A stretch of 64,000 nt of DNA from Yuukianura sp. NJ FZ-2021 (lineage: Eukaryota): contig CM102288.1 in NCBI GenBank assembly GCA_046563655.1, forward strand, positions 5,332,001 to 5,396,000, written 5' to 3'. Each line of letters begins with the position of its first letter. Within the stretch, counting starts at the first letter, position 1. The notes under the pieces are model-generated. The model was not told the DNA's origin, did no database searches, and saw nothing but the letters and a program-made list of their open reading frames with translations. Of the stretch, positions 1 through 64,000 are shown piece by piece. A program made the translations under genes and the position numbers.

Positions 1-2007
1 GACGAAAGGATTATCAACAAAGTCAAAAATTTGAAACTCACCTCCAACGACACTTCTCTACACCATTTTTTCAAAGAGGTAACAGTTTTCAAAATTTTGA
101 AACTCCTTGAGTAGCATGATTTTTAACAAACGTATTTTTGGTTTTTAAGAGTTCGCAACCATGCAGTCAAATGATTCCCCTCTGCGTCTGGCGTGACAAT
201 GTCCGCAATTGCAGCGAACTTTTTAGACACATCGAAACCGGTACAAACTATTGCTTACCCTTGAAAATTTTTGATTCGAAATTTTGAAAACTTTTGGTTT
301 ACAGATTTTGGAAAATGCTGCACGTTCAACATGGCTCCCCAACTCCTCCTAACAACATTCAAGTATGAGGCATGCGATATGGAATTCAATTTTCAGATAT
401 TCTCGAAAAAACAAAATTTTTCGATAACTTCTGCTTTTGATTTTGAAAATTGCAGTAATCCAGCCAACGCGAGTGTGAAATCCAGAGAAGCTGCTGCTGC
501 GTGGAGCTCAGTCGGCTCTTCTTTGGACACGGAGGACCTTCTTCCGAAAACAACCGAAGCCAAAGAGCGACTTGCCGAATTTCCATTTCCGCGTCGCGCC
601 AGAAGCGCTGGAAAAACTTACGGTCTCTCTTTCCTCTTACGGCCGGATTTACCCGAGTACTTTTGCAGTGGATCTGATTCAATAGGATTCAGAGTAAAAC
701 TAACAAAATTTCAGCAAAAGCTGAATAGTTTATGAATTTTTACATTTTTAATATTTCATAATTTTTAATTTTGAAATTCTTAAGATCACTACCCATTTTA
801 CGACAGCGATGCCTCACCTGATTGACTTTGGGACTGTGGTTGAACCGAGTTCAGAAGCTTTCATTCAGGTCACTCCAGACATCACCATTGGAGATGACAG
901 CATCAAAGGACTTTCACTCGTAAGGGGGTCAAAGGTCATCAGAGGTCATTGATCTTTCGAGGGTCAATGACCTTCAGTTATGGAAAGATCAATGTTACAA
1001 GTAGGTCATTGACTTTTCTTAGGAAAGCAGAAGATGCTACCTGAAGGGAGAGTTTACTCTTAAATTTTATCGATTCTACACAAGGGAGAACTGTATTGAT
1101 GAGTGCGTGACAAACACCACTTTTGAGGTAAAAGCAATTTTTTTTTTTCGAAAATTCACTCAAGATTGAACAAAAATTGCAAAAAATTTTCCAATTTGCA
1201 TACGTTATACGCTTACGTCAGAATTGCCATTGTGTTCGCTACTACATGACAAGTGAGACAAACACTTTGTTCAAAAAAACTTTTGAAAAATTTTTTTTCA
1301 CAGAAAAATAAAAAAAATCGTAACAATTTTTTTTTGAAAATTGCAAAAACTGCCAGATGATGGAACTCAACAGTTGTGTGGACCAACAAAATTCAATTGT
1401 ACGGAAATTGTACGTCGTAAGTGAAAAGTCTTCAATTAACTTGATTTTTGACAATTTGAAAATTGGCGGGGTTTTTATTTCTAGATAAAATTTTGAATGC
1501 GAGAGACGGACAATTCTGCCACCAATGTAGACCAACTTGCACTGAAATCAGCTACAGCACCGCCACCACATTCACTCCCTTGCAAAGCGATCATGAACTT
1601 TGGAGCAGCACTACCAATACGTAAATACAAAAAATACAACAAACAATTAGCTCAGCACAAATTACTCTAAAAAGTAATTACTTTTGAACTTATTACTGTT
1701 GAACTGCTTAGAACGAATCACAACGCCTCCATTGTCCACCTTTTCTTCTCTGAGCAAAGTTTCTACCCCAAAATTCGGAAGGAATTGTTTGGCATCACTG
1801 ATCTGACTGGTGAATTTTTTTTTACAATATCACAGAAACTTAATTTTTAAAAACATATTTATAAATAGAATTCTGTTTAACATTAATTTCGTTATAATTT
1901 CAGCGAGTGTTGGTGGTTTGCTGGGCCTTTGCCTTGGTTTCAGTGCGTTGAGTGCTGTCGAACTTATTTATTTTCTCACAATCCGACCATGGGCCGCAAG
2001 ACCTTAA
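1..2007 (+). CDS. ppk: pickpocket / DEG-ENaC sodium channel subunit, 5'-truncated by the window edge, multi-exon
   Basis: Approximate exons <1-78, 150-240, 305-362, 456-693, 785-919, 1023-1127, 1222-1252, 1357-1416, 1485-1620, 1712-1809, 1904-2007 join in frame at GT-AG sites. They give DEG/ENaC hallmarks: CSELFRHIETDFGKCCTFN, GKTYGLSFLL, a Cys-rich thumb (RRCYL...ENCIDEC...NCHC...CRPTCTEISY) and TM2 ASVGGLLGLCLGFSALSAVELIYF with the GxS selectivity filter. Confidence 0.92.
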
Positions 2008-2545
2008 GCAGTTTTTTTTTCATTTAAAAATTTTGGATCGTATATAAAAATTCAAACATTTTTTTTGGAATTTTTAAAACTCACTGATGAAGATTCGAAT
2101 TTTTGTTTATAAACAACCTTCGACTGCTATCCATCAACAAATTTTTGCTCAAAAGTAGTTTTGTTTTGTAAAAACAAGAAAAGCTTTTTTGAAGTCAACT
2201 TAATCATATAATATCGTGACTGTTTTTGAGGTCACGTCAAAGGCAAGTTAAGTCCTGTGATATCGTGTCCACTTTAAGGAACGAGCATTTTCAGGCTTGC
2301 CAATGGTTCTAGTATTCAGAACTAAATATTAATGAAATTGAAAGTAAATTTACGTTTGGATTAGGAAAATGCTTGGGAAAATATCCATGAAATTATTTAG
2401 CAATTCAAAGAAACGCGCGATTCGACTTTCGTAAAGTTCAAGGTAATTATACAATTCGCGACAGTTATTGCCTCGTGTGAACTTGAAATCTTATAACTTT
2501 TTAGTTGTGTGTTAACAGTTGCTTTAAAGAAAACACGATTTCAAA

Positions 2546-4978
2546 ATGAGTTTAATTATACTGTTGGTTTTAAATTTATTACTATTCTTACCTATTAATT
2601 GTGCTTTTGACAATCGGGAGTTAATGGTGGAAAATTTAAATCAATACTTGAACTTTTTCCACGATTGCAGAGTCCATCTCTATTTTGACAACAAGAATGT
2701 CGGTTTAGAGGAACCTTCAATTCCTGTCTACATTGGAAACGTAAGTTCGACTACCAGTCCAACCAGTCTTGACAATTTCTTCACCACTAAAACTCTACAA
2801 AATTGGCACTATGAGTTGTATCTAAACGCCTCCGATTCAACATCTCACTTTTGTGTCATCTATTTCTTTATTCATTACAAAATGAATTGGGCTGGATTCT
2901 TTGGGACGAATGCATTTCAACGAGGCGAATTTCTATTTTTTCCTGGAGCAACAGCTTCCTTTGTTGTTTTCCATGATCCTAAAGTAGAAGAGCCACGAAA
3001 GAATACTGGGGGCAAATATTGGGTAAACTATGAAATTCCATATGCAATTTGTAAGCTACAAGGGAAACTTTTGTACCAAAGAGAGGCTCATCGGCGTTAC
3101 TTTGCTGTAAACAAAATTGTACTTGGTGAATTTCTGAACAGAAGAGATGATGTGTTTCCAATCCCTTTGATTTGCAGATTGGTCCATGATAAACAGAGTT
3201 GCTTACCAAGAAAGCAAATGCTTCATATAACCCTATATAAAAATAGTCAAGGAGAGTTCACACGGTTTGGAGTAGGTGGGAAACGTTGCGGCCCAACCGA
3301 TGTTAACATTACTGATGAAATCGTTACTAAATTTTTTGGTCCTCCGCAAAAGATGGTGATGAATACATTATGGTTGAGCAACTCAATTGATACAACGAGA
3401 ATAGATCATGATGATGTTCATGGATACTCCTTGGACGGAGTCAGTAACTTTGATATCCATCTTCTACTTGACTTGGTTGGTGCCACAATTAGGTGTTTTA
3501 CGGTAATCCATAAAGAAAAATTTACGGACCCACCGAAAAATGGTTCCTATTTTTTAATGCCAATGAATCAACTACTGTTAGACGATGTTATAAGAGTGTT
3601 CGGAATTGCCAGAAGACCAGCATTTGTGGACTACTATTCGTCTTGGCCCAAGATGGTTGTACAAACGGAAATAAACAAAGTGCTATTTGCAACTTGTGAT
3701 GGTGTTCACACTGCATTGTCTTTTGAAATTTATTTGGATCCATTCGACTGGCATATCTGGCTGTTCATGGCTTTTTCTGTCGTCTTAATTCCTACGTCGC
3801 TGGCCGGGATAACACTATTAAAACAACATAAAGCACAACACGTCATAATTTTTGCAAAGTACGTCGAATCTGCACTGCTTACCTTAGTTGACGTAAGTTC
3901 CAGTATTAGTGACAAGGTACTGGAAAAACTACAACTAAAATCCTACCATCGAGTTGTGTTTGGAACATGGCTCATACTGTGCGTTGTGTTGGTCAATGCA
4001 TACAAGGGGCTGTTTACCTCCCAAATGTCTGGGCCACTAAAACCGCAACATACGTACATAAAACCAACAGACCTCGGAGGCTTTTTACTATTTGGAGCAG
4101 GCTCAAAACTATGGCCCGAATTTATGCAAAATATCAAAAACAAGACTGATGTATATATTAACCCAGTGTACTGCGACTGCTTGGATCTTGGCATTCGTGT
4201 CGGCCCAAAGAGGTCGCACGACGATTGTGGTGCTTTGAAAAGAGTTAGAGCTCAATTGGACTACGTCCGCTCGAACTATGTCACAAACACGACAGTAACA
4301 GACGCTTTCTGTCGCCAGCTTCCGCCTGAAGTTGCAGCTGACTATTGGACAATCTTTCAACTGGGTGGGTCTGACGCAAATGCAAAACTAAATTGTACGC
4401 GCAACAGTTGCAAACCGGTGTTTATAAGCTACTTATTCTCTGGCATGGACGAAGAAGATAAAATTTCTAAGTTTGCCGAATGTGATAAGGTTGCAGTTAT
4501 GGATTACAAAGATGACGTTCACTACATTGTAAATAACTTAGTTATAGAGTCCCAGGGCAATAAGTCAGTTCCCAATCAGTTTACCATAGGAAAAGAACCA
4601 GTGGCTTCAACATGGGAGGGGTATGTTCTTGAGCGCCCCTATCCAAAACTTAGACTTGCTCAGTCCAGGATTCTCCAAAGGTTGCAAGCTCTCGTCGAAA
4701 ATGGAATTCAAACGTTTTGGCAAGGGTGGTTTGAGTGTATAACAGAAGCACAAATTAGTACATTGGAAACTAAAGAAACGGCGGCAAAGGTACGGCTGTT
4801 ACCGAAAACGATTACACTGGAAACAAACATTGTGTCCAGTGGTATTGTGTGGGCTGTCGGAGTTGTAGCTGCTATGGTGGTTTTCATTGGTGAGAAGTGC
4901 TCAGTCATGGACTCCCGTACAGTTTGGATGGAGTTTCAGCTATTACTGTGCATTTACAGCTTTAGCCGAAAAAATTAG
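2546..4978 (+). CDS. Divergent intronless ionotropic receptor (IR / variant iGluR family), 810 aa
   Basis: Single ORF with a signal peptide, the pre-M1 motif LDPFDWHIWLFM, the M3-like segment RVVFGTWLILCVVLVNAYKGLFTSQMSGP, the S2 end RLQALVENGIQTFW and a C-terminal TM segment ending VFIGE. This architecture is typical of divergent arthropod IRs. Confidence 0.85.
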   Translation: MSLIILLVLNLLLFLPINCAFDNRELMVENLNQYLNFFHDCRVHLYFDNKNVGLEEPSIPVYIGNVSSTTSPTSLDNFFTTKTLQNWHYELYLNASDSTSHFCVIYFFIHYKMNWAGFFGTNAFQRGEFLFFPGATASFVVFHDPKVEEPRKNTGGKYWVNYEIPYAICKLQGKLLYQREAHRRYFAVNKIVLGEFLNRRDDVFPIPLICRLVHDKQSCLPRKQMLHITLYKNSQGEFTRFGVGGKRCGPTDVNITDEIVTKFFGPPQKMVMNTLWLSNSIDTTRIDHDDVHGYSLDGVSNFDIHLLLDLVGATIRCFTVIHKEKFTDPPKNGSYFLMPMNQLLLDDVIRVFGIARRPAFVDYYSSWPKMVVQTEINKVLFATCDGVHTALSFEIYLDPFDWHIWLFMAFSVVLIPTSLAGITLLKQHKAQHVIIFAKYVESALLTLVDVSSSISDKVLEKLQLKSYHRVVFGTWLILCVVLVNAYKGLFTSQMSGPLKPQHTYIKPTDLGGFLLFGAGSKLWPEFMQNIKNKTDVYINPVYCDCLDLGIRVGPKRSHDDCGALKRVRAQLDYVRSNYVTNTTVTDAFCRQLPPEVAADYWTIFQLGGSDANAKLNCTRNSCKPVFISYLFSGMDEEDKISKFAECDKVAVMDYKDDVHYIVNNLVIESQGNKSVPNQFTIGKEPVASTWEGYVLERPYPKLRLAQSRILQRLQALVENGIQTFWQGWFECITEAQISTLETKETAAKVRLLPKTITLETNIVSSGIVWAVGVVAAMVVFIGEKCSVMDSRTVWMEFQLLLCIYSFSRKN

Positions 4979-5737
4979 TTTTGACTATTGCTGAATAGTT
5001 AGTAAAAGTTTTAGAATAACCACACCATGAAGTATTTTGAACACGTTCCTATTAGTTTAAAAACCAAACTTCCTTTGAATATTTGAAAGTTGGAGACATA
5101 TCCCAACCGGGAACCAAGCTTTCTTTGTAATTTCAGTCGCTTGCAAAACAAAAAATGTTGTCAATGTTTTTTTTTGCCTTAACCAGAATCCTTTAAAAAA
5201 TACTTACAACACCAGCGAACAAAATGCAACCAGAATTTCTCCTAAAAGTTGTGTAAAGGGGAAGTTGAACCAATTGTAATTGTAAATAAAATAAGTTGTG
5301 ATTCCGCTTTCACATTTTGAGAGAGAAAATTAAGACTATTTTTTTTTTGTTACTCAAATTTTTCAGACGATTATAAAGAATTGAAACTGTTACTAAATGA
5401 AGTTGCAACATGGATTTCAACTAAATGTACTTGTAGAAGAATACGCAGGTCTAATTCGATTGAGTTAAGGCAACGCGGAGTAATGTAGTGGCTAAGTCGC
5501 GTGTAACCCCAGTAGGAACAATTTTGGGAAATTTCGCCGGAATGCTCTAGGAAGGTGGGATTTCGCTTTTTTCTATCTTTAGATTTTTCAAATAATTTCT
5601 AATAACTCTAAATTAACCCAATTAAAAACGCGTATATACATCATGTCGTGATTTTTGTTTCACAAAATGTTGGGCGAAATTTATTTGAAAAGTGATTCGA
5701 ACTATTTCCCAAGTAAAAGTCAATTAACGTAAAGTTT

Positions 5738-5747
5738 GGAATTTCCC
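5738..5747 (-). promoter_or_regulatory. NF-kappaB (Rel) binding site GGGAAATTCC upstream of the MiAMP1-like gene
   Basis: The plus strand reads GGAATTTCCC, i.e. GGGAAATTCC on the minus strand, an exact match to GGGRNNYYCC about 90 bp upstream of the TATA box. Near-matches GGGAAATTTC at 5526 and GGGATTTCGC at 5557. Confidence 0.55.
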
Positions 5748-5834
5748 TTAATTAGTTTTTTTAATCGTTTCGTCTGAACCAATTGAACCTAATCTCAATA
5801 TCCGGGTTAATTAGCAGAATCCAGGCTATGTATG

Positions 5835-5841
5835 TATAAAT
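5835..5841 (+). promoter_or_regulatory. TATA box of the MiAMP1-like gene
   Basis: TATAAAT 110 bp upstream of the ATG at 5945. Confidence 0.55.
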
Positions 5842-5944
5842 ACCGTTAAATCTTTCTTTTGCACTAACTTATAAACAAAGTTTACAAAACGCGTATATTA
5901 TTTTTGAGGAGAAAAGTTGCGAATTTTCTGCTTCTCGAAAAATT

Positions 5945-6322
5945 ATGGCCATGCCAACTTTATTGAGCATTTTTGTCGTCGTTTTGGTCTTCGGGGTTAT
6001 TGGTAAAAAAAATGATATTATTCAGACAAAAGTTAAACTTGAAGAGCAATCTACTAAATCGTTTTTTAAAGTTGCAGTAGATGGAAGTCGTTTCGTAGCC
6101 TCGAGCTACAGCAACTTCAGTGGAAGCAAAAGTACAATCACGGCTTGTGGCTGCAGCAGCATTACACGGAGCGGCTCCTACAAATGGACTGCGCAGGGTC
6201 AAACTGGGCGTGTGTACAACCAAGGAAACTGCCAAGGAGTTGCTGATTTTACGTTGGCTTCGGACACAGATACACAACAAGCCTCTGGATTTGGATGGAA
6301 AAGTATATTTATTGTTTGCTAA
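5945..6322 (+). CDS. Secreted antimicrobial peptide of the MiAMP1 (plant beta-barrelin) family, 2 exons
   Basis: Exon 1 (5945-6002) encodes most of a signal peptide. An in-frame phase-1 intron runs 6003-6071, or 6003-6077 with the alternative AG. The 78-aa mature peptide SRFVASSYSNFSGSKSTITACGCSSITRSGSYKWTAQGQTGRVYNQGNCQGVADFTLASDTDTQQASGFGWKSIFIVC carries the MiAMP1 motifs CGCS, GQTxxxYNQxxCxGVA and the terminal FGWKSIFIxC. Confidence 0.9.
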   Translation: MAMPTLLSIFVVVLVFGVIGKKNDIIQTKVKLEEQSTKSFFKVAVDGSRFVASSYSNFSGSKSTITACGCSSITRSGSYKWTAQGQTGRVYNQGNCQGVADFTLASDTDTQQASGFGWKSIFIVC

Positions 6323-7355
6323 CACAACATAAACTAAAGGGTTACTTAAGCTCCGTTACACAAGATAAGTTATCTTAGACTAGGTAACATAACTTAATCT
6401 AGTGAGGTCATGTAGTTACGTGACCTGGCTAAGCTCACTAACTAACTTAACTCACTAACCTAAAATCCAATCACACCAAAACTTGGTCACTTCATTACCA
6501 TCATACAAAAATTTGCTAATAGTGCGCTTCTGAAATTTGGACACAATTAAAATTCTTTCCCTGAAAACCGTTTAGGAAATAATAAGTTGATGCTTCTGAA
6601 ATTTATTTTTCTTAACTTACAATCTCTTTCCTCAAAATTTGTTCTCGTTTTGCAATTTTTTAGTTACATAAGTAAGAAACGATCTGCCAAGAATTCTTCC
6701 GGCTTGTTCCAAATTTGAGAACCGTGCAAAATTTTCCACAAATTTGGTATAAAAATTGTATCCTTTGTGGTACTATAAATCACGTAAACTCAAAATTGTA
6801 ACTTTTGCGCTACATGGTGGATAACCAACACCGGGAAAATGGATACAAATTTCGTGTATTGCAACTTTACCGTGACGTATGTTCATCTAACCAAACGAGG
6901 CAAATGGTTTTGTAATATTATTTTTCAAGTGTTTTAACTTTAAAAAAGCATTGAAAAAAAAATAACATAATGCCCAGAAAAAATTGAAATTTTTAATCCT
7001 TGTGTAAGTGTTTCTTTCGAACTTTTTAATATATGGCCGTTGGCTCGGGCGACCTTCACTGAAATGCGGAACTGAAGCGAGGTCAAGCACTAGTTTTAAC
7101 GCCAGTTCAGAACCGACTTTGAATTAATTACGGAGACAGTGGTGTCGAAATTTTGAAGAATCTGTTGAAAACGGGGTTGAGTGAAGTGGCCCAGTCGTGG
7201 TCAAATTTATCAGGTTGCGGTTAGGAGCTTTCCTGTTTCCAGCAATTTGACTTAATTAACTTCGACTAATTTACAGCCAAAGATTCATCAGGCGATGGAT
7301 TTTAAGTTTCGGAAGCACAAGCACACGCAGTGTCTCTTTGACACTATTTCACATC

Positions 7356-9437
7356 ATGAGTTGGTTCAGTTGCTGCTTGAATTGCTTTTACTGCTTCCGG
7401 AAACGGAGTCGACGCACGCGCAGACTCGATGGAGACAGCCAGCAACAAGCCATGATTCTACAGGAAAATTCAGCTCAGAAAAATTACACTGATTTGGGCA
7501 ATGTTCTTCCTTCCACGTCCAACAAAGGACTTGTAAGTACACAACGTTTTCCTTAAAAAACATTTTTTTGATAGAATTTCAAACGAAAAAATGTTGGTTT
7601 ACTAAATTTGTGCTTAGGAAATCGTGGTTGAGCTAACTATTAATATTACTAAATTGACAGAGTGAAAAGCAATTCTTGGATGGCGTAGAGGGACTAATGG
7701 ACGATGCAGAAAACGTACCAAAAGCTAATTTGGGAAGACTTAAATTCCGCGTAAATTTCAAAATTTTAATGAAATTCCGATTTTAAAAATCTTATAACAC
7801 AATTTAAATTTGGTTTTAATTTCCCAGCTTCAACATGACCCAATTGCCAAGTCACTTTCAGTCTTCGTGCTAGAAGCCGATGGTCTACCAGCTATGGGTA
7901 ATTGCAAAAAAAGTTAATCAAAATTTGTACAGTGTTACAATTTTTTTTTTGAAAAACACGTTTAATGCATATGCAGATCTTGGCGGCACATCTGACCCTT
8001 ACGTTAGAATTTCTCTGCTGCCGGAACGTGAAGGCCAATTGAAAACATTTGAAACTCGAGTTCAACAGAAAACTGTTACTCCATCTTTCAATGAATGTTT
8101 TGTCTTTCCGGTATTCAAAAAAGTCCTAAAATTGAAAGAAAAAAAAATTTCGTCTGTTTTTTGAGTGTTAAAAACTTTGTGTTTTTTTTTTTTGGTAGAA
8201 TGTGCCATTCAGTGAATTGATGAACAAGACGCTGGTATTGGCAATGTTTGACTTTGACCGCTTTTCAAAGCATGATCCCATTGGAGAGCTGCGTATTCCC
8301 CTCTTTTCTGTGGATTTTATCCACCCTGTTGACGAGTGGCGCCCTCTTCAACCCATTGAAGATTCGGATATGCGCGGAAACAAGTTAGGCGAGCTTTGTT
8401 TCTCACTGCGTTACGTCCCCACCTCTGGAAAACTAACAGTCGTCATAATGGAGGCTAAGAATTTAAAGAAGATGGACATGGGCAGCGGCCTTTCGGGTTA
8501 GTTTTTGAAATGGGTATGACACAAACTCCTAGAAAAGGTATTAGTCCGTTCGACCTTGCTGTATTTTTATCACTTATTATGGGAACTATGAACGTCGTTT
8601 TATGAAATATCAATTGAATCATCAATTTTTAACTTCTCGAGACAACTAGATCATAAAAAGTTTGGGGTCAAAGGTCACCTAAGGTCACATAAGTGGTAGT
8701 TTTTAAAGTCCGGTCGCACTGACTCTATCTTCTTATAGGGTTACTTGTGTTATGCCTTTTCTATTAACTTTATATTAAACTATTTCATATTAATTTATTT
8801 GTATTGTAGATCCATTTATCAAGATCTATTTGATGCAAAAAGGGAAGCGTTTGAAGAAAAAGAAAACGACAATTAAAAAACGAACACTCAATCCATACTA
8901 CAATGAGTCATTCACATTCGATGTTCCATTCAAGAACATTCCGGTATACTCCTAAAAACTAAAAACAAATAATACATCAACAAACTTCATTAACATAAAC
9001 AGCATGAGTATAAACACAAAGCTCTTGGCATATATGTTCTAACACACAATGTGACTAATGGAACGATAAAATTCGTTGTTTTACTCGTTTTTTTACCAGT
9101 ATTTGTTTGCTTACTTTTTGCACTTTTAGTGTCACCGTTTCGTGGATTCGTGTGCGCGAAGTGGCTAAAGTGGCTATATCTATTTTGCATTATAAGTGAA
9201 AACCTCCAGCAAAATTTTAGTCGTCAAAATTTTACTTTTTAGGACATTTCTTTGGTGTTGACGGTAATTGACTACGATCGGCTGTCCAAGTCGGATCCAA
9301 TTGGACGTGTTGTGGTGGGTTCGAAGGCGGGAGGACTTGAATTGCGCCATTGGACGGACATGTTAGCATCTCCTAGAAGACCAATTGTTCAGTGGCATAT
9401 TCTGAGAGACCCAGACGATAAGAGAGACGACGATTAA
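7356..9437 (+). CDS. Synaptotagmin-1-like tandem C2A-C2B protein, 7 coding exons
   Basis: Exons 7356-7532, 7661-7750, 7828-7897, 7977-8110, 8199-8497, 8810-8943, 9243-9437 splice in frame. C2[15 protein letters not shown] and [11 protein letters not shown]2[16 protein letters not shown], polybasic [22 protein letters not shown] and C-terminal QWHIL. The start codon is less certain than the rest. Confidence 0.92.
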
Positions 9438-11624
9438 GACAACTGATGCAACTTAATTATAATACTTAATTCACCGAATATGATTTAAATTAGGTAATAA
9501 AATGTTGTATTATATTACGTTGTGTTTAGAAAACAAAGAAAACCACTTCATGGTTTGGCTTTGTCTTTCTGTCCGCTCCTCAGAGTCTATTTTATTTCAG
9601 GAACAATTCAAGGTTTTTGTGTTTTCTATAGAATTAAGATGAATTTACAGTTTTTGGAGATCCAAGAATTTAGTAGTTTTGTGAATAAAGGGCGGCATCT
9701 TTGTAAGAAAAACTCAACTCTGCTTTCTCTTTTTTTAGTGCAAGCGGCTTAACAACGCCGAGTGGAGCGCATTGTCTTTTGTTGCTGAAGATCACGAAGT
9801 TATAAATTTCAAAATGTTGGCTTATAACAAGTTCCTGGATAATTTTCTCAAACGTTTACGGTTTTATCCATTCGTGATTAGCTTTAACTATGGAATTTAA
9901 ATTGTCATCGTGGAACCCACCAACTAACTTCTGTAAGTTCCATTGTTACGTTTGTAGCATTTTGTGAGCAGAATTGCCAAAAAGTTTCCTTAAAATGTTT
10001 ATTCATGACTCAGGTTCTTTCTTTCCTGTATTTATCTGTCTCCCAAATTTGAAACCCAGGAACTTCCGAAGCGTAAAATTAGTCGGAGAAAAGTCAAAGG
10101 AACGAAGTGAAAGTTAATTCCTCACTTTCTCCTGTCTTCACTTTTAAGTTTACTAAGGATCTTACCTGCATTCTTCATTACAATTCTCTCATTTGATCCT
10201 CCTTCTGCTCCAGAGAACTTTCTCAAGGAACAAAACGAACAAAATTACATCACTTTTCTTCCTACGTCGAACAGTTTTTGACTTTCACAAACGAACTCTC
10301 TCTTCCAGAAACCTGAACCCCATGTGCTCCGAATTCCAAAAACATTTTCAAACAAATCAACCAAATTTAAAACCACTCATGTATGCATCGCCATGCCCAA
10401 TTCTCAAACTTAAACCTTTTAATCCAACTAACGAATGGGAGCTTTGAATGCTGAACCAAGTTTTAGTCTCCATAATATAGTCATTAAGAAACATAAAGTT
10501 CAACGTTTTAATTGCATAACCAATTACATAAACCTCACGTACATGACAAAAAATCAAGCTGTCGGTAAGTAGTTCAACTTTATAACGCCACATAACCTGA
10601 TCGCTAAATATTTAGGTCGCCGTCTGCACTGTCCATAAAATGTAAAAACATAAATTACTTCTAGTCGTTTTTCCATTTCTACAAATTGGACCTCTTTGAA
10701 ATTAGAGCCAAAAGTTATTAGCCTTGACTCCTGGTTGTCCTCTCCTGCACATTAACGTTATGTTTAAATATGTAATAAACCTACTGACAAAAAAAAGTTC
10801 TTTGCATCACTCTCGTCGTCACATTTTTATGAAAGTCGTAACTCGCTCTTTCTCTTTTTGAAAACATTAAAACCTTTTTGAGACTCAGAACTTGGAGAAA
10901 GTGGGACTTTGATTCCCGTTTTTTCCAGCGATCAAAGTCACCATTGACGACTGTAGGATGGAGATGCGGAAAAGTGGGAAATGGGAAAAGAGGAAATAGA
11001 AATGGGGAAATGGAAAAGGAAAGTGTGATCTCACTTGACTTAATGTTGCCTAATGCTTTCTCCACTTTCACTTATCATTTCCCATCATTACATGAGACAT
11101 GAATTCCATTTCAGCCCTCAACCACACCAAGTCAATCTTCCTTCTGCATCTCTGACCTTTAGTCTAGCTCTCTTCCATTGACTTTCTTCAACGGGTCACG
11201 ACGTTTCGACTTTTTACTCTTCACTCTCTTCGTTTTCAAAAATTTACTTTCTCTTTCGAAACCTAACCTAATCCCAGTTTCGGCGAATCTAGAAAAGCTT
11301 TTTCCAACACTTTGGGAATGTTCCATCTGCTTCCCAGCTCAGCGTCTAGTGCTTTTGTCAATTTAAAAAAAATTGAAAAGTGAAAGTATTGATTTCTAGT
11401 TGACAAAATATTTCAACAACGAGAAAAAACGTTTCCGCTTTGATGGAATGTGAAGCTATCAAATAGAGAACACAAAAGGAAATTGACTTTCCTCAGATTT
11501 TGTAGTTTTCACAATGTTCTAGAAAAGAATCAAATTCTAGTTAGCAGGGTCATTAAACTTGATTTTACGGGTGTTGGTCGTGATTTTCAAAAAAAAAAAA
11601 GAAAAACAAGTTCTGAAAGGAAGT

Positions 11625-11927
11625 CAAGGTTCCTTGACAACCGAATTATATTTCCTACAACAGGTTGTCCAACAACCCACAGTTTCCAACAAATTTTTAC
11701 TTCAAACAAATTTCTGCACCAGCTTTGCTTATTTTCTTTTTTCTCCAATTTTTTTTTTCACTTTGGACACTAAATTGCATAGGAATAAACAAAAAGTTAA
11801 AAATGTCTTAAGAGATGAAGTGAAGTTCAATCGGTTTCTTCTGTGAAAATTTTTACACAAAATCGAAAAACCGGAGTTATTGGACAACCTGCTGTAGAAT
11901 AAACATTTTCGTTGTTTACGAATCTTG
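11625..11927. mobile_element. MITE-like element, family with CAAGGTTCCTTGACAAC ends (copy 1, divergent interior)
   Basis: Starts CAAGGTTCCTTGACAAC...CAACAGGTTGTCCAA and ends TTGGACAACCTGCTG...GTTGTTTACGAATCTTG, an imperfect ~50-bp inverted repeat. The same terminus occurs at 24177 and 35477. Confidence 0.65.
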
Positions 11928-13004
11928 GGGAAGGTTGTTCCAAACGGGATTTTTTTTTGTACAAAATGGGCTCAAGGATACAGCAGCCTTTGTTAGCGTT
12001 AGGTTTAGGTTAAGGGGACATTGAGCGGTAGTTGTGCAGCAGTAAATAAGGAAATTGGTTTTACTTGGAATAATAGGGACATAAACTGTCTCAGGAGAAA
12101 TAAAAGCCTGTCCATAAAATGGAACTTCTACCTTAACTCCAACAAAAAACAAAAGGGGAACACAGGAAGTGTGTTTTAAGCTTAAATGTGGATCATTTCC
12201 AAACAACTTTCACCACTTTCTTTTCTTTCTCCTCACAGTTTCAGTTATAGCACAAAAAGTTTTGCTGAAAAGACGTAAAACCTTTAAGAAAATGAACTTT
12301 TTGAAGAAAAATTTTTCCAAATATGAGTAGACATTTAGACTCAAACTTTCACTCAATTTGGACATTTATGGGTTTTGACAATGGATTCACCAATAGTGAA
12401 GGTGTTTTTGACAAACTTTTTTGGAATAAAAACATGAAAAACTGGAGTTTTTTTTACGTCTGTTATACTAAAAAATGACAGTTTTTTTGTCGTAAACTTT
12501 AGAAATACTGAATAACAAAAAATATTGAGCTCCAAATATTTTTTAAACAACAGCGTTTCGTTCTGCCAAACCTTAAAAATTGAAACATTCAAAACACTTT
12601 TGTTTTTGAAAAGAAAATTAGGCCATGTTATGTTTTGAAGAAAGGTTTGGCTAGGCTGCTTAACATTTTTTTTTCGGAATGAGTCAAGGCTACAACCTGT
12701 TTAAAAGTTGAGAACTGGGGCTCCGGCGTTGACCTTGACCTTGGCTTTCAAAAAAAATTTCAAATTCAAAGGGAATGGGAATGTTTTAGGTACGTAAGCT
12801 TGTCCTGAGCCTTAACCTTAGATGCTACCTGTTTAGTTTCTAAGGGCAAGATGAATTTTTTTGAGTCAACAAAGCCAAGGGACTGGAGAGAGATATGGAG
12901 CGATTTACAATTGGAGATCCAGGCACATTCGTCTATTTGACTTGGTGACATACGCTCCAAAGAACGAAAGGGAACTGCATAACCTAATGGTAGACGTTAC
13001 TAAA

Positions 13005-14238
13005 ATGGCACAACCTGGAAAAATAAGGGAATTACGATTGGGGACTTATTTGCTGCTGCTCGTTGCTCTGCAAACTGCTGAAACTGTTGCAGAATTTAGT
13101 GGAATTGGCAACTTCCCTCGAGGGAACACACAACCACAAGTCGAAACGGTAAAACACAACAAAGTTAAATGTTGACAAAGTGAATATGAGTTCGATTGAG
13201 CTGTTTTGTAATACTTTTTGTATTTGTTTGAGTAGGATTTTGCTTATTTATATTTATTTTGTTTACGTTTGTCATGATATGTGCTTGTGCTGACTCGTTC
13301 TTATGTTTAGATTTTCAATGCTCAAAAATCTCGACACCTTTTGGATGAAATTCACTTTGATGTTCACAGCGTTTTGAGAGATAGGCATCAGCGAGGCTTG
13401 GAAGACTACAAGGTTAGTAGTTTCCAGTAAAGTAAACTCAAAGGTTTGTTTTTTTTTGTTGAAAAATTTAAAAATTTTGAACTTTATTAACTTTCTTTTT
13501 AAAACAAAAATTCAGGCGTGTAAAACTGAGCATGCAGCGGATACCGGCCTTTCTAAAGTTTCCACTTGCTTGGAAGCTCTGTTTGGCGGAAGTTCGGGTT
13601 CATCCGGGGATCAGCAAACAGCTTCGAACGTTGCAATTGGCTCAGGAACTTACGGTAACCAAAACCCAGTAGGTCAAGGTGTTGGGTACAACGGAATGGG
13701 TCAATTGCCGGGTCAAGGTCTACAGGGTCAATTCCAACAATACCCGTCTCAATTTGGACAACAAGGTCAATACCCGTTTCAGCAGGGTCAGCAAAGTCAA
13801 TACCCGTTTCAGCAGGGTCAGCAAGGCCAATTTCAGCAGTACCCTTACCAACAAGGACAGCAGGGGTCATTCCTGGATCAGCAGTATGGAAACCCAAATT
13901 GGCAGTATGGGCTGCAGGGTGAGGCCAATGGAGGGTACCCGTTTGGAAATAGCGCGGCCAACAATGGAGGGTACCAGTACCCAGGATTCAGCACAATGGG
14001 TCAACAAGGTCAACAACTGACCAATATGGGTCAAGGTCAACTGAGTAATATGAGTCAACAGGGTCAGTTTGGTTCAATGGGCCAATCACCATATCTCTCT
14101 CAGCTGTACAGCAGACTTCCCATTGGCCAGCAGACTGCTGCGCTGGGAGCTGGTACTGGATATCCCAGCAAGAGATCGGTTGTTTCCAAAAGCAAACCCG
14201 TGTACCTCCTGAAGTCAACGAAACCGGTTGTAGTTTGA
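13005..14238 (+). CDS. Secreted Gln/Gly/Tyr-rich low-complexity protein, about 322 aa, 3 exons
   Basis: Exons 13005-13148 (hydrophobic LGTYLLLLVAL), 13311-13412 and 13516-14238 join in phase 0. Repeats QQGQYPF / QQGQQSQYPF, one Cys pair, possible processing sites RHQR and KR. AATAAA at 14521. Confidence 0.75.
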
Positions 14239-14727
14239 AATTTGTATTTGCTAACTTTGAAGTTTTGAAATTTTTGGTTTTCAGTTATGAAATTATAGAA
14301 TTTCTAATTCTTTGTTTCCAATTATTCTAAGATCGAAATTCATCGTTTCCAATTACTCTAAGATTGAAATTCATCGTTCTAAATAATCCTACAATTTTGG
14401 AATTTTACGTTTTCAGCTTATTTCACAAATGTTGAAATTCACTCTTTTGAATAATTTAGCAACGCTTCCAGTTTTTGAATTGAAAAATAAACTGAAATAC
14501 TGAAAGTGAAAGAGCCCAAAAATAAATTTTGGAGCCAGAGTCAGTCAACTGGATAGGAAAGGAAAGCTCCGTTAGAACAAACGGCTTTTTCTGAAAATAC
14601 ACTCACGAAAATGTTTAAAATTCAAAATGAAACATGTCACAAGTCATTTCGAAGAAAGTTTAGTTAGACTCTGCGTTGCCTTCTTCAAAGTTCAGTTGAT
14701 TGCATTTGAGCAACGCTTCTAACAAAA

Positions 14728-15009
14728 ATGAAAAGTTTCAGTTCCAAAAGATTTCTTACGCAATTCTCAATTGTGGCCGTCTTTGTTTTATTCACAGTTG
14801 ACACAACTTCTGCTGTCGTGGTATGTTTTTTAAATTTAAGTATTTAGGATTAAACACAACTTAATCTTGACTTATAAATTTAACTTTGCAATTTATGTAC
14901 GCAGTGTCCCTTAACAGGAAAGATAGAATGTAATCGTTTGTTGGGACTAACTGGCGGGTGTCCTCTTGGAAAGCTTTGTTCAGTTGCTAACTGTTGCGAA
15001 ACATTGTAA
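14728..15009 (+). CDS. Small secreted six-cysteine peptide, 65 aa, 2 exons (absent from the ORF track)
   Basis: Exon 1 (14728-14820) MKSFSSKRFLTQFSIVAVFVLFTVDTTSAVV is signal-like with an AAAATG context. Intron 14821-14904 is GTATGT...GCAG. Exon 2 (14905-15009) is CPLTGKIECNRLLGLTGGCPLGKLCSVANCCETL*. Confidence 0.8.
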
Positions 15010-17452
15010 ATTTTATAAACATGAATCGCTTTAAAAAAAAATATAATTAGCGTTTTCACGATAATTTTTTTGAAATCTTTGTCTATATCTAGGTTGGAGT
15101 CAATTTTACTCAGAAATGAACTTCAAGCACCTCCGACTTTATCCAAAGCAACTTCACCCGAAATTTTAGAAAAACCAATAGATGAAAATATGGAAGTGAA
15201 ATCACATATCCCAATTCCTTCACCATTGGAATTTGTGAGTGTCAATCTCGCGTTCACTGTATGTCAAAATGCAACTTGCGTTTCGCACACAGATAAAAAG
15301 TAAGAAAAACCGCCAATTTTTGAAACTCAATTTTGTTTCTGACATGGTTTCAAATTTCACCTTTGACTCCAAAGTTTTCTGAAATTCTTTTTTGAGTTTC
15401 CTTAAATTTCTTAAAAAATGCTTTTATTTCTTTCACTTTCAGGCAGCCAGAGTCAACAGTTGCGGAATAAGGATCTGAAATATTTTCATAAAATATAAAA
15501 TTACTATAAAATAGTTTTGTATTAATTTATTTTATACTTTATACACAAACTAACTATAAATAGTATAAAAATTTAGGTTTTCTTTCTCACCTGTTTGGTT
15601 TTGTTTTAAAATAAATGACGCAATAAATATTAAGAAAAACTCAAGACAAAGAACTCCACAAAACAAAGAAGTATTTTTTCCCAAGCTCTAGGGAATTTTT
15701 CTCGTTTTTGGAACAAAAGAACGGATTTTTTCTCGCTCTTATTTTGGTTTGGTTTAGGTAAGAAAGTTAGGTTAGAACAAAAAACAAAGAAGCGGAAAAA
15801 AGTAGGATTTGATTTATTTATATCCCACTAAATTTGAACTTATCTCCCCCACTGCTTTTCTCCTAGAAGGATTTTGATTAGTTAACTTTGATTCTAAAGT
15901 TCTTGGTCCTTATTATCCTGCACTACTAACTTCAACATGTGAACCTCCAGCGCTAAACTCAAACTCTCATATCAACTTTCGCAACTCACAAACTTTTTTT
16001 ATCAGGGAGAGAAAGTTTGGGCAGGAGAGAGTAACGAATTTTGAAAATCAGGTTCATCTGTGTTACGCAGAGAAGAGTTGTGCACAGGAATGGAGCTGGT
16101 AGTGTACAGATCTATTGGTTAAGGTATAGAAGTCTAATTGCACTTGACAGGTAGCAAGAAAGCTACTAATTGGATTTACACCTTCTCCACTAATTAAGTG
16201 ACTTGGGATGAGTTCGTCTGCGTCTAAAACAACTAAAATGTGTAAGCGCTGTTCACAAGTAGCGACAGCTCAATCAGGTTTGTAAAGGAAAAGCTTCTAT
16301 GTCAAATCATTCACCTGACATTTTCTGGTTGAATGTCATAAACTAATTCTACTAGAAAACTATTTGCTGCTCATTTTTTAATTTGCCGTTCAGATGTACC
16401 GAGAACATAAAATTGAACGTGAAAATTTAGCCACTCCGAGTCAAAATCTACACGGATTTGTTAATTTCAGATCTCGAGGATTTGCAGTGTAAAAGTAGAG
16501 TAAGATTTTTTTCTAGTTTTATTTAAATGATTAAAGCAGGCAGACAGACAGACAGACAAAGAGAAGGAATTTTACAACTAAAGTTCCTTGAGTACACGGA
16601 AGCTAAAATCGACTTTATTTAAATCTCACTTAAACAAGTGTTCTTCAAAAACTTGTTTGAAATGTAGGTTTTCAGTTTTGAAATTTGATAGCGTTAGATT
16701 TTAGGTTCCATTGAAACCTGATTCAGCAGAACTTCATTTAGACTAAGCGAACGTGAAAATTATCAAAGGATCTGCTCTCATAATGAGATAAATTAATTTC
16801 CAAAACGCTCTTAATGAAATGAAATCCACAGTTCAGTACGCTTTTTCCATTTCTGCTTTTTCCAAAATTTCAAACCTTCCCTCCTAACTGGTGACAAAAG
16901 GCCCAGATTTCGGAATCTCTAAACTCTCATTATTAATTAACAAAAACGAGACCCCGCGAAACTTAAAAGTTTTCAGAACAAAAACTTTTTCCTTTCGTTG
17001 TTTAATAATTTCTCGGATTCATAGAATATCCTCCTTTAAAATTTTGAAACCAAGTTTCAATTTTGCTTCAGTTCTTTTATAGCTTCGAGCCACAAATTGG
17101 AACCGTTTTGGAATCGTACCAACTTTTTCAGAAAATTTAAAAACTTCCCGCCCTAAAAATTTCCGGTGAACACTCGAATTTTAATGAGAAGTTTGAAACG
17201 TAAACTTGATCTTTCCCAATTCCCGCTCCTGTTCCATATTTAATTCAAATTAAACATTTTTCAAAAAGTTTTTCAAAAGAGAAGTTCAAAATCCAAAGTT
17301 GTTGAAAAGATTTTTTTGAACTGAGCCACTCCATGCTCTATCAACGACTTTGATGTAAGTGGATTAAAGATTTTTTGCTGAATTTTTTTCCGAAATGGAA
17401 AAAAGTGAAAGTAAAAGTACATATTTTCAGCGGTTCAAAAAAGCGGGAAAGT

Positions 17453-18010
17453 TTAATTTTGAAAACAAACACAGTATTTCATGAGTCGTTGATCTGGTCT
17501 AATTTTCTTTTGATGTTTGTCGACACAAACGAATGGAACGAAAGAGCTGTTGGACAGGCTGGATGGATTAGGCTCAACTTTTTCAAAAGCAGAGTCAAAA
17601 GTACAGAAACGACTTCGAAGGTGACAGTTGACCATTTCATGGTAGTCGTAGCTCAGTGGCTTTTTGCAACTCGGTGGAGGAATTACCGTTGGAGGGCACA
17701 CACAAAGTCCCGTTATGGAACACTTTCCGTGCCCTCCAGGGCCCCCTCCCTTCGATCCGCACATTTGAGTGCACCAGAACATGGGTTTCTGTCGACAGTG
17801 TTGCCAGTCGCCACCTTCCAGCATTCTCTGTAAAACCAGAAATCAACAACGGTTTTCAAATTTTTGATACCTTTTATGAGTTTTTCGATTTTAGATTTCA
17901 GATTTTGTAGATTTTGAGAAAAGTAGTTTCAAAAATAGGCTTACAGCATACAATAAGACGACGACGAGGAAAACAACGTTGGATTTGGTGAAATACTTTC
18001 CAGAAATCAT
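17453..18010 (-). CDS. Secreted defensin-like (CS-alpha-beta motif) protein with a second six-Cys domain, about 146 aa, 2 coding exons
   Basis: Exon 18010-17945 MISGKYFTKSNVVFLVVVLLYA, intron GTAAG...TTTACAG (17944-17828), exon 17827-17453. First domain CRQKPMFWCTQMCGSKGGGPGGHGKCSITGLCVC has spacing C-x7-C-x3-C-x12-C-x5-C-x-C. A strong donor AAG|GTGAGT near 18320 suggests a 5'UTR exon. Confidence 0.75.
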
Positions 18011-20799
18011 GGGACTGCGACAGGTCACGGGGTCAACCTGACCACCATTGTCCGAAAGTATGATTTAGTAGAAAGTTAGGTTATGTTAACCTAAGTTTAC
18101 AGCAGTTGGAAAGGCAGACTTTGGTTTTAAGTTGATTAAAAGTGAAAGTTAAGTTACACTGGAATGGAAGACTTATGGCCGGAGCCCAAAAACCCAAATG
18201 ACAAAGTGCTACGGGTAGTTTGGAACAGTTAATCAAAACCATAAATTTCAATTGTCATAAAAATCTATTGTTATCATCTTTCTATTGAAAAGCAAATGAA
18301 AAGAAAAGAGTAGTGACTCACCTTATCTAGCTTGGAATTTGGCAATCTGCCTTCCAAAAATCCATTTAAAGGTAATAGGGTGTAGAAGGAATGGAAACCG
18401 CAGGAATTCGTGAAGCACACGGCTGGATCAGCGTTAGGTCAATTACATTATACCATTAAATTAGGCCAGTCTCAGTGCCATTACATATCAGCAGAATTTA
18501 ATTAGCAAAAGAATGACAAAATATAATATGTTGTCCATGTATAAAAACAAACTACATTGCTTTTTTAATTCTTAGTGCTCGTTATTTGAAAAAGTAAAAA
18601 ATCTCCTGAACATATCTGAAGGACTTGAATTGAATTTTGATAAAAAGAGAATCACTTTTGATGGAGTTGAATTTTTAAAATTGAATTTTCAAAAGTGAGC
18701 TAGTCAAGTCAAAACCACTAGAAAAAGAAGGTGACATGAAAAGTAAAAACTCCTGTCAAAGATAAAAAAAAATTTTTTTTTTTTGAAAATCCAAGCGTAG
18801 GAAGTTAGAAACTTAGGTTAAAGGTGACCATAACTTTCGCAATTAGAATTAAAGAATTTTAGTCTCTTTTGAACAAACTGTTTGACACTCCTCCAATTAT
18901 AATTTTTCAACTTTCTTCACTTTCTCTCGATCCAGTAACTCCAAGATCCAAAAAAGTGTCACAACTTTTTTTTACAGTTAGAACTTCGTTGCAAAAAGTT
19001 TAAGTCCACGTGAGCTCTTCACTTTTTCCTAGTCAAGACGCGAGAACGACAGAATTCCAATTTCAATTTGAAAATTACATCCAGTCGGCTTTTTTCACTT
19101 AACTTTTTTTGAAAAAAAAAAAGAAGTCCACCAATTTTTTGTTAAAATAATGTGCTAAGTCCTACTTGCATCTTGGCTTTAAGTGAACTTGATTAGGAGT
19201 TAAGGGGGCAGCGAAAGTGTAGACTCCTATCTCCGCATGATCTCATTCCTGCCTTTCTCCGTGGTCCTTTGGTGCCTATTTCAATCAAAAGAAAATACTT
19301 ACACTTTCTGCTCACTTCCTCCTTGCAATTCCATTGCCCGTGGACGTCCAAATGAAAATCTTTGTCATTCCACGGAATTACTTAGGCAGCACACGTCCAC
19401 AGGAAACGAGAACATGAGGGCCAGAATGCTCAAAGACCAACCGAAAACTGCTTCCTTCCTGTACATTGACGGCTAAACGTCATTGGGTAAACAGAAATTG
19501 GATCAACAACAATCGATTCAGCTACGAATAGGATTACAAATTACAGTAAAACTATTTTTAAATTGGTCAGTTCAAAAAATTCGTTTTTTTTTTTGTAGCG
19601 TAAAATCAAATGTTGTGCTTGTATGAAGTCAGAGTTTGATGACAATATTTTAGTTCCATCGACAAAAAAAAAGTTTAGAGCGAGGTGATGAGTGCCGAAT
19701 TTCAAAAGGAAGACGTCAAAGGAAGTAAGTTTTAGTTTTTGATACCCCGGAGAGGAGCAAAGGTGTGGATGAAAGGAAGAACTTTAGGTGTGAGAGATCA
19801 AGATTCATATCGAAATTCAAAAGTAGTTTTTAGTTATTAGAATTTTTGAAATTTGAATTTTGAGAGGATGAGGGATGACTTGAATTGGTTCCTTTCGTAA
19901 TAATGAATATCAATTCCTTGGGCGTCTATCGAAACAGCAGTAGAGAGGAAGAGAAAGTTGAGAAAAGCAATTTACTAAGTTTTCTCCACACTTCCACTCC
20001 CATGAACCACTTTCTCCATCTTTTTTTTAAGACTCAAAATAAAAAACTCAAAAAGTTACACTCAGAGTTCAAAAGTTCACGAAGCTCAAAATTTCCGCTC
20101 CAGTTCAAAATTCAACTTTCTCAGGGCTTTTAGTCTTTCAGACTTTAGCTACAAACCTTTTCAAAAGATTTCAAAAGTTCTTAAGTATTTCCTAAATATT
20201 TTGCTCTCTTTTTACTTTTCTTCCTAAAAGCCCATTTTGTTGCCCATCAACATTTTTTTTCAAGTTAAATAAGGCTAAGCTGCGTGTTTGATTTTTCTAA
20301 CATAGTATTTTTTTTTTGAGTTTTTGAAAAGAAATCCGAAAAGTCATTTCAGATGTGTTCTTTTTTTCAAAATGGAGAATGTGTACCTTCTACCTGTGTT
20401 TGAAATGAGAAAATATTGGATATTTCCCGAGTCTTTGCTCGCCATATTGTCCTGAATAGTTGAAATTCCAGACGGATCTTAGGAATTGGGGTAAGATGAC
20501 TGGGAAATTGGAATGTTGCGGAGGAACAGAGGGAGATTGATTCATTTGATTTGATTTCCCCAGAATCGCATTGGAGATCAAGTCATAAATTCCCATGACA
20601 CTCTCCACATGTCACATGTCAAGGGTCCTCAAGTACCCCTTCTGTGCTGGACGTGCCTTAGAAACAGGTGCCTCGAATGGATACGCTTTCTCCAGTACTG
20701 CTGCAATGGATCTTACTATAACACTGTAACTGCTGGAACTTGTGCTTTCTACAACTCCAACGAATCATGCCATTATTCTAGCGTAATAATTTAAACGCC

Positions 20800-21360
20800 A
20801 AAAACCTAAACAAAAAAATCTAAGCAAGTGAAAAATTGTTTGCAAGTTAAAACTAAAGTAAGCTTAAGAATTTTATAACAAAATCGAAGCAATGGGAATC
20901 TGAGCAGAGGAGAAATCTAAATACAAAGCTCTAAGCACGAAAAATCTACGGAATAAAAATTACGCAAGCTAAAACATCAACAAGCTTAAAACCAAAGGAA
21001 ACTAAGTTTTAAGAATGCAAGTCAAGATAAGAACAACTGCACTTTCAGTTAATTAAGCACGAATAAAAACTTTAACAGGCTTGGAGAAAGTGGAAGCTCT
21101 ATTACGCCTGAAAGTCTAAGCAAGAAAAAATAAGCATCAATAATAATCAAAGCAATTAACTAAGCACCAAAAATATAAGCAACCAAATTCCACAGAAGGC
21201 GAAAAATCTCCAAAAGCAGTTATATCTTTAGGTTGCCTACAGTAGTAACTCATCTTTTGCAAAATAAATGTAACACAAAAGCATCAAAATTTGCTTAGAA
21301 ATTAGACTGCTTAGGTTTTAGTTGCCTAGATATTTTGTGTATAGGTAATTTGCGCGGAGA
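20800..21360. repeat. Degenerate foldback-like repeat built of AAATCTAAGCA subunits
   Basis: Many (C)TAAGCA-type units on the plus strand from about 20810 to 21180, and inverted TGCTTAG-type units from about 21290 to 21360. No ORF. Confidence 0.4.
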
Positions 21361-22734
21361 TTGTGCATGTTGTGAACCCCGGACGTGTGGATGAGAAATC
21401 AGGGGCGTATCCTTGCAGAGTCGCCTCAACTTGAATAAAATATTAACCATGTTTTTGGTTGAAAGGAATTCTGGTTGAAAAGAAAGGAGTTCCGTCTCCA
21501 GAATTGTGATCTCCGATTCCTCTGGGTTCTTTTCCGTCCTAAGATGGATGATTTGGAAATATCTTATTTTGACAGCAGATACTTCTAAACCTAACGTAGC
21601 CTAACGTTAACCTAAACGGAACGTGAGAAAACTTTGGTTGACGGAGGACTGTGTGATACATGATAAACAGCCAGCAAAAAGTTCTCATCTCTGCGACGAA
21701 ACTCTTCAACTACAAGTTTCTCCAACTCCAAAATCCTGAACTAGTTCCGGAAAAAGCCTGAAAAAATATATACATTTTTTCAAGGTTTTTTAATACTTTA
21801 CACTGCACTTTTTTTGAGTTCAAGAAACAGTTTTTCATTTAGTATTCAGATTTTAAATTTGAATTTACAAAGCTCAAGCTGCCGAGGGCTTTTCGTTTGA
21901 TCTGACAGGCTACATTTTGTTTTTTTGTTTTTTTTTTTTTAAATATTTTTGAAATTTGAATTTGTGTTAAGTATTTCCGTTATGAGCTTTTTGTAAACTC
22001 GCTCTGTACACTACAGTCATTAGAGAAATGGTCTCATCAGTTCGTTCGTTCCAATAAAATCCTGGTGTGTTCATGGAAACTCCGTTCCTAATGTTCTCAC
22101 GTTCCTCCACTGACTCATTTTCACTCCTTTCTCCATGCTCTCCTGTCACCACATGACCATCCAGTCTACAAGTCAACGTAGTCGGTCCAAATCCTAAGTT
22201 AGGATAGTCTAATGCTACCTGAACTGAACTTTGCCAGGAAAGAAGGAATAGGTCAAAGGTCATCAAAAAAGAAGTCTGGACAGGAACGTGTGCTGGACAG
22301 GTCAGAGAGACAGAGTTGATCGTAGTGTTATTTGGCGTGTTGGAGTGAAATTAATAGTGAGAGAGACTGTTTTGAGGTTGGCGGGAGAAATTGATTGAAG
22401 TTGGAGTGGGACAGGGGACATGGATTACAATTTCGTTTGGCACTGTCTCTCGTGTGATTAATTGTTTTCCGCCACCTTCACTTTCTCTCTAACCTAACCT
22501 CTATGCTATAAAAGCGTAAGCTTCGTCTTAACATTTTGACACCTTAAAAGTTTTTCTAAAAGCTTAGCAACTTATACTTTGAAAACTTTTTCCTGAGGGA
22601 CGTCTTTCGTAAAAAGAGATTTTGGAAGTTTAAAATCAAGAAGTTTTTTGTTTTTGGATTTATTTGATTTCTTAGCAACATATAATAATTAATTGTTTAA
22701 ATTTTATGTTTTATTTATATTATTTTAATCCTTT

Positions 22735-25036
22735 TTAGCGAGGTTTGACTGACAGAAACAGTTTTCCACCGTCAGGTTTGAAACCGGAAGTTTTCGAATA
22801 CTTCATGGGAATTGGCGTTTTTGCGGTTGGTTCAAGCTGGAAGTTCAAAATTAAGTGTGCAATTGCAGCCTTTGCTTCTGCAAGAGCAAACCTCATGGCG
22901 ATGCAGTTTCTAGGTCCAACACCTAAAATTTTAAACGACAAAACTAACATTAGACTAAAAGTTTTTGATTTTTTTTTAAAACTGAATTTTTGTTTCGAAA
23001 TTTGAATTTTTTGAATGAACTATACCAAATGGCATGTAGGCGTAAGGATTTCGAGCGGCCTTGGCTTCCGCAGAAAATCTTTCCGGGTCAAATTTTTCTG
23101 GGTCAGGATAGTATTCTAAAAAAACAAAATTTAATTAAATTAAAACGTTAATTAATCTAAAAATTCAAGTAAAAGTTAGCTCAAATGTTTGGAAAACTAT
23201 GAACTACCTTATAATTACATTGTCAATTACTGTAATTACTGTAATTACATAATTATAATTACCCGAATCATGATGAATTCCGTAAACTTGGGCTACTACA
23301 GCAACTCCCTTGTCCACAACGACGTCTGAGTTTGGTAGTTTGTAAGGTCGTGCAGTAATCCGTTCTGTTCGGACTCCTGGCGGATACTTGCGCAGTACTT
23401 CTGAAACGACTTTGTCCAAATACTCAATTTGCATAATCAAATCATGATCCAATTTCCCACCGTTGGATTCACTCGCATCACGAATCTCTTCGTACAACTT
23501 CGTCTGAATTTCAGGATGAACTGCTAATTCATACGAAGCAAAAAGCAGTACAGTCTCGACCGTGTCAAATCCAGCAAAGAAAAACAACAAACTTTGGGAC
23601 AAAATAAGATCTTCAGTTAGTTTCACTTTGTTGCTTGATTTTGCGAGTTCTTCCGAAACCATTTCGTCAATTTCCGTCTCTTCTTTGGCTTGTTGATTCT
23701 TCGCTTCAATCATCAACTGCAAAAAGTCATCTCGAATTTCCCCAGTTGCCTCGCGGTGTTTGATTGCTTTTCGAGTAACTTCGGCAAAAAACGTTGTAGA
23801 CTTTTTGTCGCTCACAGAAACTCCAAAATAAGCAAACACTTTGGGAAATAGGAGCATAGCGAACAAAAGGAATATGCGTGGAATTGAAACTGTCTGAAGC
23901 CGTTTGGCCATTTTACAAAACTCGGAGTCCGTTTCTCCAAAATTTTGACTGTCCAATCCAAATGCAGCGGAAGAAATGACATCCAAGGTGTAGCGTGTGA
24001 AAATGTCACGCACTTCTAGTTCTGTTTCCCCTTTCTCAACTTTGTTCTTAATAAATTCCGCCATTTTGTTGGAAGATGAACCGAAAACGTCAAACATTCT
24101 ACGAATTTTCCCAGTAGTGAAAGTTGGACTCATGCTTGACCTAGAAAAAATAAAAACTTTATTAAGGAAGTTGGCTCAAGGTTCCTTGACAACGAAAAGT
24201 TAATTTTGTTTAACAGGTTGGGTATTATCTCGCTTGTTGACAAAAAAAACGGGGAGAAGCAATTTTAGTACCAATCCAAAAAAAAATTGATACCAATTCG
24301 TATGCAAAATTAAAAAAAAAAATTGCTTTATTGGTATGACTATGATGCCTTGAAGTAAAAATGGAAAACTCTTGGCAAAATCGAAAAAACATGAGGTATT
24401 ATCCAACCTGTTAAGGAAAGGTACCAAATCAACAAGCCTTGGAATCGCCTAGCTCAAGGTCACGAGGTCAAAGCTTACAGAGTTCAACTATCCCTACCTA
24501 TTGCTAAAGTTACTAAAAATTGCATTACCTCATATCTTTCCATTCTTGATCTTTGAGGTTGATCAACATTTTGTGAAAAAGTGGATCCGATTTGGAGAAA
24601 TCAAAAAGTTGTCTCCGATTCACAAAGTAGTCAAAATCCTTTACCTTTGCGGTGAAAAAACAAAAGTAAATTAGAAATTTTCAAAAGTTTCGTTTTTCAA
24701 AAAAAAATTTTTTCATTATTTTTTTTTTGTCTAATTTACCATGACGTGCTTGATCATGTCCAAATCCATAATGTAGAGACTTGGACTTCTGAATTCAATG
24801 ACCCCGGCATACGGAAGACCCGTTCGTTTCAATTCATCGTACATCAGTCGTTCAATAATGTGAAACGGATTTTTGAATGTAAGGCGATCATACAATGACA
24901 TGACCGTTGAGTGTTCCAGGAAAAAGATTCCTCGAGATGGCCAGTATTTCCTGTCTCCACCGGAGTACTGCCATAAGGCATACACTGCCCCACCGAGCAG
25001 AGCCACCACAATTAGAACCCACCAGACCCACCACAT
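22735..25036 (-). CDS. Cytochrome P450, CYP3 clan (CYP6/CYP9-like), 5 exons
   Basis: Exons 25036-24740, 24644-24529, 24140-23263, 23115-23026, 22922-22735 splice in frame. N-terminal anchor, [11 protein letters not shown]-helix [14 protein letters not shown]-helix AGFDT, K-helix [13 protein letters not shown] and heme motif [10 protein letters not shown]. Confidence 0.95.
24177..24441. mobile_element. MITE-like element (copy 2) in P450 intron 2
   Basis: CAAGGTTCCTTGACAAC...TTAACAGGTTGGGTATTATCTC at one end and GAGGTATTATCCAACCTGTTAA...AACAAGCCTTG at the other. The interior motif ATTCGTATGCAAAATT is shared with the copy at 35477. Confidence 0.75.
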
Positions 25037-27681
25037 TTTCTTTTTTGCTGTTTACTGTACAGTGGTCAAATAGAAACTGGGATTTATATTTTACGTTCTA
25101 ACGGTTAGGTTTGGTTTCTGCCTCTTTTCGTTTTTTTGCTCAATTGAGTCACTATACGTGTTAGATTTTCGTCCTCCTCAACAAATCCATACGTAGATAA
25201 CCTTGAGTTTTATTTTTGTGTTAAAGTTTTTTATGAAGTTATGCTTTTAGAGTGGACTGGAACCACAGAATATTGACCAAAAAAGTTCACATGCAATTAA
25301 CATTGTGTGTTGAGTCAGACGCTTGTCAAGTTCTGGAAGATGATAATCTGGCTTTAGCGTCCTGCCAATACATTGTTCTGGAAAACACTTCAATTCAAAT
25401 CGTTCTTTTGCGAAAAATTATCACTTTATGCAATTATATGATAAAACTGCTAATAACTTTGTTCTTTCTAAAATATAGTTTCTACAGACTGAACTTATAA
25501 GAAGGCAGTAAGAGGGTCTGACAAACGCCGTGCATTCAAAAATCTAAAAACGTCAAACCTTTTTGACGCTAAAATTGAAGTAGTTGTGGTATTGGATTTA
25601 TGTTTAGTTAATTAGTTAATTACTTATTAGTTTGGTTTGTATTCTTAGCCAACTGAAAGTAATCGAATGAACTATGACTATTGTGACTATATGACATGCG
25701 ATTATTAGCAACGTCTGAGTTAACATATATTTCGATATATTCTGAAAACGACTTTATAATTTGATTTATAAAACGACTTTTTTTTTGGTTTTATATTTAA
25801 AAACAAATGAAAATGGTTTCAAGTTTTCTACGAAGACCCAAGGTTGTTGGAAATAAGGATTATTGGAGAAGTAAATAAAACGGAGAAGTCTGCTGTGTGT
25901 CCTCCACTTCAAGTGGGATTTGACTTTTCGGAAGTTCTTTTTCAAAAGACAGAAAGCAAGTAGCAGGATGAAGAAGGAAAATAACCATAATCCCCACGAC
26001 CTCTTACTTTCACTTGCTTTTTAGAAGAAAGAAGAAATGAGGTCAGAGGGGTCATGGAAACTATTATAGTGACATTTGTCTTCATTTCCTGCTGTCTCGA
26101 ACTCACGAGAGGTCACAGACAAAAGTGACAATGATGGAAACCTTGTCAAAAATATACTTTCTCTACATGCTTTCACTTTTTTTAAACGGATCGTAAGAAT
26201 GGTCTTAGGAACTACTCATCTGCGTCACATATTATGTGCTGAAGTGTATCTACAGAACGCTTTTTCGGAAAATTTGGAATTTTGGAAAATTCGACACAAC
26301 GTGTTCGTAGTTTTTTGTCAAATTCGCCAAATTTTTGTTGTTGCTCTTTCGAAAATTAGGTTTTCTAGTAACTAAAAAGCCTATCATACTTCATCATGAC
26401 TCGAAATCTGAAATGAACACGCATCACATTAGTTACATACAAAATTCAGCTTCTTGCAGAATTTGTCAGCGTGACAGGATGTGAACAGAAGATGACACTT
26501 TTTCTCTTCTTTTTCTCCAGTTATGTTGAAACCTAAGCTAAAGTTGAACCTTATGCACTGACACTGCCAGCCATACTTCCAATGACACTTCCATGTCTGC
26601 CCAAACACGAAAAAAGTAGTCGAAGAAAACACATTCCACCAACTTGCAACATTTACATAAAAAATAAACTTCAAAGTTTCCCTCTTACACACATTAAGTC
26701 CAAAGGGAAATGCCACTTTCCAAACGTACTTTTTAAACAGAAAGCATATGCTGCTACCACTGCTGTGATCGCAAAACTTTTACATTTCAAAATTTGAACA
26801 AATTTTTTAAGTTGTAAAATTTTACAATTCCTACTTTACTACCAATAGAATTCCACAATATACGTGTAACTACTTTTCAAAATATTGGTTCATTTTTTGA
26901 CCCAAATTCAAGAATCGGATTTTATATTTTTTTAATAAAAAAAAATATAAATTCTTCTGTTCTAATAAAAAATGTGTTCTAAAAAGCAAACATTTTTTGA
27001 ATTTCGTGTGCACTTGAGCGAGTGTTATCCTGACTGACAAAATATTAAAGTCTTTTGAGGGATCACCTTTTCCCATCAGGTTCTTAAGCTTCTTTTTTCA
27101 AGAAAGCGTGCTTTTTTATAACTATTTTTTTAAATGGCGTTTTCCTTTCAAAAAATGGAGTTTTCCTTTCAAAAATGAAGTTTTGGTGCCAGCGGGAAGA
27201 GAAAGCGCCTGGAGAAAGCATTTCCCACTTTCCAATCCCCCATCATCTCCCAGGTTCTCCTGACGACAAGTGAAGAGGGATGATGATTATGGTGTGCCAT
27301 TAGCTTTTCACTAGGATTTTAATGGCTTTTTCCGTAGGTTACAAAGGAAGATCCTGTAAGTAGGGCAGGGACAAGAATTTCAACGCAAATCCTGTCCCCT
27401 GGCTATCTCCATCCAAATTCCATGTTTTCTTCAACAACCGGCATTACTTCAACTGTGCAGAGCTTCTTTTTTAAAAAAGGGATTCCGAGGAAGAAAGTGT
27501 TTCAAATGACAATAGTAATAACCTTCTGGGTTTAGTGGAAATTCATAGTACAATGGGAAATGTGCAAGAAAGAGCTGCACGTTTCTGTGAATTTTCGTAC
27601 TTTGCGTAAAAAATGGACTTTGAATTTAAAAAAATCCATTTCTTCTTTCAAAAGTTCGCTCTGTATAAAAATTCCAAACAG

Positions 27682-27795
27682 TATAAACACTTCCGATCAC
27701 TGTAAACGATTCCGATCAGTATAAACACTTCCGATCACTGTAAACAATTCCGATCAGTGTAGACACTTTCGATCAACAATTCCGATCAGTGTAAC
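27682..27795. repeat. 19-bp minisatellite with alternating A/B units (38-bp higher-order repeat)
   Basis: TATAAACACTTCCGATCAC and TGTAAACRATTCCGATCAG alternate for about 6 units. Confidence 0.85.
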
Positions 27796-30700
27796 GAACT
27801 CTCTGATCAAATTCACTCTGCTTGAAAATTCTGCAGCGTGTAAAACTTCTCAAAAATTTCTTGTTACATGTAAACAAAAGTTAAGAATCCTTTAAAACTT
27901 TTTCAAAACAGAAGCATGATGCAACATTTGCGTTTAAAAGTTTTGATCGAATTTGTGAAATTTTGCAGTGAAACTTGAAAAATTTGGTTAATGCTAAATT
28001 TAGCAAAGCAAAAAAAAAGTGATCAACCGTAAAGGCATCCACCCTTAGCGGCTTCTGTATAAAATTTTGTTTTGTATAATAGCATCACCTAAAAGTTAAA
28101 AGTCTCTAAAACTTGTTCTAAAGTGAAGGGAATGCAACTTTATGGGTTTCAAAACTCTTTTAAACAGGCAATTTTGCAGTGAAAGCTTAGAAGCTAGGGT
28201 AGTAGGTTGACAGAAACCTGAAAAAGTAAAAATGTGTCACGCTCATGCGCTGAGAGTGTCAATGCGTTATCGACTCCTAGAGTCTCTGCATGGTGCCAAT
28301 TCGTCAAGATTAGGGTTTTGGCTTGAAAGTGAAAGCTGGTAAGATTTCTTTTCGAGTGACAGAGTTCTCCAGAGCCTCCAGGCACTTCCTGAAGTGGGCT
28401 ATACATCAATCCAACAGTGTCCAAGTCCAGGAAGTGTCTAAAAAGTTCAATTTCAACAAGATCACAGTGTGATCAAGAGAAACTAGCCTGGAGGATGTAC
28501 AGACAAGCCAATTGAGCCCAATTCATCAACATTTTCTTCTTAGAAGGCAAACAGTGACAAGCCAACCCTTAACCTAAACGAACAACGTAAAAACTCAGAC
28601 AGAGAAACGTCAGTTTCTGCTGCTGCGATTCACTTGACCTCTCTTAAGGTCACTTCTCATCAACGTCTTCATGACTCAACGTCTAACCTAACTCCCAGAA
28701 CCAAGCGGATCCTCAGAAATAAAGCAGAGTCAGTTGTCTAAGAAGATTTCTAGAATTTTAGGATCTAGGTGTTGGATTGTGGATTTCAGTTTCTGGATTG
28801 TGGATTCCAGTTTCTGGATTGTGGATTATGGAACGAGAGAGGCTGACCCTGCTTTGTTCTGTGGCCATTGTTCTTAGTTAACTTCATTGGGGAAAAGGCG
28901 TGCCTAGAGCCATGGTCCACAAGAGAAAGTCCAAGTTGCTTTCCGTCTCTATGATAAATTGCTTTCCTTTTCCTCCAGGAGAAAGTCCGTTCAAAGTTAA
29001 AAACACTTATCCACATATACTTATAAAACTATACACACACGCAGTCTATATTTGCACACATGTATGCATAGGTTGGTTGCATTTGTAGCAGAAGAATAAA
29101 AAGCGGAAGGATTTGAAGCTCGAGAGCACAGGCACAAGGAAAGCGAGTACTGGAATTCCCTTTTTATCTCTTAATTCATTACTTTCCCCTGCTCATAAAT
29201 TTCACAAAATACTAAATTCTCTTTACTTCAACTTTCGAATTAAAAACTACCTCAATTTTTTTCAACTCAAGTGTTTTACTAATAAGTTCTTATTTATAAT
29301 AAACACTTTCACTCTATTCTACTAAGGTTAATTAATTTAGTTTAACGTAGGCTTACAAAAGAAGCTTTCAAAAAATCATGAAAAGTGCACTTCAAAGAAC
29401 AAAAAATGGAGAACGAAAAAAAAAATTTACCAAACCTAGGATTTAACACAAAATTTCAAAAAACGAAACTTATATAGTACATTTAGATTACAAACAAAAA
29501 ATGTTTTCAAAATTTCGCTGTTTGTTGGTTTTGTTTCGCATTAAATTTCGCGTTTCACATTTCATTTCACATTTATAAAAACAGTTTTAATTCGTGTTTT
29601 ATTTTGCAATTTAGTATTAAAGTTTCAATTAATCTTCTGCCAGTTTTATCTTTAATTGAATTTCGTCCTATCCAAACCGTATTCCGAATAAAGATGATAA
29701 ATTACCTCATCAACACTGAGAATTTAGCATCACAATTTATGCAACAAAACAGACCAAGGATTGTGATTGATTGAGCGAATAGCATTCGTCTGATCAGAGT
29801 AGCGAACATTCCTGAATTACATTACACCTTTTAGCATACTTTTAGCATACGCTACAAATCATCGCCTAAGTCTCTAAACAGGTTTAGATATTGTAAGGTT
29901 AAGTTGTTCGTTTTTAATATGATTAAAACCAAATGGTGTAAATGAGTTGTGCAAAGTGGATTTCTGCATTTGAGAAATCCTCTTTTTTGTGTCATTTTGG
30001 ACCGCGTGAAAGTGTTTTGATGATGAATGAGTTTGCACAGAAGCAAAGTGAAAGCCGGGTTTTGAAACTTTTGCTAGCTAGGCGCCCAAAACCTGAAATT
30101 TGGAGTTCCATTTGTTTTGGAATATGAAAGGAAACGGTAGCAGAGAGGGATGAGATGCGTTATGTGAAAGTGGATTCGGAAAAGTTTTGTTGTCTCTCCT
30201 GATGATAGTAATCATGATTAATATTTTGGAAATGGAGATTTGAGTCGACGTGGGCTTTTTGGAAAAAGGGATTTTGGTGAAACGAAAATGCAAAATTCAT
30301 TCAGAGCCTAATGCCTTTCCTTCCATCCCATCCAATGGAATCATAATTTGTCAATGATCGAGTCAATTAATTACAATGGGTTTGACAGGACGAAGGCTTG
30401 TCCTCACCACAATGCTTTCTCCTCGTTAGTTAGGTTTTTGGAAAATACCATTAGGTTTACATTAGGTTTTTGGGAGTTTGGGGTGTTAGATTGTTAGCTA
30501 CAGGCGGAGGGAATTAGGAACTGATTGGATTGGTTTGTGGTACCATTAGGTTGGAGGGGGGTGGGGGGAAGTGGGGGATGGGGGTGCGGAGCTTAGTTGT
30601 ATCCTGATGACATGATGATGATAGGATTCTCATGTGTGAGAGGCTTGTTCGTTTTAGTATGAAGATTAGTATGCGTAATATCCCTTTTCCTTTGTTTACA

Positions 30701-30837
30701 ACCATACACATAACTTTTCAGGAGCCTTGACTTAATATAAATCAATTATGACACATTATACTATGTTTATATTTTACAAAATTTATAGTTTTTATCATTG
30801 TTTGGGCTAGTAAGCCGGGAAAACTCGTTTGGAAACA

Positions 30838-30910
30838 GTACGGGCGCAGGAATCGAACCCGCGGCGGTTCAATGTCAGATACTAGCTCTGACCGCTCAAC
30901 CATCGAGCGG
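30838..30910 (-). mobile_element. tRNA-derived SINE head or tRNA pseudogene
   Basis: The minus strand has an A-box TGGTTGAGCGG and a T-arm GCGGG-TTCGATT-CCTGC with B-box GGTTCGATTCC at tRNA-like spacing, but the acceptor and anticodon stems do not pair. Confidence 0.6.
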
Positions 30911-33900
30911 TGAACTACTAAGCATTCCAACTTCCAATGAAAATTATTACAGGACTTTTAGCTGCTAAAATGCAAAAAGCGGAGTAAAAGTAGAAAAAGT
31001 GACCGCGGGAATTTTTTTTTTGTCGCGCGAGTAATGAAAATAATTTCGACGAAAAACTTACTGCATGGCACGAAATTGAATTTTAGTTTTTTTTTGTACA
31101 AAGGAAACTGCGAAACATGATGCATAAAATCTTCTGAACATTTTTTCTCTCTTTTACATTTTTTTCTTCAATCTCCCTTCTTTTGCGTAACATGATTTCA
31201 ATTGAAAAAAGTACAAAGGGACTCTGGAATTTTAGCATTTTGCAAACCAAGAAAAAAATTCTCTTTTTTTTCAAATAAGAAATAAAGTCCTTTGCGAATT
31301 TGAAGCCACGCTGCTCTGAAGTTGCCTTAAATGCAAAGCGTATTCTTCTTTTCTCTTATTTTACTGCACGTACTTACATGTACCAAAGCAAGCTGCAGCT
31401 CAACTCCCATTTTGCACATAAAAATCCAGTGTAAGGAGAGACGAAAGAAAGTCTCGTCCTCTTTCTTTCATTTATTCCTTCCAAAAACGCACGGGTTCGA
31501 GCCCCACAGCCTTCCCTCAGAAAAAAAAAGTTTCCTGGTTTTCCCTTTGGATTTTCCAAGTTTAGTCTTTCCTTTCAGTTGAGCAGCTCCGACAGCAGCC
31601 TCTGCGACGCAAGTCCTCAAAGGCTCCTGATCTGCTCTAAGCTGCACCAGCATCGCTGCAGAAAGTGCTGCTTTCACTCCAGTCCTCTCCAGCTTCAGCT
31701 CCACGAAGGAACACTTTGCTTTTGTTCTGCTCAAACCCCAAGTGACTTCTCCAAATAGCCATTAACTCACCACCACCAATGTGAAAACTCTCTGCACGTT
31801 CAGTTTTCACTTTCGATTTTTCCCGCCAAAAGTGAAATCTTAGAGAGAGTGAAATTTACAGGGAAGTGTGCAGGAAAAGTTAAGAGAGAAGGGTTTAAAT
31901 TGAGAAGAAAGATGCAGACGTGCGTTTCAAGTGGAATTGAACTCAAACGTGGTGCTCAGTGTCGCGAAACGGTTTTGTTAGACTAACTTTTTAGTACGTT
32001 GTTTTTTAAGGTTAGTGAAACTGTTTGTGAATTGCCTGACTTAAAAACTTAACTTAATCCTAACACAATGGAAATTCTGTGCAGTTCGAATTGAAAACTT
32101 TCTGTCGTGTCACAAAGTAGAGTTCCATTTCGATGAGAGACACTTGAATGGAGGCTTGCGAAGAGCCACTTTCTCCACTCAACTTTCACTTTAGTTGTAA
32201 AATGGAACTTGGTTTATGCAGTTAGGCTAACGTAACCTAACATAAGAGTTCCTGAAACTGTTGAACTACAAATTTTGAATGACGGGATTCACGTGACACG
32301 TTTTCTCTCTTTCGAATTTTCTAAAGAAAAGTTTCAAAGGAAATCTGAAAGTGAAAAAGTGCATATTTTATAAATTTGGATCACTCACAACTCGACGTAA
32401 GTCGGCCAATTTTTGCTGGATTTTTTTTTACAAATGTTTTATAGAAAACTTTTACTTCTATATACTTTCAGTTTTACGGGAAAAAAAGTTAGTGGATGAA
32501 CTTTACCTCGTGAAGCGATGAGTAAATTTGTGCAGTAAATTTGAGATTAGGTTAAGGTAGACTAGCCTAACCTGATTCTAGGCTCTAACATAATAACCTA
32601 ACTAATTATTAATGGTAGGTTTTCGTCATATGGTTTACGTCGTGCAGTGCCTTCCCTTCAGGGTATAGCCTACATAATCCTCTCCCGAAACAAGAAACCG
32701 CCAAAAAACTTTGTTCTTTCAAAATTTCTATTCAGAGATGAAACTCTTTTCGTCGGATGAGAAACAAAGTCTTAACTTTTGGCGCTTTTCGCTCCCTTCA
32801 TTTTCTTCTTCTACCTTGAGAAAGTTTTTCCTCAATTTTTTGAAAAAATTAAATTTCCTGAAATAATTTTTTTTTTAAATTAAGCTTAGTTAGCCTTTCT
32901 TCCAAAACCGAGATCGTCCACAATCGTCCACTCTTGAAAACCGGGAAAGGCTTAATTTAACTAAACTCTTCAAAAAAAACTGAACAATTTTGTAACTATG
33001 ACTGTTGAACTGTAAAAGTAAATGAGGAAAAGTATCTCTTGTGAGACTTCTTCTTCAAAGATTTTTTGAAAAAGTAACGAAGCGAAAGCAAAGAAAGCTG
33101 TGGGTTTTTGAAAAATTTTGCCGAATACAATGACGTGACAAAGAATTAAATGTAGCAAAATTTGTCAACAGAAAAGCGACACGAAAAGAAGCAGCGAAAA
33201 AGTGAAACTTGCAGAGTTGACAGAGTTGACAAGAACCTCATGCAAGTTGGATTTCACGTAACAAAGAGAATGTAGCCTCAGAATTCCAAATGGAAGTTAC
33301 GCTAACAAACCGAAGTTAGGTTAGACTGAAAGAAGTGTTGCTTTCTTGAAATTCCCGCTTTCAACTTAACTTAACTGCAGAAGGAAACCAAACATCCCAG
33401 GATTGTAAAAGTGGATGGATGAAGATGAATATTTAATTCACAAAGAAAGCCATTCTGTCCGTTCCCGTGCTGAGTTCAGAACGACCCACTCTCAACCCAG
33501 CAGCTATGTTCTTAACTCATTGAAATCTCCACAAACACTTTCACTTACCCACTTAAACCTTCCAGCCTAACCTAACATAACCATAGTCTAACCTAAGAAA
33601 GTAGAATTGGGACTTACTTACAACGATACTCTTCTGTCACTTAGCCTAATTCTACACTTTCCTTTTAAAACAACGCTAACTTCATTATTCACATTTTCTA
33701 CTCGAGAGAAAGTCAACTGGGACCACTCTAACGTCGTTTCACCTCTTAGCTTCATGGAAAATGATAATTGAATGCTGTCGTTTCGTCTCCAAACGACACA
33801 AGTCAACTCTAGTTCTCTAGTGTTTTCAAATTTCAAAAAAATTCTAAGGTTCAGATTTTAATTTTTTCTTTAAATAAAAAAAACTTTTTAAATAATTTCA

Positions 33901-35476
33901 CAGCATGGACGCTTTTCTGAGCAAAAACCTTTTAAAGCAAAATAGAGTGAATTATAATGAAAAACGCAAAAAGCTTTTTTTTTTAAAAAAAAATATGAAA
34001 AAGTCTATTAACAATTTATGAGCACTTTTGAGAGTGTAAAATCTTTCTAGATTTAAAGCTGTAATGTTTAAAATTAGAACAAGCGAGTTATTATGAAAAG
34101 TCGAACTTTGTTTAAACTAAAAAAAGAATGTCTGATCAAAACTTGTTTAAAAAATCATGTTTCTTCTGCGACATTTTTGCAGTGTTTTTCGTGTTCCAGT
34201 ATAGTTACATTGAGATGAAAGGAATTTTGTGTGTCTATTCTGGGACATTGGAATTGCATGGGATTTGGAAATTTCGAAATTCTGGAGGTTGATTCATTTC
34301 GGTTGGAGAAAGTGTATTTGAGCTTCCAAGAAAAAAAGATCGGAAAGGAAAAACTTTTTGTTGATGAGAGTTGAAGAATTTTGTAGGCGAGGCAGGCGTC
34401 CGCCTTCAATCAAATTATATTTTATTGTACAACTTTCTTTCTCTTTACGAAGAGAAAGTAAAAGAAAGTGAGGTAAAGAGGAAACATTTTTTGTAGTGAC
34501 TGTGGAGACTGACTGCAAGTCTTCTGGATTTGTGGACCATCAAGTCTTAGGCCCATTTCAAATTTACATTTCATAAAAAAGAGAAAGTTGCGTAGAAGGA
34601 CCAAGCTCAAGTCAGTGGCATCAAAATTTGTTCAGTTCAATCATAAAAATTGTCCTATGTAAGGCTTCATATGAAAAGAAGATTATAGTCTTCCTTTGAA
34701 CATAAAAAAAAAACACGTTTGTGTGGAAACGTCGCTCCCTTTCATGTTTCAAATTTTTAAACCAAAACGGGAAATATTCAATTTCCGCTTTACAACTTTT
34801 AATTTTGAAAGGCAGTATGATCTTTTCTTTTAGAAGGAGAAAGCAAGGATATTTTTTTTTTTTACATTTTCACTTAAACTTTTCACAGTTTAGAAGAAAA
34901 TTTGCACTTCAAATTTGGGAGAAGAATTTTCAACACTAAAAGTCGGTGCTCCACTTTTGATTTTTAATGAGGTGTTCTGATAAAAAAAAAACAAGGTTGT
35001 GATTCAGTTTAGGTTGACTTTACATATTTGAAACTTTTGAACTTTGGAGAAAAAAAAGTGACTTCAAATGGTTTTATTTTTCTCGCACCAAATAATGAAA
35101 GTGTTTTCGCAAAATCATATGGTGAAAATGATATCATTTTTGGGTGAAGAAAGAACTTTGTTAGGGTTTTGTTTTGAAGTACAAAGGAAGTTGAGTTTGC
35201 TTTTGCGTCCTCGTGGGGCTCGTGGGGCTTTGGTTAGGTGGGACTCGTGGGATCTAATCTAATCTTTCCTTTCTCTTTCTTCCCCGCCCGTGTAATGCCA
35301 TCATCATTAGAATCTTACCTCTGTTGGACCCCTCCAGGAAAACTACAATGGAGTTTCACAGTTCCACTATCACTTTCTTTTCTTCTCACTTTCTCAGTTT
35401 AGCCACGATCCCAAGAGTGAATGCCTCGAATATGAATTTTTGGCGGGAAGAATGCTAGGGAAGAGATGGTGGCTAC

Positions 35477-35716
35477 CAAGGTTCCTTGGCAACAAGAAAT
35501 GAATTTTCTTTAACAGGTGGAGTACTACCTCACCTGTTAACAAAAAAAATGGTACTAATTCAATAAAGTGGTACCAAATTCGTATGCAAAATTTAAAAAG
35601 TTCGGCTGAATTTTTATGACTACGATACCATGAAATGAAACATACTCTTTTTTTTGCAGAACCGAAGAAATAAGGTATTACTCAACCTGCAAAAAAATCA
35701 AAGTCACCAAACCTTG
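35477..35716. mobile_element. MITE-like element (copy 3)
   Basis: CAAGGTTCCTTGGCAAC...TTAACAGGTGG at the start and AAGGTATTACTCAACCTG...AAACCTTG at the end. Colinear with 24177-24441. Confidence 0.75.
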
Positions 35717-38700
35717 ATGGCTGCCCTCATTCCATTGGTTCAATTTTTCAGTTTCATTTCCCGCTCACTTTTCCAACTTCTTTTGTCCTCTGAGTTTGTT
35801 ACCAAAATTTTTGAAATAGTTTCAAAAACTGAAATTTTCCCTCCAGTCTAAAAACAGGAGTGAAAAGAACACTAATGATTCCAAATTTGGAGTTAGAGGA
35901 GAGCGGAGAGGCGACGTCCTTTGTTGTCCTAGTTTTGAAACAATTTTTTGAAAAAGAGAAAGTTGAGGGAAACTTTCCGTTTTGAAAAATGTGCGGGAAA
36001 AAGAATTTGAAACCCTGGAGGCTGCCAAAACAAAAAGCAACTGGAAGTTCACATCGCAGTGGAGTTTTGCTGCCGGAGTAAAGTTGAATTTTGTTCAGCC
36101 ACGACAGAAATTATGATGATGAGGCGTCTCCCTTCACCTCCTCTTCTTTTCCGCTATCCAGCTTCTAATGAAACTCAAAACTTCAAAAACGTCATTTGAA
36201 CTGACGTTATGCAGGCTTTGAACAAAACACAAATAAACTTAGGAAAAACCGTGGAGATTTTTGCTAATTTGCAATTTTTGGCAATTTCCTTCCACGCTTT
36301 TAGTAACAGAAAGTTCCACGCCTCGTTCCTACTTTCCCTTCAACCAAATTTGAATTTAATTCGAAAATGACTGTGAACTAATGTGAAATTTGGGACATGG
36401 AACTAAGGAACAAGCTATAATAAAAAAAAAGTAACCAAGCAGGATTTGTACTCACGTCTATCTCTACCATGAAAGACACTTCAAGCCAGTGGGCTTGAAT
36501 TTTTTTCACATAGGGGTCTTACGATTTGAAAATGACGCAAAATTGGTAAACTCGTATCTTTTTTTTTTTTGAAATTTGGATGTTTGTGGAAGTTCTTTTG
36601 GGAATGTGAAATTTTAAATCCTTTAAATCCTTAAATTGGATCCTGAGCGTCTTCCCCGCTGTGCGAAGTTTCTCAGAAAGATCATGTTGGAGACGATACC
36701 TTTCCCGAAGGCCAAAAGGAAAAATAACCGGAAGACTGCAGTGGAAAGCTTGGCGCGAAAAGGATTCTCCGTTTTGAATTTAAGCTCAAAACGATACAAA
36801 TCTTATTTTTGATAGTTTTGGAGGAAAATTTGAAGCTTCAAAGCCTACTTAGTCAAACGAAAAGACAAAAAAAAAGGGATTTTCATTATTCAATTCAATT
36901 GGCTTCTCAAAAGTAATAGCTTCAAAAGCAATCGTTCAAAAATATAAACTGACAACTTTGAGCAATGACAATTACATCTAAAACGATTTTAGCAACAAAA
37001 TATTTCATCAGACAAATTGTGTTTTAGGCGCAAAAAAAATTAAAACAGTTGAGGAAAAACTGTTTAACGGGAAAAATAAAACGGCGTTTGCCGTTAAAAA
37101 AAGCTTTTTTTTGAAATGCTGCGTGATCAGTAAAAAAATGGTCGGGAAATTTCTTTGATCCGGGTCGTTGTATGCCTCTCGTATTACATTAATTTCCTCT
37201 TTAGTCGAAAGGAAAACAGGATATTCACTTATTTATTTTTCTTCCGGCTCAACTTACACTTCCTTCCAACTACTTTCACCTTAAACCTAACCAATTTGAA
37301 CCTTATTTTCAAAAATTCAATTTTTTGTAAATCCTTCAATCCTATTTCGGCATCGCCTTTTTTCAAAATTTGTCTACTCAAATTTAAATCTGAAAAGAAC
37401 AAATAAAAAGGAAAAGGAAATTGGATTTTGCCGACGGAGGATCATGTGTATAAGATAAATCCTTTACTAATGGTGTGTTTGTTTATGTAAGTAGCATAAA
37501 ATTATGTTTCGGTTCAAAGGGCTAAATTCCGACCTAACATAACACAACAAAAAAATAGTATAAAATAAAAAAATATATAGTATAACATAACTTCGTCGCC
37601 GTATCCTCCTAATCTGTCGTAGTATCATAATGCCATTCTGAAACCTAACAAGCAATCAGATCGAAAAGTGCCAGGAAACGATATCACTTTCACTTCTTTT
37701 TTTTCTTTAAAAAAAAAATAGAAAAGTTGGAAATTCAGCGAAGTGAAAATAGTTGTATTGAAAGTGGCTCCTTTTTTGAAATTTTGTCTTAAAATAGATC
37801 TTCTTAGGGAGGGATTGGGAGATCAAGGACTTTTCTAGCCAATACCTTCCAGGGGAATACTGGACTTCCAAATTGGATTTGGACTCGAACTTACCTTCAG
37901 TGAGTCTAACAACGTCCAATTTGCTTGTCGTCTCTAGCCACTTCCACTTTCACTTTTTTCATACCAAGCCTAACAAAATCTAACGTAAAAAAAACAGGAA
38001 AAAGTGATATGCCTTTACACCGAAAACCTCTTGGATTTGAATTGAATTTGAATAACGAGGGTAAAAGTCGGCATGATCTTCTCTCCATGCGAAAAAATTC
38101 AAATTCAAACTTTCGTTCCTGCTCTCGGCAGATCCAGAATCACATAAAACATAAATTTTATAACATCATGCACTCACACCCTCCTCGCTCTCTTGTTTTG
38201 TTCAAACGGGTCATTTTTCAAACGACTTTTGATTTTCACAAAAGTTTAGGTTAGGTGATGTTCTGAGAGAGAAAATGTCTGACCTTTCCATTTTCCAAAA
38301 TTGACCTCTCGAACAAAAGCACTAAACTAAAGAAAAGTGTCAACGATTCAGGAACCAGTCACGGACAGAGCGGCTAAATTTGAACTTTGGTGGACCAGAA
38401 AAGAGCGGGAGTTTGGATCCAACATAAACATGTCCATTATACATTACCATAAATTACTCCTACACGATGCCTCGAAACCTGGCGCAAGCTTTCAAACCAA
38501 CAACTTTCTCCGAAAGGCACAATGCACAAACGGAGCCAAAAAAAAATTCGAAAAAAAAATTCCTGAAAACATGGAACTGTGAGTCAGACTTTTTCCTTAA
38601 TGGAAAACCTACTCCAGCAGCACCAAACTTTTCCTGAATTTCATTTCAATTTTCTTTGTCCTTATCTGTTCCACAGCAGACGAAAAAGTGAAGAAGAAAG

Positions 38701-40909
38701 AAAAACGCGGGAAAAACTTGAAAAAAAGAACACGGCGCGCCGTGGTTTGAGAAAGCAGTAAAGTGCAGATTTTGAAACACGGCGAGTTTGAGGCACCGCT
38801 GGAATGTTACAGAATGTTTACAAACGTCGAGATTTCTAAAACTGTGGAATTTTATATAACATAAAAAAAGAGCGGAGGGAGTAACTATACTAAAAATGAG
38901 TAATTTTTCCTCTGCACAGCCATACGGAGTCATTAAGCATACTTAAAGTGGGAGAGAAATTAAAGACTTTCACTTTTGTAGAAAGTGGATTTGTGCAAAT
39001 GAAGAAAAAGATGGGGAGGTCATCAACTAATTTTTTAAATTACTTTCTCCCGAGCACGCAATTTTCCGGTTTCTGCTACTGAAATGGGAGTTACAGACCA
39101 TTGTAAATCATTTCCTTCCTTCTTACTACTTTTCTGCTTTTGCATATTCCCAAATTACCGTTAATTGCACTCTCAGCTTTCCGTAAATCATCAACTTTTT
39201 TTCTCAGAATTCCAAAACTGAAAAATTTTTTAACTAAATCTCCTCTTTATGAATCTCCGAAGGAACATTAGAGTTGCAAAAGCTGAAAATTTCAACCCGA
39301 GCGAACTTTGGAGTAGTTTTGTGCAGAAACTTTTTGGAAAATCTAAAACGTAGTGCTTTATTACAAAATGTAGCACCAAAATTTTTGAGAATAGGAACTT
39401 TTTAACTTTTTTAGGGAGATTGAAAACGTTTTTAAAATTTTTTGAAGAAACGACTAAAATGACTTGTGTGCTGAGTAAATTAAAGGAAGAGAAGGTGAAG
39501 ATCGATTGAAGTGGAATTGAGGCGTGCGGGCGTATGATCTTTCCATCCATTTGCATCACGTCTTCCACTTCCGCTTGAGCGAAATTCCTCCAGAAATAGC
39601 GCGGGAAAATTCAACTTTTATGTGAAAGGGGTTGGTGCTATCTGCGTTTGAAAGTGAAAGTGAATAGACTAGCACCTATATTTCCATCTTTCCGTTTTAG
39701 ATGTTCTGAACAAGACAGGACTTTCTCCTTAGGTTTGGTCCAAGTTAGGTTAGTCTATAATTCACTTTTTATCTTTTTCCGCATTTCCAACAGGAGAATA
39801 TTCACGTGGGTCCAATGAACTTCAAGCTGAAATGCAAAGCGTGAAATACAAAGTGAAACCAGCTTTGGAATTTCGGAAACCAACATTTTGTTTTCCCGCC
39901 TTCTCTTTGGTTCCAAAATTGTGGTTGGTTTTTGTGGCTTTTCCAAAAATAGTCAAAATTTGAAATCTCTTCTGCTGTAGTAAGATCGTGTGCATGCGGT
40001 TAGATTTATGAGATCTCCTTACAAAGAACTGAAAAACCTCCATTTCATGGAAACTGGAGCAGCACGAGTGAAAAACATTTTGAGCAGTGAAATTTGGAGA
40101 GAAAGTGGAGGAAGTCGGTGTAGTAAGAATTGCTTCTGGCTGTCAGTGGATGTAGAGGTGGCACGAAATGAAACTTGGCTCCTTTTGTCAGGAAATGGAG
40201 AAAATTCAATTGAAAAATGCACTGAGAGAGGATTTTGGAACAAATAGACTCCGTTAGTTGAGGCTGTATGTGAAGGCACAATGCAATTTCCAAATTTAGT
40301 TGTGGGAAAAGGTGAAAGAGAAAAGCTATTTTGAAAAAAATGGAGCAGCTTTGGAACTTTTGAAGAAAAAATCGACTTTTCAGTTTTCTAAAACCCTGAG
40401 TAGCTCAAGTGTGACGGTCGTCGTCCGAGGCTTCTTTTGGACGACGTAGCCCACATGCTTCTTGTGCAGCACAATGAAAAGAGGAGGATTCCAAAAGCTT
40501 TGGAAAGAGAAAGCCCTTTTTCCTCTAAAAGTACACACCCGAGCGTCGTTCCATGTGTTTTAGTCAACTGCAAAACTGTCAACACTATTTAACCGACAAC
40601 AAAACTGTTAAAATCCGATTTTTAGGTTTGGTTCTTATATTTATTTATATTTATGGTCTCACATTTAATCTAACCAAAGTGGAAGCACAATTACATTTTC
40701 GAAACAAAAAAAAATAAAGTTTCTGTGACAAATAATAAATTTAACAATAATAACATTTTTAAAACATTTTTAAAAAATATACGCTTTGCGGTGATTCCTT
40801 TGTCATCGGCGTTGGTGTTGCAATGTAGTGGACGCGTCAATTTTGTTTTACAGTGTTGTTAAGGTACAGGTTTGCAGTTACCGTATTTACCTGTCGAAAT
40901 TCTTTTTGG

Positions 40910-41230
40910 TTATGTTGACGCTTTTGGAGTTGACAAATTTGCTTGTTTTTTGTAGTCCACAATTCCTCAAAACCAATTCAACTTTATGTGATCACTTTTG
41001 TAGTTGACATATATTTCTGGAAAATTTCTGTATTTAAATGTTTAGAGTTGACATATTTGTTGCTGAAAATTATTTTTAGCTACTGCTTAGTCTACTCTGC
41101 TGAAGTTGACGTATTTGTTTCTGAAAACTCTAAATACATAGGATGACGTTAACCTTTTTGCAGTTGACATGTTTGTTTCTAAAAATTTGTTTTAGTTACC
41201 ATTTACACTTTATGAGTTGACATATTTGTC
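40910..41230. repeat. Degenerate repeat with core AGTTGACATATTT
   Basis: About 7 copies of the core, several followed by (T)CTGAAAA-like sequence, at irregular spacing. Confidence 0.5.
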
Positions 41231-42104
41231 TCTGAAAATTCGTTTCAGCTCCGCACAGATGGAACTTACCGTCATGTTAAGACTGCACCGCGAGAAGCTT
41301 CTGGTGAAAGTTCAGTTTTTCGTGTCTTTTTTCCTTTCAGTTCCTACTGCTGCCTTGTTGGGTCGAAGACAGTGCTTGATTGTTGGTCAAGTGCCAAATT
41401 CCTTCGTCCACCATCCTATTGAACCTCCATGTCTCCAGATCTACTTCCTCCGAGACCTGCTTCTCCTCTGAGATCATTTCAAGAGACAAGTTGGTGACAT
41501 GAGACATCGGAGACCATCCGGAGAAGAGGAGACTATGGGCTAAGAAACAAGAGGGATTCCAATTTGGAGCTTATGGCCAAATTCCACTCGGGCCAAAGTG
41601 GAAGTCAAATATGGTTGGACCCAGTGTCTTCCTGGAAAAAACAAATATGTTTGGACTCCCAGTTTCCCTGGAAGAAGTTGGAATTTGTGCGGCTGGATGC
41701 AATTGGTTGTGTGACTTCTATTGTCTCTGAGCTCCAGATTGGCACTCTGACAAAAGTGAAAGTGAAGGAGCCAAAAGGCATAGACTTTCGCTTGGATCCA
41801 AACCAAGTCTCGGTCCCATCGGAAAGTTGTGGATTTAAATGGAAATCAGTTTCACCCCACTCAGAATGGGCTTCATTTGAATTAAATGTGTGAAAACTAA
41901 GCTTATGCTGCTCCAACCTAACTGTGTTTTGTGCTCCAGTGACTCCAGCAGATGGTGGGTTGTGGACAACCAATCAGAGAGCTCGAGGAAGTTCATATAT
42001 GAAAGATGGAGAGTGGAATGTCAACAGTGAAGTGGAAGGTCAATTTGAGTAGAGGAGTGCATGAGTGAATGAAAGTTTATTTGAACAGAGGGAAAATTTG
42101 AATT

Positions 42105-45100
42105 ATGAATTTTGCCTTCACCGGCCGAGTCAATGAATTGAGCAGAACAAATGGAAATGGTGAGTGGTGGGCACTACGGATTCATCTCATACATCTCAGC
42201 CTCGTCTTCCTCATTCAGTTGCCGCAGTCTTGCAGTCCGGAAACCAAGTACAGGTAAGTAAATTTAGAATTATGTAACTTATGTTTGATGTAACTTGTGT
42301 TATGTTTGGTATACTTTCTTTATTTTATATCATGTTTTTTTTTGTGAAGAATTGCTTAGAGCTGACATTTTGGGGCGCCGTATCTGTAAAAAAGTGTGTC
42401 TGTTTTCTACGTGTGTGTGAGAGAGATCCGGTGACCTCTGACCTCTCGTGTACTTTTTTTGTTTAGCAGTCGAGTAGTGGAGACAGCTTACGGAAGTCTG
42501 CGTGGGATCATAATTCCAAGGTCAGGGAGCATGCCGAGGGACGTGGAGGCGTATCTGGGGATTCCCTATGCCTCTGCCCCTGCAGCCTCTCTTCGTTTCA
42601 TGCCCCCTCTCACCCCCAGTCACTTTCCGGACATAAGGATTGCAGACAAGTTCGGACCAGCATGTCCACAGCTCCTGCCGGATCTAGCCAACCGAACTCA
42701 CGCTCTTGCCAAAATGCCTTTACTCAAGTATACGCGTCTCCTTGACACGCTGCACCTCCTCTCCAATCAGAGCGAAGACTGTCTCTACCTCAACGTCTAT
42801 CTTCCAAAACCAGGTTAGTCCATACCATTTACTTCACAATTTTGTTCCCACTCTCAAAAAGTTAAAAACTTTCCAACAAAAGGTGTTCAAAATCAAAAGT
42901 TCAACAAATTCTAAATATTTAGTAAAATTTTTAAACTTCTGAATTGACGCGCTTTTAATACGGTGTGAATTTCACTAAAAACTTTTACTCGCGAAATTGG
43001 CCAGTACATGTTTCAATTTTTCATCGCGAGGTGTAATGAGTTGCGAAAAATTTATCTCGGCACGGTTTTGTCGCGAGGAAACAATTCATAAATTTTTTCA
43101 ACCGTCCGTCATGAAAATAACATTCCGTCATGAAAAAATCATTTTGAATTTCAAAATTTTTCAATAATTTTGAAAAGTGGAGTTTGGAGTTCCTGTTTAA
43201 CCTGAAATTTCACTCAGTTTTGCTACCAAATTAATACTGACTGAGAGTCGAGTACTTTAAGTGGTTAAGCTCTTAACTGCGCACAACTCCACGAGTTGTA
43301 TTCCTTGTGCTTTCCCGTTGTCATCACAATTAAGTGGATTCTCTGCTACCTCCGTAGACACAATAGAAGACACAAAAGACACAATTTTCCCGGGCTCATT
43401 TCAATTGGGAACAAGTGGAGCAAAGAAGACTTTAAGTTATGTTAGGTTATGCACCTAACTTGAAGCGAATACTAAAACTAACAATAGACTTTATAGTCAG
43501 TCTGTCGTTCTGGACAGACTCCCCTACTAATGACTGCCAGAAGTGGGAGCCATTCTGTGCAGCTCTGAATGGAAAAGTGGAGAAAGCCACTTTGTCGATG
43601 GAGAAAGTCAAGAGATTTTAATTTCCTGGAGTGTCATAATTACTCCACTCCAAAACAGAACTTTGGTTATTCAAACCTAACCTAACGAAACTCTTTTTTG
43701 AGTTATGGAGTTACTGTGTTTGTAGCAAAAGTTTTCCCGCCGTACCACATTGGCGGGAAAATTTTAAAAAGCAGACTTTTGGAGAGTTTTTGGAGGTCAA
43801 AGGTCATAAATCCCAGAGATGCGAATCAGTCGTGACACTTCGCTTGGACCAAGTTAAAGTTGGAGTTTGGCGCGAACAAAGAGCGAGCGTTAAACGGCAC
43901 TTAAATGTCCCCATTTGTCAACCTGCCACTGACTGAATTTTGCACTGTTGGAATTTGTGCAATTCAGCAAAAATTTGGTGATTTTGGCGGATTTGAGTTC
44001 AGTTCAAAACAATTTGGAAAATGCCAATTTGAAAAATTCTCTTTCCTTTGTATTTCTCTTGTCAAATGCTGCAATTTGGAGAAAGTGACTTACGGTTTTC
44101 AATTCTAAAGAGAAAGTGAATGGAATTGGTTAGGTGCCTAACGTAAAGAATAGACTAGTGAGTCCTGATGGTCTGTACTTCCTTGTGCTGTAAATTGAAG
44201 TTCCTTTGTTAATTTCCATTGGATCACTTCCAATACTACCCTGAATGAAGTTCCTTTGAACAGATTTCTCTTTGAATCCAATGAACAAGAATTAGATGGG
44301 CAGGAATGCCGGGTCTTTCTACACATTCAATTCCTGACATACGCACAATAGAAAAAGAACAGAATATATGGAAGAAAAGACGCAGCAAAAAAAAAAGTTA
44401 AATGCAAAAAGTTTTTTGAATTTAAATGATAAAGTCTGTTTACAAAAGAAGTTTTTATGATTATATGCAGGTTAGTTTAAACTAATTAGTTAATAAACAA
44501 TTAAGTTTAATTTGTTTTCAGATGACCAAAAAGTGAAAGGTCAAGGGTCAAAGTCCCCTGGATTGGCGATTGCAGTGATTCTGCATGGAGATTCCTGGGA
44601 GTGGGGTTCCGGAAGCCTCGTGGACGGATCCGCTTTCGCCAGTCTCGGAAACATTGTGGTTGTTACGCTCAATTATCGATTAGGAATTTTGGGTAAGTTT
44701 CAAAATTTCAAAAGATTTTTACCAAATTGAACTCTAAAAAAGCCACTTCAAAAAATCTTTTTCCTCAAAAAGTTAAGCCATAAGCAATGAAAACTGAGCT
44801 TCACTTTTTACTTTTAATCCGCCGGTCAGCATTTTCAGTTGAAAGAACTTTGCCAACTGTTCACTTTTTACAGCTTTCACTTTCGAGGATTTTTGAACCG
44901 CAGAAAAAGTTTAATTAAAGCGACAGTACAATTTGAATTTTGGTCCATGTCAGCATTTTTCCGGGTTTCTGAATCCTCACTGATTTCATTCAAATTCATG
45001 AAAGACTGATTTTTCCAAATCCTTGCCCCCGCGCTTCAATCTGTTTCTAAACAACAAACTTTGAAACGTGTGTGTCAATTCCTGCGGCAATTCCTTCCCG

Positions 45101-48100
45101 CCCTCCACGAATTAAATTCCATCCAACCGTAGTTAGTCGCTGCTCCAACTGTGCAGTTTAGTTACTCCGACTGTCCAAAGGCTCAAAGAAAGCGGAAACA
45201 TCAAACTCAACCTACTGGAAACTCACTCAAATCCTCTAATTACCCTCCATTCAAGTTAACATGCGTCATCGCAGAATCTCTTAAATTAAAACCCTCTCGT
45301 TTCAAAATCCAATACTTTCATTTTTCGAAATTTTCTACCTGTCAGCAAACTGAAAGTGAAAGCGGTATAAAAATGAAGCTACCTCCATTTTCAGACCATT
45401 TCAAAATGGTCTGAAAATGGAGGTAGAAGCTAGAATTGAGAAGCGAGTTATATCAACTGGATAAGGCAATATGGCGGGAAGAAAAAATGCAAAATGGTCT
45501 GATAGTGGGGAGAAAAGCGTAGAAATGAGAGAAAATGTATCGTGATTGGGCAAAAAGGTCTGAAATGCAGCGAAAAGGTCCGAAATGCAACGAAAAGATC
45601 CGAAATGATGTAGAAAGGTCTGGAGTTGAGAAAAGAGACCTGAGATAAGAAAAACGGTTTGAAAGTGAGCAAGAAAGGTCGAAAGTAAACAAAAAGGTTC
45701 GAATTGAAAAACCGTTGGGGAAAAGGTTCGAAATTGAAAACGGTCTGGAAAAAGGTCCGAAATGCGGGGAAAAGTATCGAATGAGGGAAAACTCAGCGGA
45801 AAACTCTTGATCGCGGAAAATGGTCCGAAGAAAAGGTCTGAACAAGTGAAAATGGTTCCCAAAAGAGAGAAAATGGTCTTAAAAGAGGAAAAGAAGCAAA
45901 AAAAATGACGGAGGAGGGCTTGACGGCAGAGGAATTAATGGGGAAAGAGATTTATTTTGTGTTCCACTTTGAGAGGAGAAGAAAACAGGGAAAGGAGCCC
46001 CTCCCCATTAATGCAGATTCTTCCCACCCCGCCCCCTTGGCACCCAACTTCTTTTTTCAAAGGCTAAACGCAGCAAGGGCCTCCAAAATTTCCGTTTCCC
46101 TTTGAACCTTCACCACATCACTCGAACTTTCTCTTTTGAACATTTGAAATTCCGACTCACCAGCTGTCTTCTGCCTTGTAATTTCTTGTTTAACTTTTAA
46201 TTCAATTCTCTTTGATCTCTAAGAGCATCACCATTGCAACAGTGCCAAATTTAACCTTACTTTAAGGTACTATTACCGCAAACCACAAGGATTTCAACTG
46301 AAAAGCTCAAAGTGCGTCCTACATCATGTATTAAATAACTTTCCACATCAAACACACACTATTATTGTACGGACTTTGTTTATGTCAGGTCGTGGTACCC
46401 ACCTTTAACTAAATTTTAAGCCTAACTTATACTGAAAACGTCGAAAACTTAAAAATGTGAGTAGAATACAAAAATGAATAGGAACAAAGTTGAATAGTCT
46501 AAAGAAATATAAGTTGAACCAAGCCGGAGTCGAACTCGCGACCCCTTTACCAGCGAAGCTAAATTCTTTTTGCAATAAACCAAATGTTAGACTTTTCGAT
46601 TTCTGGTTTCTATGTTTTAGAATTTTTTCTTAATCATTTTCTTTTTGGTCAGTTTTACTTTTAAGTTTTCTTTAAAATTTTTTGATTGCAGAAGCACTCT
46701 AAAACCACATTGAAAGAGAAAGTCTGGTTTGGCAATTTTTTTGTGTGTAAAGAAATTTAGTTCGAGTTGAAACGTTTCCTTTTCGGCGGGAACCCGCTTC
46801 AAACTCCATTTCGAAAATTTGAAAGCATTTCAGAAAGTTTTTCCTTGTTGGTCAAAAGAAAAGTTGAGTAAGCCTTAACCGAATTTTCCCGCTCTTTCTT
46901 CAGTTCTCAGAGCCATGTTAGGTTAGCCTACCTTTAGGTTACTTAAGGCCTAGCCTTTGTTAGAGTGACTTTATGTTAGGCTGGACCTAGGTTTGTTCTA
47001 TTTTGAGCATTCGGTGGAGAAAGTAGTGGAGAAACCAAGTAATTCCTTCCTTTCATTGACCAGTGAGTCCTTTCCATTCAACTTAAACACACCAAAATCT
47101 CATTCCGCCCGCTGCTTTTCCTGCGGGAACTTTCAAAACTTTCCTGCAAAGGCCGAAAGAAAAACATCATTACGAGAGAAGAGCCACCCCTACTTCTGGT
47201 CCCACCGGCTCCACCCGGAATCTGCACTTGTCCTTCATGCAATCCCAAGCCATAAATTAACCAGAGCACATCATTACACATGCGATGCAGATAGTGCTGG
47301 TGGTAGTAGAGCCACCACCACATTTAGCTTTCACTTTTTCCTTTCACTTTTGCTTTTTACCGCCAGCGTCGAAAGCAAAACTAAAAGATTTAGTGGCTGT
47401 TCAAGAATAATGAGTCTGTCAAAAAAAAGTTAAACTGGAACAACGAGGACGTGAAAAGATTTCAATCAATATTGCCCCTCAGCGTTCACGTTTCACTTTT
47501 TAGAAAAAAGAATGTAAAAAATTGACACTTTCAAAAAATAACAACTTTTTTTAACTATTTTTTTAAACGTAGGTTTTCTGCAGACGAGTAGTCAGCAAGG
47601 GAACTTCGCCATCATGGACATCGTTGCCGCCTTAAATTGGATTCGGGAAAACGGAGCTGCCTTCGGAGGTGACCCGAGTCGAGTGACTTTGATTGGACAC
47701 CGCACGGGAGCAGTGCTGGCCAACTTCCTCATGCTGGCTCCAGTGGCAACAGGCAAGTGACAAGCCCTGAGGATAGGTTTAGATTAGGCTAACCTAAGAG
47801 TTTAGGTTAAGATTTGGATAACCTAAGAGGCCATGTTAGGCTACCAGAATTGTGGCCATGGTTCCTAATCCGGTGGTCTATCAAGACGAAGGACACACTT
47901 CACTTGTCACGCAGGACGAGGATAAAGACGCTTTTGGCTCCAAATTGGCATCATCATTATTTCCTCCACAAGCGACTGGAGCGGAGTGACGGCAGTATTT
48001 TAAAACTGGCGCCTTTCAAGATCTGTCGCTGCAGCTAATGACGCTTCGAAGCGCGCTGTTCGATCAGAAGCCGCATAAATAGATTCTAAAACCAATCAAT

Positions 48101-51100
48101 TTGTTTTGGAATAAAAGACGGTGGGACGGGACCAACTTTGTCACAAAAGGAGACATGCAACACGGTCGACTTAACAAAATGTCGAAATCAAGTGAGGCGA
48201 AACGGCTTTGTGGCGAGATAACCGAGAATTTAACCACTTGATATTTTACTATGGTGTCTTGCCCTTGAGCTGAATATGATAGTCTGATTCCTTTTTGGCG
48301 TATTTTTAGATATTGCTGCAACTTAATTTTCCGGCCTATGATTATTTTATATTATCATATTTTATTATATCATTATGTGTTATTATTATATTTGTTATTT
48401 GAATTGTATGTAAAACATCATATTCTTTCAGAACTATTTCACCGTGTGATCCTTCTAAGCGGCTCCGCTCTGAGTCCGTGGTCCTTCCAGCGCCATGCAA
48501 AGGGCAACGTACGAAAAATCGCTCAAGCCTTCAAGTGTATCAGTGACCCCTTGATGACCCCGATCCCCGGAGCCCCACCGCCCCTCAGCCCCCCGCGTGC
48601 ACCTCCCTCCAGTGCAAGTGACCTCCGTGACCTTGGACCCTGTCTAAGGGACGTCCCCTTGGACGAACTACTGCGTGTCCTAGATCGAGAGCTGCTCCAT
48701 CCACGGTTCATCGCTCGACTCGGTCCGCTCATAGACTCGACTGTGGTAAAGTCCGACTTTGTGTCCGAAATGAAGTACGATCCAAATGGACACTTTTCGG
48801 GAATCCAGCTTCTGGTGGGCACAGCGTCCATAGAGTCCTTTGAAGAACTGAACACAGAGGACATTGAGGACGGCATGGCGGACCTCAAGAGAGACCGCAT
48901 TCTGCGCACACTCGTCCGCAACATCTTTGTGTTCCATTTGAACGAGATCTACTCCACAGTGAAGAACGAGTACACTGACTGGGAGAAGCCACGCAAAGAT
49001 TTCATTGACGTGCGTGACTCCATTTTGAGCATCATGAGTGACGGACTCACTGTGGCTCCCCTTGTCCAGGTCGCCTCCATGCACTCTGCCAAGGGAAATG
49101 CAAAGACTTACTTTCTCCACTTCCAGTATGAACCTGATCACTCCGTCTATCCTCATGTAAGCAAAATTAAGCCAAGCTCAATCCAAACTTTTCAAATTAC
49201 ATAATTATGTAACTTCAGTCTACATCGGTACATAAGTGTGATGAGTAGCAAAATATACCAGTGGCATACAGAAGGTGCAAATACCGTATTCGCAAAAACC
49301 TTTAACTTCCAAATCCATGAGTCGTTCGATTACATGTTTTTAATATTCGCAATTATCAAGATTACATTTACATTAATATTAACATTTTTGTGCTCTTTGT
49401 TACAGAGAATAGGAAGCATTAGTGAGGATCTGCTTCAGTTTGCTCTGGGACATCCGATTTTGAATGCACAGAGAAAAGAGCCCGGTCTTCCGTCCTACAC
49501 TTCCGGAGATGCCAAGGCTTCCAACACCCTCATTCGCTACTTGACCAACTTTGTTATATCGGGGTAAACAACCTTATTACATAAGCTATTACATAAGTTA
49601 CACCAGTTTTTACATAAATTCAATTACATGAAATGCAAACAAGAAACATTTATGTAAGCTGTGTAGCTAAATGAACAGCAATACATGTATGTGTTTATGT
49701 AATATGCGTGCTGTTGTAACTCGCGGTGCTGGTGTATATGTAATTGCAGCTATTTAAATATTTCTTAAGAAATACATAATTACATAATGATGTAATCATG
49801 TCAAGAGGTCAGTAACCTCTGAGCGTTGAAGTGATACACTGTTATTGACACTTGCAGGGATCCTAACTCAGGGTATGACCAGCACTGGAGCAGTTCCAGT
49901 ACTCCAGGCACGTCCTCCGTTGAGGAGAGCCAACTTCCCTACTGGGACTCTTATGACCCCGTGAACCAACTCTATCTCGAACTTCGTAAGAACATAACCT
50001 CTTCTCACTTCATGTCTCACGAAATACCCGGGTGAAAGGACTGTGCAGGGAAAATACCCGGGTATTCCCACCACTCCCCTTCTATGCCCCAACTTAAGAA
50101 GGCTCAAATGCCTTCAACGAGTTTTATCTCCCGCAGAACTCCATCACTTTAGTCTGGAATGAGCTCAGGCCTTCAGGGCACCACAAACCATAAATTCATA
50201 CATTCTTCTAAAAAAAACAAAAAAAGAAAACGAAAAAAAAAAACGAAAAACTTGCTCAATTTTTTTTTGCCCGAGTTCCTGTGAAATACACCAAACAGCC
50301 ACACTAAAGACACTCAAACTCAAATTTTTCTGTTTCATGTTTCACTCTCCTGATCTGTAAAGCGTCATAATTTATGAAACTTAATTTATAATTCTTATTA
50401 TATAATTTATAAATCAAAATTTTAGTTTTTTTTATGACTTAATCTAATTTGAGGGTTTTACAGTGAAGCTAAACGTAACAGAATAATTTCAGCGTAAAAA
50501 CCGCAGTACGAAAGTAGCGAAAGCAGGGTCAAAAATTTTAGTTACAATATTTTCAAAAAAATCAATTCTTAACCTGACTTAGTATTAGCGTTAGGCTAAA
50601 TCTAAACTGAAATTTTACTCACAGTTTAGTATACCATATAAATTTTAACGTACTTTAAGTTATTTACATAACATTTTGTTTGTTTTTTGTAGCCAACGGA
50701 GATCCCCTGATGCGAAATCACTACCGAGGTCATAAGATGGCTCTCTGGTTGAATCTGATTCCACAGTTGCATCAGTCGGGTGGTCCCGAAGTGACGATGG
50801 TTCATCATAATTTCAAAGAGGAGAAGACAGACTACTACGAAGGTACATTCTCAGCATTTCTTAAGTTAGGTTTTCGTTAGGCTAAGGTTAGGTTATGTTA
50901 GGCTAGACACTTTTGAGCCTGGGAACAACGAAACTCCATTCCAGCACAACTACAGTTCAAGACTTTTTCTCTTTTTATGACCGTGGGACATGACTCGGAT
51001 GACTTGGTCTTGGTGCTGGTACAAAATCTTGTTTACCAAGAGCGTTTAGGAATCCAGACTCGTGTTTCGGTGGCTCCGTTAGGTTTGGTTTGGTGGCTCC

Positions 51101-53993
51101 TGGAGGCCCACCCTCCGTTTACAATGAAACTCCAAAGTGGACCCTAAACATGTCAAACTTTTTTCTCAAAACTCGTCTGCCTCCGTACAAAAACTTTGTT
51201 CGCGGAGAAAATGGAAAATTGAGGGCGAAGAAGAGAAAGTTTAGAGTTTGAGTTTTCATTTTCTCTGGTCCTAACACTTCTCTGTTCCGGACAAATTGTA
51301 CTGCTATCCTTGTTTCTTTTTTTTTGTTACAAAAAGTTTCCTTTCGTAATTACACCAAAAACTGGCATCTTACATTAGACAATTACATAAAGTGAAACAA
51401 TCTCATAAACTAACTTGGAAAAAGAACTGCTGGAAAGATCAAACATAGAGAAAAAATTGTTTTCGTTTTACGTATTTCTCACGTTTCCCATCGCGTTTGT
51501 AAACTTTTGGAAAAAGTAGTTTTTTTTTTGTTTTTATAAGCGTTTGTATTTCGGGTTGTGCGAATCTCACCTTTTTCAAAGTTTCACCTTCATAATGTTA
51601 ACGGTTTGCGTATTTGTTTTTAAAATTGCCAGAATGTAACTTTTCAGTTTCGTTTTTGACGTTTTACTTTTAGCAACTTTTGGTTTTGTTGGATGAACAG
51701 TATATGTCACAGAAAACTGAAATTTGAAATTTGGGGAAAAACTGGATTTGGAATTTCGGAAAGGAGTAAATATTCTGTTTTTTTTTTTGTGAAAATTTTG
51801 CAATTTTGTATGCTTGTAGTGTAAGTAAATCGGATTTTGTGGTTTTTGGTCTGTTTTAAAATTTTGAGCAAGTCTAAAATTGGATGGCATGCTGGTATGG
51901 AAATTTTGTGGAGAGAAAGCATTTGTTCCCGGATTTCACCAACGGCATAACCCTGCATTTTTTTTTCTTATTTGCAAATGACAAAATTCATATTCCGTTC
52001 TTCTCGTTCTCGATTTGGGTGAAAACGTGGATAAAAGTAGTGCCTCCAAAAAAAGAAAAAAAAAGTAAAAGTTTCTCATCCGAAATGAGTTTAAAATGAG
52101 GAACGGATTTCCGTCTTTCTCTCAATTCATTTCCATTATTAGAAGGACTCTCCTTTCCATTGCAAATCAGTCTCAGAAACTAAAACGAAATGTAAAGTTA
52201 GAGAAAGTGTGGAAATTTATTAAAACACGCAAATTCCTACTGTGACTTCAATTTTTAAATTTTGAAAAAGTGGAACAAGGAGACAGAGGGTGAGACGTGC
52301 CAACCAAACCGCGCTGTTCCAACTGCTTCTCAAACTACGAGATTTTTTTTTTCAAAATCCGCATCACGTTTCAGTTTTACCATATCTTTATTTCAACTAA
52401 AAGCCGTTTTGCCCATAGCTCAACGGTCTAGAACATGTTCTAAAACTCGAGTCATAACTTAACCTGTTAAAGAAAAAGTATTTCTTTACACCTTGGTTTT
52501 TTCTGAAATATTTTTTTGGCTTGCCTCTCATGCCTAAATTTTTAACTTTTGAAATTTCGAATTGTTATTTAAAAACAGTGATTTTCAGAGTAAATTTTTA
52601 ACTTTTTGGAATTTCGAATTATGTTATTTTAAAAGAGTGATTTTCAGAGTAAATTTAATTTTTAACTTTTTGAAATTTCGAATTATGTTAGTTACTAACT
52701 AAAAGAAGTACTTTTCAGAATTTTTATGCTAGGTCAGTTGATTCCTAACATGAAAGTATTAATTTGTCAACCTTTGTCCGAGTTCAGGTCACGTCCGAGA
52801 ACAATCAAAGCATCCACCAACTGTGAGCCCACCGGCTAGCGCGCCAAAGCTCAAAGTGAAATCCGGTGGGGCCAACCAGCCCCACCAAGGAGCAGTTCCT
52901 GTACACGGCGGGTCTTCTATCTCTTCTGAACATTCCGAAGGAGAAGACTATGATGGTGAGGAAAAGCGGAGTTCAGTGCCCACCTTGTCACCCGCCATCT
53001 TAAGTTCGTCTGAGTGTCCACCGAATGCCACCACGAATGGCACCGCCGGAGGCGGGGTTGACGGGGCCACGGAAATCGTGCGCCAATTGGCCGCGTCACA
53101 CTACCACTCTTATGGAACTGCTCTAGGCGTCACAATCGGCGTAGGATGCTGCCTCCTCTTGCTCAATTTGCTCATCTTCCTTGCCATTTACCACCAAAAG
53201 TCACAAAGGTAACAGCCATTCAAGGTTTGTTGACTCGTGACTTTCTTTCACAGTTTGGATAATAGCTCATGTTTTTTTTTTTTTTTTTGGTTTTTCAAGA
53301 AAAAGGATCTTTTCATTTCGTACGAATTTATTGTTTGATTTTTTTAACAAGCGAGGTAGTATCCAACCTGTAAAAAAAATGACTTTGCGTTGTCAAGAAA
53401 CCTTGGAACCACTGCAAAAAAAACTACAACTACGAATTTTTGAATTTTTTGAATTCCCTCCCGCAAATTTTGAATTTTTTAAAGTTTTACTTGTGTTTTT
53501 GTCCTAAAGTGTTCCACTTCAACCGAAACCGCGAAAACAAGAAGACGACGAACAGTTATGCCTTCCACACAACTCAGTTTGTCCCCACCACCATCACTAC
53601 CATCAAGTGGGTGGGGGCGGGGGTGGGTTTCCCTACGGAAGTGGCGGTGGGGACATGACGGGTGGGGATGACTACGAAGAGGAACTGATTCAAGAACTCC
53701 GCTCGTCCCACTGTTCGGCCCCACCCTCCGCTCATTCGCCATATCTCGTCAAGGACTGTTCCGGATCCAGTGGGTTCTGCTCCCCACCCATCCCTGACCC
53801 ACCCCCACCCCCCAGAAGTTCCATCCCACCGTCTCTAGCTGGGTCAATGGTGAGCATTACTTCGTCTCTGTCTGCATCCGGGGGTGGGGCCACCGGGATT
53901 CTGCGCAGAGCGAACCCACCAGAACGAGAGACGATGTCCACGGGCGGCGGAAGTATGAAAAAACGAGTTCAAATTCAAGAAATCTCTGTTTGA
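42105..53993 (+). CDS. Nlg: Neuroligin (arthropod Nlg3/Nlg4 type), 10 coding exons
   Basis: Exons 42105-42253, 42467-42813, 44522-44692, 47573-47752, 48432-49156, 49406-49563, 49858-49985, 50693-50842, 52788-53208, 53510-53993 splice in frame. Cholinesterase-like domain (YLGIPYA, SEDCLYLNVY, TLNYRLGILG, FGGDPSRVT) with GHRTG in place of the catalytic GxSxG. Also NEYTDWE, HYRGHKMALWLNLIPQLH, TM segment ALGVTIGVGCCLLLLNLLIFLAIY and PDZ-binding tail KKRVQIQEISV. Confidence 0.95.
45379..45426. repeat. Perfect 23-bp inverted repeat with a 2-nt spacer
   Basis: CTACCTCCATTTTCAGACCATTT-CA-AAATGGTCTGAAAATGGAGGTAG. Confidence 0.9.
45480..45900. repeat. Degenerate ~20-bp purine-rich minisatellite in neuroligin intron 3
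   Basis: Units resembling GAAAAGGTCYGAAATGCARC recur about every 20 bp. This explains the three overlapping Phe-rich minus-strand ORFs. Confidence 0.75.
52536..52720. repeat. Tandem repeat of about 55-70 bp, 3 copies, in neuroligin intron 8
   Basis: TAAATTTTTAACTTTTTGAAATTTCGAATT...GTGATTTTCAGAG starting at 52536, 52591 and 52650. Confidence 0.8.
53221..53405. mobile_element. MITE-like element (copy 4, opposite orientation) in the last neuroligin intron
   Basis: Ends AACAAGCGAGGTAGTATCCAACCTG...CGTTGTCAAGAAACCTTG, the reverse complement of the start of the 24177 copy. Begins CAAGGTTTGTTGA. Confidence 0.75.
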
Positions 53994-56900
53994 TCACATC
54001 CAAACTTAAAAAAACATTAAAAACTCCAAAATCCGAGTGAGATTTTGTAAAATGTGAAAGTTGAGTGCCAACATTGTGCAAAAAGTTTTTTTTTTAAACA
54101 AACTCTAGAAGGAGGCATATCTTCGTTGGTGCTTTCTCTTGTTCCTGGGTGACTTTTCCCATTTCCTGTTTTGTCAAAACTCACACTAAAAAGTTTTCAG
54201 TGGAAAAGTGAGAAAGTGAAACTGTGCTGTTTTTGCTGATCCAAATCATAATTAAACCTTTTGAGCTAATGAAGTTTACTCGTCTGACAATCACTTGTGA
54301 TAACAAAACGGAGAAGAAGAAGATGAACGGCAAAAGAAGAAGAAAAAGAAAGAAGAAAGTTAATTCAATTGCTCCAACAACTAAAGAAGTCGAGGCTCAA
54401 GGCAAACAATTCCTAAGTTACAAAAGATTTTTTCTCTTTATAGAGAAAAGTCTTGTAAACCCCTGAGCCAAGAATTAAAAAAAAATGAAACTAAAAAAGT
54501 AAAGAAAAAAAATCCAGAGAAAATAAATTCGCTAAAAGCTTTTTTCCAGCGGCCAAAATTTGGCAGAAATAAACCATCTTTTTTCTTGAAAACAAAAGAC
54601 TAACACAATGGAGTTATTTTGCTACAATGTTGCAGTATAATCCAATTTATGTATTTTGTGAATGTGCGGTCAGAAATGCTCATCTACAACATAAAAAAAA
54701 CGTGACAGTATAAACTAAGAAGCACATTTTGAATACTAATGTGGGTGTACATCGCATATACACAGATACAACTATACACAAAAATACATACAACGCAACA
54801 ACGAACATAAAAGTACACATATATAAAAATACACCTAACATACATTGTATTAAACGAAATACCATGATATCAAATATTAGAAATGTTCACGTAATGGTGG
54901 AAAAATGGCTGAAAAATAAAGTGTGAAGAATTCATACTTTGTATACACACTTTATACAAAACTATATGAGAAACCGCCCAAAAATTGAAGAGGTTTGTAG
55001 AAAAGTCGTAAAAGTTGCTTGGAGGTCACGACCGTTGAACACCGGAAAAGCCCTAAAGCTTCCGGATATGAAGTGAGGGACTCAAGAAAGTTGTGAACTG
55101 AGTGTGCTTTGTTCGTTCTAAGGAACGGGTAATACTTGTTCCTATTTTGAGCCTTGTATCAAGTCCTAGTTTGTCGGAAGGAAGTAAAGTGACGCAGAGA
55201 GGCGGAGATAATGAGGATCTGGAGAGAAAAGTTGAGTTTAGCCTAGCAACGCCCGTTGTCAAGGAAAGATGAGACGTATAAAACACATACACAGGACTTG
55301 TAGTGAGGCATGATCAAAGGGAAAGATGTGTCCAAGTGTGTCCACACAAAAAAGAAGCGGTACAGCCGAAATTGGATCTCCTTGTCCAAATCCAAAACCC
55401 AACTACATAGGAGGGAATATGTGGATACTCTCCTTTGGAGAGCAATTTTTCTGGAAGTTTCGAGCCTAAGGAGTTCGGTACAAGCGATTTGAACGTTTTT
55501 GAAGACTAAAGTTAGTAAACTCCTCTTCACTAGACGTGGAGGTTACGCAAGGAGCAAATACATAAAATTTATACATGTTCATTTCATTGATGGAATTTCG
55601 GATGTGTATACAGTGACATATTGCAACTTTAGCTGCATGACCCGCTTTTACGCTGTGTGGTTCACATATCCTTCTAAACCAGGTCACGAGTTTACTTTGG
55701 AAAGAAGATGAGGTCACGAGTGTGCCTTTAAGCTTTGACGAGGTCACAAATGTAGGTCACAACCTCAGCACTTGGCTTATGATTTCATAACATTCAGAAG
55801 TTCTATAGCACAGTAGTATGGTCGGGAGTTGGCAGTGTTTCCAGAAATCCAGAGAGAGCCATTAATTAGGTCTAATTTTTGTTATAGGAGAACGAGAGGA
55901 GCTTCCAGCCCATAAATCAACGTTCTTTCAGTTGCAGTTCTGCGGATCCACGGTGGTTTTTGTAGAAGGGCATTGACACTTGAGACTACGGCTACTACTA
56001 GCCGTTTTAGATTTCATCCAGAACCTAATGCTAAGCATTTGGAACTTATCCTGGAGAAAGTCTGGAGAAAATGGGATATCCAGCAACAGAGCTCGTTCCA
56101 GATTTCTGGCTCTTTGGGGAAAACTTACGCCTCCTTCCAAACAATTGAAGGGATCATCATTTAAAAAAACGAAAAACAAAAAAAAAAACACTTGAAAAAA
56201 GCTTTTTGAAAAAATGTAGTTGGGAGAATCATGTTGAAGGCTCATCAAGAAGCCTAATTATAAGCAGCTAGAAAAAGAGCGTTCCAGTAACATTGAAATT
56301 TTACAGAACCCAGAAAATAGTTTCACTTTTTTCTCAAAAATTTAAAAAAACGAGAAAGTTATTTTCTGTCTAAATTAGACTAATTTTAGCCAAGGAAAAA
56401 GCGAATTATACCTAATGTTTTTTTTTTTTTTCGTTTTCTCTTTTTAGAAAACCTAAACTAAATAGAATGAAAGCATCACTTTGAAACAAGGAAAACAAAC
56501 AGCCACTATTTCTATGTCCTTTGAACTTTGGAAGAAACAGAAAAACTAAAATGTAAAAGTGCAAAAAGTAAAATTTAAAAAGTAAATTAAACTTTGGAGT
56601 TTGTTTTTGTTTTTTGCTTGTGACGACGCCAGAAGGCTTGTTCTAAAATAATATTTAGACAAAGCGTTGTCACAAGATGCTTTTCTCCTTCATCTTTTCC
56701 CTTCAGGCCAAAAACTGGTAAGAATTTGTGTGACAAGAAACTTGTCTTGTCACTGAAGTACTTTCAACCATTTCTTGTGACATTAAATTAAATTTGACAT
56801 TTAATTTTGAAAAACAAACAAGATCTGTCACAGCTGCGTTCGTTTCTTGCTCAGAACCTAAATTCATTTGACAATTTTTTTTAAAAAAAAGTTTAAAAGT

Positions 56901-59900
56901 AGAGTTTTAACGGATAAATGTTTAAAATTTTGAAGTTACTGAGTTTGAGAAGCATTTAAAAAAAATCACTTTCGCAGGCAAATGTTATTCAAAGATATTT
57001 TGCAATTTTTGTTTCTTCTCCCTTGCATTTCCTGGCTCCCGGCTCGATAGAAGTAAAGTATTTTTGGAAAAAATGGGATTATGTTTGAGTTTTGCCAAAA
57101 TTTTCCCAAAATTGGGCAAAATGTGATCAAAATTTTTTGCCTTGCAGCGTAAAGATATAGAGTTACACAATTGGGTTGATAGCGTAATCTCCTCCTGTTA
57201 CTCAATTCTCTTGAAATCTGATCGGATATCCGTTTATGAACAAGTTTCGGAAATGACCACGATTTGGCCTGTCTTTCTCAGTTTCAAGAATTAATCAAGC
57301 TAAAAGCATAAGCGCAGATTTTCAGTCTCACAACAGATAAAGAGATAAAACCGTTTTTGGTACAGTCAGTACTTTCTGCGTCTACTGTGAACGCAATTTC
57401 GGCGTTATAAAATAAAGTATTTAGGTTAACTTTATAGGTTGGGTTGGATTGAGGGCCTCCAATCTCTATATGTTCAGTGTTTAAGCAACAATGCGACATC
57501 CTGCAGCTTGCTCTGAAGAAAAAGTTCAAGTGAGTTCACCGAATCCTGTCGACTCACGTGGTATGCACTACGCTTAAGGTTTTCATGATTTCCGGGTGAT
57601 TAATCAAGAGGAATCTGAGGGTTGGAAGTAGGAACTTGAAGGGCAAATAAGTCATTTTTGTTGTTGATGGATTTAAAGAGGAGTGTCGTGCTTTGGAGAA
57701 CACGAGGATTAAATTGCGGTTGAATGTAACCTGATACAAAGAGGGGCATGAACCAGTTTACGACGAGCGTTGATGAAAACGAAGAGGGATCCTAGTGCTG
57801 ACTAGCAGTAATGTCACCGTGGCTGAGTTCACCCAATATCCAACACGTAGTGACAAGGAAGGTTTAGGACTGTTGGATCCATAGGCTCAATGACAGCGAC
57901 ACTTTATGACAAGCTGTGTGGACGTGACGCTGTTTTTCCTTGGGGAACGACATTGAAAAAGAGAAACTGTCGGTGACAGCTTATATCCGGTGGCTGTTGC
58001 TGTTGTCGTGCTCCAAATCCTACAGTGTCTCTAATTTTCTTCATGAATTCAATTTCGGTTAAATTCTGAACAGCGGAACCAAAACAGGAAAGTTTTAGAA
58101 AAAAGCAGGAAAGAAGGAACATCGAGCAATAAATACTTACCCCTCTCGGCTCGTTTCAGTCAACATACGGCCAAACCAACACGTCCACGTAACGGCCGCA
58201 ATTTCGTCTTGGTTTAATCGACTTGTGTTCTCGAAGCTTTTAGATACCTGAACACTGCGCTTTCGGCACGGGAAACTACAAATGCATTTACTGAATCAAA
58301 TAGTAAATGTTGTGAACTTGAATTCAGAAGTTAAGTGTAGCATGATTTTGGTGGGTACAAATGTAGGGTAGCTACAATTAGAGCAGCGTGAAAATAAGAG
58401 TGGGTACAGCCCGAGAGCTCAAGTTTACTTCAACCCTCCGCTTGCTTTCTTTTTGTCACACACATAACCTTCCATCATCGTATACTTTCTCCTTTGTTTC
58501 TTATTTTCTGTTTTTCATTTCTTTATTCTTTGTCTCATATAATTCTCGGAATTTGGAAGATCCGTTTGCACAATCGGATTCTCCCTTCTGAATCACTTAA
58601 CTGGATAAACTGCTGGCGTAAGAAACAATTTGAAGGAAGTGTTTTGGGTATGAATCAATAACTTTACTAGTGCCGTCATTAATCATGGTGGACCAATTCA
58701 TTTCTACTGCCTACAATTAGGAATTCCTTTCCGTAAGCAAGTAAGCCGGGACACAGAAAAAGAATAATCACATGGCTATACACTAAATAACATATGAGCC
58801 CTCATAGCTCACTGCCAACTGTCTAAATAATTCCCGGTTGACATTTATTAACGACTTCTTTCTTTTGTGTAGTTGTGGCCAACACTTTTAAACGATTCAG
58901 TGACCAAGAAGGACATTCTCCAGAGTTCTTTCACGAAACTCATAGGAACGTATGAAACTGGAGTTCAATTCTTTATACATAAACCTCATATTTGTCATTT
59001 CCAGGAATGGAGGTTCCCACAACTCACTTTTTTGGATTTCGATAAGAAACTTTCGCTACACTTCACAATCTTGGTTACGACGAAGGCACTTCATTTCATG
59101 TGAACGGTTCCATGAACATCGCACTTTTTCAATCTCCGTGATACAAGTTGATTGAAAAGCTTACAGGAACTGGGAAAGGTAAGATTGATTTTGATTAGCA
59201 TAAAACTTTTTTTGAGAAAAGCAATAGACCATCATAAAAGTCTATTTATAACTGTTTCATTTTTTCTCTCTCTCTTAGCAGTTCCAGTACAACATGGAGT
59301 AAGCTGCTTCCAACGGTCCCTTAACTGACATGATTTATACGTTTTGTGAGTAGTTGGGAACTCTGTGAAGGGACGTGAATGCTACTGCTCACTTGGAATA
59401 AGGTCTGACAGGAAGAGAAACTGTGTTCCATTTTCTTCACTGCTAGCTGCCTCTTCCTTCTTCTTTCAAATCCTTGAACGGTTGAGGACGATCCATCCAG
59501 TGTCAAATCCCAGAGTTACTACTCACTCCTACTGTAGAATACTGGAAATCATTGTAAGGCTATGTAACCTAACCTAATATCACCAGTTATACTTGAACTA
59601 TATTACTTGAACACTTCACAAAGCCTAGCATAGTAGTTACTCCCTCCGTGACACGGTTTCTCCTTTCTGCTTCCAGGATTCCGTTTCTGAGTATGCTCAT
59701 ATTATCCATATGCCAGCACTCAATGGCCCACTTGGGACAGGAAAAGGTCGCATAAGGCTCCATTACTTTATCATTACAACATCACGTTAACCTAACATTT
59801 TGGTTTGAACTTTAGTTTGACAATTGAAACAGGAGATGGAGCAATCTTGTGAGTGTTCGGGAGACATATCGCTCTTTTGTGGAAATCCAAGGTTCAAGTT

Positions 59901-60826
59901 TCCATTGGGGGCAACGTATGGCCAAAATGTCTGGAACTTGGTAAGCTAAGCAGTTAAGATCAGATAGAAGCATTTGTCTGGGTTAAGGTGATGTTAAGAG
60001 ACTTTCTGGAGGAAGCGTTACGTTGCCTAACCTTACTCCAACTGCCTTCAACATTACTGGAACTTTAGGTTTTGGAGAAAGCCACGTTATGTTTGGAACT
60101 GGAACCTAAAAGTCGCCGTTTAACGTAACACAAGGTAGGACCTGGAGAAAAGTTGAGGAAATGACTTTGTGCCTTAAAAGCATTTCACATTCTTCATATC
60201 TCGGGAACATGAGTCTCCCAAATTTTATGAAGTGAGGCATAAATCTCAAATTGTAGCATGATGGTGTGCTGCTGTAGGAGTAGCCGTGGTAGTTCCTGCC
60301 ATGTTAGCACCATTTCCAATGGAGTAATAACCCATTGCCTTGACTTATGGCCCAACATTACTTTCAATGTCATCCTTCCTTTAGGTTGGGTTCCCTTGGC
60401 ATCCCAGCAATTTCCGAGTCAGGGCCCTTAATCCCTCAAGGAATTTTTTAGACTTTCAAAATTCTAATATCCCCCGTCCGGAAATTTTCCTAGAAGATTC
60501 AGGAGCCTGCGTCTGGACATTGTACTTGACAACAGTAACCACATAAACAATAAAAACTTTAGCACGCAATTTTCAATTTTTACTTTGTTCCGACACAAAA
60601 TCAGCACCACTCAAAATTGTAACCATGGCACAAATTCTGTCGTGATTTCAACTTGATTGTTTCGAATTCCACGATTCGACTTAATAGTTTTTTCGAGTCA
60701 AAAATAGCGACAAAAGCTGATTGAGAAAAACTACGCGTGAAAAGAACAAACGCTTGCGTTCGTAACTTGAAGTCAACTTTGCGCACGACCTCAGTTGACC
60801 TTGACATCGAATTGTCTATATCCAAT

Positions 60827-61957
60827 ATGGCATCGGACTCCAATGACCAAATGGACACCACACCAATACAACAAGATGACATTTTGGAGCCATCAATTAG
60901 TCGCAACACTCTGCTCACCCAATACTATAGAGTGGGCATCATCAACTCTCAAAATCAAATCAGCCACTTCGAGGTAATTGACACGAGCATGGACGGGAAC
61001 TGTCTCTACCGCGCAGTCTCACAGGCACTCTTTGGTCACCAGGATGCTCATGAGCGCATTCGGGAGGAAGTTGGTAAGATTCCTGTTTCACTTTTTTACA
61101 TTTTGTCTTAACTGTGTCTGTCCGATTTCTGATTCCTGGCGAATAGTCAACCACATTTTGGAACCCGCGAACTGGCCAACCTTTGTAAACGACATTGCTG
61201 CCCAAAGCGAAGACTATGAACGAGCGGATCGACGACCTCGGGAAGGAGACGACGCTGAATCTGAGGACGATGTGCTGAAGCGTCGCTACGGAACGTACAT
61301 GCACCGCCTCGGGGAATGCGGAACCTTCGTGGAGATGATCGCTGCCAGCGATTTGTTCCAATTCAATCCAGTTGTACTTCGGATGATGGACAATCAAGTG
61401 TACAACATTCTGCCAATGAGAGAGCCGCGAAGGCCAGTCACTTTCCATTTCTTCTTCTCTGGAGTTGGCTCCGATTCGGGTCATTTTGAAAATCTGAAGC
61501 CAGTTTCTCCTGATCCGTATTTCAAATTTCAAATTTGTAGCATTTGGAATTCTATGATCAAACATTTTTTTTTTGATTTGTTGGTGTTCTTTTTTTGAAC
61601 TAGTTGTTAAAAAATTGGTTTCTAGAAATACCGAGCTTGTGACCTTTGACATTGAAAGCGGATTTTACAGTTTAGTGACTATTGACGACCACGGCGTCGT
61701 TATCCGACGACAACCATCGGCTCCTCCTGATCAAGCGTAACCAAAAATACTTTTTTGCTTTAATGCATTTCGTTTAATTAATTAACTAATTGCAAATTCA
61801 ATTTAAAAATTAATTAATTAATTTAATATAATTTTGACCTTAATTTTTTGTTTGTAGAGGAGATGGATCTCAGGCGAACAGAATTCGGCCTCGCTGTGGA
61901 AAAATTTTGAAAAGCAGAGTTACAGAAAAAGTTAAGAAAGGCAGAAAGAAGAAATAA
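60827..61957 (+). CDS. OTU-domain cysteine protease (deubiquitinase-like), 4 exons
   Basis: Exons 60827-61073, 61147-61516, 61671-61736, 61858-61957 splice in frame. Cys loop MDGNCLYRAVSQALFG, variable loop CGTFVEMIAASDLF, His loop SGHFENL and basic C-terminus KKGRKKK. The last two exons are less certain. Confidence 0.85.
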
Positions 61958-62462
61958 TCCAAAACCCTTTGATATGTGAATCCAAATGGAAAATCCCAGA
62001 ATCCAAAATTAATTTTCAAAAACGAAAACCTTCTGGAAATTACAAAAATACGGATATGAAAAACCGAGAAATGTCTAAGATGTGTTATAATTAATGCAAT
62101 AAAAGAAAACCGTGTAACTAACCTGCTGTATTTAGAAAAATAGTTTTTTTCAAAATTCACCTTTACTGATGTGATTGGCGTAACTACAAAGAAAAATTAA
62201 TTCTGCTAAATGACTCAAAAAAATTGGGGCATCATGAAAACTCAGGCTCTCTTCTAATATAATTCAGGCTGTCATTCGACTTAAAATTTTAAGTTTGGCA
62301 GGAAAACGTCTTTTGTGCACGAGCATGTCCAGGTCAAATCATTTGTTAAAATTCAGAATCGGATCAAGTAAAATTCAGGTTGAAGATTTAACAGTACCAG
62401 AAAAATTTCATTATTATAGCAGAACTGGTGACAAGTCGTCTGGTCGGATCCAGCAACTAAGA

Positions 62463-64000
62463 ATGAATTTAATCCTTATCTTGATTTTTGTAACTTTAGT
62501 TTCAAAAACTTGCGACAGTTTTCCCGCTCAACTACGAGGTTAAAATATATAAATTACGTAAAACAATTAGTAATAATAAGAAAAAGAATTTCAAATATTT
62601 ATTCGGAAATTCACAACGCAGTATAACCGCAATATAGAACGACCGTCTAATCCTCAGAATTGCGACCCTAACAAACCCTAAGCTAAAGTTGTGAGGATTA
62701 TTCAACGCAGCCTAAACTGTGTTATCAATTTTACGGTCTTATTCTTTCAATTATTAGAGCCAAGTGAAGCTGAAACTGTGGCTCCGATCACGAGAGGGCT
62801 TTCGAAAAGAGGAGAAACGTGGTCAAAAGGAATTGTTTACTATAATTTCAATAGTGATGTTGGTAAGTATTTATTTCGTATTTCCCTTTTAAGTTTTTTT
62901 TAATTCGAATTGGTAATTATAAATTTCCAGAACAGAAAACAAGAAACACAATACTGATGGCTATGAAGGCAATCAGTGATGCTACGCAGTCTGTTGTTAA
63001 GTTTGTGGAAAATAAAGACCACGAGAAGGAAGACGTAGTGGTTATTTATCAAACTTACCAAGGCCATAGCTGCTTTGCGCAATTAGGTTACCACGAATTC
63101 AGGACGGTATGAAGAAGAATGTTATTTCCGTAAAAAATACACTCTCTTGCAAAGACGATATAAATAAGTATCGCCAGATGAATTATAGAGAGCTCTCGCA
63201 CAGGGTATTGTTGACCTTCCCTTGATACTTTTAGAGGTCACTTGAGGTCATCAAAATCCCAGCAAAACAAACCGTTTCCGAGTCTGTGCATCCGGTTCCG
63301 TATTGTAAATGCAGCAAAACCTTGACCTTTGGCACCATTAGAGGTGATGTGAGGTGGATCCGAAAACGGATTCTTAGTCATCTTGTCAGTAGTTATTAAT
63401 TAGATGAGAAAACCGCTTAGAAATCAGTGTAGTGGTTATCGAGTTATAATCATTACAGACGGACGGACGGACAAGACGATCCCTATAAGTATCTGACAAT
63501 ACTGAATAAACGGTTGGATTAAGGGTTAATTGTATCTGTTGTAGCCACATAACTAGGGGTCGGAATCCGGAACGGGTTTCTTAAAATCCGGATTTCGGAT
63601 TTTGACGGATTTCAATCCTGAAATCCGGATTTATATGATACAGATATTGTATATGATACAGAGATTACGACTGACAATTATTCCTTACTTCAACCAACAA
63701 AACCACTTTGCAGAATCTTTGTCTTGTCAGAAATGACCGACCAAAAAGCATACTCAGTATGCCATTGCGCATTTTGCGAAACCAATATGTCTTCCCAATC
63801 ATATTCCATTTTTGTCTTTGATACAAATTCGGTTATTCCTACTCATGAGTACAAGTAATCCGTAAACTAACCTAATTTGTTAGATTATTAACGTGATTGT
63901 GCGTTATTAGGTAATGGCAGTTGTATTTGGTACAAAAAGAGTGGATTGCGGGAACGACCCCAAATTGAACGGTGTCGGAATTGCTGTACATGAATTGATG
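62463..64000 (+). CDS. Astacin-family (M12A) zinc metalloprotease, 3'-truncated by the window edge
   Basis: Signal exon starting at 62463 (MNLILILIFVTLVSKTCDS), exon 62758-62862 (RGETWSKGIVYY), exon 62931-63106 (ILMAMKAISDATQSVVKFVE...SCFAQLGY) and exon 63911->64000 ending GIAVHELM, the start of the HExxH zinc motif. Confidence 0.85.
63165..63510. mobile_element. Probable non-autonomous element with a (GACG)n microsatellite, DINE-1/Helentron-like layout, in an astacin intron
   Basis: AGACGGACGGACGGACA near 63457 within a non-coding block that enlarges the intron. A similar (CAGA)n tract lies at about 16537-16557. The classification is inferred and the boundaries are approximate. Confidence 0.35.

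Follow-up and report, generated by a model that had tools for sequence, protein, structure and literature searches.

What is a gene for a peptide of the MiAMP1 antimicrobial family doing in an animal chromosome? The question is raised by positions 5945-6322 on the plus strand of a 64-kb stretch of DNA, here called the window, in which the original prediction had recognized a plant-type MiAMP1 gene lying among animal genes and had proposed that a soil arthropod acquired it horizontally. Horizontal acquisition is the best reading of the locus because it brings together a family match, an animal-gene setting, host-like composition and intron, and relatives among which no organism-named animal occurs. 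We put a probability of about 0.75 on the reading that the gene is real, belongs to the MiAMP1 family and came to a probable springtail by horizontal transfer. The "plant-type" label proved too specific.

The open frame on the plus strand extends from 5840 to a TAA at 6320-6322, and 5945 is its first ATG. The features of the gene are as follows.

5835..5840, plus strand: TATAAA motif from a pattern scan, about 105 nt 5' of the ATG, a candidate core promoter only
5870, plus strand: second TATAAA motif from the pattern scan, a candidate only
5945..6002, plus strand: exon 1, 58 nt, ending in codon phase 1, with the start codon and a signal-peptide-like hydrophobic N-terminus
6003..6077, plus strand: candidate GT-AG intron of 75 nt with its GT at 6003-6004; an alternative acceptor ends at 6071 and gives 69 nt
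6078..6322, plus strand: exon 2, which completes the putative signal peptide and then encodes the MiAMP1 domain (6080-6319), with the TAA stop at 6320-6322
6546..6551, plus strand: ATTAAA from a pattern scan, the sole polyadenylation-signal-like hexamer within 580 nt past the stop, a candidate

By inspection, the peptide encoded by the 19 codons of exon 1 opens with a short polar segment and continues with about 15 hydrophobic residues. In an alignment of full precursors (A1) this leader falls together with the homologues' signal peptides, which stop right before a conserved xFVAY, with no residues separating them from the mature domain. The candidate intron consists of the GT, an A-rich stretch, a T-run and the two AG acceptors, and has a GC content of 0.25 versus 0.43-0.48 in the exons. 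Both of its possible lengths preserve the reading frame. Since it is in frame and free of stops it could also be read through, and the hydrophobic leader is retained with the intron either removed or read through.

The MiAMP1 domain (protein P0002) consists of 80 codons at 6080-6319 with four cysteines and is mildly cationic, with a net charge of +2 and a pI of 8.5. If the precursor is cleaved ahead of the Ser in "SRFVA", the mature peptide would have 78 residues with cysteines at 21, 23, 49 and 78, in agreement with the length and cysteine positions first proposed. The gene is single-copy in the window. The scan of the 580 nt past the stop found no canonical AATAAA, and Rfam gave no match anywhere in the window.

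The genes around the peptide gene are listed below.

265-735: fragment with a match to the amiloride-sensitive channel family slightly below threshold (23.1 bits against 23.6)
2546-4975: intron-less ORF of 810 aa upstream of the gene, with no Pfam match at E<=0.01
7874-8164, 8199-8501 and 9243-9437: synaptotagmin-like C2-domain exons downstream of the gene, from domain matches
23204-24175, minus strand: cytochrome P450 exon, 323 aa, with 306 relatives

The P450 exon points to the kind of animal. Eleven of its first 13 organism-named matches are from Collembola and the other two from insects; the named springtail matches are Allacma fusca, which is the best (up to 45%), Orchesella dallaii and O. 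cincta. The host can therefore be taken as a hexapod, most likely a springtail that the protein collection lacks. Together with the C2 exons the P450 exon upholds the original placement of the gene among animal genes. Of the two flanking genes named at that time the synaptotagmin was recovered through its C2 exons, but the ionotropic receptor was not. The 810-aa ORF has a sub-threshold match to Lig_chan (15.2 bits at E 0.02, where the cut-off is 30.8) and two distant relatives at 26-29% identity (word-index search, 5.8 billion protein clusters, 445-1418 aa). Its identification as an ionotropic receptor is plausible but unconfirmed.

The composition and the candidate intron of the MiAMP1-type gene are host-like. 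GC content stays at 0.33-0.44 throughout the window, and the GC3 of the MiAMP1 domain is 0.45; four host exons have 0.27-0.61, and three homologues from actinobacteria have 0.94-0.99. The two adjoining synaptotagmin introns are 79 and 88 nt long, AT-rich and of the GT-AG type, with T-runs ahead of the AG; a short GT-AG intron in the style of the neighbours had been noted, and the AT-rich 69- or 75-nt candidate is of this kind. A composition so fully host-like implies long residence in the host. A CAI-like codon measure was uninformative, as off-frame controls gave equal scores.

Assignment to the family is firm. The domain scores 57.4 bits (E 1.7e-15) with Pfam PF09117 (MiAMP1, the beta-barrelins), whose cut-off is 26, and the match takes in positions 9-76 of the 76 in the profile. 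In a phmmer search of PDB sequences the sole match under E 0.3 was the Macadamia protein 1c01 (E 2e-11). The HMMER alignment to 1c01 displays the motifs said to be shared with Macadamia: CGCSxI, GQT, YNQxxCxGVA and FGWKSIFI. An AlphaFold2 model, made from 49 aligned family members, predicts eight strands with a mean pLDDT of 96.8 and a pTM of 0.84. Foldseek places 1c01 as the best PDB match of this model (TM 0.86/0.90, rmsd 1.3 Å over 77 columns, 38% identity), and as the sole match at E<=0.001. Much weaker matches follow to beta-gamma-crystallins, spherulin 3a and similar proteins. The Crystall profile (PF00030) gives no match to the domain even at E<=10, and the likeness to beta-gamma-crystallins is at the level of the fold only (TM 0.5-0.72, E 0.03-0.1).

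All the invariant or near-invariant residues of the 49-sequence alignment are kept: C23, G24, Y34, G40, Q41, W73, S75, I78 and C80. C23, which is invariant, and C80, near-invariant across the 49 sequences, are the equivalents of Cys21 and Cys76 of MiAMP1. Judged from profile, alignment and model together, the window gene encodes a MiAMP1-family domain with a predicted Greek-key barrel. A search of NCBIfam returned no families for the three proteins searched.

The relatives of the peptide extend well beyond plants. HMMER against 1.84 billion protein representatives returned 55 proteins at E<=1e-3, 13 of them at <=1e-10, the best with 58% identity; none is identical or near-identical. Thirty of the 55 were looked up and 20 of these carry an organism name. 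They comprise ten from plants (Stephania three times, Papaver and Cryptomeria twice each, Anthurium, Pinus monticola and Macleaya), five from fungi (four from Mortierella and one from Basidiobolus ranarum, which has three paralogues) and five from actinobacteria (Streptosporangiaceae twice, Herbidospora, Embleya and Streptomyces pini), with no animals. Among the other ten is P0004 (49-50% identity), which lies on a 53.8-kb ENA contig; its leader looks eukaryotic and the protein could be so.

In a scan that took one genome for each prokaryotic species, 128 stretches matched, and 89 of them encode relatives. All 80 retained loci are from Actinomycetota by title, with identities up to 58-59%, in genera that include Nonomuraea, Herbidospora, Microbispora, Streptosporangium, Sphaerisporangium, Streptomyces, Actinomadura and Actinoallomurus. 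NCBI names the bacterial relatives "MiAMP1 family antimicrobial peptide". Occurrence in actinobacteria agrees with PMC9903846. In a scan of JGI metagenomes one of ten matched stretches encodes a relative (L001, on a high-GC actinobacterial contig), and a springtail-like locus was not found there. A word-index homologue search with the mature peptide returned nothing, which is treated as a miss of that search because HMMER gave 55 relatives, some of them sharing several 5-residue words with the peptide. The statement that the family is known mainly from plants thus gives way to a distribution in which soil Actinomycetota are common and Basidiobolus and Mortierella are included.

The cysteines divide the family further. 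The disulfides of MiAMP1 are given as Cys11-Cys65, Cys21-Cys76 and Cys23-Cys49 in bioRxiv 10.1101/127746, citing McManus et al. 1999. The window peptide has four cysteines, and both partners of the Cys11-Cys65 bridge are absent. No alignment includes the three long multi-stretch proteins P0015, P0044 and P0046 (1136, 1238 and 599 aa). When 61 rows are placed on the 80 columns of the window domain, nine have six cysteines, 13 have four, 37 have two and two are of other kinds. The six-cysteine rows are the canonical plant proteins, with a loop shorter by two residues. The four-cysteine rows are the window peptide, Basidiobolus, Mortierella, P0004, Stephania and the Embleya / S. pini group, and the two-cysteine rows are the main actinobacterial forms. 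All but three of the 80 prokaryote loci gave a protein (L063, L071 and L078 yielded no ORF); of these 77 proteins, 76 have two cysteines and one has three, and the CGC motif is missing from all of them. As the aligned rows have it, the four-cysteine pattern of the window peptide is a coherent variant common to fungi and not random decay.

The phylogeny that had been suggested was computed with plant, fungal and actinobacterial members, and it did not single out a donor. With only 80 columns the resolution is poor. In the first tree (63 rows) the window peptide lies in a basal polytomy with Basidiobolus, P0004 and two Stephania proteins, outside the canonical-plant clade (92/92) and the main actinobacterial clade (84/84). 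In the second, which gained nine prokaryote loci, lost 11 fragments or near-duplicates and has 61 rows, it pairs with Basidiobolus at 92/52, and a plant-containing clade at 93/88 excludes it. A tree forced to group it with ten canonical plant rows is worse by 18.6 lnL units (AU p 0.082), and one forced to group it with the 37 two-cysteine rows by 9.5 lnL units (AU p 0.255); neither placement is rejected. The nearest named relative by path length in both trees is Basidiobolus, at 56-58% identity.

Identity, path length in the trees, the pattern of cysteines and the length of the loop make an early-diverging fungus our best guess for the donor. An actinobacterium comes second, because the mid-peptide stretch QGVA.FTLAS strikingly resembles forms of Streptomyces and Nonomuraea. 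A canonical plant appears the least likely source: the window peptide is a four-cysteine, long-loop form outside the canonical plant clade, and this is why "plant-type" is too specific for it, although the AU p of 0.082 does not formally reject a plant placement.

A transferred gene need not be a working one, and a real horizontal insertion that is unexpressed or decaying is the alternative that survives best, although we consider it unlikely. The ATTAAA at 6546, with no canonical AATAAA downstream, and the single copy in the window would fit such a relic. The frame is intact, however, from its start codon through the hydrophobic leader to the stop; the family-invariant residues have all been kept; the missing cysteines are the two partners of one bridge, in a pattern common to 12 other family rows; and the host-like composition speaks of a long stay. 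A run from a second study, on another organism, adds a weaker point. It contains 5981-6324 including the intron with 5 differences in 344 positions and no gap, whereas its 2.4-kb contig from the downstream region has 138 differing positions and 66 gaps. The contrast, between single low-depth contigs, hints at constraint on the gene.

Under vertical descent the MiAMP1-like peptides would be an ancient family of eukaryotes or of animals, branching from the secreted beta-gamma-crystallin-like proteins, whose animal members have escaped notice. Small secreted peptides do frequently go unannotated, the fold is common to animal crystallins (TM 0.65-0.72), and the ESM Atlas contains an arthropod secreted-protein cluster, 25% of it with a Crystall domain, at a low score of 0.80, which is a lead only. 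Yet the Pfam match is to MiAMP1 and not to Crystall, and the identity to fungal and actinobacterial members reaches 56-58%. No animal occurs among the 20 organism-named relatives, though the same collection includes annotated springtail and insect proteomes, and the supplements to the papers on the Folsomia and Orchesella genomes (one Orchesella file and the PDFs excepted) contain neither MiAMP1 nor PF09117. On this evidence vertical descent is very improbable.

Read data bear on the remaining alternative, in which a fungal, plant or bacterial fragment was misjoined into an animal contig. Four public sequencing runs contain the stretch, three of them from one sample that is possibly the assembly's own source. 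The X1 unitigs cover 4148-5428, 5864-6707 and 6738-7863, and those of X2 and X3 tile similarly; X1 and X2 unitigs span 4148-7863 nearly end to end. Word depth is similar between gene and flanking contigs (34/40/42 in X1 and 188/241/193/204/235 in X2). Among the contigs listed from the public runs none joins the gene to a neighbouring gene, because variant sites and a repeat at 5375-5475 interrupt the unitigs. The repeat, at approximately these coordinates, is a multi-copy element with a depth spike and many loose ends, and for 5300-5560 no second copy exists within the window. Contamination or a chimeric assembly is the least credible explanation, with the missing bridging contig and the possible origin of the best-covering runs in the assembly's source sample on its side, and against it a gene 970 nt from the 810-aa host ORF and about 1.5 kb from the synaptotagmin exons in a 64-kb window of uniform GC, a GC3 that rules out a raw actinobacterial fragment, an intron fitting those of its neighbours in length and make-up, almost complete tiling at similar depth within X1 and within X2, and no protein representative closer than 58% identity.

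Returning to horizontal acquisition, we propose the following course of events. The gene would have reached the animal lineage from a soil microbe, either an early-diverging fungus like Basidiobolus or Mortierella or an actinobacterium, with a plant less likely, and would then have acquired the base composition of the host and a host-style short intron in the signal-peptide region. The precursor is predicted to enter the secretory pathway and to lose its leader near the Gly-Ser ahead of the conserved xFVA, where the leaders of homologues end. Two disulfides, the equivalents of Cys21-Cys76 and Cys23-Cys49 of MiAMP1, would hold the barrel. The secreted peptide of about 78-80 residues may act extracellularly on fungi, and perhaps on oomycetes and Gram-positive bacteria, by binding a cell-wall component such as beta-1,3-glucan, by analogy with pine Sp-AMP3.

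The analogy draws on both plant and bacterial members. MiAMP1 and Sp-AMP3 are antifungal, and Sp-AMP3 binds beta-1,3-glucan and deforms hyphae, according to bioRxiv 10.1101/127746, which cites the primary work; a PF09117 protein of Streptosporangium becharense inhibited yeast in an experiment described in PMC9903846. For an animal of litter and soil, and given a functional gene, an extracellular antifungal role ranks first among the possible ones and is slightly more probable than not. A wider proposal is offered tentatively. The peptide may be the first MiAMP1 peptide of an animal: a springtail lineage would have captured a ready-made, disulfide-stabilised antifungal barrel from a soil microbe, added a host intron and promoter, and would now secrete the product as an innate effector. 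The patchy range of the family over plants, early-diverging fungi, Actinomycetota and a hexapod might then stem from transfers between kingdoms that recurred among soil organisms, disulfides being lost or gained step by step through forms with six, four and two cysteines.

What is new is the animal host kingdom; the MiAMP1 family itself, and the horizontal gain of antimicrobial functions by springtails, are already known, the latter for beta-lactam genes (PMC10051947). Full-text searches of the literature, with PDF and preprint supplements outside their scope, found no MiAMP1-family gene reported in any animal. If the gene is expressed and its product active, the MiAMP1 family would extend to animals, and a peptide effector would join a horizontally acquired antimicrobial toolkit of springtails in which beta-lactam biosynthesis genes are known to date. 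It would also provide a small, easily made protein for testing how a soil animal copes with fungi. The series of six cysteines in plants, four in fungi and the window animal, and two in actinobacteria is a natural experiment on the disulfides that the barrel needs. The wider distribution also corrects the view of MiAMP1 as an essentially plant family.

Among known systems the closest structural counterpart is MiAMP1 of Macadamia integrifolia (1c01), which belongs to the same Pfam family and has the Greek-key barrel, the motifs CGCS, GQT, YNQ..C.GVA and FGWKSIFI in common with the window peptide, whose putative signal peptide followed by a domain of about 76-80 aa repeats the arrangement of the MiAMP1 precursor. 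It differs in having six cysteines instead of four, a loop before the last strands that is two residues shorter, and a C-terminus in ...IQC where the window peptide, like the fungal and actinobacterial forms, ends in ...IVC. The plant family to which it belongs also includes the pine Sp-AMPs and the Pinus monticola anti-microbial protein, whereas the host here is an animal.

The Basidiobolus ranarum proteins K7432_014793, 014792 and 016621 are closer, with 56-58% identity and the weak sister grouping at 92/52. They and the Mortierella proteins have the four-cysteine pattern, the loop length and the C-terminal GWKSIFIVC of the window peptide, and their precursors, of 98 aa, consist of signal peptide and domain as predicted for the window gene; they differ in being fungal and uncharacterised in function. 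UniRef labels the Basidiobolus proteins "Lactococcin 972 family bacteriocin". The actinobacterial peptides, from soil organisms, resemble the window peptide at up to 58-59% identity in the long loop, the C-terminus and the stretches GSYKW..GQ.GR.YN and QGVA.FTLAS, but mostly have two cysteines, are without CGC and introns, and have a GC3 of 0.94-0.99 where the window domain has 0.45.

For the arthropod side, the springtail survey of antimicrobial peptides in PMC10051947 treats families such as diapausin, Alo, defensin, cecropin and diptericin; judged by the absence of the terms "Macadamia" and "crystallin" from its main text, the MiAMP1 family is not among them. The nearest precedents for the proposed transfer are the beta-lactam biosynthesis genes of springtails, described in PMC10051947, and the antibacterial enzymes of ladybirds, as summarized in PMC7807722; in both a soil or predatory arthropod gained a microbial antimicrobial function horizontally. 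These are enzymes or pathways, whereas the window gene encodes a peptide that is predicted to be stabilised by disulfides.

Two features lie close upstream of the MiAMP1-family peptide gene (5945-6322, forward strand), and several other coding candidates are spread over the rest of the window:

2546-4975, forward strand: 810-residue open reading frame without introns
5375-5475, within 5300-5560: multi-copy element, recognized by word depth and loose ends
13378-14238, forward strand: 286-residue open frame rich in Gln/Gly/Tyr repeats (QQGQ..YPFQQGQ)
23204-24175, reverse strand: large cytochrome P450 exon, CYP3-clan (CYP6/CYP9-like)
42435-42818 and 48269-49204, forward strand: candidate carboxylesterase/neuroligin-type exons, open frames judged by eye
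60725-61111, forward strand: open frame containing DGNCLYRA, judged by eye

The multi-copy element lies about 470 nt upstream of the peptide gene. Each of the four sequencing runs shows a 5- to 10-fold increase in word depth over it, and the run contigs have many differing loose ends at 5375/5377 and 5475/5483. The public unitigs are also interrupted at this position. No second copy was found within the 64-kb window. A short MITE-like repeat with dispersed copies is the probable identity of the element. On the downstream side, one low-depth contig of run X2 (one of three runs from one sample) carries a join from 6322 to 7047, followed by one from 7072 to 7174, the short side being 26 letters where the counting minimum is 31. 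The depth of this contig is 36, compared with about 200 for the main form. The contig may stem from an allele with a deletion or from a related repeat.

The 810-residue frame gave a sub-threshold Lig_chan match (E 0.02) over residues 402-495. When 5.8 billion protein clusters were searched by word index, with lengths confined to 445-1418 residues, just two relatives came up, at 26-29% identity. The frame may be a strongly diverged gene that resembles ionotropic receptors and is specific to its lineage. The nearest named relatives of the P450 exon are from Allacma fusca and Orchesella, and it shows identity of up to 60% with unnamed metagenome proteins; environmental data therefore contain close relatives of the host. 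The repeat-rich 286-residue frame has no Pfam match and could be an exon of a low-complexity structural or cuticle-like protein. By eye, the frames at 42435-42818 and 48269-49204 look like carboxylesterase/neuroligin-type exons, and DGNCLYRA is typical of OTU-type cysteine proteases, a putative assignment.

The word-index search with the mature peptide returned no candidate sharing three 5-residue words. P0003, a MiAMP1-family relative, and many actinobacterial proteins have several such words in common with the query, for example in GWKSIFIVC. With a short peptide as the query, a blank from this search does not amount to absence.

Stephania cephalantha carries three neighbouring MiAMP1-family genes (P0005, P0006 and P0054) on one 50-Mb contig. 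Two of the three proteins have the four-Cys column pattern, full or partial, together with the long loop; in P0005 the C-terminal Cys is missing through a frame change near the protein end. In the trees these same two cluster with the window peptide, Basidiobolus and the ENA protein (P0004), not with the canonical plant clade of six-Cys proteins. Either plants have a second subfamily, to which the long-loop Stephania pair belongs, or the pair reflects a further transfer.
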